Below, in pieces: positions 1 to 64,000 of a DNA stretch of 64,000 bases. How positions within the stretch are numbered: the first letter of the stretch is position 1; every line of letters begins with the position of its first letter. A program made the position numbers and the translations under genes. This DNA is from Rhina ancylostomus (lineage: Eukaryota): NCBI GenBank assembly GCA_030265395.1, contig JARFYF010000094.1, forward strand, positions 70,486,981 to 70,550,980, given 5' to 3'. Below the pieces are notes generated by a model, which was not told the DNA's origin, made no database searches, and saw only the letters and a list, made by a program, of their open reading frames with translations.

Positions 1-69
1 ATCCTGACTCCAGTCCCGTACCAGTGTGCTGCATTTGGGTTCTCTGTGAGCTTGCTCTTTGCTCAACAT

Positions 70-870
70 TGTGACAACCTGATGACCTAGAACCTAAGGT
101 TTTGAAGGAAGTAATTATGGGAATGATGGTTACACTGAATATCATGTTCCAAAATTCCATGGATCCTAGAACAATTCCTGCAGCTAATATAAGCTAATTA
201 GCTAATATAACTTCACTATTTAAGAAGGAATGGCAAGAGAAAAGAGAGAACTATAAATCAGTTTGCCTGACACCAGTAGTAGCAAAATATTGAGATCAAT
301 TTTAAGAAAGCAGCAATAGAGAACTTAAAAAATAATAACAGGGTCTGAATATAAGTAAATTATAAAGAGCCCTGGCAAGAAAGCACGTGGAGTACTGTGC
401 ACAGGTCTAGTTTCCCAATATAAGGAAAGATCATCAGATTGATTCCTAAGATAGTGCTTTGTTGTGTGAGAACAAATTAGGCAGATTAGTTCTTTACTCT
501 CATAAATTTAAATGAAGGCAATGTGATATCATTAAATGAGTGAAATTCTTATAGGATTGATAGTCAGATATAGGATGATATTTCACCTGTAGGTTTGTCC
601 AGCACCAAGAGCCAGTATCAAAATAAGGGGATGGCCATTCTGGACTGAGATAACAAGAAATATCCTTGTGTAGAGGGTGGTGACTCTTTGAATATCACCA
701 CCCAAGAGGGCTATAGAGGCTCAGACACTCTCTGACTTTTTAAAGAAAAAGATTGGTAGACTTTTAAATATTAATAGATGTTGGAAAGTGATGCTGTGCT
801 GAAAGATCAGCCATAATCTTATGAAATGGCAGAGAAGGCATAAAGGCTTTCCCATTTCTTACATTCTCAT
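70..870 (+). mobile_element. Degenerate CR1 LINE relic (RT N-terminal piece joined to the 3' end)
   Basis: Traces of PRVLKEV...IFQNS...ANITSLFKK...NYKSVCLT at ~80-300, then C-terminal motifs (gagtactgtgcacag) and a CR1-type tail 'gatcagccataatcttatgaaatggcag...tttcttacattctcatg'. Confidence 0.85.
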
Positions 871-3679
871 GATCTCAGTACATTTCAAAGATGTTTGCAG
901 GCCATGGTTTGTGAAGGAAATCCAGTAGCCGATCTACACAGAGCAATGGATGCTTAATTCTAATGCCTAAATGTAAAATTTGGCAAATTAATTACTAGCG
1001 CTGCCTTTATTTAAAATGCACACAGAGGTATGTAATTGATTTCAATTGGTTGGTGTGATCATTGTTAAACAATAATTTTCAGGCTGCTTATAAATAGATT
1101 CTTTGTGTAGTTGAACACTTCTGTAAAACCAGACGAGTTCACATTCCACTCATGGAGGATATCTTTAGTATCATTGAATGAATATAAATGCAATAATTAG
1201 CTTCAGAATATTATGAAATTTAATTGTTCTGCCTAATTCACTAATTGTACAATCGGTGGTAATGTGGAACATAAGGAATACCGTTGTTTAAATTATTTAT
1301 ACATTTTACCTGGAAGCAACTAGTCCAGTAATGACCATGAGATTATGAAGTCACAAAGCTGAATATTTTCAATATAATGTGCATGGAAATTTAAAACAAT
1401 GAAGTACAATTTATATTCATGAATTTCAATATGGCAGTTGAATTCCATGATGCTACAGATTTCCGGAAATTACTGTTATGAGCAGTTACAATGACTGAAG
1501 TTCCTGAGGGGTTTATTTTTGTTTCTTGAAATTTGAGAAATTACGTAAAATTCATGGAAAAGGTGTTCATGATTTGCAAATATGCATAAGTTACCTGCTG
1601 CTTAGCACCACATGATCATTAATTCTGCAGATATAGCATTTCATGCTTAACCTCCTTGTGATTTTCATGAAGAGGTGACATTCACAATTTAATTGCCCAT
1701 TAAACTGCAACAAAGTTGAGTACAATAACTAAAAGCATAAGTATTTGTAATGAATCATTTAAAAAAATTGTAATCAACCTTTTGCCGGAGAAGTGAGCAA
1801 TTAAAAGGGTTCACTCTTAATACTTTAAAATGAAAATTGTTCAAAAGGACTCTTTTCCAAATTAAACTCTACATTTTTGGAAAGAGTCCTTAATTTTCCT
1901 TTGTCCTTAAATCTAATAACTTCCCCCACCCCTTAACTTTTTCTCTACACTTGCTTAGACATTAAATTCACCCAGTCTGATTTACCCACATTGTCAGTCA
2001 GTCTAATGTTTATTTTTAGTCATTAAATCTCATTGGTTATGGAGATAAATATTGTCCCAGATGCCATGTCTCCCCCAGTGTTATCATTAGCTCATACTTT
2101 AAGTAACTTCATGGGCACAAAAATGTAAAACCTTTTATTGTGCACAAGCAAGGCTAACTGCCATGGTATGCTGTGAGATGGCCTATGATGTTTAATCATT
2201 CCTAACTAATTCTCTGTTTTCCATGAGCAATTCTGTTAGTTTCTAATTGAATTCAGATGCCAACTTTTGGATATTGTGAGTAATGAGCGGTGCATAATCA
2301 GTCAAAATATTTCTCTTTTGAATCTGTTTCCCATGATTAGTCATTGAATACTCTTGTCTTCAGCTTTCCCTCCCTAAATTCTAGACTGGTCTCAGTAACT
2401 GGGAATGGATTCCAAATGCATTAAGCTAGATTGGTTATGTTCACAGAGCTGTCAGAAAGGCCAATCCCAGATGAAGGAGGGCAAAGGATATAGACAGCCA
2501 ATTACTTCAGAGTTTACATTGGAAAGACCTGGAGTATGGAATAGATTAAAATCCCACATTAATCACTGCTTCATAGATAAAACCTACATAGTTAATTACA
2601 GCCACATTCTCTGCATTGACAGCACAGTATTTCTAATAAGATGAATAAATTGTTATTTTTACCATTCCACTCTATTAGTCAGAAAGCACTAGTAACTCCT
2701 TTTTTTTAAAAAAAGGGCTATCAAGGTTCTTCCATGATATTTTTTCTCTTGCAGTGTAGTCTTATTCTACATAGTGTGATGAACACTGTCAAATCATGGC
2801 TTGTTTCTAATCCTTGCTCCCCATGTGGTGCTTGTACTGACAGTGTTTGATAATGTAAGTTTTGATCAAGTACCTTTGATAACTTGCACCGCACAGAAAG
2901 TTCCTAGAGAAAGATATCACAACTGAAATGTGCATTTAATCTTCATTCTTTCAGTTTCATAAGCCAGACTGCTGTTTGCTGGCCAGCATTTTGTAGGGAT
3001 TTGTCAGCTAAATGAAGTGTGCAGGGACATTGCTAAATCCATGGCAGGGCCCAATGGTGCTGAAGTTTGGGGTCAGATGTACTGCATATCTAACCCTGTG
3101 GCTTTAATCTAGTCATATCCACCTGATCCAGTATGGCCCCATTCATTTGCATTGGGCTGATCATCTGATTGAACTACTGTTCATATAAGTGATTTGATTT
3201 TTTTCCTTTCCAATTTTAATGTTTTTAAGTAAATGTGTTATGTTTATTCCCTTTTATTTAAATTAATTGTTTAAATGGAAGATTATCAGTAAAGATTAGA
3301 AACAGTTAAAAGCACCTTTGACAGCACAAGCCATCAGGGTACTCTGGAGAAAAAGCTGCAGAATCTACCACCTGAAACCTAACCTCCCCTTTTAGTCCTT
3401 TCTGCTTTGTGGGATATCCTTGCCCTGGGGTTTGACTTCACTCCTGAGAACACAAAGGGTTAATTTGAAAATGACGACTGTGCAGGGGTGGACCCTGGGT
3501 GGAGCATAATCCAGCATGGTATCATTTGGCAGTAAGCAGTTTTCTTTTTACTAACTACATCTTACATCTTTGTCAAACATATTCACTCTGGATTCTCCAC
3601 TGAAGCTGATTACATTTATTCATGGAGTAATTACAGTAAACTGCATAAAAGAAGCTGAACTAATAATAAACTATTACAT

Positions 3680-3832
3680 AAAACATACAACAGGCCCTTT
3701 AGCCCCCAGTGTCTGTGCTAACAGTCATGCCAATTTAAACTCATCCCATCTGTCTGCACGAGGTCCATATCCCTCTATTCCATGCCTCTTCATGTGTCTG
3801 TCTGAATGAATCTTAAATATTGCCACTGTATC
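3680..3832 (-). mobile_element. CR1 LINE 3' end fragment
   Basis: 'acaggccctttagccc...ccatatccctctattccatgcctcttcatgtgtctgtctgaatg..tcttaaat' is the reverse complement of the elasmobranch CR1 3' end. Confidence 0.8.
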
Positions 3833-4089
3833 GTTGTTATTATATTCTTCAGTATCATATATTGAACTGGCTATCAACAGAACTTAGAAAACATCCGAAA
3901 GCTGTTTTAAAAAAATTAAACATTATTGTTTTAATGTTAACGTGTTTAAAACACTTAAAAATACAAGCGCAAAAAAGAACAGCTAACCTTTCAAATTAAT
4001 TCAATTGAAGAATGAATGAAAATTACTTGTAATTTGCCTCACTTCCTGGAGGAGCCCAAAGTTGTTGCTCAGGACACTGCACTGAGTCC

Positions 4090-4812
4090 AGATGTAGACC
4101 AAGAGGTCAGATGTGCTATGTTCTGGCTTCGGCTTTGCAATGTGCTGAAGAGCTGACCTGTGGAAAGGATCCTCTGGTGGATTTCTTCTGAACTGCCAGT
4201 GAAAGATTTGTCTGTTGGACTGATCAGTTGGACAAATAATATCCAGAGAAGCATGAAACAAGTATTTAGAAAGGGTAAAAACGACATGGGAATACACTGA
4301 AAATGGTAGAGAAGGCATACAGAATATTTTATTCTGTTAGGTGAGACATAGTATATGAGATGTCATATTGGAACTGCATAGGCCTCTGTGCAGTTCTGGT
4401 CACCAGATTATAGGAAAGATGTGATTGCACCATATATTGATGCATTTGTTGCCTGGGTCAGAGAGGTTTAATTAAGAAAGAATATCGGCTAGACTTGTAT
4501 TGCTGTATAGGGAGGAAAAAGATTATTGTGGAATTTGAACTGAAATATGTAAAGCTGAAGTCTAGACTAGTGAACAAGAGAGGTTAATACCTTGATGGTA
4601 TAGATTTCAAATAACCAGTAGTAGGGTTAGAGAGGTATGGAGGATATGTGATTTTTGCCCAGAGTGGTAGGAATGTGGAATTCTTAGTTGGAAGACCTGT
4701 GAAACTATTGACCAAGGCTGGAAAATTTGATTATTGAGAATAGGTTTGTTTCAACTGGAATGGACATGTAGACTAAATGACCTCCCATATCATAAATTTC
4801 TGGAATTCTATG
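4090..4812 (+). mobile_element. Degenerate CR1 LINE 3' half
   Basis: 'tgtgcagttctggtcaccagattataggaaagatgtgattgcac' (CVQFWSPxYRKDV), 'cccagagtggtaggaatgtggaattc' and a tail ending 'ttctatgatt'. Confidence 0.8.
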
Positions 4813-5164
4813 ATTTAAAAAAATAGTTAAGTAAAAATGATTGTTTTGTTTTTACTCACTATCTGAAAATAATATTTTTATTTTTAAATGAACTTTTAAG
4901 ATTATGCTGTCATTTTTCTTCAGAGATAATCAATTTGGTGTCATTTTTAAAAATGATAGCTCTGTTGCTGGAATTTTGAAAGGTATTTTAAAACTGCATG
5001 TCCCACAAGAGAGCTGCCCCTAAAGTAATTCACTGTGATTGATTGCCTTGGAATGGTGGCATAATTGTTGTATCAGCAAATATATCAACAAATTATGAAT
5101 CAAGCTGTTCTATAAACAGCAAATTAGAAATAACAACTGTGTTGTCTAAATTCACAGTATTTGG

Positions 5165-5435
5165 CTGGGATTGCATGTAAACTCAGTAATCTCTACCCCT
5201 AGTGTGGGTTTCCTCCCAAATTCAAAATTATTGATGGGTTAATTGTCTACCATAAATTGCTTTCTAATGAAGGTTAATGAAAAAGAATTGTAAGGGAATC
5301 GATTGGCATGTGAGAGAGAATAAATTGCAGGACTACAGGGAAATAAGCAGGGGGGAGGGGGAATGGGAGTGATGGGATTCCTCTGCACAGAGCCAGCATG
5401 GACCTAATAACCAAATGGCCCCTTTTGGTATCATT
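5165..5435 (+). mobile_element. Older V-SINE (HE1-like) with CR1-type tail, 5'-degraded
   Basis: 'gtgtgggtttcctccc...gggttaattgtctaccataaattgc...gagagagaataaattgcag...agccagcatggacc..ccaaatggcc'; aligns by eye with the copy at 55700-56067. Confidence 0.75.
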
Positions 5436-8189
5436 AGCAAGTAAGTCATTACTTCCCTTGGAAAACAATCTTGATGGGAAGTGAGGGCATCTATTTAGTT
5501 TTGCATACATATGACTGGATTTTGCACAATGTGGCTTGCCTTTTGTGTTTCAGGAAAGAGCTATCTGAAACAATAGCCTATAACTTTGGTGTGCAGCACT
5601 CTTATCTTGAGTCCTGACTTGACTACTAAATTCAGCATCTGGTGGATTGGAAGCGCATGAGGATTTCCTGCTGGAAGTGCTTCACACATCATAGTAATGA
5701 AGGAAAAATAATTGTGTTGTCCAGGCGCTAGGTGGAAACAGCCATTATGCATGTTCACTAGCAAATTAGGGGCCAAGCACAAGTATGAGGCTGCCACATC
5801 AAGAGTGGCTCGTGCTGGGACAACTGATGGAAGGAAATGCTGAACCTAGCAATACCAGGTTTGGGGACTGCCGGGAAGTGCGCAAAATATACTTAGCTGA
5901 ATGTGGGACTCAGAGAATCTGTGCTCCACCTGGTTAATATGTTCTCCTCCTGCCTATTAAGAATGAACACTCCCACCAAAAGTAATCCTTCCACTTCCAA
6001 AAGGTGCCATTGGCTTTACGTGGCCATGTCAATGAAAGGGGCTCATAAAAACTCCATACAGGGGAAATTCCATTTAAAAACAAATGAGTCTATCTTCTAA
6101 TTACCCAAGAATTTGCAAATAGTGGCATACAAGTAGATAATATATCAATTTAGATGAGATCATGAACAACCTGAAACATGACACCAAGGTTCAAAACTCC
6201 TTTGAACAAAGTTCAAAACTCTTCTGCACAGGTGTGGGGGAAAGCACAAGAGCTCCTACAATTGTCAGCAGATTATAATAAAAGTTAGTGTATTCACACT
6301 TTTCAGTAACTTGGAGACCATTTACACATTACTATTAATGCAGAAATGTTTCATCTGTAAAAGAATTTGTTTGAAATAAATGATTTACAATGTATCTAAA
6401 GTTGGATATTAATTTAGTTACCTGTAGGTTATCATTTTTCCTTCATTTTGCAATACGTATTGACCTAGATTACTAAAAATGCTATTCTTATTAGTCCGGA
6501 AACCTTAATTCATGTAATATTTTGTACCTTCATTATCTTCACACAGGCAATCTATATTGCAGATCTTTTGACATTTCCTGACCAGTTGGGATCTTGGTTT
6601 GTGTAAGCCACAGTAACTTTTCTTCCATTAATATTATGAACAGAATTAAAAACTTGGCTCTACTTTTGCCTGATATGGAAATTAAAATTTTAAAATGTGC
6701 TTCATTATCTTCAGCTCAACATTTTATTGTATTGGAATTTTTATTTTTTGAAGTAATTTTTCAACGTTGCTATTTTTTTCAAAATTATCAGCTTCTTTCT
6801 CCATTCTGTATCCTCCCTTTTGGATATGGGAGCACATGGAGTGTGTAAAGCTATTAAGTGCATTGTGTCCACATCTCATTGCAACATGTCTGTGCCAAAA
6901 GATTCTCCTGACTTTACTTAATCCCCTGCTGAAGGAGAATAACCACAGGGAAAGCTTCCAAGAAGAGAGAGCTGAAATTTCATCTTTGTCCTCGAAGTTA
7001 TTGAGTCAAAGTTCCAGGATTGCAATCCAGGAATAGAATCTGCTTTGCTGATCTCCTTCACATGCATTCCAAAAATTTGCCAGCCCCACTGCATGAACTA
7101 TTTGATCATTTATGTTTGAAAGCTGTAATTCCATCCTAAATCAGCTCTTTTCTTAGTTGCTAAAGCAAAAAATGTATCGTTATAACCTACTCCAAGTAGT
7201 TATTGCCCTGAAGAAGAAAAACAATTCTCTTTCTGTTTGTGAGTTGCCAGATTTATACTTATATCCCTTTAAACTTTAATAATGTTTCATTATTAATGCT
7301 AATATTCTGCACCAATTCTGCTTTTCAGTATTTAAATATCTAAATCATGTGTGTCTGCCAGTCTCAATTTTTTCTAATGAAAATAAATTCAGTTTGGTGA
7401 ATTTGTCATTTTACAATTTAATAACTTGATATCGTCATGGAATTCTCAGTTTTTATTGACTAATTGGCAGTGAACCTGCCTCTTTTTGAAACTGCATTGA
7501 AGTCTGACTAAGAAAACTGAAGGTAACAAGTGGTCAGCAACCAGATCTTTCAAGTCCACTGAACCTCTTTGTATGATGTGGATAAAGTTACTTGTCAAAT
7601 TGACTGTTCTGAGACATCATTGGTTGAACCCATTGGTGCAAGTATTTAGGCAGTTTATACATATCACTGAAAATCAGAAGAGATGGGTAAATGATTATTC
7701 TGAGCACCGGGCACCTGGCCAGCAACCACTCAGTCTTTAAACCATTCAACCAGCCAGGCAGTTGTGATTGCATCAAGAATGAAGCAGGTGTGGGCATTGC
7801 AAACTTTCAAAGTGAGCCTTTATGGTGGTTCACCTGCCCATTCACCCTGCATTATCTGAGATTCAGTTTGCAATGTATCATTTCATCTGCATTTGTCAAA
7901 AGGAGGGCAATCATTGTTCACCATTCATCACTTGACATATCTCATACTTGTGTTTCTCCTATAGTCAGTATCTACATGTCTAAAAGCCAAGGTCTATTCA
8001 CTACAATTTTACAATAAGTATGGACTTTGGTGTCTTTTAACAGACCATTTTACAGTCACACACTTTTTCTCTTTTCTCTTTTTGGTGTCTGTCAGGCACA
8101 TTGTATTTGAGATTTTCTTTATCTGTCTGAAAAGGGGAATTCAGATTTCATGGTTGAAATTATTTGCGGTGCCACTGCTTCTTCTGAGA

Positions 8190-8470
8190 GCAGCTTTCAG
8201 GATTGAAGATGACTAACTTCTATTCCAGTTCTATGGGTTCTGAGGTGTCTAAAGAGTCCCATGCAGGATTTACAGAGTCTTGCATTGGTGGAGTAGATAT
8301 GATTGACAGGCTGGTAGTTTGGGTGTTCTGCAGTCAGTCTCCTGTTGGAGCTTGGTCTTTGAATCAGAATCAGTCTATTGTCACTTCCATATATACTTAC
8401 AGTATGCATGGGAGCGAAATACTGTACTCCACAGATCAAGGTGCTGTTCACACTAAAGACAATTAGAGAC
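8190..8470 (-). mobile_element. RTE-clade LINE 3' end fragment
   Basis: ORF 8197..8472(-) ends CKSCMGLFRHLRTHR, a remnant of the RTE C-terminal Cys/His knuckle; similar to 43020-43385. Confidence 0.7.
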
Positions 8471-8668
8471 ACAAAGACAGAAAGACATTAACGACGTTGG
8501 ACCTGCATTAAAAGAGGCTCGAATAGAAAAAACAACAGCTTAAAATGAACATACTGATGCCACGGTCTNNNNNNNNNNNNNNNNNNNNNNNNNNNNNNNN
8601 NNNNNNNNNNNNNNNNNNNNNNNNNNNNNNNNNNNNNNNNNNNNNNNNNNNNNNNNNNNNNNNNNNNN

Positions 8669-8880
8669 CCATTTATGGTCAGGGGGGTGTGCACTCGGCG
8701 ACCCTTCCTGAAGTCCACTATCATCTCCTTAGTCGTCTCCACATTCAGGGAGAGGTTGTTGTTGCTGCACCACAAGGCCAGTTGCTTCACCTCCTCGCTG
8801 TAGTGTGTTTCATCATTGTTCGTGTCGTCGGCGAATTTAACAATGTGATTGGAGCTGGATCTGGCCTCGCAGGCGTGAGT
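8669..8880 (-). mobile_element. Rex1/Babar LINE reverse-transcriptase fragment
   Basis: ORF 8488..8946(-): HIVKFADDT..NNDETHYSEEVKQLALWCSNNNLSLNVETTKEMIVDFRK, with the RT FADD motif and Rex-type downstream motifs; abuts an N gap. Confidence 0.9.
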
Positions 8881-8979
8881 CAGCAAGGTGCAAGGTTGCA
8901 TGCTCCCATCACAGAGGCTTGAGGTTTCCAGATGCTGCTGCTTCATTATAAGCAGGCATTGGCCAATTCGGACACAAAC

Positions 8980-9048
8980 AAATCTAATGTAAGGTCATCA
9001 ACCTGCTACATTAATTTGGTGTTTCCTCTCCACAAATGCTATCTGCAC
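8980..9048 (+). mobile_element. Penelope-derived terminal-repeat arm, degenerate
   Basis: 'ctaatgtaaggtcatcaacctgctacattaat...cctctccacaaatgctatctg' resembles the right arms at 14500-14600 and 11330-11390. Confidence 0.55.
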
Positions 9049-9049
9049 C

Positions 9050-9310
9050 TCGTCCAAGGAAATCATCGACTTCCATAAACAAAAAAGACTAAAACTAACC
9101 TCAGTGTTCTAGGTGTAGCCTTACCAAAGTTCTATATGGCTATATCAAAACCATTGCTTTTACATCAGTCTAGGCCAACATTCCAATTGCTTTCCAAGAT
9201 ATTTGATCCCACTAGTGTTTCTTGCATGATGCCAACAAAATTTCTTTGACCACCACCCTTCATTAGTCCTGCAATACTTAAGTAACCTCTTTTTCTATTC
9301 TTCCTACCAG
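9050..9310 (-). mobile_element. Degenerate CR1 fragment
   Basis: 'gtgttctaggtgtagccttaccaaagttctata...ggccaacattccaattgctttcc' is the reverse complement of a CR1 ORF2 C-terminal region. Confidence 0.6.
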
Positions 9311-11239
9311 ATCTGAGAGGCAAAATATTGTGTCCAAGAAATTTGATTGTGTAGAACAGTTTATTTCAAAGCTATATTTTAAAAATGCACTTTGGGTGGA
9401 GTGAAACAAGAAAGAAAGCTTGGAGGTGAGGTGCAGAGAAGGAAGAGATTCCTTGGAGCATGAGGGTTAAAAATTATGTTTGGGGTAATGTGAGCCAATC
9501 TTTCCAACCAACGCTTCAAAGGACGTGCACATCTAAGCGATGACCCTTGGCTCTTCAAACTATCTGTTCGAATATTCAGAGTGCCTCATTGACCAAGAAA
9601 TGGTTGTTATCATGTTTCACTCTGTCCTCTATGCATTTTTTAATTCCNNNNNNNNNNNNNNNNNNNNNNNNNNNNNNNNNNNNNNNNNNNNNNNNNNNNN
9701 NNNNNNNNNNNNNNNNNNNNNNNNNNNNNNNNNNNNNNNNNNNNNNNCTTTGCACTGTATAATTGAATTTCTAGGCCATCATGTTATGCTTCTACTACAA
9801 GGACTTCTATCTTCCATTCCATCTATCAGTGATTCACCTGCTTCATTCTGAAGATTGCAGCTCTTTAGTTTGTGCAGTCACTCGCAGTAGTCCAAAATGG
9901 GTTCTGTCAGAAATGCAAAGCTGTGTTCAGTGAACAGCACAACTCGGTTATAGGCAGAAAATCCATTCTGACCAATGCTGTTTTTATGTCCTTTGCATTC
10001 TATGATCTAGAAAATATGCTTCAAACTTATAAGAACTCTGTGTAGTAAATCACATCCAAATGCCATTTCTAAAAATAGTTTTTTCTTCTCGTTTATTGTA
10101 TGCACCAGAAGACATCACAATCATGTTTTTAATTCTAATTTCATACCATAGAGACAAAGCTCATTGTACTTTTGTCTGTAAAAACAAGGTAATCATATAA
10201 CATTGGTAATAGAATACTGATTCTTAAATATGTAACTTTACTCTTCAGATGTAGAATAATCTTTAAAATAAAGATCTGAAGTTCGAGAAAACTTAGTTTA
10301 TGTAAGATGACCAGACAGAAGTATAGCTTTGGTTTTCATTTCCTTCGTCCATATGTGATATTTTGACCAAATTGCTGCTTGGTATGCTCAAGCATAACTA
10401 TACAAAGCCAACGTTGGAATGGAGAAAGTTTAATTAAAATCCCAGGGATATGAATTACAATTCTGTTCTATACTAACCATTTGCTATGTCCTTTCTAATT
10501 GTTTTTACCATCGACAGTTTGATTGATCTGGATTAACATAAATACGTATGGGGGGAAAATGGCAAAGTATAAATTGGCTGCATCTGTTTGACTGAAACAT
10601 TAACAATTGTCAGGATGTCATGCTTGTTAGTGTGGTTCTTAATTTTCATTGGTGACTGAGTTATTCAATTCTCTGCATGTAAAGGCCATTCTGCTGAAAG
10701 CATTCCATAAAATATTACTAGCAAATAATTTTTCTGGTGATGTCTCCTATGGAACGTAACTTTGAGTTATTTTGCTGGTAATAGGTTGAAGAAAGAAGTT
10801 TAAAAATATAGGGAATATATTAATCAGAACCATATAGCTTATCTGCTAAATGTTGTACTGTTGAAAATATAGCCTGATGCATAGATTTAAGATACATTAG
10901 GATCCACTGTAAATTGCATAATAGTAGTTTAATTCATGCTTGTTATACTTCCAGAAGCACAGTCCAAATTGTGGCACCATGCCAAGGTGGATATCCCTCA
11001 TATGAGCCTAATAATGAAAGCTGAAGAGGCGCTGTGCAATGTGAATGATTTAAACTGAGTTGGGTTCTGCACCAATCTAATGCTAACAAATGTCAATTTT
11101 AAGACCATCACAATGTTTTACTTTGGTTTTACATCATTTTCCTTACATTGTCCTGGGATGCAGGCTAACCATGAAACAAAATTTGGACAGGACGTGAATG
11201 TTGATATTTTCATCCAGGGTAACTCTGAAACATGTAAGG

Positions 11240-11437
11240 AATAAAATGAGAAAATGCTGGAAACATTCCACAGATCAGGTAGCATCTGTGGAATGAGAAA
11301 GTTTGTCAGATAGTCAGTTCATCAGCTGTGAAACATTAACTGCTTCTCTTTCTGCAGATGCTGCCTGACCTGCTGATGCTTCCAGCATTTTCTGCTTTCA
11401 ACTTCAGATTTCTGGCAGCTGCAGTATTTTTGATTTA
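11240..11437. mobile_element. Penelope-derived inverted-repeat element
   Basis: Arms 'aaaatgctggaa..cagatcaggtagcatctg' and 'cagatgctgcctgacctg...ttccagcatttt' are near reverse complements; the centre is partly deleted. Confidence 0.8.
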
Positions 11438-13287
11438 TCAAAATTATAAAGGAGTTTATAAAGTTTTTATTAGGGCGCCTTACAACTTTGATGTGCTATT
11501 AGACAAACTATAATGAAGCACCAAAAAGCTATAAATACATAAGGATTTTGTTCTAGCTAAAGTCAAACTGATCCTGCAGTTAGATATATCAATATTTGAA
11601 AAGTCACGGTGATCGATAAGTTGTGACCAATCAGTAATATCAAAGATGGCAGGAGTCATTATCAAACAGTATGTGTAAAAATATACTTTGAAAACCTTCC
11701 AAAGAAATTGTTATTGTGCTCTCAACTTTGATTATGCTTAATTGTCCCATCCACTTTTTGATTACAAAGTTTATAGGTTGAAAAGGAAACATAATGACTT
11801 TTAAGTTCTCTCTGCATTGTATTGTTTTAAAGGAATTCAGTGTTTTAATGTTAGCCAGTGTCATTTGTGGCTGAAAGCTTAAGGCAGAGCAAGCTTCAAA
11901 ATGGGGAGAGCATGGAATTTAAAACTTCTGTGGATTTCATGAATCTGACAAATGAGAGATTATGTAACATGATCAGTAGTTGTATAGTGCCACAGCTTAT
12001 GTCATAGTTTTTCCCCACACAAAGGTGCTGTTGCAAAAGCACCACTGATGAGTTAATTTCCGAGATATGCATCACCCATTTGAAAGTACATACAGTTAGA
12101 CTCCAGGCCAGCAGGTAAATAGAGTTCAGTGCAATGTCAAACCAGTTCCATGTTTTGAATATGCCCTGGATGCATGCCAGAATTCAATTTCATGTCTCAA
12201 ATTTTAGTTTACCCACTTACTTTTGGATTCCAGTATTCCACCATTTTGTTACTCTCAGATTTCTGAAATATTGCTGGTTTTTTGGAGGAATGAGAAATTG
12301 AATATAATTTTGGTCCAAGGTTAAAAGCTGCTTTGATAGGTTATATGGAGCTAAGCAAGTTACTGACTCAAATTCACTGTAAACTCCTGCATGTCAAACT
12401 TTATTCGAAACAGATTTGTAAAGTAATTATTTTTTTCAATAATGTCTTTGCTTCAACTATAGAAGCTCAGAATAGATTGTTTTCAAAATGTAGCAGAACA
12501 GTATCATGTTCTTTTTGCATTTTATGTTTACATACCACATATAAATTGGATCTCATGTTCAAGCTCACTTAAAATAGTTAAGTCAAATTAAAGTACATTT
12601 ACATCTGTTTACAGAAGCCATCATTTTCAATCATGAATCTTAGAAAAGCCTGATTATTCATGCAATGATTTATACTTCAATTTTGTTCTGGCATCTGAAT
12701 TTTGCATTCTGAGCCAAATGTTTAAATCCATAGGTTTTGCCATTTGCCAAGAAGCAACTACTGTAGTTGAAGAGAATGCAGGCAGAATCTCGCAGAGGTT
12801 AATGATTTATCACACAGTCTGTTCCATCCTGTAAAACACCATTCTTGTGACTAGATTTCGATATCTGCTACCCAGAAATTCCAGTGCACCATAAGGATAT
12901 TGAAAGTGTGCTGAATTATTAGGAGTGTTGAAATTGCAAAGTAAAAGATGAAGCCAGAAGTTCTCCTTGAATTGCAACTGACAATTCCCCCACAACTGAT
13001 GGCACCAAAAACAGAATTATTGATTGTTAATTTCCTTACTACTGTGGGACATTTTTGGAAAGAGTGGTCAGTCCAATGCAAAAAATAATTTATTGCTTGT
13101 GAAATATTTTGAAGCATGTAATAAGTTAATCTGTCAACGCAATTTCTTTTGTTTCAACTTCATTTAGAATGTCACATTGATTAATATNNNNNNNNNNNNN
13201 NNNNNNNNNNNNNNNNNNNNNNNNNNNNNNNNNNNNNNNNNNNNNNNNNNNNNNNNNNNNNNNNNNNNNNNNNNNNNNNNNNNNNNN

Positions 13288-13513
13288 GACACGGGACACT
13301 TGTTTGGAGTCCAAGAGTCGAATGAACGACTGGGGTGCGCTGCCCCTTTAATAAACACCGTTCCTGCGCTGACGTCACGTGCAGATCACGTGACCTTCCC
13401 GCCCGCAGACTCCACTAGCCCACAAAGAAGGAGTGCCCCGCGCCATCTTGTGTCGGGGTCTCCGATGACGCTCGCAATCGTGGGAGCCAGTTTGTGAAAG
13501 GTAAGTTGCCACA
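13288..13513 (-). mobile_element. Probable young solo/partial LTR (Gypsy-like); alternatively a CpG-rich promoter
   Basis: About 18 CpGs in ~226 bp. The CpG-rich stretch stops just short of a ...CCACA end (minus strand begins TGTGGCAAC). Minus-strand order is YY1 (AAGATGGCG), GC box, E-boxes, CRE, then TATA-like TTTATTAAA. The other end is lost in an N gap. Confidence 0.55.
13347..13449. promoter_or_regulatory. Cluster of Pol II promoter motifs
   Basis: TGACGTCA 13370-13377, CACGTG 13376-13381, TCACGTGA 13386-13393, CCCGCCC 13398-13404, CGCCATCTT 13441-13449, TTTAATAAA 13347-13355. Confidence 0.6.
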
Positions 13514-14417
13514 CTATAGCCAACATTGTTTATATGCACATTATCCACTGACATAATCTATTGCATATAGCAAGGCTTCTTGGGTTGGTTAACCAGTTCC
13601 ATATTAGAGGATGCCAAGAACATCTTTTTGATTCAAGTGCTTTTATTGGCGTGAAGATGGCGTTGAAACAGTTAAAGTTTTCTCTTGCATCACTAACTTA
13701 AAAGAATACATGAGACTTAGAAAATGAACCCAAGACGTTCAAACCTCATTCCATTCATACTAACAAAATCAAAATCAGCAAATAGCCGCAGGCAGGTCAA
13801 CCTGTAAAAATATGTGCTTTGGAATTGGTGAAACCAATCACTTATGTGGCTAAGAGAGATGTCAGAAGGGACCTTTGCTGCAAAGGGAAAAACTGTTAGT
13901 TATTTATTTAAGTTTGGTTTAACTCAAGAGTGATGACAGGATTAGTCAGCAGAAATGCTTTGCTGTACATAGACCTGCTACAAAGTATGGCCCATTGATA
14001 CGCGCAGAATTCGGAGTCATATTTATATAGTATGATGTCGATTTTAGTCTGCTGCATCAGTGATATAATCTTTATAATGTCCATTTGCTCTGGGGATATA
14101 AGATCAATAGCTAGGATCTTCTATTCTCCAAAATACATGGTGCCACAGTAGAAGGATTTTCCATGGCAATTGTATGTTGGAATAATTCCCTGTGTTTAGT
14201 TATATGTATACTTTAGCTGCTGCTTTGATCTTGAACCCATTATTTAAATTTTTAATCTTTTTTTTCCACTTTTTGTCAGAGGGCCATACAACCATTTATT
14301 TCAGGCCCCCTCCCACCCCTTTTGGGGAAATGTGCACCCTGCCTATATTCATAACCCAACCCTCCATTGTTCCTCAGCCACCCTATTCTCTTGCTAAGCA
14401 AGATTTTAGTTGAAAAT

Positions 14418-14602
14418 CAAAAAAAAACTGCAGATGTTTGAATTCTGAAATAAAAATTGAAAAAGCTGGAAAAATTCAGCAGGTCAGTCTTTCTCCCATT
14501 TCTGATGAAGGGTCATCAACCTGAACCATTAATCTTTCTTCTCTTTATACTCCTTGACCTGCTGAGTATTTCCAACATTTTCTGTTTTTATTATAGATTT
14601 CC
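14418..14602. mobile_element. Penelope-derived inverted-repeat element (CUGAUGA subfamily)
   Basis: 'gctggaaaaattcagcaggtca' pairs with 'tgacctgctgagtatttccaac'; contains 'ctgatgaagggtcatcaacctgaacc' at 14502-14527. Confidence 0.8.
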
Positions 14603-14639
14603 ATTTTTCTTGGATGGGTCTGCTACTTTGTAGAGTGGC

Positions 14640-14843
14640 AAAACAAGAGACTGCGGATGCTGGAAACTGGAGCAAAATAAATATAAACTGTTGGAAGAAA
14701 TTAGGCAGCATCTGTGGAGGCAAAGAAATGGTTGACGTTTTGAGTCAAAATCTTGCATCAGGATTGGTGCAGGGTCTTGACTCAAAACATTGACCATCCC
14801 TGTGTCTCCATGGAGGCTGCCTGATCCACTGAGTTCTTCCAGC
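14640..14843. mobile_element. Penelope-derived inverted-repeat element (CUGAUGC subfamily)
   Basis: Long imperfect palindrome centred on 14761-14764: 'gttttgagtcaaaatcttgcatca-ggat-tggtgcagggtcttgactcaaaac'. Confidence 0.85.
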
Positions 14844-15388
14844 ATGACAACAACCTTTCCCTCAAAGTCAGCAAAACAAAAGAGGTGGGCAGTGCACATG
14901 CTCTTGTTTACATCAATGGTGCTGAGAATGTTGAGAGCTTCGAGTTCCTTGGAGTGAACATCGCCAATAGCCTGTCCTGGTCCAACCATGCTTCCTTGGT
15001 AAAGCAGCCAAGGTAATCAAAGACCCCACCCACCCTGAACATTCTCTCTTTTTCTCCCTCCCATCAGACAGAAGATACAAAAGCCTGAAAGCACATACCA
15101 CCAGGACCAAGGACAGCTTCTGTCCTGCAGTTGTAAGACTATTGAATGGTCTCTTAGTACAATACAATGGACTTTTAACATCACAATCTACCTCGTTATG
15201 GCCTTGCACCTTATTGTCTGCTTGTACTGCACTTTCTCTGTAATTGTAACACTTTATTCTGCATTCTGTTATTATTTTATCTTGTATGACCTCAATGCAC
15301 TGTTGTAATGGAATAATCTGAATGGATGACATGTAAAGTTTTTCACTGTACTTCAGTACATGTGACAATAATAAACCAATTTTCCAAT
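14844..15388 (+). mobile_element. Rex1/Babar LINE 3' portion with internal deletions
   Basis: DNNLSLKVSKTK..., FEFLGVNIANSLSWSNH, IKDPTHP...RRYKSLK..TRxKDSF, and tail 'tttcactgtacttcagtacatgtgacaataataaacc'. Confidence 0.9.
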
Positions 15389-15499
15389 TTACCAGCAGTT
15401 TATTTTTAATGATATTGAGTGGTTTTCTTGACATTCTCCAAAGAACTCATCAAGGCAACCATGATTGCCACCTTGCAAATTGCAATGCCAATAGCTCCA

Positions 15500-15735
15500 T
15501 CTTCCAATTTATGGACTGTATCAGCACAGCACATGCATTGAGAGCTAATCTCATCAACCTTCTCCCTTTGCTTCAGCCATTAGATTATCAATCACTGTCA
15601 CTTACAGCATCTTCCCTCCATTGTGTCCTTTCACATTAGCAAGGCATGTCATCTGTGATCAGATCATGGATGGCAAATACATTGGCATGCTGGCTTTGAC
15701 AGAAGTTTGACCTGAGGGTGATGACATCTGATACC
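15500..15735 (+). mobile_element. L2 LINE fragment (start of APE endonuclease)
   Basis: 'agcaaggcatgtcatctgtgatcagatcatggatg...atgctggctttgacagaagtttgacctgagggtgatgac' resembles L2 NK..I.D.I....ILALTETWL.GDD; heavily decayed. Confidence 0.5.
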
Positions 15736-18700
15736 TTTCAGTAGTTAAGTTGTTAGCAGTTTACAGATCGAGGTTTGGCAAGCTTGCATTCTGGCAAGCT
15801 TGGCGGTGGATTGCAAAATTTAACGACATATCAGCTTCAAGGTTTGCAATATGTCATTTAAAGGAAAATTATGTTGCCAAAAAAATGGATTAATTACTCA
15901 TGAAAGCATAGTACAGATCGTCGGTAACATTACTTGCTTTGCTGCTGAAGAAATGAAAGAACTTCTGCAGGCGGGACCCCAAAGAAGGATAAGCTACTTT
16001 CAGATAAAAAGACACAAGTATATAGTACAGATGAAGTCAAGAACCAAGGTGCTGCGTGCTTTGAACTTGCTTGTACCTGTCTGAAAAAGATACATTAGTT
16101 AGCCTGTATGATGAGAAAGTAGAGTTGGGTCTGCTTTTCACTTTTGCCTGCACTTCTTGTGGGAGTTAATAAATATGATAAACCAAAACTGAAAACATCC
16201 ATGACCTCTAAGAAGTAGCATTTAATTATCTTACATAATTATTGCTTTCCTTTGCTTTGGAGAATGTCAAGAAAACTACTCAATGTCAGTAAAAATAAAC
16301 TAAGGGGCAAATGAAGGCCAAATTTAAGAAAATGAAGATCATGAAATGCTTTACTGTACAGTAGTTCAGAATAACAAATCTTGAAGTTATATGTATTTAA
16401 AAGCTAAAATGTAGAAGGAATGGCAGTAAAATAGGACAAAAGTGTAGGTGCAAAGCTTAAAGAACTGAACGGATTACAATTTCCTGATTCTATTTGGGCA
16501 GATAGAGAAAATGTGTCATATGGTTCAAAAGTGAAAGAATTAAAAAGCTATAAAGACAATAAATGCACAAAAAGTTCAAAACTGTGTAGATTGAAAGATC
16601 TTCCAGGAATACAACAAATACTGAGAATGTAGTACTCAGGAAACTTTGGAATAGATTTCCTTGTATGCCAATGTAACTCTGTTCTGACAGTTTAGGTCTG
16701 TACATGGTAAAACAATAGGTTGAAATTAAATTCATAAAAATCTATGTTGTCAAAAGGATTTTTAATCATTTTATTGTTATTATTTTCATTTTGATTTTTT
16801 ATTCTTGCATGCACTGTATGCTCTTTATCATGACAGCATTTTAATGAATTTTTTCTCTCACTTTTTCTATGTTACTGTTTCTTTGTACTCCATTTCTCAA
16901 TTACATTGGTTAATTTGTTGCCATTTATAGTATGCCACTTACTCTGTTCAATCACCCAGCAACACCAACCCCACCACCCCTCCCCCCCCGACACACCCAC
17001 CACCATCCTAGCACTCCATTATGACTGAATGTTGAGTGCAAAGCGTTTTGCCATGCATTACCTATACCAGCAGTCAGACAAAAAGGGACCTTAGAGTGGT
17101 CAAGCACCAAGCTGTGAACGGGTAATAACTTTGAAGTTCTGTGTGAAGTGAAAATCAATATTTTCTCTTCGGAGCTAGCCCATGGCTATCCTGTCTTTCA
17201 TTAGAATTGTGCACAAGTACAACTCATCCTGACTGCAGAATTTCAGTCTGGGAATGGTTTCATTTACAATAAATTAAAAACGCTGCTTTTGGGAAAATTT
17301 GAATTTCATAGCAGACTGGCTCAACCTTTTATTATCTTTGTGCAGTATCTTCCTTTCAACCTGCCCTAATATTGATGCCAATTGTTTTTATTTTCTAAAT
17401 CTTTCACTTGCATCGGATTCATCCGAACCTTTGCTCACACATGCTGAATGAAAACAAACTTTAACAAAGGCGCACTTTCACTCTGCAAATATTTGTTTAA
17501 AGGACACAGTGGAATTTTCCCAATTTTTCAGTTGCCAAGTGTAGAGTCTGCCTCTTCAGGAAGGCTGCTGCCTTGAACTAAGAGTTATCACTTTAGACGG
17601 GAGAGGTGCAGAGCTCTCCTTGATTGAGAGGAAAAGCAAGTTTAGACACTTGTCACAAGAAAACATATACCTGTAGGCATTTCTGAGAACAGGGTTGAAC
17701 TCAGCTGTGAATCCTGGCAATGAAATAACCTGTAAATATTCAAGTCTAGAAATTGGACCCCCTTGCATAGATTTTATAATGTGAAGATNNNNNNNNNNNN
17801 NNNNNNNNNNNNNNNNNNNNNNNNNNNNNNNNNNNNNNNNNNNNNNNNNNNNNNNNNNNNNNNNNNNNNNNNNNNNNNNNNNNNNNNNGATTTTATAATG
17901 TGAAAATTGTGAATTAATGAGTTTTTCCATATGTTAGATTATGCTAGTCATTCTTTCTGGGTTATTGTTCAACCCTTGGGAAATTAGTCCAGACCTTTAG
18001 GAAGGCTGTTATTTGCCCAGCATCAGTTGCACAGCTAATGCTGACATAGTTAACAAAGTACACATTTCCTCCACTAGCCACATAAACTGGAGCTTCTGAG
18101 GGCAGCCTGCAATTTCTACTGTTCACTCACAAAAGGAATAGGAGCACTTTGTGCAGGATTTGGGAATGAGATGGCAATCAAAGGGTTTGCATTACCATAT
18201 CTCCCAGCCTCAATATCCTAAGATCAGCATTATGGAAAATTAGTCAATGTTTCTTCCTTCACAGATCACAGGCCTTTCCTTAAGATCAGTCATAAGTTGT
18301 GTACTTTGGTGACTGGTCCTTTGATCAGTTTCCAGAGGCTTGGCCACTCAGGATCCTTCCCTTTTGGAGGTGGAGGTTGGAATAGATGGGATCCAGATAA
18401 AAATAGAACACCGTGAAAAGCCCTCCATTTTCCCTTTTCTCTCACTACACTGTGGCTGCTATGGAGACAGTCCCTTAAGCACTGCCTCACTTCCTAGCCA
18501 TCAGCAAGGCAGCGGTGTGGCAGTTGTGAGTTCTTAACATAGATCCTGTCGAAAGCTCCACAGATCCCATTTCAGTGTGCTAAGTGGCATAGCATGACTT
18601 GACCTGCATTTTGGCCAACTTCACCAATTTTTGTGGAATGCTGAATAGGCATTAAGATGAGAAAAGGTCAAAAGAAATAGAGTTCTGAAGAGAGCTTTTG

Positions 18701-20172
18701 GAATTGAGCACAAATGATGAAAGTACTTTCTCATTTATGCAGTATTTTTGTGTATTTTTCAATGGCATTAATGTTTTATTAAGCAGATCTTCTAGATTTT
18801 TGGCAATTATTCTGAAAAGAACTTGCAGAGCTACTGTAAGTTGTATTGAGTAATAGCATAGTGTTGACAGGAGTTGAACTGGCATAGTTCAGTGCAGAGA
18901 CTATAAATCAGGAGGTGTCGGTTGCTGTCTTTGGCATTAGAGTCATATAGAGCTGGGCTCCTAATTGCACATTGGTGAAATTTCTAAGTTTTGGTTTTGA
19001 TCACTTTGAATGCTTCAGGTGTACCTGATTCAGGGATCTGATCAGTAAGTTTACAGGCTGCAATTTATTTTATTACCACTTCATTACAACTCAAAAATAA
19101 TAAATCCCCACTCTTTCTTTCTTATCTAAAATTGAAATCGAAACCTTTCAACAAACTTTAAGCTTTAACACAACCCTATGTACTAAATGTTTCAAACCAA
19201 GCTGGACCAGACGTAATGTGGTGCAATACATTGTCCAGATTCTCATCATTTTTATCATTATCATTGATGTGTCAGAGAGCTTTAGCAGTATAAATTCCAG
19301 CATATCTGTTTATTCCACTCTACAGAGCTTTGTCTGTCACCATTGTGTAGGTTTACTGATTACAGTTGGAGATGAGTACGCTATCCTATCTTTGTCAATG
19401 GTTGACTGGAATTTAGAAAATTTAATTCCGAAGCATTAATGGTTTTTGTGCTGTTTTCTTTTGGAAAGAAATGGATTTGAAGGTTTACTGTGCACAATTC
19501 ATGTAACAGTAACATGATTATGTTGGAATATTGCAGATCACTTAGGGGTTTAAATCCTTTTCATAGCACTATGGTTAATATATTCATTGAAAATTCATCT
19601 GAGCAGCACCTTAATACAGTCATCAAAAGGCTTCAGATCTGTGGGTTAACAACTGTTAAAACAGAACACCGAAAAACTTAACTGAAATAGAAATTTAAAA
19701 AACCTATGGATTCTAATGAAATAAATTAAGATTTATTTAGCCTTCCAGATTTGTACTTGCAAAACTCATCTGCATTGAGGTTTACAATTCTACTTCAGTA
19801 CTGGAAGCCTGTAAGATACAAATAACGTAAGTGGTGCAGAAGACAACTATATGTGCCACCGGTAAAAGAGGGCAATCTGAACGAATTGATAACTGTCAGT
19901 CTACATATTGAAGAAGAGCATATAAGATTTTGTATTAGAAATGGGCAAGGTTATTACAGTTGTGTGGATGTACAATTACTGCAGGAAGTGTGACATGAAG
20001 AATTTGGTTTCTTGGTTGAAGATAAATGAGGATTGTAATGAGATTTGTAGTACCAGTATAAGTTATTTTTTGTAACAAAGACTTAGTTGAACTTGGTAAA
20101 TCTGATAACCTGGAATTGAGATGGGTTTAATCACAAAATTCCTTCATATTATTGTATAGTACAGCTGTTGGC

Positions 20173-21410
20173 TTTAATTTATTCATGGATGTGGGAATCG
20201 GTGACAAGCTCATCATTTATACCAAGTCCTAATTGTCCTTGAAAAGTTAAAGGTGAGCTGCTGCCTTCACCCATTGTGATCTGAATGATACTCTCTTAGT
20301 GCTGTTGGACGGAAGTCCCGGTGAAAAATTAGAGAATATTAATGTCAGGAAGATGAGTAACTTGGAGGAGAAATTGAAGTTGGTGGCATTGATGTGAACC
20401 AGATGTCCTTGGCATTCCAGGTGGTAGTGTTGCTGAGCTTTGGAGATGTACTTGAAGAAAGACTTAGCAGAATGCTGCATTGAGGCTTGACTTCTAATTG
20501 GCCAGTAAATGTCATGTCACAAGTGTTAGGAGATGACCGCCTCCAACGAGAAAGAGAGGTGAACCACTGGTAAGCCCCAGCACACTGCAATGAGGATCTC
20601 CTGCAGTGATGTCTGGGGATGAAATGTTGATTCTCGACAACCACAACCATCTTCTTGAGCAGAAGGAATCAATTCAGTCAATATAGATCCGTATGATTCC
20701 TATTGACCCTAATTTTACCAGGATTTCTTGATGTCACATNNNNNNNNNNNNNNNNNNNNNNNNNNNNNNNNNNNNNNNNNNNNNNNNNNNNNNNNNNNNN
20801 NNNNNNNNNNNNNNNNNNNNNNNNNNNNNNNNNNNNNNNNNNNNNNNNNNNNNNNNNNNNNNNNNNNNNNNNNNNNGAAGCACAGTCAGCAACACTTCCT
20901 ATCACTGTGTTAATGATTGAGAGTAGATCATCTGAAGAATAATTTGATGGGTTTGATTTTGTTTTGCATTTTATGGGCCTGTATAAAGTTAACTGGGTAG
21001 ATGGCAGTGCTACAACTGTACTAGAGCAGCTTGGCTAATGGTACACCTATTCTGGAACACATCTCCAGCACCACAGCCAGGATACAGCCAGGGCTCATTG
21101 TCTTTGCTTCTGACAGTACACTCAGCCATCTCTTGATATCATGTGCAGTGAATCAAGATGACTGAAACCTAATTTCTCTAATGATGGGGTCTTTAGGAGC
21201 AATGTGCTCTTCCACTAACAAGGTTTAGGAAGCTGATGAGTCCTCCTTTACCTGTTATTTTTAACTTCCACACCATTTGTGACTGCAAAGAGCTACTAAT
21301 TTTAATCTGATCTGCTGAATGTGGGATTGCTTTGCTCTGTCTGTAGTATTGCCGCTTTCACTTCTTGACAGGCACTAGTCCTTTGCTGCAGCTTCACCAC
21401 ATCAATACCT
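20173..21410 (-). mobile_element. CR1/L2-group LINE (Crack/Daphne-like) relic, interrupted by a gap
   Basis: Starts with the family 3' end 'tttattcatggatgtggg...cctaattgtccttgaaaag'; shares blocks such as 'caaccatcttc' and 'tcatgtg.agtgaatcaa' with the 39.5, 41.3 and 51-53 kb copies. Confidence 0.75.
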
Positions 21411-22129
21411 CTTTTTTTTAAAGTTGCATAGATTAGCATCTAAACAACTTTTAGCTCAGGCACCAAGATGGTTTTATTGGGCAAGAACAATATGTAATAT
21501 CAATTTGTTTGGCTTCTCTGAGTGCAGAGGTCAGATTTTAAATTTTCCAGAAACTGAACCAAACAGACCACTTCCAAAAAATATTTCTGTGGACATTTCA
21601 GCTTGAATTAAAAGAACATTTACTCATTTTAGGGATTTTAAATCATGCAACGGCATGTGAATCCTGAAAAGGGGTCTTCCTAATACAGGTGTAAGGCTGC
21701 TTCAATGGAGTTAGGCTGGTCTTGAAATCTGTCCAAAATCAGTCCTCTTTGCATCAAATATGCATTACTTCATTTCCAGAGAAATAAAATAACTGACTGG
21801 AAATCTCGCTGTTATCTCACTTATTAAGTTAAAGCTTTTAATCAGCTCAAAAATTATTATGCATCCTGATTCTTAAAGTAATTGCACGTAAATAGTAAAG
21901 TATTACCACCTTACAGAACTGCATAACACAGGATTTTATTATTTTGATAGCTGAGGTATGTTAAAATTGAAGCAGCTGTGTATTTACAAAATAATGTTAT
22001 GATTACACTGTCATTAATGCTTCTGTGGTATGATGAAAATCGAGAACCAAGATTTTGTTCAAGTTAATTTTGCATTCCTTTTGAGTAGTTCTGATTTATC
22101 GCATGAAGAGATTAAAAAGAGGTCCCTGT

Positions 22130-22510
22130 CCTCCTCCAGTTTTCATTCCTAACTCTTCACTTACTGAAGCCAGTGATTCATTGTGAGTTACAATTTCACA
22201 AAACTGCCAAAATGCCTAATCTTCCCAAATGAGCCTGGACACTGAGATTCCTTTTCTGATCAGTATTATTTTAAGACCACCAGAGACTGAACTTAGATAA
22301 GCAGAAATTCTAGGCTTGAACATCAGTTGGTGATCCACCTGTATCTGAGCACAGAACTATTCACCGCCAGAGATTCCATACATGGACATACAGCAGGAAG
22401 CAACTGAACTGTGATCAGAAGTGAGAACTTTGAGAAACTTTTCCCTGGTCCACAGTGATGAAAGCCAATGATATTTCACCATCACAGCTGAAATTAGGTA
22501 AATGAGTTTA
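22130..22510 (-). mobile_element. Old tRNA-head SINE-like repeat (unnamed family), degenerate
   Basis: Weak colinear similarity to 25520-25870 ('ctgaagccagtga', 'gagcctggacac', 'cagcagg...gtgatcag'). Confidence 0.4.
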
Positions 22511-23664
22511 TAAGTTCACACTGCAAAGCATCTCTTTTAGCTGAAAAAGACATTCTTCTTACATATTTGCTTGGTATCTTGCATCAGTTAACTTTCTGCA
22601 ACTCTTGTTAGAGGAAGCAACAATAATTATTGAGATGCAAACCATAATTAGGTTCAAGCCATCAATACTGAAAAATCTGCTGGTGTGGCATTCCTTTCAC
22701 GGTGAATTTGACATGGACTTGGACATTAAACTTGATTTTTCCTGAATTTCACACAGGTTAATTTACATGATGGAGCTGATTATAAGCATTTACCCTCCAT
22801 TTTATGCAATTCCCACTCATTAATGCCCAGAGGAATGTAACTATGTTGTGGCCACAGTTTTAGGCTCCGTGGCTGAAGTTTCCCAGCTATAAAGTGAACT
22901 GTGACAAGTAGACAAGAAATTTTTTTTACAATGTTGGCAATGTTTCCAGAGGTTTCACAAATTTATTCTGTTGGCATGAACATCATCTAGGAATATTCTT
23001 CCTTTTGATATTCTCCCATTATGTGTTTTCCATAAACGTGGTCTTCATTAGAGTAATTGTAGTAAACTAGAAAGGATAAAGCTTTCAATTTGATTGAATC
23101 AGAAAGTCAAGTTTCACTTAAGAAAATACGCAAAAAATGTTAAAATATTACCACAGTGTTCAGCAGTAATATCTTGGATGAAACAGCATTTAAGCCTGAT
23201 CAACCCTTCTGCTTTTTGCACCTACTGTATGTGTTCCAAGATGGAATACTGTTCAGTAAAAGCAAACATTTGGTTCCTAATTTAACAGAGTCAAATAACC
23301 CTGAATTTAACATATTTTGTTGTAAGATAAATTGCATAGATCGTAATTGTTTCAAATATTGAAATTCATGTTTGTCCTTCTTACCCTTGAGATGATTATT
23401 ACTGCTTCCAATTTTCTATTACATAATATATCACAAAAACAATTTCCTGTGACACTCTTGTACAAAAATTGTGATGTGTTTGTTATAACAACATAGAGAT
23501 TTCAGGTTTTTTTTATCCTCACAGTTCATCTGTAGCTTTTGTGAACCTCTTATGCACCCATTTTGCATCTTTGTTACCTGCTGTTTATGTACAGAATAGC
23601 ACGGATTTAATGATTAATTCTAAATCATGGCAAGTCAAGCATTAAGAAATGGATGGCAATACCT

Positions 23665-24015
23665 CTTTCACCTCTGCCTGAATGTAATCCAGGTCTTGCT
23701 GCATGCAAGTATGGGCTGTTTGAGTTTCTGGTGTGTTGCAGGTGCAATCAAACAGAGTGCAATTGTCTACAAACATCCTTACATCAGATGTTTTTCATGG
23801 AAAGTAGGTGAATATTGTTGGACCTGGGATAATGACCTCTGAAATTCCTGCAGCAATGTCCTGAGGTTGAAGTAACTGACCTCCAACATTTAAAACTATC
23901 ATTTTTAAGAGGTATAACACCAGCCAGGGGAGAATTCCACATGGACTTTAGTTTTGCCAAGGTTACATGGTGTCTTTTGTCTCACGGGCAGTGATTTAAC
24001 CTTCTTTGATATTGA
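23665..24015 (-). mobile_element. Crack/Daphne-like LINE RT fragment
   Basis: 'cctgaatgtaatccaggtcttgctgcatg...tctacaaacatcc...gaaattcctgcagcaatgtcctgaggttga' is colinear with 39760-39980. Confidence 0.7.
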
Positions 24016-25519
24016 ACCAAGAAAGCAAAAGTAATAGCAAAATACTCATAATAGTGCCTTTGATTTGAAGATTAAGTCACCCAAAAATATGTTGTTTCAT
24101 AATTTACTGAACACTGAGGTAATATCTTGAAATTGTTAACCTTTTTTGCATATTTTCTTAAGTGAAACTTGACTCTCTGACTCAATCAAACTGAAAGCTT
24201 TAACTTTTCCAACAAGTTGCACAATTCATCAAAGATTCCACCTCAGTAGGTTTCAAAGTACATCACCCACTATAAGCAATCTGATTTCCTCTTCTCTTTC
24301 CTTTTAGAAACCTCATTGAAACCACATGCATACCTTACTCATGTTATCTAGTGACCTTTATTTTAAAAGGTGTTTTTCATTTAGTACTTCAACAGAAGTT
24401 TTTAGGAATGAATGTAAATCACCTCATATGTCTTTTAGATGTAACTTAGATATGTCATTTCCTCAAAAAATTGTCAGGAAAAAATAATGACCAGGTTAGC
24501 TGTTATTTATAAGCATGTTTTTGTATCTTCTATTTTGTTCTTAATAACTGGTTTGATTTATTTATCTGCTCACCATTGTGCCATCATCAGGTTATTATAC
24601 ACTGATATTACTTTTCCTTGGAATTAATTCATAAAGGAGGCACTCTCATGATAACATTTGAGATTGTAATGAGCTTTGATCCTGGGTGCACAAATTCTGC
24701 CATTTGTCTTTTTGTTCAAGGGAATGATAACTTTTAGTGTTATGTTGTATTTAATTTACTAAATGTGTAGCAAAGCCACATAAGGCAGAAGGCCCAGCTT
24801 CAATATGTAATCCAGACTGGGAAAGTAGATTGGGCTTCCACAGTCTAGGATCAGAGAGGGAAGAAGATTCATTGATGTTAATGCTATTGATTACCATACA
24901 ACCAAATCTGCAGAGAAATTCTGCTGTGTAGATATTGAAAAAGAACAATATAGGCTCAGAGACATGTGCAGAACTAGAGCATGAAAATTGGGCATTTGAA
25001 TATGGTCTAAGAGAGCCACAGAGGTCCATGAAACAAAGGAGTAAGCCAGTCATTTTCTCAATCCCATTTTGATATTGAGATCTTCTGAAACATGTCTACA
25101 TCAAGAAGAGGAAACAAAACTGGACACAGATAAATTTGCGTAACTAATTAAAGATCGTGTATCCACTATTGGAAGCATCCAATGTTGTCACCTATCCACT
25201 ATTCCTATCGTGAATTTAAAACTACCCACTACAATGTAAATGTAAATGGATGTGATTTATAACCTTTGAGTTACAGTGCTTCATAAGTAAAAAGCAACAA
25301 AGTTCCCAGGAGCCTTAAAATGTATCCGTTTACACTGTTGCTTAAAATTAATTGAGTAAAGAATTCAGTAAAATTAATTATGTAAAGAGGTAAAAAAGAT
25401 GTGCTTAATGTTGCACAATATTCCTTAGTGGGTTGTTTTCTATGCAGCTGAAGGTAGTGTGAATGCTAATTAAGTAACTGAACTCTGAAGATTCTCTTTA
25501 AATTAATTTTCCTTTTCCT

Positions 25520-25870
25520 TCAAACTGTCTCTATTTATATCTCTTTTCCTGGAGGCAGTGCTCATGCTGAAAACAGTACCAAAAGAATCTATAACCTTGT
25601 TCTACTATGCTCAAACAGCCATTATTTTTTAGATGCAATCCTGGAAAATATGTGTCAGTGGACTAGTTGATTGATCCTGTCCTCCCCTGCCATGTCTCCA
25701 GGCAGCATGTCCCAAATAGGTGATTAGGACCAGGAAATTCTAGACCAGTTTCTCCACTCAGCAATTTAGAGACATAAATACCAGCTTCAGTGGCCCTTAA
25801 CTGAGACAGAAGCAATTGTAACTTAGCACAGAGCAGGAATGAATCTGAGATCTTAGTGCCCAACAATGGG
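25520..25870 (-). mobile_element. Old tRNA-head SINE-like repeat (unnamed family)
   Basis: The end 'ctgagac...aacttagcacagagcaggaatgaatctgag' is complementary to the head-like 'caggtatgatctatggtctgtaatgaatttgctgatctcag' at 49771-49811. Confidence 0.5.
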
Positions 25871-26368
25871 TTAGAAATTCTACAAATCCAACATACGATG
25901 TTAATTGGGTCTTCATGTAATAATATTTCAGTTTGTCTCTTATGTGAAAGGAATTCATTAAAAGTCAATCTGGGTCTTATTGCATTGACCTTGAAGTTTG
26001 TTATTTTGCATCAGGGTGTGATGTGCTAATACCGTATATAGAGCAACCCAGGCATGGAGTGGCTCTCAGTGCCATGCAGCATTGGTCTGGAAATATCTTC
26101 TAAGAACTTCATTTGTGAATGCATGGTCTGCGAGTGGCTTGAGCTAATCATCCAGAGGCAGGTCTTCACAACAAATGTGCTTTGGCAAGCATTATAGGGG
26201 ACTTACTTGCCTTGCCAACCCACAACTAATGGAGTCCAACTCTGGGAATCAGTTTTAAATATGTACCTGAGTTGTCCCCTTCTGTGACTCTCATTTCATC
26301 TTCATCCCACTTTACTAAAGGACCTCCAAACACTTCTCCCAATTACTACTCAACTACCCATCTACCCT

Positions 26369-26666
26369 GGGCAGGTATGGTAGTGTAGCAGTTAGCATAA
26401 CACTATCACAGCACCAGTGACCCAGGTTCAATTCCCACTGCTGTCTGAAAGGACTTTCTACATTCTCCTGTGTCTGTGTGGGTTTCCTCCAGGTGCTCCA
26501 GTTTCCTCCCACATTCCAAAGACATACAGGTTAGGAAGTTGTGGGCATGCTATGNNNNNNNNNNNNNGTGGCGACACTTGCAGGCTGTCCCCAGAACACT
26601 CTACGCAAAAGATGTATTTCACTGTGTTTCGATGTACATGTGACTAGTAAAGGTATCTTATCTTAT
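26369..26666 (+). mobile_element. Young V-SINE, full length
   Basis: tRNA-like head (B-box-like GGTTCAATTCC), V-domain 'gtgggtttcctccaggtgctccagtttcctcccacattccaaagac', and tail ending (tctta)n; closely similar to 3 other copies in the window. Confidence 0.92.
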
Positions 26667-28409
26667 CCCCACGACCATGATCAAAAACCCTTCCCACAAT
26701 CAGCACGGCTCAAACAAACATTTTGACATCACAATCTCTGCCATCCCCAACGCAGTGACTCTACACCAGCCTCAGTTCTACTTCTCCTGTCAGATGCTGC
26801 AGCCCAGGATCAGTGACCTACATGTTTTCCGTTGCTTTGTCAGAGGGTTAAAATGCAAGGCTGTTCTATTGCGAATGATACTTTGGGCCTTGTACACAAT
26901 GTTATGCTGTAACAGTGAGCTCTCAAGGAAAGCATGCATTAGCTTGCATACACTGCACATTTAAATTTGTCTTTCCTAGCACTGATTAATTTCTTGGTCA
27001 AAGTGGTATCAATAGAGGAAAGCACATGTTCTTTCTACAAGATATGGAAACATATTTAAACACAGAAGTTACTGTACACTAGAACATTTATGAGGAGTCT
27101 TTGGCATGTGAGCTAAATTGTTCTATTTTTTCATGTGCACTGTATACTGTATATGCAACACTATTATAAGACATATTTCCTTAACCCCACCTCCCAATCA
27201 CACTTGTTCCAAATCTATGTCAGTTCACAGTCTATCCACAGTTCTCCCCATGTTCTGTTCCAAATCCATCTTCTCCTTTGACATCCACTTTCTGCAGTTT
27301 CACTCTCCACATGCCACAGCTGGTCAATCAACTAACACCTCCAACTTCAGGTGACCTGATACTGCTGCTCTTCCTTGGGCACCAGCCTTCCCTCCTTCAA
27401 AACTGCTGCAGTCAACCTGCGCAAAAAAACAACCTCCGTCAGCCCATCTGTCCTCTCTCATTATCACTACATCTTTGAAGCTTATGTACACCCATTCTTG
27501 AGGTGTGAATGATGTTGGATGTTTATTTTGTCTGCCAATGTTTTTCTCAATCTATGGAACTGCAAGGTAATATTTGTAATGTATAAAACCCATTAAAAAT
27601 CACATTTTGTAAAAAGGTTATTAAATGAAATTAGCATTTGTGTCTTCATTAATGTTTATGCATGATGTCTAAAGTCCCTGGGTTTGGCCTTTTGCCCAGA
27701 ACTGTGAATGTGTGGCGGTGGCATGGGGACTGGTGAAAGGGATGATGATAGACTTTGCAAATGACCATGTACAATGTCCACAATTTCTCCAGGCAAGTAC
27801 TCAGATGTTTATCAAAATTACCTGGAAAAAAGCAAGAATACTAAAGAGAAATAGCTTGCCATATGCTTTTTAAAACAAAACAAAATAACTCCCTTTAAAT
27901 TTAACATAGGATGCTAATTGGGTCTTTATATAATTGTAAGTGTAATTAGAATTAGCATTGTAATTGTAAGACTGTGTCAAAAAAAGAGAGACACAAGAGA
28001 ATGAAGAACAGACAAAACCAGGGAGGGCAGTAGGAGGGGAATAGGGGCTGTGCAAAATATCAGATGCTGAATTAAACATGTCCATGAAAGTATGCACTTT
28101 TCTGTTTATCATTGTAAAAATGGTATTTCTGTTGGGGCTTGACAAAATCTAATATTGAAACATTTTCGTTAAACAGGGCTGACTAATCATGATGTATGTG
28201 CATGTTTATATGTAAGCTAATTACATTAATTGCCTTATTCCATTTTTAAACTTTCCAATTAATGACAGCTCTGGTAATTATGTAATCAGTCCACAGTAAG
28301 GAGCCATAGTACTAAATTTGGTTTTCCACTTAAAACTGCATTCTGAAGTGACAGTTTGCAAATGTGCTTGGGCTGCTGCACAACTCCGAGCAGTCTGAAA
28401 TAGAACAGA

Positions 28410-28640
28410 ATTAAAAATAGAAAATGCTGGCAACACTCAGCGGGTCAGGAATCATCTCTGGAAAGAGAAACAGAGTTAATATTTCAGGTCAAAGACCCTT
28501 CATCAGATTCTGATTCTGGCCAAGAGTCTTCGGCCTGAAACTTAACCCTGTTCCTCTTTCCATAGATCATGCCAGACCTGCTGAGGGTTTCACATATTTT
28601 CTTTTTTATTTCAGACTTGCAGCATCTGCATCTTCTTGAT
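28410..28640. mobile_element. Penelope-derived inverted-repeat element with hammerhead-like core
   Basis: Inverted arms; the minus strand of 28478-28506 reads CTGATGA AGGGTC TTT GACCT GAAA TATT. Confidence 0.85.
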
Positions 28641-28754
28641 TTCCATCAATTGTGAAATTGAACAGTGCAGATTGTCCTGCAGCTATGTCCACCTCCACAT
28701 TGCTGGATTGCCATCTTTTCCTCTGTGCTGTCAGAGTGAGGCTCGTATATAATG

Positions 28755-28880
28755 TTCCTAATGCAGGGTTTCGACCTGAAAAATCGATAATTCCTTTCCC
28801 CCACAAATGCTGCTTGACCCGCTGAGTTCCTTCAGCAGATTGTTACAACTGATTCCAGCATTTGCAGTCTCTTGTGTGTC
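28755..28880 (+). mobile_element. Penelope-derived single arm (CUGAUGC subfamily)
   Basis: 'ctaatgcagggtttcgacctgaaaaatcgataattcctttcc...ccagcatttgcagtctcttgt'; matches 53129-53222 and the reverse complement of 14640-14760. Confidence 0.8.
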
Positions 28881-29509
28881 TCTCTCTTGTATGTATTGTC
28901 AGATAGAAAATTCTACATAATACTTCAAGAATGTTGATAATCCATTACTGAGAGCACTTGGACTCTAGCATGCCCTTCCCTATATTTCTCAATAAAAGGG
29001 CATTCCTTCCAAACCTGGGACCATTATAACCATCAATGTTCCCAGAATCCACTGATTGTTGCCAAGATTTGCTTTCTTCTTGAAAGGCACTAAGCTCCAG
29101 TAACCTCTTTGATAGTACTTAACAGCCCTTAGTTTCTCCCTACAGTCAACGTTCCATGACCTGGAATTAGACTGGCTACTTGACCTAGGCTAGTTAGTTT
29201 CAGGTCAGGTTGTGTATCAAAAAATGTCTTTGAGTTCAGGTTAGGTTTGAATTGGCCATATTTTGAATGGATTTTATTTTATATTTGAGAAGATTTTCTA
29301 TATAGGATATCTTATCCTAACCACAATACTTTCACCTCGCCAATCCCCTATAATGTAACTGGAACCAGACAAACCTGTGCATATATTGTACAGTTAATAG
29401 TTATGGGATGTCTCTGAATAGTTGAATAGTTTTGAAATCCTGTCATGGTTATAATCTCAGAAAAGTATGACTCAAATTGCATACAAAAGGTCCCATGAAG
29501 GCAAGGAAA

Positions 29510-29740
29510 TAAATGAGGGATAAATATTAAGTAGAATCCTGGCTAAACACACTTTTCTTTGTCATTTATTATCTTGGGATATTTTATGTTCTCCTGAGAT
29601 TGCAAATGACTCTCAGACAAAAATCAAACGATACAAGAACATTCCCTTAATGTTACATCCATGTAACAAAATAAATTGTACTCAAATGGATGGAGTATGG
29701 TTTGATCTGTTTGATTCAGGGTCAATTACAGAGCTAAGTT
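29510..29740 (-). mobile_element. Deu-domain SINE (SacSINE1-like), highly decayed
   Basis: 'tgagggataaatatt...tgggatattttatgttctcctgag' matches the reverse complement of the Deu domain as recalled (CTCAGGTGGACGTAAAAGATCCCA...AATATTTATCCCTCA). Confidence 0.6.
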
Positions 29741-31185
29741 TGACAATTAAGTATTTCTGAAGTAACAACCTACCCTTGCAGTCCTTCAATGCCAAATGTT
29801 TATCTTCCTTTATTGTATCCTGAGCTTTATTGGATGTTAGAGATAAAAATCAAATGTGTAAGCACATGTCATAATCAAAGTAATTAGTTTTCAATTAAAG
29901 CATTCTTGGAATTCAAGCATTAAATCACCACTTAAAAAATCAACCTGCCATGCCATGTCAGTAGTAATATAGTTGAACACTCTATATTACATGGAATAGT
30001 ATTCCTATTTTTAGAAATAAATTAACTCTGTCTTTACCATGGGCAACATCACAAAGAATCTGTTAGTGCACTTATTATAAATAACAAAACATAACTGGAA
30101 TACTGTGTTAAGCCAGCAAAGTTGCAAAGATGGCATTTAATCAACAATTACCTCACCCAAAGCAAAATAAAATGAGTTCTTTATTTCCATCTATTATAAA
30201 AGTACTAATTTTTGGATACGGAAGAAGGAAAGCAGAGAATACAATGACAGTTTGGAACTCTTGTTCATTGCAATAAACTATCAAACAAGTACACATTATT
30301 AGCAGGGTGAAACACGATAGAAAACCAGACATCCATGGAAACAATATCCTTGACCAATGAGTCTCTGTTGATATGCAAACTGTTTATGTGTGTGACTGAA
30401 TTTACTAAGGCTGAAATGCGAAGTCCAAACTGTTACATTCTAAATCTTTAAGTCATTAGGTAAGTTGAAGGTCAAAGCATTAGCTTTCAAAAATTCTGGA
30501 CAAGGATTTGTCTCTATACTGTTATCATGGCAATGCATAACAGTTATAAATGTAGTTATTAGATTTAGTTTAGTAAAGGTTTATATTTTTCTGCCTAAAT
30601 TTTGTGCTAAGTGATAGGAAATCTATATGTTCTTCAGTATGTGAGACAGTACCTGGCTGTGCTGATTGTCTGAGCAGTCATCTGTGTATGTGTCATTGTA
30701 TGTGTATGTGCTAAGTCTACGCAGCAGAGCCTGGAGTTGGATGTCCTTTATAATTGGACTAATACTTCACTCTCTCAAGACCGTGTAGTACTGCAGTGCC
30801 ATGGCTAGTCTATGTTAAATCCTGTTTTTCTTTAAAGTCATCACATTTTTATTGATGTGCTGGTCTCTGCTTTGCAATGCAGTAATCCAGGGAACAAATG
30901 CTTCCATCAAAATTATCGAGGAGTGAAAGACACCTATGTATGAATAAACCTGGAGTAGCCAATGCATACCAGCACACCCAAGTATAAGGACACAGAGACA
31001 AAGTCTCAGAGAGCAACGTGGAATCCAAGACTCCTGGGCACCAAACTCTGCTGCACAGACACATAACAGCTACCCACAGTAAGTACAGACACTCTGTACT
31101 CAAGGACACAAATACAAATGCATTTGTCCTTGCCCTCTTCTTATATCCCTTCCCTCGGGCCACCTCCCCAAGCTTCTTTCTGCCT

Positions 31186-31220
31186 TAGGGAAAGAAGTTT
31201 AGGGAAAGAAGTTTAGGGAA
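31186..31220. repeat. 14-bp tandem duplication, 2.5 copies
   Basis: TAGGGAAAGAAGTT x2 followed by TAGGGAA. Confidence 0.9.
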
Positions 31221-31494
31221 GACTAACTCTTCCTTGTTCTGCTATCCTCCCCAAATGCTCTCCCTCAGCCCCCATCCCATCATTCACCCTCTGACCTCCT
31301 CTTTCAATTTTACTCTTATTTTCCCTTTCTGAACCCTTGGTTTCGTTGTTCACCCACTCTCCATCTATTGGCTGCTCACTCTTTCCTGGAGTGAAACTGG
31401 CGGTCTTACCCCATAGCCCATAGTTTAATATTTATCCCCAGGCCATATCACTTAAAAACTGACCACTTGGCATATTGAGTAGCTGGGATGAAAT

Positions 31495-31900
31495 CATAGC
31501 CATACAAGGTAAGGTTGAACAGACTGAATCTATAGTCATCAGAAAGGATTTTATTGAAACATACTAGATTCTAAAGGAGAATGAAAATGAAAATGCTAGT
31601 AGGATGTTTTACTTCATAGAGAATCTGGAACCAACTGGTTTAATTTCAGCATCAGACATTGCACATTTAAGACAGAGATGAAGAGGAATTTCTTCTCTGA
31701 CAGACATGAATCGTTCAAGCTCTCCACCCCAGAGAGATGTGGACTTTAAGCCAGTACATGTATTTGAGGCCAGGAGAGGCAGGCCTTTGTTGGGTACAGG
31801 CAGGGAAGTGGAACAATGGTCAAGATCAGTACAGCCATGACCTTGTGGAAAGGTGGAGAAGGCTTGAGGGACGATAGGGCCCACTTATGCTCCTGTTACT
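31495..31900 (+). mobile_element. CR1 LINE 3' end
   Basis: 'aggttgaacagactg...ttattgaaacatactagattctaaagg...ttaagacagagatgaagaggaatttcttctct...cagccatgaccttgtggaa...ggcttgaggg'. Confidence 0.85.
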
Positions 31901-32282
31901 AATATTGCTATTGCTCGGAGTTTGCTGTGGGCAAATTGACTGCCATATTCCATGTGTTACAACAGACATTCCTCTTACCAAACATTGTGCTCCTGACACC
32001 TGGAGTGCGAGTGAAAGATTGCGATCTACCCCAGTCATCATACCTTAAGGGTACCGCATATATTTCTATAAAATTACCTGAACCGTCATTTCTGCCTTCT
32101 AACAGCTGAGTCAGCAGAGACTCAAGCTTCTCATTTTGTTATGAATTAATTGCACATTTATTTCTGCCTCATGTTGTGGAAGCATTCTTCCAGCTTAAAA
32201 ACCTTGAAAATTGTATGAAGTCCTTTTGCCAGAGTTAATGTGTTTAAGAATTAAAGCCCAATATTTGAGAAAAAGAAATAAC

Positions 32283-32560
32283 TTAAACATTGAAGCACCG
32301 ACAATGCTTCATGGGCAATTAGTTACGTCTACAAGGTAGACATCATTGTGAAATAAGGAAGTGTGTTCCCCAGTAGGAGCCCACTGGTAATCAACTTATA
32401 AGTAACATTCTGAGAAGGTTCTTGATCTTCCTCAGGTAAAACAATTAAATGTCCATTTGAGGCCACAGAAGAGGTATTAGTTTAACACCAAATCTGAAAG
32501 TTGGCATCTGTGATAGTGGAGTTTTCAGCACAGGGTAAAGCACCTGGCTTCTGACTTTCA
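32283..32560 (-). mobile_element. Deu-domain SINE (SacSINE1-like), highly decayed
   Basis: 'tgtccatttgag...gtttaacaccaaatctgaaagttggcatctgtgatagtg' resembles the reverse complement of the Deu core; tail-like sequence at 32290-32360. Confidence 0.55.
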
Positions 32561-34389
32561 TTGGGTTTCCGCAATGAGAGTATTTCTGCTGATCCTTGGC
32601 TAACAACTTGCTGAATGAAATAATAGCAGAAGATCCTGAGGGAAGCAAATTCCAGTTGGAAAGTTACTTTGAAATGCACTTCTAAAAACTGAGAAATATG
32701 TGTATGNNNNNNNNNNNNNNNNNNNNNNNNNNNNNNNNNNNNNNNNNNNNNNNNNNNNNNNNNNNNNNNNNNNNNNNNNNNNNNNNNNNNNNNNNNNNNN
32801 NNNNNNNNNNNNNNNNNNNNNNNNNNNNNNNNNNNNNNNNNNNNNNNNNNNNNNNNNNNGGTGTGAGTTTACAAATGACTGAGCTAGTTAACTGAGCCAG
32901 ACTGAAAATACATTCTGAAATGAATGTTTTCATTGTAAACAGAGTTGCCTAACAGCATTAGCTATACAGATTAGCATAAAAGTACAATTAAAAATAATGT
33001 CTCTATTAAACTCCTTTCTCCTTAAACTTACAATAATATAGACCAATGCAAGGTTAAAATGGAGGTGAGAGACTGGAGTAGAAAGCTGAGTGTGATAATT
33101 TGAATTACACCACAAATACTTCTCATTCTGTGACTAATTGACAGAGGCAATGTAAGATGAGCTGTGCTGGGTTTGCTTAGAATTAGAAAGCAACCTCCAC
33201 AAATTATGAGGGTGACAGAGTATTCAGGAGTAAATTGATTTATTGTACAATGAAAGGAACACTAGATTTGTGAATGCCACTTTGAGCTCTACTTTGCATT
33301 TAAACCCTGACCCAACCCAGCCCCACATACAAATTACTCTATCCAAAGAATTCCCAAGTTACACCAGGTAATTTCAAGGTTCATTAGATTTAGCAACTTG
33401 ATGTATATTCTCATCTGTAAATTTTGGTGCAGGATCTTTCAAAGGTTATCAAAATAACTCTAAAAATAGATATCTTTTAAAATTTAGCATCAGCATTTTT
33501 TTTCTTTTAGCTGTCTACTCCTGAGTTATCAAAACCTGAACCACGGTGAGCAGGGACAGTTATTGATATTGTTTTATTTTTACTTTTTTGAGCTCTGTCA
33601 CAAAACAGAGCTCCAGAAAACTATTACAAACCACGAGTCGTGTTCCTTCATACACAGGGCTTTATATTAAGAACTCTGAGCCAATCTGCAAATACCATAA
33701 ATTTACAGGCTTCACATCTCCAAGTATTACTAAAAACATTGAATGTAAAACAATGGATATTTGAGAATGATTAAAAATTGTAATTCAATTAAGGATTTAG
33801 ATGGTGTCATATTCAATAAAAATAACAAAACTGTTTGAGCACTTAATGAACATCATCTGAACCATGAGATTACATTACACTCTGTGAATTCACTCCTGTC
33901 ATTTATTATTGTTTATAATATTTCATTTTAATTTCAGTATTTTTCTATTTCAGTCAGTTTTTCAATAGAGTTGAACAAATGCTGTTGTCGTCAATCACAT
34001 GACAAAATGATTGTGCTGGAGTTAATGGTCATTTCTTGAGAAATATAGTTCCTCTGTAGTTGAATCTTGATTATCTGTTTTAATGCAGCAGATTGTCTTG
34101 GAAATAACTGGTTTCTTCCAGCACTGTTATCCTCCATGTATGCTTGCACGATCATGTATTATGATAGCTGGTTTATGACTCGNNNNNNNNNNNNNNNNNN
34201 NNNNNNNNNNNNNNNNNNNNNNNNNNNNNNNNNNNNNNNNNNNNNNNNNNNNNNNNNNNNNNNNNNNNNNNNNNNNNNNNNNTTACAGGCTCCAAAGTCC
34301 TCAATAGATACAGTTAATCCCATTCCCAGTGCTGAAATAAATCAACCTCTCCTCAACCATCACATTCCTCCCCCACAGTTGTTCTCTTA

Positions 34390-35480
34390 GAAGAGAGGTG
34401 ATGTCAGCAGACCTTCAGGAGCAGGAGACAATATCCCATATCATGGGGACAATGAAGAGAAGATGGGTGATTAGAAGTTCGATGAGGCTTGAGAAAATGG
34501 GGTGAGACTCATGGATAAAAGATGAATTTGCAGAAAACAGGAGTGGAAAGAAAACTAGCGAATTATATGAGTTTTGGTCCACCTCAGGTGGGGGAAGAGG
34601 TGGGAAAGGGATGGAGGCAGGTATATTTAAAATTTTATATATTGAGCTGGGGAAAACAAGAATGTGGTAGTGGCATACTAAGCATTTTTAAGCTTAGTGA
34701 TGAAGGAGAGCATGAACTCATTATTATTGCAGTAAGAGTATGGGAGAACACTTTTAGAATGCTGAATGCAGAAGCCCAATGGTATTTGATGTAGCCAACT
34801 ATAAGCTGGAAGCAGCTCAACAAGTTTTCTGCAATACCTCTTCAAATCGGCATCCCTCAGACTTAANNNNNNNNNNAAGGGGATAGCCACAGTGAGAGTG
34901 ATGGTTTTATTAACCAGCACATCAATGATTTTGGTATTTGGTTGACTGGTTGCAGAGATGTTTTGGCAAATGAGAGCCAAAGGTTAGAATGTTGGGATTT
35001 TGAAAGTGCAGATGTAAGTGAGGTGGGACAGAACTTTTTCTCCTGGGATGGACACAGAAAAAAGTAGGATTGGGAGATTGCAGAGGGGTGAGTGTGGAGA
35101 GCAATTCAAGGAAGTGATGAGAGATGGCCTGTCACTCACTGAGACAATGCGAAGAGTGGGGCTACATGAGATGACAAANNNNNNNNNNNNNNNNNNAGTT
35201 TACATGGACCAATTGGTTAAAGAATGATGGGAATGCAATGAACTCAGAAACCAAAATAAAAAGGAAGATTGAGGATGGAAAGTCACTCAGTGTAGAGACT
35301 GAAGAGGGAAAACAGTGGAGGTGGCTCAAGGAGAATTTTTTTTCTTGTATTTGAGTGGGTGGTGGAGCATGAGTGTTTTAAATGAGCGGTGAGAGGCAAG
35401 AGCATAATGTAAGATAATGTGAAGAAGGAGAAAGTGCCACAGTAGGGTTATGAATTTAGAACTATAATTTGCAGAAGTAA
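34390..35480 (-). mobile_element. L2 LINE relic (endonuclease to pre-RT region)
   Basis: Purine-rich + strand typical of antisense L2; ORF 34678..34980(-) TKIIDVLVNKTITLT..LSLRDADLKR resembles the L2 linker; a decayed FKxLxLxxPP-like motif lies near 35360-35395. Confidence 0.65.
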
Positions 35481-35662
35481 TACTATTTATACTTTTCCAT
35501 GTTGAAGGTAGGAACTGAATCAGTTAAGGCCAGGACTGGAACCTTAAAGCTTACAACTGATAGTGTCAGAGCTCTGCTGTACTGCCCCAGTAAAGGGAAT
35601 GAGGATATATCAAATTTCCAGGGAAAACTGCAGCCTAATAATACATCTATTGCTCTACACCT

Positions 35663-36015
35663 CAGAATCAGAATCGGATATATCACCACTGACATATGTT
35701 GTGAAATTTGTTGTTTTGTGGCAACAATGAAAGATATAAAGACATAAAAACTATGATTTACAAAAATAAATTGTGCAAAAGAGGAATAATGAGGTAGTGT
35801 TCATGGGTTCATGGACTGTTCAAGAATCTGATGGCAGAGGGGAAGAAGCTGTCCCTGAAACATTGAGTGTGGGTCTTTAGGCTCCTGAACCTCCTCCCCG
35901 ATGGTAGTAGCATGAAGAGGGTATGTCCCGGGTGGTGAGGGTCCTTAATGATGGATGCCGCCGCCTTGAGGCAGAACCTCTTGATGATGTCCTCAATGGC
36001 AGGGAGGGTTGTGCC
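35663..36015 (-). mobile_element. Rex1/Babar LINE 3' end
   Basis: ORF 35809..36054(-): AASIIKDPHHPGHTLFMLLPSGRRFRSLKTHTQCFRDSFFPSAIRFLN; (attctg)n tail at ~35663-35680. Confidence 0.92.
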
Positions 36016-36899
36016 TGCAGAAATTGAACAAAAAATAATCATCAGTTGATGCACATATTGATACTAATCCAGAAAATTGAATCTGCTTTGCTTTGACAGA
36101 ATTCAAATGCAACGTGCACTATTTTTAATTAAAGTACTCAATTATGTNNNNNNNNNNTGTGCATTATTTAAGTACTGCAGTTTGATTAGGTATAAAATCA
36201 AGTGATTTATGAACAAAATTGATCACTAAATTAGATTGTGAAGCTCTCCAGTCTATCCATACAAATTAGGCTAAATTTGTTGTTACAGGGACAGCTGACA
36301 TAGTGGCTTAACAAGAGTCTTACACGTGTATTTTGAGTACCTTTGAGCACAATTTAGCATATGAGTTGGTCCCTATAGGATGAATTTACTCTCCTTGCTG
36401 ACCTAATTTTTCCATCAACATCTCTAACTCTATCCTGAACCAACTTAAATAATATAGCTGCAATGTGTTTGCCTCATATTCTCTAACCAAAATTAAGTTG
36501 AAAAGTGACATTACAAAGCCCTTTTCTGTAAATTATCACAACTGATTAATGTCCAAATGAATTAATTTTGCATTTCTGTTTACACAAGTATGTATTGGAA
36601 TTGGTGATTTTACTATTATGATCAATTTTCTCTAAGACACTAGCTATTTTAAATTTGATGCATTTTATTTCCAGAAATGCATCATTTGTATTTCCATCTT
36701 TTCATTTGATTTGGACATTGTTTAGTTTACTCCAGTGTATATTTTCTGCTGTTATAATGACCACTTCTGATCAGAAATGTGTGGACAATATCTGATGCGA
36801 CTTCTGACATAGGTAGAAGAATTCCAACTGCCCATTAGTTTATAGAAAATAGAAAGAAGGAGCCCAATTAAGATTGTCTTGAGATAGTGAAATCTAGAG

Positions 36900-37210
36900 A
36901 TAAGAATATTGGTGGTTAAAGCACTGATCACTGGCAGAGCTGTCTGGTGTTGAGAAGAAGGAAATGTGCAGGTTAAAAAGATTTGGACATGTGCTCTGCA
37001 GTTACTACCAACTCCATCTGAAGTTACAAACAATCTGGCTCAACTTTGGACGGTTGCCAGGGTGAATATTGGAGCTGATGGCTTGGACACAGAGTTTATG
37101 ACAGGAGCTGAAGATCATGGCTTTTCTCTTCTCCTAATTTCTGTTCATCTGATACTAGATGTCATACAAGGGCATGGTTAGAGACAGTGGAGGGATTAAG
37201 AGAGTTCTAT
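36900..37210 (-). mobile_element. L2 LINE RT C-terminal fragment
   Basis: 'gaagatcatggc...tttctgttcatctgatactagatgtcatacaag...ttagagacagtggaggga' matches antisense L2 just downstream of the YADD region. Confidence 0.6.
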
Positions 37211-39486
37211 GTGGTTAATATACACAAATAATCTATCTCTGTTGCCTCTGTGTTTCTATTGGTTCCATAATAGTCAGCTCCGTCTCCTGTGGGAAGGTGA
37301 GCAGTTAGAGATGCAGCTGGCTCCTCTTATTGACACTAATTATATGCCAGCTTCTCTTGCAAGAGAGAGGGAAATATGTTGATGAGTACCATGCAATGTG
37401 TTTGGATGTTGTGTCTACCATGGTTCAATAGCCAGGAAGAGACGAGCTATGAGCTATAGAATTGAAGCTAAGCTGTGATAAGTGTATGTGGGTCTGATGG
37501 ACCATTGGATTTTTAGGTGTCAGTTCTGATTGTTAGTGGCTGAATGATAGAATATATTGCACTGGGCAATGTGAGAGGCTAATGGCAGAATTGGTGAGAT
37601 ATGGGATTTGATGATCTGTTCATTATCAAATCATCTTTACCAGACATGCTGGGCACTGGAACCTGAGGCCTTGTTCATGGACTAACCTGATGGCTTGTTG
37701 ACAACTCATTTTGTCAGAAGGCCTTTGCCATTCATTACGTGTCTGATGATCAGAGATATTTGGTCAAAGTGCATTTAAGTAACTTAAACAAATTTAAAAT
37801 GTGGAAGGGCAAATAATAAATGTATTAAAGTACATTTAACTAATGTAAATTGATTTAAAAATTCATATCAAACAAAAGGAAAAGACTAAAACACCTACTT
37901 TCACTTACCATTCCCTCTGTTCAAGCTGTGCCAAGTAAAGCTAAGGGGCCAGATGTGAAACGTATCCAGCCCCTCAACTCAGTATTTAGAGGAACTGCCC
38001 CTGGCTTCAGTGCTGACTCCAAGAGTGAAATTGGTGTCAGATGAGCTCACAGCTGAATTCCAGCTTGTTCCATTATTTGTGTTGTTTGATGTAATGGCGC
38101 TAGCCACAGATTCTGTAGGGAACTGACACCTCCCATCAATGCAATTCATCCCTTGGGTTGGCATGTGTACTGCCTTCTGCAGTCTGGTTACATTCCTCCT
38201 AAACTGATAACAATTCATCCTGTTGTTGTGCGGCAGAGCTAGTTAATGTTAATTCTTGTTCTCAATGAAATCATCCCACCTTGGAAAAAATTAAAAACAT
38301 TTAGTTGACTAATTTTTAATTTGATAAATGAGTAATTATAAAACTAAATGCTGAAAATAAATGGGCTGATTCAGTGATCCAGGCAAAAAAGCTGCTGAGC
38401 AAGATCCAAGTTTTACACGAACGGAATAATGAGCCAGACAAGCTCATGAATATCATTATTTCAGGCTTGCTACACAGTTTTAGCATTGTGCAGGAGACAT
38501 CATAAAATGTTACAGTCGCAAAGCCTTTAAAGTGACTCTACTCAAAGTCAGAGTCCTATCGTCAGGTATGGAAATTTAAACAGAATGATTTGAGCTATTT
38601 AAGGCACAAACAAAGATTTTGAAAAGCTTCCTGCTCTTGACAAGTCTAAGTTGGTAGAGGAGGGAGAAAGGAAGAGAAATGATTCCCCAAAACAGAAGGA
38701 CAAGTGGCAATAGTGCAGATGCTGCTGTAATATTAGGAATGGTTTTCATTGTTTAGCACAATTAAAGAGGTAAATCTGACCCCATTTACTCAGTACAAGG
38801 TAGAAATCCAGAAGCTGCTGTCAGTGATGGCCATTCACTGAGTCTGCTCTTGCCATTGTTGTTGATAAACTTGGGAACTGAATCACTTGTGATGGTATGA
38901 ATTTGGTTTATTTACCCCTGATAGCTAAGCTAAATATTGTGGTAAAAGTTAGGGCTGGTGCAATGAAGGGAAAACATTCCTTTTATGTATTAATAAATAA
39001 TTGTCTCTGCTGAGTAGCTTCTCTGGACCTAAAACCCTTTTTGAATCTCACTCCACAAGATGATAATTAGGGTTGTTACCATAAGTTTTTTTAACATTTT
39101 CTTTTTGTCCCTTTGGTCTGTCTTCTTCATTTTCATCTTTTTTTTACACTAACTTTATTTTGCTTTTTGCATTTCAATTAAAGTTAATTTATATGTATTG
39201 CTTTATATTTGTTGCTTTGGACTCTGTGTATCACAATAAGGATCCTTCAGTGTGAATGGTCGAAGATCCTTATTATACCTTTACCTATTCACAAATGCCA
39301 CCGATCCCTTAAAAAGAGGAAGCACTAGTAAAGAGAGCAAATATTCTCAGCCAGTTTTACCTGAGGGAAAAAGTGAAACAATTACTTCACAGGTGGTTTT
39401 AAATCGAGTTATTGCAAAAATAGAAGCAGAATTTGTCAGCAATTGGCATTCATAAATTTTCCCAACCTCACTATTTGAAGACTGCA

Positions 39487-40437
39487 AAGGTGATAATGGA
39501 CAGGCCTTGGGGAGTTAGAGGTGGGTTACTCATCACAAGATTCCTAGCCTCTGATTTGCTCTTTTTGCCACATTGTGTATATGGCTACTCCAGTTCAGTT
39601 TCTGGTCATTGGTAACCCCCAGGATATTGATAATGGGGGATTCAGTGATGGTAATGGCATTGAATATCAAGGGGTGAAGGCTGGATTTTCTTTTGTTGGA
39701 TATCATCATTGCCCAGCACTTGTCTGGCATGAATGTTACTTGCCACCTATCAGCCAAAGACTGGATAATGTCCAGGTCTTGCTGCATTTGGGTGTGGATG
39801 CTTCATTATCTGAGGCATTGTGAGTGGTGCTGAACATCAGGCAATCATCAGCGAACACTCCTACCTCTAACCTTACAATTGAAGGAAAGTCATTGACGAA
39901 GCTGAAGATGGTTGGGCCTAGGGCACTACTCTGAGGTAGAGTAGTCACCTACAGAGATGTCCTTGGTTGAGGTGATTGACTTCCATCCACCACAACCATC
40001 TTCCTTTGTGCTAGGTATGATTCCAATGAAGGGTTTTCCCCCTGTTTCTTATTGACTCCAGTTTAGCCAAGACTCCTTAATGCCATAAATGATCAAATGC
40101 CTAATTAAGGACAGTTACTCTCACTTCACCTCTGGACTCAGATCTTTTGCCCAAGGCTGGAATGAGGTCAGGAGCAAAGTGATTTTGCAGAACCCAGAAT
40201 TAGTTTCTGCGAGCAGATTGTTGCCAAAGCATCACTTTGCTGATGATCAAGAGTAATGGGGAGGTAATTGGTTAGGTTGGATTTGTCCCGCTTCTTGAGG
40301 ACAGGACATACCTGGGCAATTTTCCACATTGTCAGGTGGATGCCGTTGTTGTACAGTACTAGAACAGCTTGCCCAATGGCACAACAAGTTCTATAGCATC
40401 TCTTCCATATTATTGCCAGAATGTTGTCAGGGCCCAT
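39487..40437 (-). mobile_element. Crack/Daphne-like LINE reverse-transcriptase region (frameshifted)
   Basis: ORFs give GPDNI...WKIAQVCPVLKK.DKSN..NY.PI, PQSSALGPTIF..NDFPS...FADD, and QQDLD..WQVTF.P.K...ILGVT.DQKLNW..H. Confidence 0.92.
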
Positions 40438-40874
40438 AAATATATTTTATATTTATTGTTGCCTGTTTAAAAAGCTGAAGGATTGTATTTTTGCACAGTT
40501 TTGTAAGTAAGCAACCTTTGCTTTCAATATCTATTCAATTTGCATCAGATTCTTCCAATGACTGTAATTCCTTTACAGTTAAGCTTTCTTCTTTTCCCTG
40601 TTGTTTTTATGAACTGTCCCTTGCTTTATAAAAGTTCTACTGTAATATTTGATGTTATATTTAATTGTACACTTAACAACATGAAATTGTCCACACAGTG
40701 CCACGGATTGACTCATACATGCTGAATTGCAGCTTCTCGAGCACCACGTCACATTGTCAGTATCTGACAAAATTTCAGAGGCTCCAGGTGCCAATTAATA
40801 TCTCACCAAGTTTTTATATATGGATGAGCTTCAACAAGTATTAGCAAATAGTTTCAGTCAGGATGACATCAAAG

Positions 40875-40918
40875 TTGAATTTAATCCAGCTTTCATCTGA
40901 CATCTATACACACACACA

Positions 40919-40958
<40 letters not shown>

Positions 40959-41040
40959 TTATAGCAGGGGTCACTGAGTCCAATCAGGCACAGGAAACTG
41001 ATTGATTTTCCTCTTCCTGTCCTGGGGTACTCAGAGCTTC
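40875..41040 (-). mobile_element. Fragment of the unnamed old SINE-like family, containing a (CA)n tract
   Basis: 'gcaggggtcactgagtccaatcaggcacaggaaactgattgattttcc' resembles 25700-25755 and 22390-22440. Confidence 0.45.
40908..40956. repeat. (CA)n microsatellite
   Basis: About 24 AC units with one TA interruption. Confidence 0.98.
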
Positions 41041-41254
41041 TTAATTGAATGTTGTACAAGAACATTGTAAATATTTTTGTTTGCACTGTACTTTCAAATT
41101 ACCCATACTGCACACAGCCAATTCACCTAGTCAGGATGTTGAAAGTCTACTTTGTAATTATCAAAAGTCCAGATCTCCACAATGGGCTTCTACATAACAG
41201 TATTGTTACTCTTATTTCTTATTAATATAGTCTTGCAAAGCTTTATTCAGACCA

Positions 41255-42210
41255 CTTTTTAACTTATGAATGGGACGTGGATGTCATAATAAGGCTGGTA
41301 CTTATTTGTTGTCCTTAATTGCCCTTGAGAAAGTAGTAGTGAGCATTTGGCTTGGATCGTTGAAGTCAGCCCAGTTTAGGTACATTAACAGCTCTCTTAG
41401 GGGGAGAATTCCATTGGTTTGACCAGTGACAATGATGATAAATTTTCAAGTCCGCACAGTGCACGACTCAGTGGGGAACTTGCAGATGGATGTTTGCTCA
41501 TTTACCTGCTGCCCTTGTTCTTCTCAATAATAGAGATTAAATGTTAGGAAGTGCTGAAAAAAGAATTGAATTGTCGCAGTACATCTTTTGAATGGTCCAC
41601 TCCGCCAACATAGTATGGCATCGATGGAGCGTTAGAATGGTTAAGGTGATAGACAGAATGCCAATCATTTGCTTTGTCCTGGATTTTCTGAGTTTCTTAT
41701 GTTTTTTAAGGCTGTTCTCATCCAGGCAAGGAGGAGATATTCCATCACATTGCTGATTTATTCCATCACATTCCTGATTTATTCCTTGTGGATGTTGGAA
41801 AGACTTTAGGCAGCCTGGTGGTGAATTATTTGACACAGAATAGCCAGCCTCTGACCTGCTGTTTTTCACATAATATATAAGTAGTTACTCCAGTTAATAG
41901 TAACAGCAAGGATGTAGATTAGTCTGTGGTAATGGCATTTAATATCAAGGGAAAGTGGCTTGATATGTCAGTAGTGATTATTGTCCATCACTTGAGTGGT
42001 GAAAATGTTACTTGACACTATGAAACTCAAATGGCAACATCCGGATCCTTCTGCATGTGGGCCCAAATTGCTTTATTCTAACACTGTCTAAGCAGTTTTT
42101 GAATTGAACTGAACACTGAAATTATCAGCAAACATCCTCATGCCTGACTTTCTGATTGAAGGAAGATCATCAATGAAATAACTGAGTAAGGTTGGTCCAA
42201 GGAACTCTTG
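41255..42210 (-). mobile_element. Crack/Daphne-like LINE 3' portion
   Basis: 3' end 'atgggacgtggatgtc...ccttaattgcccttgagaaagt'; internal 'gtaatggcatttaatatcaaggg' and 'tcagcaaacatcc' are shared with the 39.5 kb copy. Contains a 21-bp tandem duplication at ~41740-41786. Confidence 0.85.
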
Positions 42211-42479
42211 CAATAAATATATGGAACTATTGGTCCTAAAAACCTTCTCCACCCTTTCCTATAATTCTGACCTCTGACAGTAGCTGATAACGGGTCAAAC
42301 CATCATACAACTAATTCTCTTCCATCTACTGGGGCTGTTACCAGGGAAAGTTTCCAAGCTTCAGTGATTGGCAAAGACTGACAGTGTCTGTCAGATTACT
42401 TCTTACCCTTTGCCCAAGGAGGAAACCTTCTAGTGTAGAGAGCAGGAAGTAACCAGACATGTATCTGTGAAGGCATGAG

Positions 42480-42960
42480 TGCCCTCCACGAACGCCTGAA
42501 CTTTTGAAAGTCCCACAATGTATTCACATGCACCTTCCAGGGTAAATGCAAATATTTTGTGCATTTCAGTAAAATTATGTCTCATTCTTCTAAATTTTTG
42601 AGAAGCATGGCCTACCTGAACTCTCCTCACTCACAGACCTGCCAGCCAGTTCCGGTGAAGCTTTGCTCCATTCCCCCTATCAGCAATACCTCCATTTTTA
42701 GGTAAGGAGACCAAAGTTATACTCAATACTCCAACATAGTCTCACCAAGAACCATTTTAATTGTAGTGATATATCTTGTACTCAAGTCCTTTTGCATGAA
42801 TGGCCAACATGCCGTTTGCCTGCCTAATGTTAGTTTTCGGTGATTTGTGTCCAAAGACCCCGAAGTTCCTTTGCACATCTCCCACAACTTAAAAAAATAC
42901 TCAGCATTTCTAACTTTACTCCAAAAGTGAATAAAGTTCATTACTTCTCTTCACATTGCC
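42480..42960 (-). mobile_element. Degenerate CR1 fragment
   Basis: 'ttatgtctcattcttctaaat...gagaccaaagttatactcaatactccaacatagtctcaccaag...tggccaacatgccgtttgcc' is antisense CR1 ORF2 C-terminus. Confidence 0.8.
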
Positions 42961-43019
42961 AAGAAATTATTCCGAGACCAATAGTGTTCGCAACTTTAGA
43001 CACAACAGTATACTTCATC

Positions 43020-43385
43020 TCTCATATTGAGAATGACTCGGTTCAGCTTTAGTTCCGTGGGTTCTAAGGTGACTGATAAGGCCAACATGGGACCCACAGA
43101 TGGCTACAGGGGCAGCAAGAGGTCACTGATGAGGCAGGTGGGTAGTTTGGGTGGTGGTGCACTCCTTCTATCATTTCCACCGAGCTTCCCTCTGCTCCCA
43201 GTGCTTGCATTCAGAGTTTTCAGTTCCAACTCAGAACCTCCTTCCCCATTTTATTATGAGCCGGGGATTCCCTATAGTCAGTGGGGGATGTTGCACTCTT
43301 CAAGAAGACTTTGAATCTTTTCCTCTACCCATCTGGTAACCTTTTCCTGTGACAGAAGTCAGAATGAAATACACTTCCTGCAATG
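43020..43385 (-). mobile_element. RTE-clade LINE 3' end fragment
   Basis: 'gttccgtgggttctaaggtgactgataaggccaac' parallels 8228-8260; 'tcttttcctctacccatctggtaacc' is an antisense GxQRKR-like motif. Confidence 0.7.
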
Positions 43386-43404
43386 GGCTGCACACTCTGG
43401 GATT

Positions 43405-43735
43405 GTCACAGACTCATAAACTCATACAGCATGGAAGCTTGTCCCATGGGTCTACTCTGACCATCAAGCATCTATTTACACTAACCCTACACAAATCCCA
43501 TTTTATTCTCCCACATTCCTAACAACTCCCCCCGAATCTACCACGCACTTACACACCAGGGAGACTTGACAGTGGCCAATTCAGTTACCAACCTAAATGC
43601 CTTTGAAAGAGGGAGGAAACTAGATTATCTGGAGGAAACTCATGCGATCACTGGGAAAATGTGCAAACTCCACACAGAGGATTGAACCCAGGGCACTGGA
43701 GCTATGAGGCAGCAGCTCTAGTACCTATGTGTCAT
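43405..43735 (-). mobile_element. Older V-SINE with CR1-type tail
   Basis: Antisense V-domain and head 'gggaggaaactagattatctggaggaaactcatgcg...gtgcaaactccacacag...gattgaacccagg...ggagctatgaggcagcagc'. Confidence 0.8.
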
Positions 43736-43799
43736 GGAATAATATAGAAACAGGCCCTAGCTTTGCTACCGAGCTGCCATTCTTTTTTAGTATGAATTA

Positions 43800-44540
43800 A
43801 CTTAAGGCTTTAAGACTGTAAAACTTGGATTGTTTTCTCTGGAGTGTTGGAGGCTGAGAGGAGATCTGATGGGCATTTATAAAATTATGAGAAGCATAGA
43901 TAGGGTAGATAGAGTCTTTTTCCCGGGCTGAAAATATCAAATAGTGGAGGACACAGCTTTAGGGTGAGAGGGGGAAAGTTTAAAGGAGATGTGCAGGGTG
44001 TTTTTTTTTACACACAGAGAGTAGTAGGTGCCTAGAATGTGCTACCAGGGTGGTATTGGAAGCAGACATGATAGTGGTGTTTAAGAGGCATTTGGACAGG
44101 CATATAAACATCCAGAGAATGGAGGGATATGAATCATGTGTAGGCAGATAGGTTTAGTTGAATTTAGTATCATGGTCAACACAGACTCATGGACTGAAGG
44201 GCCTGTTCCTGTGCCATACAGCACAGTAATGTAGCAGTTAGCGTAACGTTATTACAGCACCAGCGACCCAGGTTCAATTCCACCAGTGTATGTAAGGAGT
44301 TTGTACGTTCTCCCTGTGTCTGCGTGGGTTTCCTCCGCGTGCTCCGGTTTCCTCCCACGTTCCAAAGACGTACGGGTTAGGAGTTGTGGACATGCTATGT
44401 TGGTGCTGGAGGAGTGGCGGCACTTGCAGGCTTCCCCCAGCACATTCTCATTAACACAAAAAGATGCATTTCACTGTGTGTTTCGATGTACATATGACTA
44501 ATAAATAAATATCTGCTGTACTGTTAAGTTCTATGCTCTA
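43800..44540 (+). mobile_element. CR1 LINE 3' end, split by a V-SINE insertion
   Basis: LGLFSLEC.RLRGDL.GIYKIMR; the tail 'ggactgaagggcctgttcctgtgc' resumes after the SINE as 'gctgtactgttaagttctatgctctat'. Confidence 0.9.
44219..44514 (+). mobile_element. Young V-SINE
   Basis: Same head, V-domain and tail as the 26369, 46752 and 60903 copies; retains several CpGs. Confidence 0.92.
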
Positions 44541-45379
44541 TAAATATTCTAAATCATTTATCATACCTGATGAGTGTCACTTCAGTGAAATGAGGAAGAA
44601 TTGCCCTTTATTACATATAAAATGATGAGCCATTGATATCATTGCCAAGCAAAGTAAATTACATACAAATAAAACAAAAGAACATACTGATTATGATTTT
44701 TTTAAATTAGTCTATAATTACAAACAAGTTTTAATAAATGTTCAATAAAGCTTCAAATTAATCCAGCAATGGAAGTCATTAATACTCCTTATTTATACAT
44801 GTTAACCTTTAGACACACATGGTGGTGAACTTTTCAGTGAGAAGTATGTGCAGATGAGTATTGAAATTCAAGATGTATATTTAGTTTGGTCAGAAGCATG
44901 TACAAAGATCAAGTATTTGTCATCTGTAACCTTAAGAAAAATTGTGGTAAATCAAAACAGTTTTACGTTTTATGATTGTGACCAGCAGTTTGAGAACATA
45001 TGGAAAAAATTACCATTGTGCATAACTAGCTAAGTAGAGGGATATGTCCATTCAAAACATCCTTACTGACTGATGGCAAATGATAAATTAATTTTCCATC
45101 AGATACTGCATGTGAATGTATAGAGTGAAATCTATCTATAATGATCACCTTGGGAACTTGTATGTATTCAAGTCACAATTATTAATTGTTTTTTTGGCAA
45201 TCAGTGCCATTCCTAAGAGTGAGAATCCATTCCATACAACCATATGGATGCCTCCTGAGGTTGGGTAAGCCCACTTGGCAAGAAACAAGACCACCATAAT
45301 GTATAATTATTCTTATTAATGTACTTCCTTTGTTTAGGGGTTCCACTTTAAACATTTCAACATCTCTAATTCTTGAAAT

Positions 45380-45885
45380 GTTTATCTCTCACTCCATTCC
45401 CCCACTCCCCAGTCACCCCCAAATGTTCTTTCACCAAATCTTTCTCTCAACACTTTGCCACAAACTTCTAATTTTCTCAGTTTTTCAATTCTCCGATTCT
45501 CATGGTCTCGCAACTCTCAGCCTTCCTCCTCAATGCCCACTCTTCCTCATTCTGCTCTCAGTTCCACACTCCTTCCTTCTGCCCCACACCATCTCTGTTC
45601 CCCACTCCATGCCTCTTTCCCACTCTCCAGTTCTTCTCCTCGCCCTCCTTCCCATTTATTACAACTCTCCTTTGTCCCCTCTGCACTCTTGTTCTTCCTA
45701 TTCTAACCTCACTCTACTTCACTGTCTCTTCTCCTCTCATTGCTCCACTCGCACAATTCCTGCCATTCCCCTCCTCACTCCACAGCAATCTCCTGCTCTA
45801 CTGCTCTTTTTTTCTCTCTCACTTCTCTCCTTTCCCTTGCACCCTGCATTTTCTCTTTATTCATCTCCCTGTTGCCCTCAAATCC
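45380..45885. repeat. Pyrimidine-rich low-complexity tract
   Basis: About 500 bp strongly dominated by C/T on the + strand; explains the overlapping S/P/L/F-rich ORFs. Confidence 0.85.
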
Positions 45886-45889
45886 CTGA

Positions 45890-46200
45890 TCTTTCAAAAA
45901 ATTATCTACTTCCACTTTAAATATCCCCAACGATCTAGCTTCCACAAGCCTCTAGGGTACAATGTTCCAAAGGTTCACCACCTTCATGTGGAAGTTCCTA
46001 CACACCTGTTTTAAATGACCACCCTGTAATCTTCTAACTACATCTCCCCATTTGCTATTCTCCTACAGGTTGAAATATCACAACATCTACCCTGTTATGT
46101 CCCTAAGGATCCTATATGTTTCAATAAGATCATTCCTCATTCTGCTAAACTTGGAAGAATATAAATCTAATTTCTTTAGCTGCTTGTGAAAGGACAAATG
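45890..46200 (-). mobile_element. CR1 fragment
   Basis: 'ttccaaaggttcaccacc...tttcaataagatcattcctcattctgctaaact' is antisense CR1 3' region. Confidence 0.8.
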
Positions 46201-46751
46201 GGTTTCAATGTTATTGAGTATAGTCATGTCAATTTGGTTTACTGCAAAAAAAACAGCCTGTTAGTGTTTAAATAAAAGTTATTGGGACTGAAATATATAT
46301 TGTTCTTTTAACCTTACATTGTTTTCAGCATGGGGGTTTGTGGATTTATAATTATTCAAGCCTATTTCATTCACATTCTGATATATACCTCTTAACATGT
46401 ATTAGAGAAGCCCAATTCACTGAGGATGTTTGGATTAACAGCCAGTCTCCTCATTCTAATAGCCACTCTCCTTGGCACATATCTCAGTATTAACTTCTAA
46501 CTCACACACAATTAACTATTACTTAATGAAAGTACAATGCTAACTACTCCAATTGTTAATTTCTCTGGGTGCTTAATTTTTTAGTTTTCCCAATTAGTTT
46601 TAATGATGAATAATGAAAACTGTCAACAACTGGAATAAATATCATTTTTATAATAGAGGACAGGTCAGGATAGCCAACACTTATCTATTAGAAACCTTTG
46701 ACTCAATGGTGGTATATTTGCTCTGGAGGTATATTTCTTCTGTTATGAACT

Positions 46752-47046
46752 TAAGATATCGTTATTATTCACATGTACATCGAAACACCTAGTGAAATGC
46801 ATCTTTTATGTAGAGTGTTCTGGGGGCAGCCCACAAGTGTTGCCATGCTTCCAGCAACAACATAGCATGCCTGCAACTTCCTACCCCATACGTCTTTGGA
46901 ATGTGGGAAGAAACCAGAGCACCCAGAGAAAACCCAGGCAGACACGGGAAGAACATACAAACTCCTTACAGACAGTGGCCAGAATTGAACCCTGGTTGCT
47001 GGCATTGTAATAGCATTATGCTAATGGCTACACTGCCATGCCTGCC
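46752..47046 (-). mobile_element. Young V-SINE, full length
   Basis: Reverse complement of the 26369/60903 family (its ORF RVQFWPLSVRSLYVLPVSAWV mirrors those copies). Confidence 0.92.
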
Positions 47047-47254
47047 TAAATGAAATAGTTTATGTGTTTATGGTTTAGCTGTTAATAGTTCTTTTGTCTG
47101 TTTTTAAATATTTTAATTAGTTTTCATTAGTTTCCTTACGTTGCCAGTCTTCATTTCTGTTTTCTTCTCCCCCTGTTTGTTTACCCTTTCTTTGGGACAA
47201 AAAGAACAAAATATGGTGCTGTGAAAGAAAAAAATGGGCACTGCCTGGCACTGA

Positions 47255-47452
47255 AAGATGAAATAAAAATGAAACAATGTCTAAAGCTGCACAGGGTACT
47301 GGTCCATTTTTAAGGAGAGTAAGTACACATTAAATGGACAGTTAATATTTCAGGCTTTTCAACAGAATGGAAGGATCCAAAACTAAAACCCTGCTTTCTC
47401 CCTTTTAAACCATACCAACAAGGTTACTGTGTACTTCCTGTTTTCATTTCAG
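47255..47452. mobile_element. Very degenerate Penelope-derived inverted-repeat element
   Basis: 'gaaataaaaatgaaa...gttaatatttcagg..tttcaacagaa...aaccctgctttctc...tgttttcatttcag' follows the layout of 28410-28640. Confidence 0.45.
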
Positions 47453-47737
47453 TTTTTCAACGTCTTTAGTTTTTTACTGAAAGGCAAGGAGACAAAGCTT
47501 GATGTCACATTTGAAAACGGACATTGGCTTAATAATTGCAAAGGAGTGTGAAATTGCTTTAAAGAAAGGAAAGTTGACATTTGGTTGCGTTGGCTAAGTG
47601 AAGCTGGCATTATTCGGACAGAGTAGAGGAAGAAGGCTGACATTGAGTTGGACAGCAAAATGTAATATAACCTCAGGTTAAAGAGCCAGCAAAAGCTTTA
47701 TGTCAGTTTCTCAAGAGAAAAAGAAAAAAAAATCCAT

Positions 47738-47835
47738 TTATGCAGCTCCTTGTCATGTCTGCAGGATATCTCAAAAATCCCTTAACAAGCAGTGGATCAC
47801 TTTTGAAATTCAGCCACCATCATAGAAAATGCAAT
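47738..47835 (-). mobile_element. Deu-SINE/L2-type 3' tail fragment
   Basis: 'caggatatctcaaa...acttttgaaattcagccac' resembles the antisense Deu-SINE tail. Confidence 0.4.
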
Positions 47836-48188
47836 AAAAGATAGTCCATGCCTTTTGTATTGATATGTGATTTACAACCTATTGGTGTGTCCTAAGACTA
47901 GATGGACTAAAAAAAAATGCTGTGCTACGCTCCTAACTAAGAAATTACATCAGTCAACTTGTATTCTTCATTTTACATGCATTCTATGCTACCAACATAG
48001 CAAGTGAGTCAATATTGGAAAATGCTACTGTTCATTTATTTTGACTTCACTTTCTGATAAGTGCTAAAGCAAAGTAAGGTTTACACTTAAAATCAAAAAG
48101 ATGATTGCATTTCTGCAGGCAAGTGGAGGGTTTTCCATCACTCACATGACTTGAAAATTAACAATTCCTTACCAAATGCTATAACAAG

Positions 48189-48228
48189 TGAATGAATGAA
48201 TGAATGAATGAATGAATGAATGAATGAA
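48189..48228. repeat. (TGAA)10 microsatellite
   Basis: Ten perfect TGAA units. Confidence 0.98.
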
Positions 48229-49729
48229 CATGCTCCAAAATTGTTGCCTTTATTGAATTACATCTAGTTTTGTAAATCAGTAAACTGAAAGCTAATGTGA
48301 CTAGAAAGAATAGTTTGATAATTGATGTGTCTGAATGTATATCAGAAGTAGAAGATCCATTTCTTTATATAAATACATCATGAAGTAGCAGGCCACAGAT
48401 GGGACTAAGCAAGCCTATAACCAGTGATTCAGAGTAAAGAATGCAAGTGTGTTGTCGTCAACTATGGCTGATTCCAGCATATGTGAGTTCTACAGGCAAG
48501 ATGGAATTATTCACAAGCACTCAATTCAGTTCATTCCATAGAAGACCAGGAAGCAGTTAAGTATGCTTTATGTAGTGACGGCAATAGCCATGACAACATT
48601 TAGGTTACTATACGGGAAACATTATCACCAGCCATCCCTGAAGTTTATCAATTCTGACAATGGCATCTGACCAACACTATTGGAAATTGCACTTCCATAT
48701 CCTGTCCACAAACAGAATGATGAATTTGATCCAGGTGAGCACTCCTCTTTCAGCTCATGCCAATCATCAGTAAAGAGACTGAAGAATAATTGGCAGCAAC
48801 ATTGAACATGAACAACCTAATTATGTATGTTCAGCTTGGGTTCACCTGAATTAGAGACAGACAGAAGGGCTACAGTTATACCAATACCAGAATGTAGCTA
48901 AATATATTTCCTTTGGTCACCTTTCCCACTCTGGTGAGGTCATTAATGTACTTATGAGACTAAATCCCAGAGCAGGGACACATTCCTGTTCCTCATTTCT
49001 GTAGCAGCAGGATTCCTCTCCTGGCGAAAGTAACACAGTGTCTCTTTGAGCCTCGGTATGTCTCAGGTCAAGAAAACCTTGGCTTCTATGTACTCCATTC
49101 TCTATGCTCCAGTCAACTCCAAAAAAATCCAAGGTCCCTTTAATTAACAGAGTTGAAACTAAACCCTGAGTGTCAGTATTCTGTCAACTCAAACTAAACA
49201 GTCAGGAATGGTGGGTTAAATGGAAAGATATGCCTTCAAGTACTTTGCATGCTAAAACCCTGCTCTTTCCTTTCCTATATCCCATCCAGCCATTGTCTCT
49301 CCTGCATTACCCCCACCTCCATATCCCACATAAAAACCCAACCCACTCAACCCTGCATTCCAAAACATCCCACTAACCCACATGCCACTGCACACCCCAA
49401 ATTACACAGCTTCCACCCAAAATCCCATACATTCCACACCTCCCACTCCTCACTCCCATATCCAACACCACCAACCCCACATCTAATACCTATCACATAC
49501 TCCCAATGTGTCAAAATGTTAAAACAGGCTCTTAAATTGCCATTCCAATGCTGAATGCAGCTGAAAAAAATGTGTTGTTCAGCAGATGTAGTGTCTGCTG
49601 AAGTGAACACAGTTGCAACCCAATTTTAAGAACTTTCCCATCATTATTCCAACTTCACAACAAGTTAAAATTTGTCATGGGGACTGTAATCTCTGCACTT
49701 CATTAAAAATCTAGTAAATCAAACCCTCA

Positions 49730-49830
49730 TGGGGGCTCAGTTATTAAGTACATTGAGATAAGGAAGTTACCAGGTATGATCTATGGTCTGTAATGAATTT
49801 GCTGATCTCAGCCAGAGACCATGTTGCAAA
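49730..49830 (+). mobile_element. tRNA-like head of the unnamed old SINE-like family
   Basis: A-box-like 'ggggctcagtt' and B-box-like 'ggtatgatc', followed by 'ggtctgt..tga.tt.gctgatctcagcc'. Confidence 0.45.
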
Positions 49831-50149
49831 TTTAAAGACTGCGTTAGATAATTACTTGAATTTAACATCAGCTATATTTCCCCTGCAGATTCTTCCCTTG
49901 CGTCTATTACAATCAGTTTATGTTCATTAGAGTTGTTCTGTTCATCCATTGTTATTTGAGTGTGATCAGATGAGACATAATCAGTGAAAAGCTCTGTTAG
50001 ATGAACAAGACACATTTTGTGTCGCCAGGTTCTTGTAATTTTCTGAATGGTAAAACAATTCATTAAGGTTTTGACCCAATCTGATCTCATTGGGATGGCT
50101 GTGAGCAGCCCGGGAAAAACATACTGAGTTGGTGGACAGTGCCAGGAAA

Positions 50150-50990
50150 ATGATCTTTCCAATCTAGTCCAAGATGTGGATATTTTGCATGGCCAGTATT
50201 TATTGTTTAACACTAGTGTCCCGTACTTGAACTGCCACAAGCTATGGAGCAAAGGGGTGAGGGATAGGAGGGGAATTTGACAGCGGGAGTATTCCCTACC
50301 TATGTCCTTCCAGATGGCAGAAGTTGTGGGCGCAGTGGAAAAAACCTTGTTGATTTGTTGACAATGTGCCAGTGAAAGGAGGAAATGTCTAAGCTGGAGG
50401 AAGAGGTGCTGGATGGTATTGAGCATTTTGAGTATTAATGCTGCACTCATATAGGCTAGTAAAGGCCTTAGGAATCAGAAGGTGAAAGCACCAAAGTATA
50501 TCCAGACTCTGAGCTCTCCTTGTAGCCATGTACCTATGGAGCTAATCCAAATAGAGGAGCAGTCAATGTCAGTCATATACAGGTCCTCCTCAGGTTATGA
50601 AAGCCCAACTTATCTACAGCCCATACATATGAACGAGCATTTGGGAGACCAGAAAGATGAATTTGCTGACAGTTGCGGGGCTGCACAGGAAGAGAACCCT
50701 GCCAAAACCTGAAGAGAAACTGTTTTTGAGTACAAGGAGCTAAAATTAGGGTCTCTTATGGTGGAGGTGATCATTCCCATTTAACACTATAAGCCAAAAT
50801 GCTGTTGAGTTCTTTCAGCATGTGGGCATAGACTGCTTCTTCATCTAAGGAGCTGAAAATGGAATAGGGCAATCTCCAGTAAACATTCCCATCCCTGACC
50901 TTGTGATGAAGGGAAGGGCATTGAAGAAACAACGAGAGCACTACTCTGAGAAAGCCCGGCAGTATTGTACTCTGGCTGAGCAATGACGGA
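50150..50990 (-). mobile_element. Crack/Daphne-like LINE fragments
   Basis: 3' end 'agatgtggat...ggccagtatttattg', 'ccttccagatggcagaagttgtgg', and an RT piece 'cagtaaacattcccatccctgacctt...gaagggcattgaagaa'. Confidence 0.65.
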
Positions 50991-51061
50991 CCTAATCAGC
51001 TTAGGCAGGAACTAGCATCCTACTAGTAAGTTAGATTCCACTGGAACCAATGTTCAGAGCA

Positions 51062-52945
51062 AAGGCAGTACATTTATTTTTATTTTCTCATTCTTCAGGT
51101 TGTGTACATCTATGCCAAGGAGAGTATTTAATACCTTTAGGAGATAGCTGTAAGCCACCTTGCCTTAACTGTTGTAGTCCTTCTCATGAAAGTACTTCTA
51201 CAGAGGTATTGGCGAAAGAGTTCCAGGATTTAAATCCAATTACGATGAAGTAATAACAATATATTTTCATGTTGTAATGCACATAACTTGGAAGGGAACT
51301 TACATATAGGGGTGTTCCTATGAATGTTTAAGGTAGTTGATAGCGTAACAATCGAGAAGGCTGCTTTATCTTGAATGGCCATGAACTTCTTGAAAATGCA
51401 CTCATCCAGACAAGTGAAGAGTATTCCCTCACTCACACGACTTGAGTCTTGTAGATGGTAGAAAGCCTTTAGGGTGTCAGCAGATGAATCTTTTATTATT
51501 AAATACCATCTTTTCGCCACAGTATTCATATGCTTAGTCCAGTTGAGTTTCTGGTCAATGGTGAATCCAGGACATTAATAGTGGAGGACACAGTAGTGGG
51601 AGTGTCAGTGAATTACAAAGATATGTGATTAAACCATCTCTTATAGGAGATGGTCATTATCCATCATCTTTGTGGCACAAATGTCATTTGCCACTTACCG
51701 GCCCGTGTCTGAATGTTTGCAGGAATGAGCTGCTTCATTTGCTGAGGAGTTGCAACTGGAATTGAACATTGTGCAATCATCAGACCTTGTGACGGAAGGA
51801 AGGTCATTGATGAGGATGGTTGGACCTCAGACACTTCGCTGAGGAACTCCTGCAGTGATATCCTCAAGCTGGAAGAATGACCAGTAACTACAACTATTTT
51901 CCTATGTCTGAGGTATGAATCCAGCTCCTGGAGTGTTTTACTCCTTACATTGACTTCAGTTTTATCCAGACTCTTTGATGCCAAATACAGTCACTGCCAC
52001 CATGCCTCTGAAATACAGCTTTTGATCCACATTTGGACCAAAGTCATATTGAGATTGGGAATGGAGTAATCCTCACTAAACTTATTGGTGAACAGCTTAT
52101 TGAAGAATAATGTTGCATGATGACACAGTTAATGAAATCTTCCATCATTTTGCTGATGATTGAATGTAGATTGATTGGCAGTCATTAGTTGCATTGAGTT
52201 TATCCGAGTTTTCATGGACGGGACAATTCTTCACATTATCAGATCAGTGTCTTAGCTCAGCTGGAACAACCTGATGAGGTCAATGGCTATTTCTGGGGCA
52301 CAAATCTTCAGTATTACAGCAAGAATGTTGACTGTTCCATGGCCTCTGCTGTATCCAGTGCTCTCAGTTATTTCTTGGTATCATGTGGAGTGAATCAAAA
52401 CAGCTGAAGGCTGGGTTCTGTGATGGTGGGGATTTAAGGGGAAGAAGCCGAGATAGGTCATCCATATCCTGGGCCCTGCTACCATTGACGGTGGGAATGT
52501 TCTTGTAGCCTCCTCCTGTTAGCTCTTTAATTATCTGCGGTTGCTCATGACTGTTTGTGACTGGACTTTAGGCTTTGATCTGATCTATTGTTTGTGAAGT
52601 CACTTATCTCAGTCTATTGCATGCTGTTCTTGCTTCTCAACACACACACATTGTCTTTTGTTAAGCCTAACCGATTTGCACGTCAGTTTTATGTATGCAT
52701 GGTTCAGCTCCCAGTGAGTCCTACAGCACTCCTTATTGAACCAGGGCTGCTCCCCTGTCTTAACTGAAATGGTAGAGCAAGAAGCATGCCATGAGTTTAC
52801 AGACTGTGGTGAAATGTAGTATTGCTCCTGCTGATCATCCACAGCAGGAACAGTGCAGCTTTAAGGTGCTAGATCTGTTCTGGGTCTATCCCATTGAGTA
52901 CAATGGTAGTCCCCACACAACACAATGGAGGGTGTCCTCAGTATG
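51062..52945 (-). mobile_element. Crack/Daphne-like LINE relic, ~1.9 kb with many deletions
   Basis: Colinear with the 39.5/41.3 kb copies ('ccagttgagtttctggtcaatggtgaatccaggac', 'gaaggaaggtcattgatga'); upstream ORF GEQPWFNKEC has the PWF linker motif. Confidence 0.88.
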
Positions 52946-53128
52946 AAGAAGACACATTTACCAATTGAAAGTTGTGACTCTTTTAATTACAGCTTGTAGT
53001 TTTTTCTCCTTCCCCATTTCAATGGATTTTTTCCCCGTTTTGCACCCTCCCTGTGAGGAAGTCACTGGCTTTTGGGAATTAATTTTTGGAAATAACCAAT
53101 TCATGTTTTAAATTTATCAGTTGTATGC

Positions 53129-53222
53129 TGTCCTGATGCAAGGATTCTACCTGAAACGTTGACAATTCCTTTCCTTTCACAGATGCTGTTTGACCCGCGG
53201 AGTTCCTCCAGCAGATAGTTGT
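53129..53222 (+). mobile_element. Penelope-derived single arm with hammerhead-like fold (CUGAUGC subfamily)
   Basis: TGTC-CTGATGC-A-AGG attcta CCT-GAAAC-GTT-GACA followed by the family body 'attcctttcc..cacagatgctg.ttgacccgc.gagttcctccagcag'. Confidence 0.8.
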
Positions 53223-53585
53223 TCACATTTTTTCCCTCTTATATTTTGCTTTTTCCTTGTCAATCTTGACTGGATGATGAAAATACATTTAAATTCCCAC
53301 TTTTCTGTTTCAAACTTGTGAGGATACCAACCCTCCCAGATTCCTGCAGACATCCTAGGACTGGAAGATTAATCTTTGAACTTGGGAGTAAATGGGGAAG
53401 AAACGTTTGAAATCCCCATTAAGTTGATATCATAGTGCAGAGCTGCTCTCTTTCCACCTGATCCTCCCTCTCTCTCTCCACATTTAGTGGACAAAAGGTG
53501 CTGAGCCCAGCTCCCCATTTCAACAGCAGTCAATCTTACATCCAGAGAGACTTGGGGTGTTCTAGGCTATTACATTTCCCATAAG

Positions 53586-54100
53586 CAAAAAATAAAAAAC
53601 TGCAGATGCTGGAAAATCTGAACTTAAACAGAGAATGTTGGAAATGCTTAGCAGGACAGGCAGCATCTGTGGAAAGAGAAAATAAAAACAGAGCTAATGA
53701 TCTTTCATCAGAACTGGTCTGTTATCTAAAAATTATGATTTCAATGTTAAGTCCTGAGGACTGTAACTTGTCAGAAGATGAGATATTATTTCTTGATTGT
53801 TTATGGATCTATATTCAAACAGTGTCCAAGGCCAAAGACAGAGAGGTCAGAGTGGTAGAATGATGGAGAATGAAAAAGACACAATTGGAAGCTCAGGATC
53901 ATCCTTGTGGCTCAGTAGAAGTATTCTGCAAAGTAGTCCCCAATCTGTTTTCTACAATATAAAAGGTTTCATATTACAACTCTCAAGATTTAACATTGAA
54001 TTCAATTATTTTCAGATAGCCACCCTTTCCAGTGTGACTTGTGGAGTATTTCCGGCATTCTCTGTTTAATGTTGGATTTCCAGTATCCGCAGTGTATTTT
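53586..54100. mobile_element. Penelope-like element remnant with inverted ends and decayed GIY-YIG C-terminus
   Basis: Terminal arm at 53586-53718; antisense GIY-YIG tail at 53720-53948 (traces of RLGD.FAE.L..., DPELP, SDLSVFGL); sense copy 'ttaacattgaattcaattatttt' (~NIEF) and a closing arm 'gatttccagtatccgcagt'. Confidence 0.75.
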
Positions 54101-54817
54101 TATCTCACATGTTCAGCAATCCTTTAAATTCACTCTCTCTGTGTTTTCATTCATCTCCTACTAGTTACCACACAGCTAAATAGATGAGCTGCAGTTGTCA
54201 AGCCTTCACTTTTCTCGGTCAGCCAACCCCTCTACTGGTTCTGTAGTTCAGNNNNNNNNNNNNNNNNNNNNNNNNNNNNNNNNNNNNNNNNNNNNNNNNN
54301 NNNNNNNNNNNNNNNNNNNNNNNNNNNNNNNNNNNNNNNNNNNNNNNNNNNNNNNNNNNNNNNNNNNNNNNNNNNNNNNNNNNNNNNNNNNNNNNNNNNN
54401 NNNNNNNNNNNNNNNNTTCTGTGCATTTTAGGGATTAAGTGATTTCGGAAAGATGTAACCTTCAATGTCCACCATGAGTCCACAGTCTAAACATTAAGTG
54501 GAGGAAGGGATCAATGACTTACAATCCTCTTGTTTTCATTACCCACCTCTCAGGTTTCAGTGCTGGTGGATGTCAGAGAAAATCGAGCTTCAATCCAGCA
54601 ACGTCTCCATCAAAAAGGTATCTTTCCTGATTTAAAACAGAATGGCCAAGAATCCTAGAAGTCATATATTTAGGACTCTGGAAAAGTTTTTGCCATTTAG
54701 CTTTTAGTTAAGCTACAACCAGAGAACTTGCAACATCCCAGCATCCATCATCATTTTCAGAAGAATAGGAGAAAAGTTTGAATGTAATAATCAGCTAAAA
54801 AAAACTTTCTAAAAAAC

Positions 54818-55340
54818 TGTGTGCTGGGAGTAATTTGTCATGTCAGCACCACACACTGCAACTAATTTGTCACATATGTATCCTGGGAGTAATTCATAAT
54901 GTGAGCATTGTATCCTGGGAGTAGTATAAACTACAACCTGGGAACACTACCATGGAAGGAAAGGAGAAGGAAGCTACTCTGGAAGAAATCTATTCTTTGC
55001 TTGGGTGAACCCTTGCCTAGGAATGAAACCCAGTCTTATTGAAACATAGCCTGGCTAAAAACTAGCATGAGTGAGTATACCCAAGGAAGACCTCACACTA
55101 AGTGTATTTTAACCTGGATGGTTTTATCCTGGGAGAATTTTAACCTGGAANNNNNNNNNNNNNNNNNNNNNNNNNNNNNNNNNNNNNNNNNNNNNNNNNN
55201 NNNNNNNNNNNNNNNNNNNNNNNNNNNNNNNNNNNNNNNNNNNNNNNNNNGGAGAATTTTAACCTGGAAGGACCTTACCCTTGGAGCACTCTAATCTGAA
55301 AAGACCACCTCCTGGGAAGACTTTACCCTCAGGGCACCTA
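54818..55340. repeat. Degenerate ~16/32-bp minisatellite spanning an N gap
   Basis: CCTGG(G/A)A cores recur at ~16-bp spacing (55263-55330); TGTATCCTGGGAGTA occurs at 54877 and 54909, 32 bp apart. Confidence 0.65.
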
Positions 55341-55699
55341 TTGAATCCTCTACAGGATTGTGTTAATTTCTGTAATTAAAATCTTTGAAGTACAGAAGTT
55401 ATGGGAAATTGTACCACAAATTCCATTTTCTTTCCAAATCAGGCTGAAAGATACTATGAAATATGTGTATTGTAGCCACAGAATGTATGTAATTGTTTAA
55501 TGATGGCTGTCTAGTCAAAAATAACTTATTTTCTATAATTGCATCTTTAACTAAAGAAAAAGCTATAATTGACAACATGGAGACAGATAATCTGAGCAGA
55601 TGTTTGTGTTTTCAGGCCAAATTGGTCTTCTGCTTCTCTTCCCATTTCTCAGCCATCAAAATAGGTTGATTATAGTTTGATGATATTCATATTCATAAT

Positions 55700-56067
55700 G
55701 TGGTGTGATGCACAGCAGTGTGTGCTGCTGCCTCACAGCTCTGGAGACCCAGGTTCAATCCGAAGGTTCTCCCTCTGTAGAATTTGTATCTTCTTCCCCA
55801 TGATCCCATGCATTTCTTCTGAGTGCTCTGATTTCCTCCCACATCCCAAAAATGTACCAGTAAGTTAATTATCAATTGTAAGTTGCCCCTTAGTGTAGAA
55901 AAGTGAAAAATGCAAAAGAAATCAAAGAGGAATGGATGGGTACGTGAGAGAGAATAAGTTGCAGTAGTGAAATGAAATAAGGAGGGGGAAGTGGGACAGA
56001 TGGTGTTGCTCTGCCAGGAGCCAGCATAGACCCAATGGGCTGAAGAGCCTCCTTCTGTGTCATTGTA
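55700..56067 (+). mobile_element. Older V-SINE (HE1-like) with CR1-type tail, near full length
   Basis: Head 'gctgctgcctcacagctctggagacccaggttcaatcc', V-domain 'gtgctctgatttcctcccacatcccaaa', tail 'gacccaatgggctgaagagcctccttctgtgtc'. Confidence 0.88.
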
Positions 56068-59000
56068 GATAATAGTTTGTTTGACTAGTGATGATACACT
56101 ACAGAAATCATGGCCTGGATTATAGTCACTGGTGAAATGACATTCACTACTGACCTTGAAAGAGCCTATTCACAAAGCTCCAGTGATTGCCATTGCATGG
56201 ATTTTCTCTGTTCCCATGTTAGTTCCCATCTGATGTCAGTTCTCTGAGATCCCTAGTATTGGGCACCACTGTTATTGTCAAGCAAGCTTAGCAGCTCATC
56301 ATATTGAAGAATTCTCACAAATTAGGAAATAAAAACACAAAAATTTCATTAACTTTTAAAACATTTTACAAAGAACAACATTAAGAAAAGCACATACACA
56401 TACAATTAAGATTGAAGCTAAAATATTGCAGATTGCATTAGGTCAAAATAAGTTTTTAATGGTATACTCACCCTTAATTGCTGTTTAGCAAAGTCTTTGA
56501 CCTGTCTTAGAAATACTAATTAAATGTATGTGAATTAAAATTCCCTCAGATTTATCTTTCAATATATAATCAAATTTAAACTATAAAATAAAATATTTTA
56601 AAATTATTCATTTTACTTCTGCTTTTCCATCCTCACACATATATTCCAATCTTTATTTAGCACGTAAATGTCATGGTTCTGAGTTCTGGCCCTCATTTGG
56701 ATCTTTAGATGCCTTGTTATCCAGCACATGGATTCCATGCTGGACTGATTGCATAACAATACACACCTGAGCNNNNNNNNNNNNNNNNNNNNNNNNNNNN
56801 NNNNNNNNNNNNNNNNNNNNNNNNNNNNNNNNNNNNNNNNNNNNNNNNNNNNNNNNNNTAGCTCAATGGTAAGTGCTGTCACTTGTCCACTGCCTACAAA
56901 AGCAGGCTAATCTTTTTCTAGTTCTATTAATATAGAGATAAGTTTTGGCTGGGATGCTGGAGACACCACTGCTTTTCCCCTGTGAGGGGAGAAAGAGGCC
57001 GCTGTTTAAAGACTCAACAAAAAACAATACTGTTGTGGAGTTGAACTCAAGACTCAGGAATGAGATGAGAGCCCACAGCTTTCTAATATAGAAATAAGAT
57101 AGCTGCAACTAAGCCCTGGCTGCCACTACTGGTGTGAACCTCTGGTGGGTGCATGAAAGGTAGCTGGAAAATAGCAGGACTTTTGTGTTTAGGAGTGACC
57201 TAACTGTGTCTTCAAAAGGGATCACAGGTGATTCTAGCACCCTGCCAGTGGAGCTTACTTCCTCAGTCCAATGCAGTTCTCTTGAATGACCAAAATGCCT
57301 CAAGCTCCAACAAACCTCTCACTTACAAGCTTTTGGTTCAAATTCAGATGCCACACATACAATAGCTAGAGCCATGATGCTACCCACAACCTCATCAAGT
57401 GGTTTATTGGTGTTATAAACCCTCCCTCTCACTTCCATAAAATGACTCTTCCCTCTGCACTCAGTCATGCAAGGGTGGACTTGGACTCCTTAATGTGCCA
57501 TGATATTGCCAGTATGTTCTCTGGCAAGTACATCACTATGTTAGACCTTTCATTATGCATCGCATCTGCCTCCTTCAGTGGACCATTCCATTACCATCTT
57601 TGTCTGGTTGTGTGCTATGGTTTAAGTTCACTTCCAAGTTATGTCATTTTCTCAGGTTGTTTATCATTTTTACCAGATTTCCTGTCCTGAACAAGGATTT
57701 ATTCCTCAGTGATTCATTGCAGGTGGACTTTATCTTTCACTGTGGAATACTGTATTATCAACCTTCATAAGTGTGGATTCTGTGCACTCTTTTTCTGGTT
57801 TTATTTAATTCAAAATAATAGGTTCATGAAGTTGGAGTTACTAAAATTAACTGCAAAGCTAGATTGATTTTTTAGGAACTGTTAGTAGAAATACTGGAGA
57901 TATTTTATCTACAGCCACTTTCAAATGATGTTGGCTTACAGAAAGAGCTCCATTCTCTATGCCTAAGGCCTGCAATGTGTTTGTTTAATGCTCAATTGTA
58001 TCAATGCAACATTAGGCAGAACCTTACCATTTCATAGACAAAGGTAACGCTTAATGCAGACACATCTACAAAGATTAATGATTCCATTTGCATTCTTCTG
58101 TAAGAGGTTTGTAGAAAAAGTCTAGGGACAAGACATTGCCTAAGGGTAGCATGGCTTTGATGGACATGAGCCCTGACCTCTGCTGGCCTTCATTGAACAG
58201 GCAAGTAAAGCCATGGGCAGAAATGTATATTGAAGGCTATTATAATCCTGAGGGGATGAGACAGGGGGTGGGGGCAGGGGGAAATAACCCTGACTTTATT
58301 CTGATGATCTTGGTTTTCACAGTAAATCTGAGTGAGGGGACTGAGAAAGTGAACAGTGCAGTGTATTGTAGAGTACACCATCACTGCTGTCTTTGTAATC
58401 TATTCAAGCATGAAAACACAAGGCCAGTGATCTGAGAAGATTGGTTTAATGATAAAAATACCACAAGGTGAACTATTCAATCAGCAGACTCCTGTCTCTT
58501 ATCAATAATGATGCAACACTAAACCAATGCCTCTAGTTGCAATTAAGAAAATGTGTGCGTTTCAAAACTTTTGAGCATTGTGTGCAGTAGAAACAAATGA
58601 GGTAAGACTGAATCAGCCTGCAAGGAGTTGTGCACTCACTGGGATCTGTCATAGCTAGCAGTAAAGTACCACTTCCAGTAATTACCACTGCTTCACACCA
58701 TCCGCACAATAAGCATCACTTTAATTGAAAAGCAACAGCTGATGAACCCATCAGTTATTCATGGCTGGGCTCATTTGAATAAGTCACATTAGTAAAATGC
58801 TTATATTTTTCTGTTGCTCAACATCCATTTATGTCAGAATGGAAATTATAGATATTATGAGAACCCATGGGTATAGTTTATATTCCACAGATGGACTGAC
58901 CTCTAACTCAGGAGTGATAACTTTGAGTGAATCATGGCGAGCGTCAAGAATAGAAACTAAATCATATCCTGTAGTTCCTCATGATATATTCTGTTTATAC

Positions 59001-59611
59001 CATATGTTAGCAGTTAAGACACTAGTATTTTGATAAAGTCCTGTCCTTGGTTTTCTGTTATTAACATTTTAGTTCATACTTTCTGAAAAAAAATTACAAT
59101 TCACTAAGTACATGTAAAGTACAGGGAATTATTATTAATCTACTAATAAAATAAGCAGTCTAAAATAATGCTAAATAACACTTCCCAGTTAGTTTAAAAA
59201 AACAGTTAAAGAGCAAATGACATCATGATAAGCTCATGCATGTTTGAAATTTAAAACTAATATGCTATCAAATTGCTGGTGTATAGTTATCCATAACTTG
59301 GTTTATGGCTGAAGAACTCCATTCTATTTATGTATACTCCTGTTAGCACTTAGACAACATCAGAACAATGGAGTGTATTTTTTTGCAGGGTTTTCTGATA
59401 CCTCCTTTCTGAAGTTTTCATGCCTCTGCCAAAGTTTAAATGGATGATAGGAAGAATGTCTCTGGAAATATAATCCTAACACATTCCTCATCAGAAATGT
59501 GAACAAATGAGAGATTTAGTTTAGAAGAATCTTAAAACAGACTTGCCTGGATATTCAACTCCATAACACTATTTTTGGCATGCAGAAACCTTCCTCGCAT
59601 TTTAAAAAGTA

Positions 59612-59818
59612 CAGGTCCTCCCCAGCTTACAAATGCTCATCCTGTACATATGAATGAGCGTTTAAGAGACTAGTGGGATGGNNNNNNNNNNNNNNNNNNN
59701 NNNNNNNNNNNNNNNNNNNNNNNNNNNNNNNNNNNNNNNNNNNNNNNNNNCTTGTGAACTGTTCGGGTTACAAACAGTTCACAGGAACAGAACCCTGTTG
59801 TAACCTGGGCATGACCTG
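59612..59818. mobile_element. Tc1/mariner-superfamily (Tigger/pogo-like) MITE
   Basis: Imperfect TIRs CAGGTCCTCCCCAGCTTACAA / TTGTAACCTGGGCATGACCTG flanked by TA (59610-11) and TA (59819-20); internal N gap. Confidence 0.8.
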
Positions 59819-60102
59819 TACTTAGAAGTGTACTCAAAGCCGTGACCTGCAGGTGTACAGACCAAGTACTGGTGGGTAGGATTAGGATAGGTATATCTTT
59901 CAACTGGCACAGACACAGTGGGTCAATAGTGTTCCATGATTCTATAATTCTCTAATTGAAAATCACTTTTTTTCCCAGAGGATCACTCCAGAAATCCAAT
60001 TCTGAATTTTCTGAGTCACTGTGCTCTTCAGCATGATTTAAATCTTAGGACATACGAGATGGCGCCATTCCCCATGCAGCATTGCTTTACAAGCATTACA
60101 TA

Positions 60103-60745
60103 ATATCATAAGAATCTGGAGCTGGAGTAGGAGCAGACCATCTGGTCCTTCAAGCACATTCCACCATTCATCACGATCATGATTGATCTTCTACCTCAGT
60201 TCCATTTTCCAGCATGTTTTCTNNNNNNNNNNTTTTCTGATTCCTTTAATATCCAGATATCTATCCGTCTCTATTTACAGTGAACTCAGTGACTGCGCCT
60301 CCACAACCCTCTTGGGTAACGAATTCCAAAGATTCATGATCCTCTAAATGAAGAAATGTCTCCTTATCTTGGTCCTACACAGCCTACTCCTTATTTTGAA
60401 AACTATGGCCCCTAGTTCCAGTTGGTGGAAACATCTTCCCTGTGTACGGAGTACTGTAATAGAGCTTTGGAAGTTTCAATGATATCACCTCCCAGACTCT
60501 AGAAAATACAAATTTAGACCATTTAATGTCTCTTCATAGGGAAAACTCACCATCCCAGGAACCAGCCTGGTGGAGTTTTGCTCATTCCCTCTGTAGCACA
60601 CATTTCCCTTTATCGGTAAAAAGAACAAAGTTGTACATGACATCCAAAGTATAAACTTACCAAGGCCATATATAATTGTAGTAAGATAATTATGTTCCTG
60701 TACTCCAATTCTCTGATAATAAAGATGAACATTTCATTTGCCTTC
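60103..60745 (-). mobile_element. CR1 LINE 3' portion
   Basis: 'cataagaa..ggagctggagtagg...ccaccattca..acgatcatgattgatc' tail; ORF 60610..60798(-) LEYRN...LLQLYMALV. Confidence 0.88.
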
Positions 60746-60902
60746 CAGTGCTGGGGAGCCAAAACCACGTTATTTGCTGAAAGCCTATTGTTGGGCACTC
60801 CTGGGTCTTCCCAGCACTGATGAACCCCAGTGGGAAATTTAGTTATTTACCTTGCATACCATCCCCAGCCCATGAAATGCATAAACCCCCAAACTTTCAT
60901 TT

Positions 60903-61206
60903 GGGCAGACATGGTAGTGTAGTGGTTAGCGTAACACCAGTGACCCAGGTTCAATTCTGGCTGCTGTCTGTAAGGAGTTTGTATGTTCTCTCTGTGTTTG
61001 CGTGGGTTTCCTCCAAGTGCTCCGGTTTCCTCCAGGTGCTCCAGTTTCCTCCCACATTCCAAAGACGTACAGGTTAGGAAATTGTGAGCATGCTATGTTG
61101 GCATTGGAAGCATGGTGACACTTGAGGGCCGCCCCCAGAACATTCCAAGCAAAAGATGCATTTCTCTGTGTGTTTTGATGTACATGTGACTGATAAAGAT
61201 ATCTTA
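60903..61206 (+). mobile_element. Young V-SINE with a 19-bp internal duplication
   Basis: Family head, V-domain and tail; 'ggtttcctcca(a/g)gtgctcc' is duplicated at ~61005-61042. Confidence 0.92.
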
Positions 61207-62059
61207 CTCTCCCACAATCCCACTTAGCTCATGCCCTGATTCTTTGATCTGCTGCATCTCCCGTCATCACAGCTCCTTGAGATTTTATTCCTCAAACATC
61301 CATCAATGCCTCGCCATCCCTCTTACTCCTAACTATCCCACAATGCTGACCCCTAATAAACCCAATCCTACCCCAATCTCTGCATCCTAATCAAGCGCAC
61401 AACTTGGTCTTCTAGGCCGCAATGAGATATTGAAGGGGAAACAAACCCCACCCCCAAGACTTTGACAGCTGACTCAGCCGATACTGGGAAAGACTTAATG
61501 TTTAACAGACATTCAAAAATAATTGAACACTAAAAATCTATTAAAACTATTAAAATCTTACAGAAAACTAATATTTTAATAATTGTAAAAAATCTAAAGT
61601 ATTTAATTGGGAGCCAATGCAGATCGATAAGGTGATAGGTCAAAACAACTTGGTGCAAATTAGAAAGCAGTCAAAAGAATTTTAGTTGATCACAGTCCAC
61701 AGAGCAGAGAGGCTTTTTAAAAGTGCAGTGGGATTATCCAGGTTTGAAATAATAATAAAGGCATGCACAAGTTACGTTAATTATACATCAACTAATCTTG
61801 TTGATTAGCTATTGCTAATTACAAATAATAGTCTGAATTTTATTATTTACATTTTTTGTAATTAAAAATATCATTAACTTGTTGATAAACTGGTCAACTC
61901 TTACTGTTGGGTTACTAGAAATACATTTTTTATGGGCTTCTCTTCCCCTGCATTAACTTCAAAGCTCAATAGCCAGCTAAAATTGTGTTAATGGTACAGG
62001 AGATGCTGAAGGAAATTCACCACATACTTAATTACCTAACTGGAGCCATACTGTAAATT

Positions 62060-62417
62060 TGCACCCTGTTTTAAATGTCTTCATGACTTCATTCTTGCCT
62101 TTCTCTATAAATTCTTCCAGTCTCACAACCATCAGATATCAGCACACCTGCAAATCTTCACATGAGCATTCCTGAATGTATTTTTTACACTATTTGCGGT
62201 TGTACCTTCAACTGATGAGCTCTTAAACTCTAGAATCCTTTCACTAAAATTCTCCACCTCTTTTTGCTTCTTTTGACACTCCTTCAAACCTATCTTACTC
62301 CCCTAGTGTTTTCTTTTGAGTCATCGTCACATTTTGTTTGATGACTCTCTTTTAAAGCAACTTGGGATGTTTTATTTGTTTAAAGAAACGCTGTAAATAT
62401 AAGTTGTTGTTTGTTGT
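62060..62417 (+). mobile_element. L2 LINE 3' end
   Basis: 'ccttcaactg...aaactctagaatcc...ctccttcaaacctatct...cttgggatgtttta...taaatataagttgttgtttgttg', an L2-type tail. Confidence 0.7.
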
Positions 62418-62651
62418 AGATCTCATATAAATCATTCCAATTAGAAGCTAACTGCTATAAGCTGACAACCTGAAGTGCAAGCACTCCCATACAGCATCCC
62501 ATACAGCATTTGGATTGCATGCTAAGAAGTCCTGAATGCTAAAGGCAGCCACAGTGATTTGTGAAGGGGATTTGTTAGATAGTGGGTGCCATCTGTCATT
62601 TGTCATTTGTGCTCAAGAGCAAACCTAGCACTATATTTAACAATGTTGCTA

Positions 62652-63018
62652 AATTGGTTTATTATTGTCACATGTACCGAGGTACAGTGAAAAACTTTGT
62701 TCTGCATGCCATCCACACAGATCATTTCATCACATCAGACCATTGAGGTAGTACAAGGGAAAGCAATAACAGAACATAGCATAAAGTGTTACAGTTACAG
62801 AGAAAGTGCTGTGCAGGCAGACAATAACGGAAGGCCATAATGAGGTAGATTGTGAGGTTAAGAGTCCATCTTATTGTACTAAGGAACCGTTCAGTGATCT
62901 TATGATAGTGGGATAGAAGCTTTTCTATCTTCTGCCTGTTGGGAGAGGGAAGAAGAGAGAATTACTGGGGTGGGTGGTGTCTTTGATTATGTTGGCTTCT
63001 TTACTGAGGCAGCGAGAA
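62652..63018 (-). mobile_element. Rex1/Babar LINE 3' end (distal half of a split copy)
   Basis: Reverse complement of the same tail as 15000-15388 ('attggtttattattgtcacatgtac...tacagtgaaaa'). Confidence 0.9.
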
Positions 63019-63064
63019 GCTGCCAAGAGTACTAAAGCCAAAGTAGAAGTCAACTAAAATATTG

Positions 63065-63432
63065 CAAAGTTGGGAATCCTTGGAGGAACAGAGGGATCTT
63101 GGGTTCCTCATCCATAGAACCCTCAAGGTCGCCGCGCAGGTCGATAGGGTTGTTAAGAAGGCGTATGGTGTGCTGGCCTCACTACTGGTGGTACTGAGTT
63201 CAAGAGCCGCCAGGTGACGTTGCAGCTGTATAGATCTCTGGTTAGACCACACTGTGTTCAGTTCTGGTCATCTCTAATGAAGGATGTGGAAGCTGTAGAG
63301 AGGGTGCAGAGGAGATTTACCAGGCTGTTGCCTGGATTGGAGAGCATGTCTTATCAGGATAGGCTGAGTGAGCTAGGGCTTTTCTCTTTGGAGAGAAGGA
63401 GGATGAGAGGTGACTTGATAGAGGTGTACAAG
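63065..63432 (+). mobile_element. Relatively young CR1 ORF2 C-terminal fragment
   Basis: ORF 63214: LQLYRSLVRPHCVQFWS..KDVEAVERVQRRFTRLLPGLESMSYQDRLSELGLFSLERRRMRGDLIEVYK; runs into an N gap. Confidence 0.95.
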
Positions 63433-63532
63433 NNNNNNNNNNNNNNNNNNNNNNNNNNNNNNNNNNNNNNNNNNNNNNNNNNNNNNNNNNNNNNNNNNNN
63501 NNNNNNNNNNNNNNNNNNNNNNNNNNNNNNNN

Positions 63533-63828
63533 AAGTTGGTTTCTGTGACATGCTGAGCTGTGTCCACAACTTGCTGCAGTTTTTTGCAGTCTCAGACAGA
63601 GCAGTTGCCATACCAAGGTGTGATTCATCTGGATAGGATGCTTTCTATGGTGCATCGATAAAAATGGGTGAGTGTCAACGGGTACATGTCAAATTTCTTC
63701 AGCCCCCTATGGAAGTAGAGGCCCTGGTGCACTTTCTTGGTTTTTGCATCTACACCAGTAAAGGTTATTGTTGATGTTCACTCCTAGGAACTTGTAGCTC
63801 TCAACCCTCTCAACCTTAGTACCTCAAT
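63533..63828 (-). mobile_element. Rex1/Babar LINE (proximal half of the split copy)
   Basis: 'gttgatgttcactcctaggaacttgtagctctcaac' is the reverse complement of 14931-14965; traces of .ERVESYKFLGVNI and ...W...CSKLW.. Confidence 0.88.
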
Positions 63829-64000
63829 GCTCACCAGATGGATATGAACAGGTTTGGTCTGATTGCTGATGTCTTTTCCCTTCACAGGTGCTGAAGGATC
63901 TCCAGCTGCTTGCCCTTTACTCATGACATTGCCTGCTTTACAAAGTGTAAAGACCAGATCCGCAGGTGACAGTGCCTATGCATAACTTTAAAAGCTCAAT

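Follow-up and report, generated by a model that had tools for sequence, protein, structure and literature searches.

The Focal Copy and Its Neighbours

The window analysed here is a stretch of 64,000 nucleotides from Rhina ancylostomus (contig JARFYF010000094.1, positions 70,486,981 to 70,550,980 of the forward strand), with positions counted from its first letter. On its plus strand, the segment 53130-53220 is identical to the consensus of subfamily C1 at 80/91 positions, the top score among five subfamilies of a repeated element. Judged by its sequence, this segment is a 91-nt, decayed and 5'-truncated end of a Penelope-like pseudo-LTR of subfamily C1, in which the following features can be distinguished:

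53130..53132, plus strand: 5' strand of stem I (GUC), pairing with GAC at 53161-53163
53133..53140, plus strand: core strand CUGAUG-C-A, where C53139 is the A9-equivalent and A53140 the conserved extra (9.1) position
53141..53152, plus strand: stem II, 3 bp, AGG (53141-53143) with CCU (53150-53152)
53153..53160, plus strand: GAAAC-GUU, comprising G12-A14 and a loopless palindromic stem III (ACGU at 53156-53159), with the predicted cut after 53160
53183..53220, plus strand: conserved tail opening with ATG, its frame open in all five consensuses

All bases named in the original prediction are in place, namely TGTC at 53129-53132, CTGATGC at 53133-53139, A at 53140, AGG/CCT, GAAAC, GTT and GACA at 53161-53164. 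The hammerhead fold drawn from them holds for the motif itself: a descriptor requiring a stem I of at least 3 bp, A or C at core position 9, T or A at position 4, a 3-bp stem II and GAAACGT-H had no match in 200 Markov-resampled windows. In 1.06 Mb of genomic sequence sampled regardless of the motif, it was matched in full twice, the focal copy being one of the two. The fold does not hold for two of its pairs, which are private to the focal copy. Indeed, homology to the subfamily starts with 53130, and stem I of the consensus comprises GUC/GAC only, leaving U53129-A53164 as a private fourth pair, while the closing pair of stem II is A-U in place of the family's G10.1-C11.1. Stem II counts 3 bp (AGG/CCU) as compared to 4 bp (GGGU/ACCC) in the subfamily, the fourth pair having been lost, and the triplet GUU is a private change from GUC. 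Among the substitutions behind the private pair and triplet changes, two represent CpG decay, one being half of the A-U swap.

The copy carries 11 private substitutions, with a divergence of 12% that is similar to that of other copies, and it starts at -3 relative to C3, i.e., at the common 5' boundary of the family. The 36-nt motif folds no better than its shuffles (z = -0.54); in the predicted minimum-energy structure, the core is hidden within a different hairpin, and the predicted centroid displays stems I and II. No same-strand partner, as needed for a dimer, was detected near the focal copy. Taken alone, the focal copy is ordinary: it is an inert, neutrally decaying stub. The comparison with Rfam hammerhead models that had been proposed as a check gave no match in the window (E<=5) or at 16 better-kept loci (E<=10); since eight of the latter have the canonical A and were also unmatched, the Rfam models do not cover the architecture of this Penelope-like element (PLE) hammerhead.

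The tail at 53183..53220 is the segment most conserved between subfamilies when consensuses are compared and is likely the start of the element's open reading frame, by analogy with Poseidon of the anole as described in the available text of PMC11167929. The core ATG in A1, A2, C1 and C2 opens a 21-codon frame ending at a stop; in A3 (e.g., the minus-strand copy at window position 28506), loop II is one base longer, bringing the core ATG (A6-U7-G8) in frame with the ATG of the tail.

Further copies of the family lie in the same window:

28756..28863, plus strand: sister C1 copy with G5>A in its core CTAATGC, both stem I and stem III disrupted and ACGU destroyed
14656..14766, minus strand: C2 copy, core CTGATGC at 14761-14755, G12 and stem II lost
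14764..14845, plus strand: inverted C2 partner of the preceding copy, with C at position 9 (14770)
28407..28506, minus strand: copy of A3, the more diverged subfamily, with the canonical core CUGAUGA-A
14495..14604, plus strand: canonical-core A3 copy (14502+)

Two of these had been put forward as sister copies sharing the C. They do share it; the minus-strand core had been placed one base off its position at 14761-14755, and both sisters are broken elsewhere in the motif. Head-to-head inverted pairs of element ends occur at 14700-14825 (C2) and 28405-28607 (A3), the junction being the 5' edge of the motif. The window also contains copies of an unrelated tRNA-like SINE (26380-26660, 44226-44510, 46752-47002, 55707-55870 and 60935-61206), a family that we take to resemble the HE1/HER1 type.

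Subfamilies and Core Variants

A tail-only profile retrieved 226 copies from 1.06 Mb of genomic sequence, 141 of which cover the core. Among these 141, 56 have U4 together with A9, 35 have C at position 9 (about a quarter) and 34 have A at position 4. With subfamily classes assigned from flanking plus motif sequence, C at position 9 is found in 17/17 readable copies of C1 and 16/17 of C2, as against 0/9 of A1, 0/35 of A2 and 2/60 of A3. The proposal that this C is a feature of an amplified subfamily and not a private change is thus confirmed (33/34 readable C1 and C2 copies versus 2/104 others). Clustering of the first 81 copies on the sequence downstream of the cut site alone again placed C in 12/12 and 12/12 members of C1 and C2. 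Genome-wide, the exact pattern with any base at position 9 has 616 matches; C or T at that position accounts for 161 exact matches, with C in 91/100 among the matches listed. All subfamilies have A at position 9.1, where another base occurs in 25 versus 616 exact matches.

A different core, CAGAUGA, has 174 exact matches and is present in 31/35 A2 copies. A2, which makes up 63/226 sampled copies and is the largest of the younger subfamilies, has an intact stem I of 5 bp and includes the endonuclease-linked copies L057, L271 and L291 (A2 loci L262-L291). This sister subfamily has fixed another core change, U4A.

When the subfamilies are set against the minimal hammerhead of PLEs, most of the motif is regular. 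G12 A13 A14 A15.1 with U16.1 and H17 are present as GAAAC-GUU in the focal copy and GAAAC-GUC in the consensuses, G10.1-C11.1 closes stem II in all subfamily consensuses, and the palindromic 15.2-16.2 segment is ACGU in the focal copy and in the A1, A2, C1 and C2 consensuses. An extra nucleotide between 9 and 10.1 is also present, as an A in all subfamilies; this A had first been taken as unusual and is in fact the described conserved 9/10.1 bulge of PLE hammerheads. The core C3 U4 G5 A6 N7 G8 A9 is absent from C1 and C2 if the next A is counted as the bulge, and can be read in them only if the register is shifted. Helix I of 4-5 bp is also lacking in both, as stem I has 5 bp in A1 and A2 versus 3 bp in C1, and C2 is likewise without pairs 4-5. 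The canonical sister subfamilies vary at the permissive positions N7, H17 and loop II. A minor subfamily, A4 (L058, L153, L005), has A at N7 and U at H17, both permissive hammerhead positions.

Rough estimates amount to 46,000-131,000 copies per variant lineage, extrapolated from the 1.06 Mb, which was not randomly chosen. Neither a young nor an intact C-type element turned up, as the best other copy matches the well-kept L013 at 88% identity and frameshifts are present in the ORFs that were examined. A metagenome scan for the C variant gave 0 matches, and the 13 pattern matches in viral contigs were all (13/13) devoid of a hammerhead stem I (0-2 bp). Same-strand pairs closer than 500 nt numbered 7 among the 141 copies, and in 5 of these pairs the two members belong to different subfamilies. 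A non-LTR retrozyme, consisting of tandem units each with a hammerhead, was rejected on the basis of these counts. At L002:1400-1540, four tandem head-to-tail copies of the ~35-nt C-type motif only were observed, where dimers are possible in principle.

Parent Element

When loci were chosen by the endonuclease end and upstream UTR DNA only, 29 distinct loci were obtained, 20 with a readable motif, and position 9 read C in 18 of these, with a single T and a single A. The C-type motif therein lies at the terminal repeat downstream of RT-endonuclease remnants, which is the location that defines the minimal hammerheads of PLEs. In particular, L146 and L147 are RT-EN remnants of ~2 kb ending in the C1 motif, and RT-like motifs are present upstream in L130 and L132. 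The names RT and GIY-YIG endonuclease are those that we presume for these remnants from motifs in their translations; a Pfam comparison of 7 short decayed ORF fragments gave no relevant match. A Cys-rich linker ahead of the endonuclease, recognized by visual inspection of degenerate translations (L119, L132, L046), resembles CX2-5CxxC of the Neptune/Nematis type. Comparison of this linker with the description in the available text of PMC8557442 makes the parent element likely a Penelope-like element of the Neptune clade. The assignment of the motif as a Penelope-derived minimal type I hammerhead is supported by this element linkage and by the canonical sister subfamilies. Copies linked to an endonuclease are found several times each in C1, A1 and A2, twice in C2 and once in A3, and the subfamilies therefore represent lineages of autonomous elements.

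Formation of the Copies

The 5' ends of the copies pile up at the edge of the motif and not at its cut site. Indeed, 77/226 fall at -9..+2, of which 51 at -6..-2 before C3, while 9/226 fall around the cut site (+24..+32). The pile-up is family-wide (e.g., window positions 53130, 28756 and 14766) and equal in canonical and variant subfamilies, and 5' ends at the cut site are found in 1/52 copies of variant versus 4/111 of canonical subfamilies (P=1). As copies tend to start at the 5' edge of the motif, the templates were uncut. This comparison shows the dispensability of cleavage for copying, not a loss of activity. The short-copy fraction is 45/115 in variant versus 32/111 in canonical subfamilies (P=0.12).

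The 5'-end peak sits on TCAGTCC, which we assume to fit the initiator consensus. The same TCAGTCC follows a polypyrimidine tract ending in CAG, resembling a splice acceptor; a search upstream of the common 5' boundary revealed no spliced exon shared between copies. An inverted partner accompanies 26/74 boundary copies among those listed. In Drosophila, Penelope is described as having an internal Inr/DPE promoter (PMC2377424, available text). The majority of the 3' ends detected fall between +95 and +105, at the limit of the reference used, and are compatible with internal priming in the tail, as the available text describes for anole Poseidon (PMC11167929).

Three raw RNA runs, whose species may differ, gave 12,764, 15,995 and 28,344 reads on a C1 copy, on both strands. 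Among these reads there was neither a pile-up of molecule ends nor a depth step at the cut site, in libraries of a kind that loses such ends. Among public sequencing runs, no RNA run containing the sequence was listed; 9 rows in 4 studies shared 0.10-0.30 of its words.

Relationships and Rates of Change

Outside the motif, a tree of majority consensuses, each based on 8-52 copies, has the form (A3,(A1,(A2,(C1,C2)))), in which 11-12 informative sites group A2 with the C subfamilies and 5, versus 2 and 0, group C1 with C2. This tree implies a single origin of C and an independent origin of U4A in the sister lineage. A2 and C2 differ at 9/90 UTR, 1/58 tail and 2/11 core sites, the count of two core changes being low (P=0.18 under the tail rate). 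Between A1 and A3, 15/59 tail sites and 0/11 core sites have changed (P=0.04 under the tail rate), and the differences within the motif are located at H17, in loop II and in stem I, the latter as a C-G/U-A swap. C1 and C2 differ at 17/89 UTR versus 2/34 motif sites, where one of the motif differences probably reflects a CpG-related artefact in the consensus; with ~1/33 changed, the remaining motif is conserved relative to the UTR rate (P=0.008) and unremarkable at the tail rate (P=0.48).

The check for covariation proposed with the original prediction gave no signal above shuffles at the level of single copies. The alignment comprised 79 of the 81 copies of the first sample, leaving out one at a locus edge and one misanchored; pairing reached 64.4% versus 64.1% in shuffles, with a score of 0.184 versus 0.192, and slid controls were all lower (21-46% paired). 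This outcome is as expected, because the copies are neutrally decaying and CpG-eroded. One swap at the subfamily level was seen in stem I, with C-G in 26 and U-A in 19 copies; it occurs in A3 and is absent within the C lineages.

Competing Explanations

In the available text of PMC11300833, A9 comes after an abrupt bend of the backbone from G8 to A9 and engages G12, the general base, in a sheared pair. Replacing A9 should impair catalysis unless the following A takes over. Different explanations may account for a C at this position in so many copies. That the hammerhead resemblance arose by chance, in a repeat without ribozyme ancestry, might be suggested by the lack of Rfam matches and by copy-level covariation at the level of shuffles, but the motif is located at the end of an RT-EN element, the usual place of PLE hammerheads, the descriptor was silent in the 200 resampled windows, and the canonical sisters change at N7, H17 and loop II and by a C-G/U-A swap in stem I. 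Such a coincidence has a negligible probability and was rejected, as the canonical sister subfamilies refute it. That the focal copy should itself act as a ribozyme, whether still active or exapted, is also very improbable. Although it is one of the two full descriptor matches in 1.06 Mb, and the G-C>A-U change at 10.1/11.1 preserves a pair, it is 12% diverged like the others, half of that change stems from CpG decay, no partner on the same strand was detected in its vicinity and its minimum-energy fold is predicted to bury the core.

A more serious alternative, unlikely in our judgement yet worth retaining, is that the register is shifted, so that the second A acts as A9, C bulges between G8 and A9, and the C subfamilies keep a dimeric, protein-assisted ribozyme. 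It is given this weight because the second A is invariant, with variation only at the first position, and the remaining motif is conserved between C1 and C2. The abrupt bend from G8 to A9 (PMC11300833) and the insertions tolerated at protruding backbone, e.g., U13a (PMC3088659, both as available), speak in the same direction, and folding predictions do not favour a Watson-Crick pairing of C9 with G12, by which the latter would be blocked (P<=0.02 in the consensuses, 0.08 in the focal copy). However, the parallel U4A subfamily and the loss of stem-I pairs 4-5 are left unexplained, no natural example was found among the 13 viral-contig matches or in the literature searched, and in C1 the C is predicted to give rise to a CCUG/CAGG hairpin that competes with the fold (P=0.22, as compared to 0.002 for A; 0.009 in C2). 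Should the shift apply, a doubtful prospect, the extra nucleotide of PLE hammerheads could sit on either side of A9, and CUGANGA descriptors would miss about half of the hammerheads of such genomes (those with C or U4A). Alternatively, the change may be a true A9C with the A still bulged, leaving a slow residual cleavage that would be sufficient in vivo only with the protein of the element. Natural variants such as A6C, U4C and U15.1-A16.1 have low activity but are active (PMC3088659), and canonical PLE hammerheads are themselves slow (PMC4209133) and protein-assisted in the anole (PMC11167929), according to the available texts. On the other hand, single changes in the core U-turn are of low activity in pairwise mutagenesis, where the available text does not single out A9 (PMC9901934), and the weak 3-bp stem I would be an additional penalty, which makes residual activity of this kind quite unlikely.

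The explanation towards which we lean, and which we consider somewhat probable, is that cleavage is relaxed or dispensable in the (A2,(C1,C2)) clade, as this clade has two independent core changes, a weak stem I and uncut templates. Of the two options left by the original prediction, a tolerated non-canonical core or spread after the loss of cleavage, the evidence thus leans to spread without a need for cleavage. Transcription would start at about -4/-5 before C3, reverse transcription would start in the tail ~100 nt downstream, and the uncut RNA would give rise to copies of ~110 nt. Core changes impairing the G12-A9 sheared pair or the U-turn would then not be purged in the (A2,(C1,C2)) clade, because copying uses uncut RNA, and the hairpin and palindrome have stayed conserved, perhaps for a non-catalytic role, such as promoter or protein binding. 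As far as the available texts go, ribozyme mutants of anole Poseidon still insert in vitro, no RNA-seq ends are found at its cut site, uncut RNA is its main template and cleavage requires protein (PMC11167929), while Naiads proliferate without canonical hammerheads (PMC8557442). Against relaxation count the slower change of the rest of the motif relative to the UTR between C1 and C2, the A at 9.1, which remains beside G10.1 and able to pair with G12, the similar share of cut-site ends in variant and canonical subfamilies, and the low number of core changes. Folding predictions do not discriminate: the active double-hammerhead is placed at a much higher energy than the most stable dimer, whether the sequence is canonical or variant. 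A C-to-A revertant of C1 with downstream linker is predicted to misfold (stem II probability 0.014 versus 0.448).

Comparison with Known Systems

The closest relatives are the minimal hammerheads of metazoan PLEs (Cervera and de la Pena 2014, PMC4209133), which, in the available text, likewise lie in the pseudo-LTR of an RT-GIY-YIG element, lack loop III, have a palindromic 15.2-16.2 segment, an extra 9/10.1 nucleotide and a consensus G10.1-C11.1, and occur mostly as solo copies and inverted pairs. The core variant reported there is a U3-A8 covariation. The family described here differs by the C at the A9-equivalent in two subfamilies, by U4A in a third and by a 3-bp stem I in C1 and C2. The green anole Poseidon PAc (Frangieh et al. 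2024, PMC11167929, as available) shares the hammerhead at the pLTR/ORF junction, copies ending in the tail ~100 nt downstream, uncut templates and the lack of RNA ends at the cut site. The PAc ribozyme works, with the assistance of protein, whereas here the linker appears CX2-5CxxC-like and no intact copy was found. With the EN+ PLEs of the Neptune clade (Craig et al. 2021, PMC8557442), the present family has in common the apparent order of RT, Zn-finger-like linker and C-terminal endonuclease, as well as 5'-truncated and inverted terminal copies. Canonical hammerheads are called universal in non-Naiad/Chlamys PLEs in the available part of that paper, whereas here U4 and A9 occur together in 56/141 copies only.

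Rare changes at normally fixed core positions are also known as natural core variants (Perreault et al. 2011, PMC3088659); those in the available text are single prokaryotic or phage loci, while here they characterize retroelement subfamilies of an estimated ~100,000 copies. "A9C" is absent from the available text of that paper (PMC3088659). Among the literature searched, as far as available, no natural description was found of an A9C hammerhead core or of a nucleotide between G8 and A9, and nothing relevant to Penelope ribozymes of cartilaginous fish was found among the matches listed. Small hammerhead variants of PLEs are reportedly the subject of work by Lünse et al. in 2017. No prior position-9 variant was found, though Lünse 2017, the Cervera supplement or Perreault Fig. 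5 could already show such a variant.

Significance

These data bear on the question of whether Penelope elements need their hammerheads. The genome offers a natural experiment, in which closely related autonomous lineages of similar age have a canonical, a C9 or an A4 core. Should the variants prove dead, they would be evidence, at the level of the genome, that these elements can spread without cleavage; should they cut, the rule for the hammerhead core would widen.
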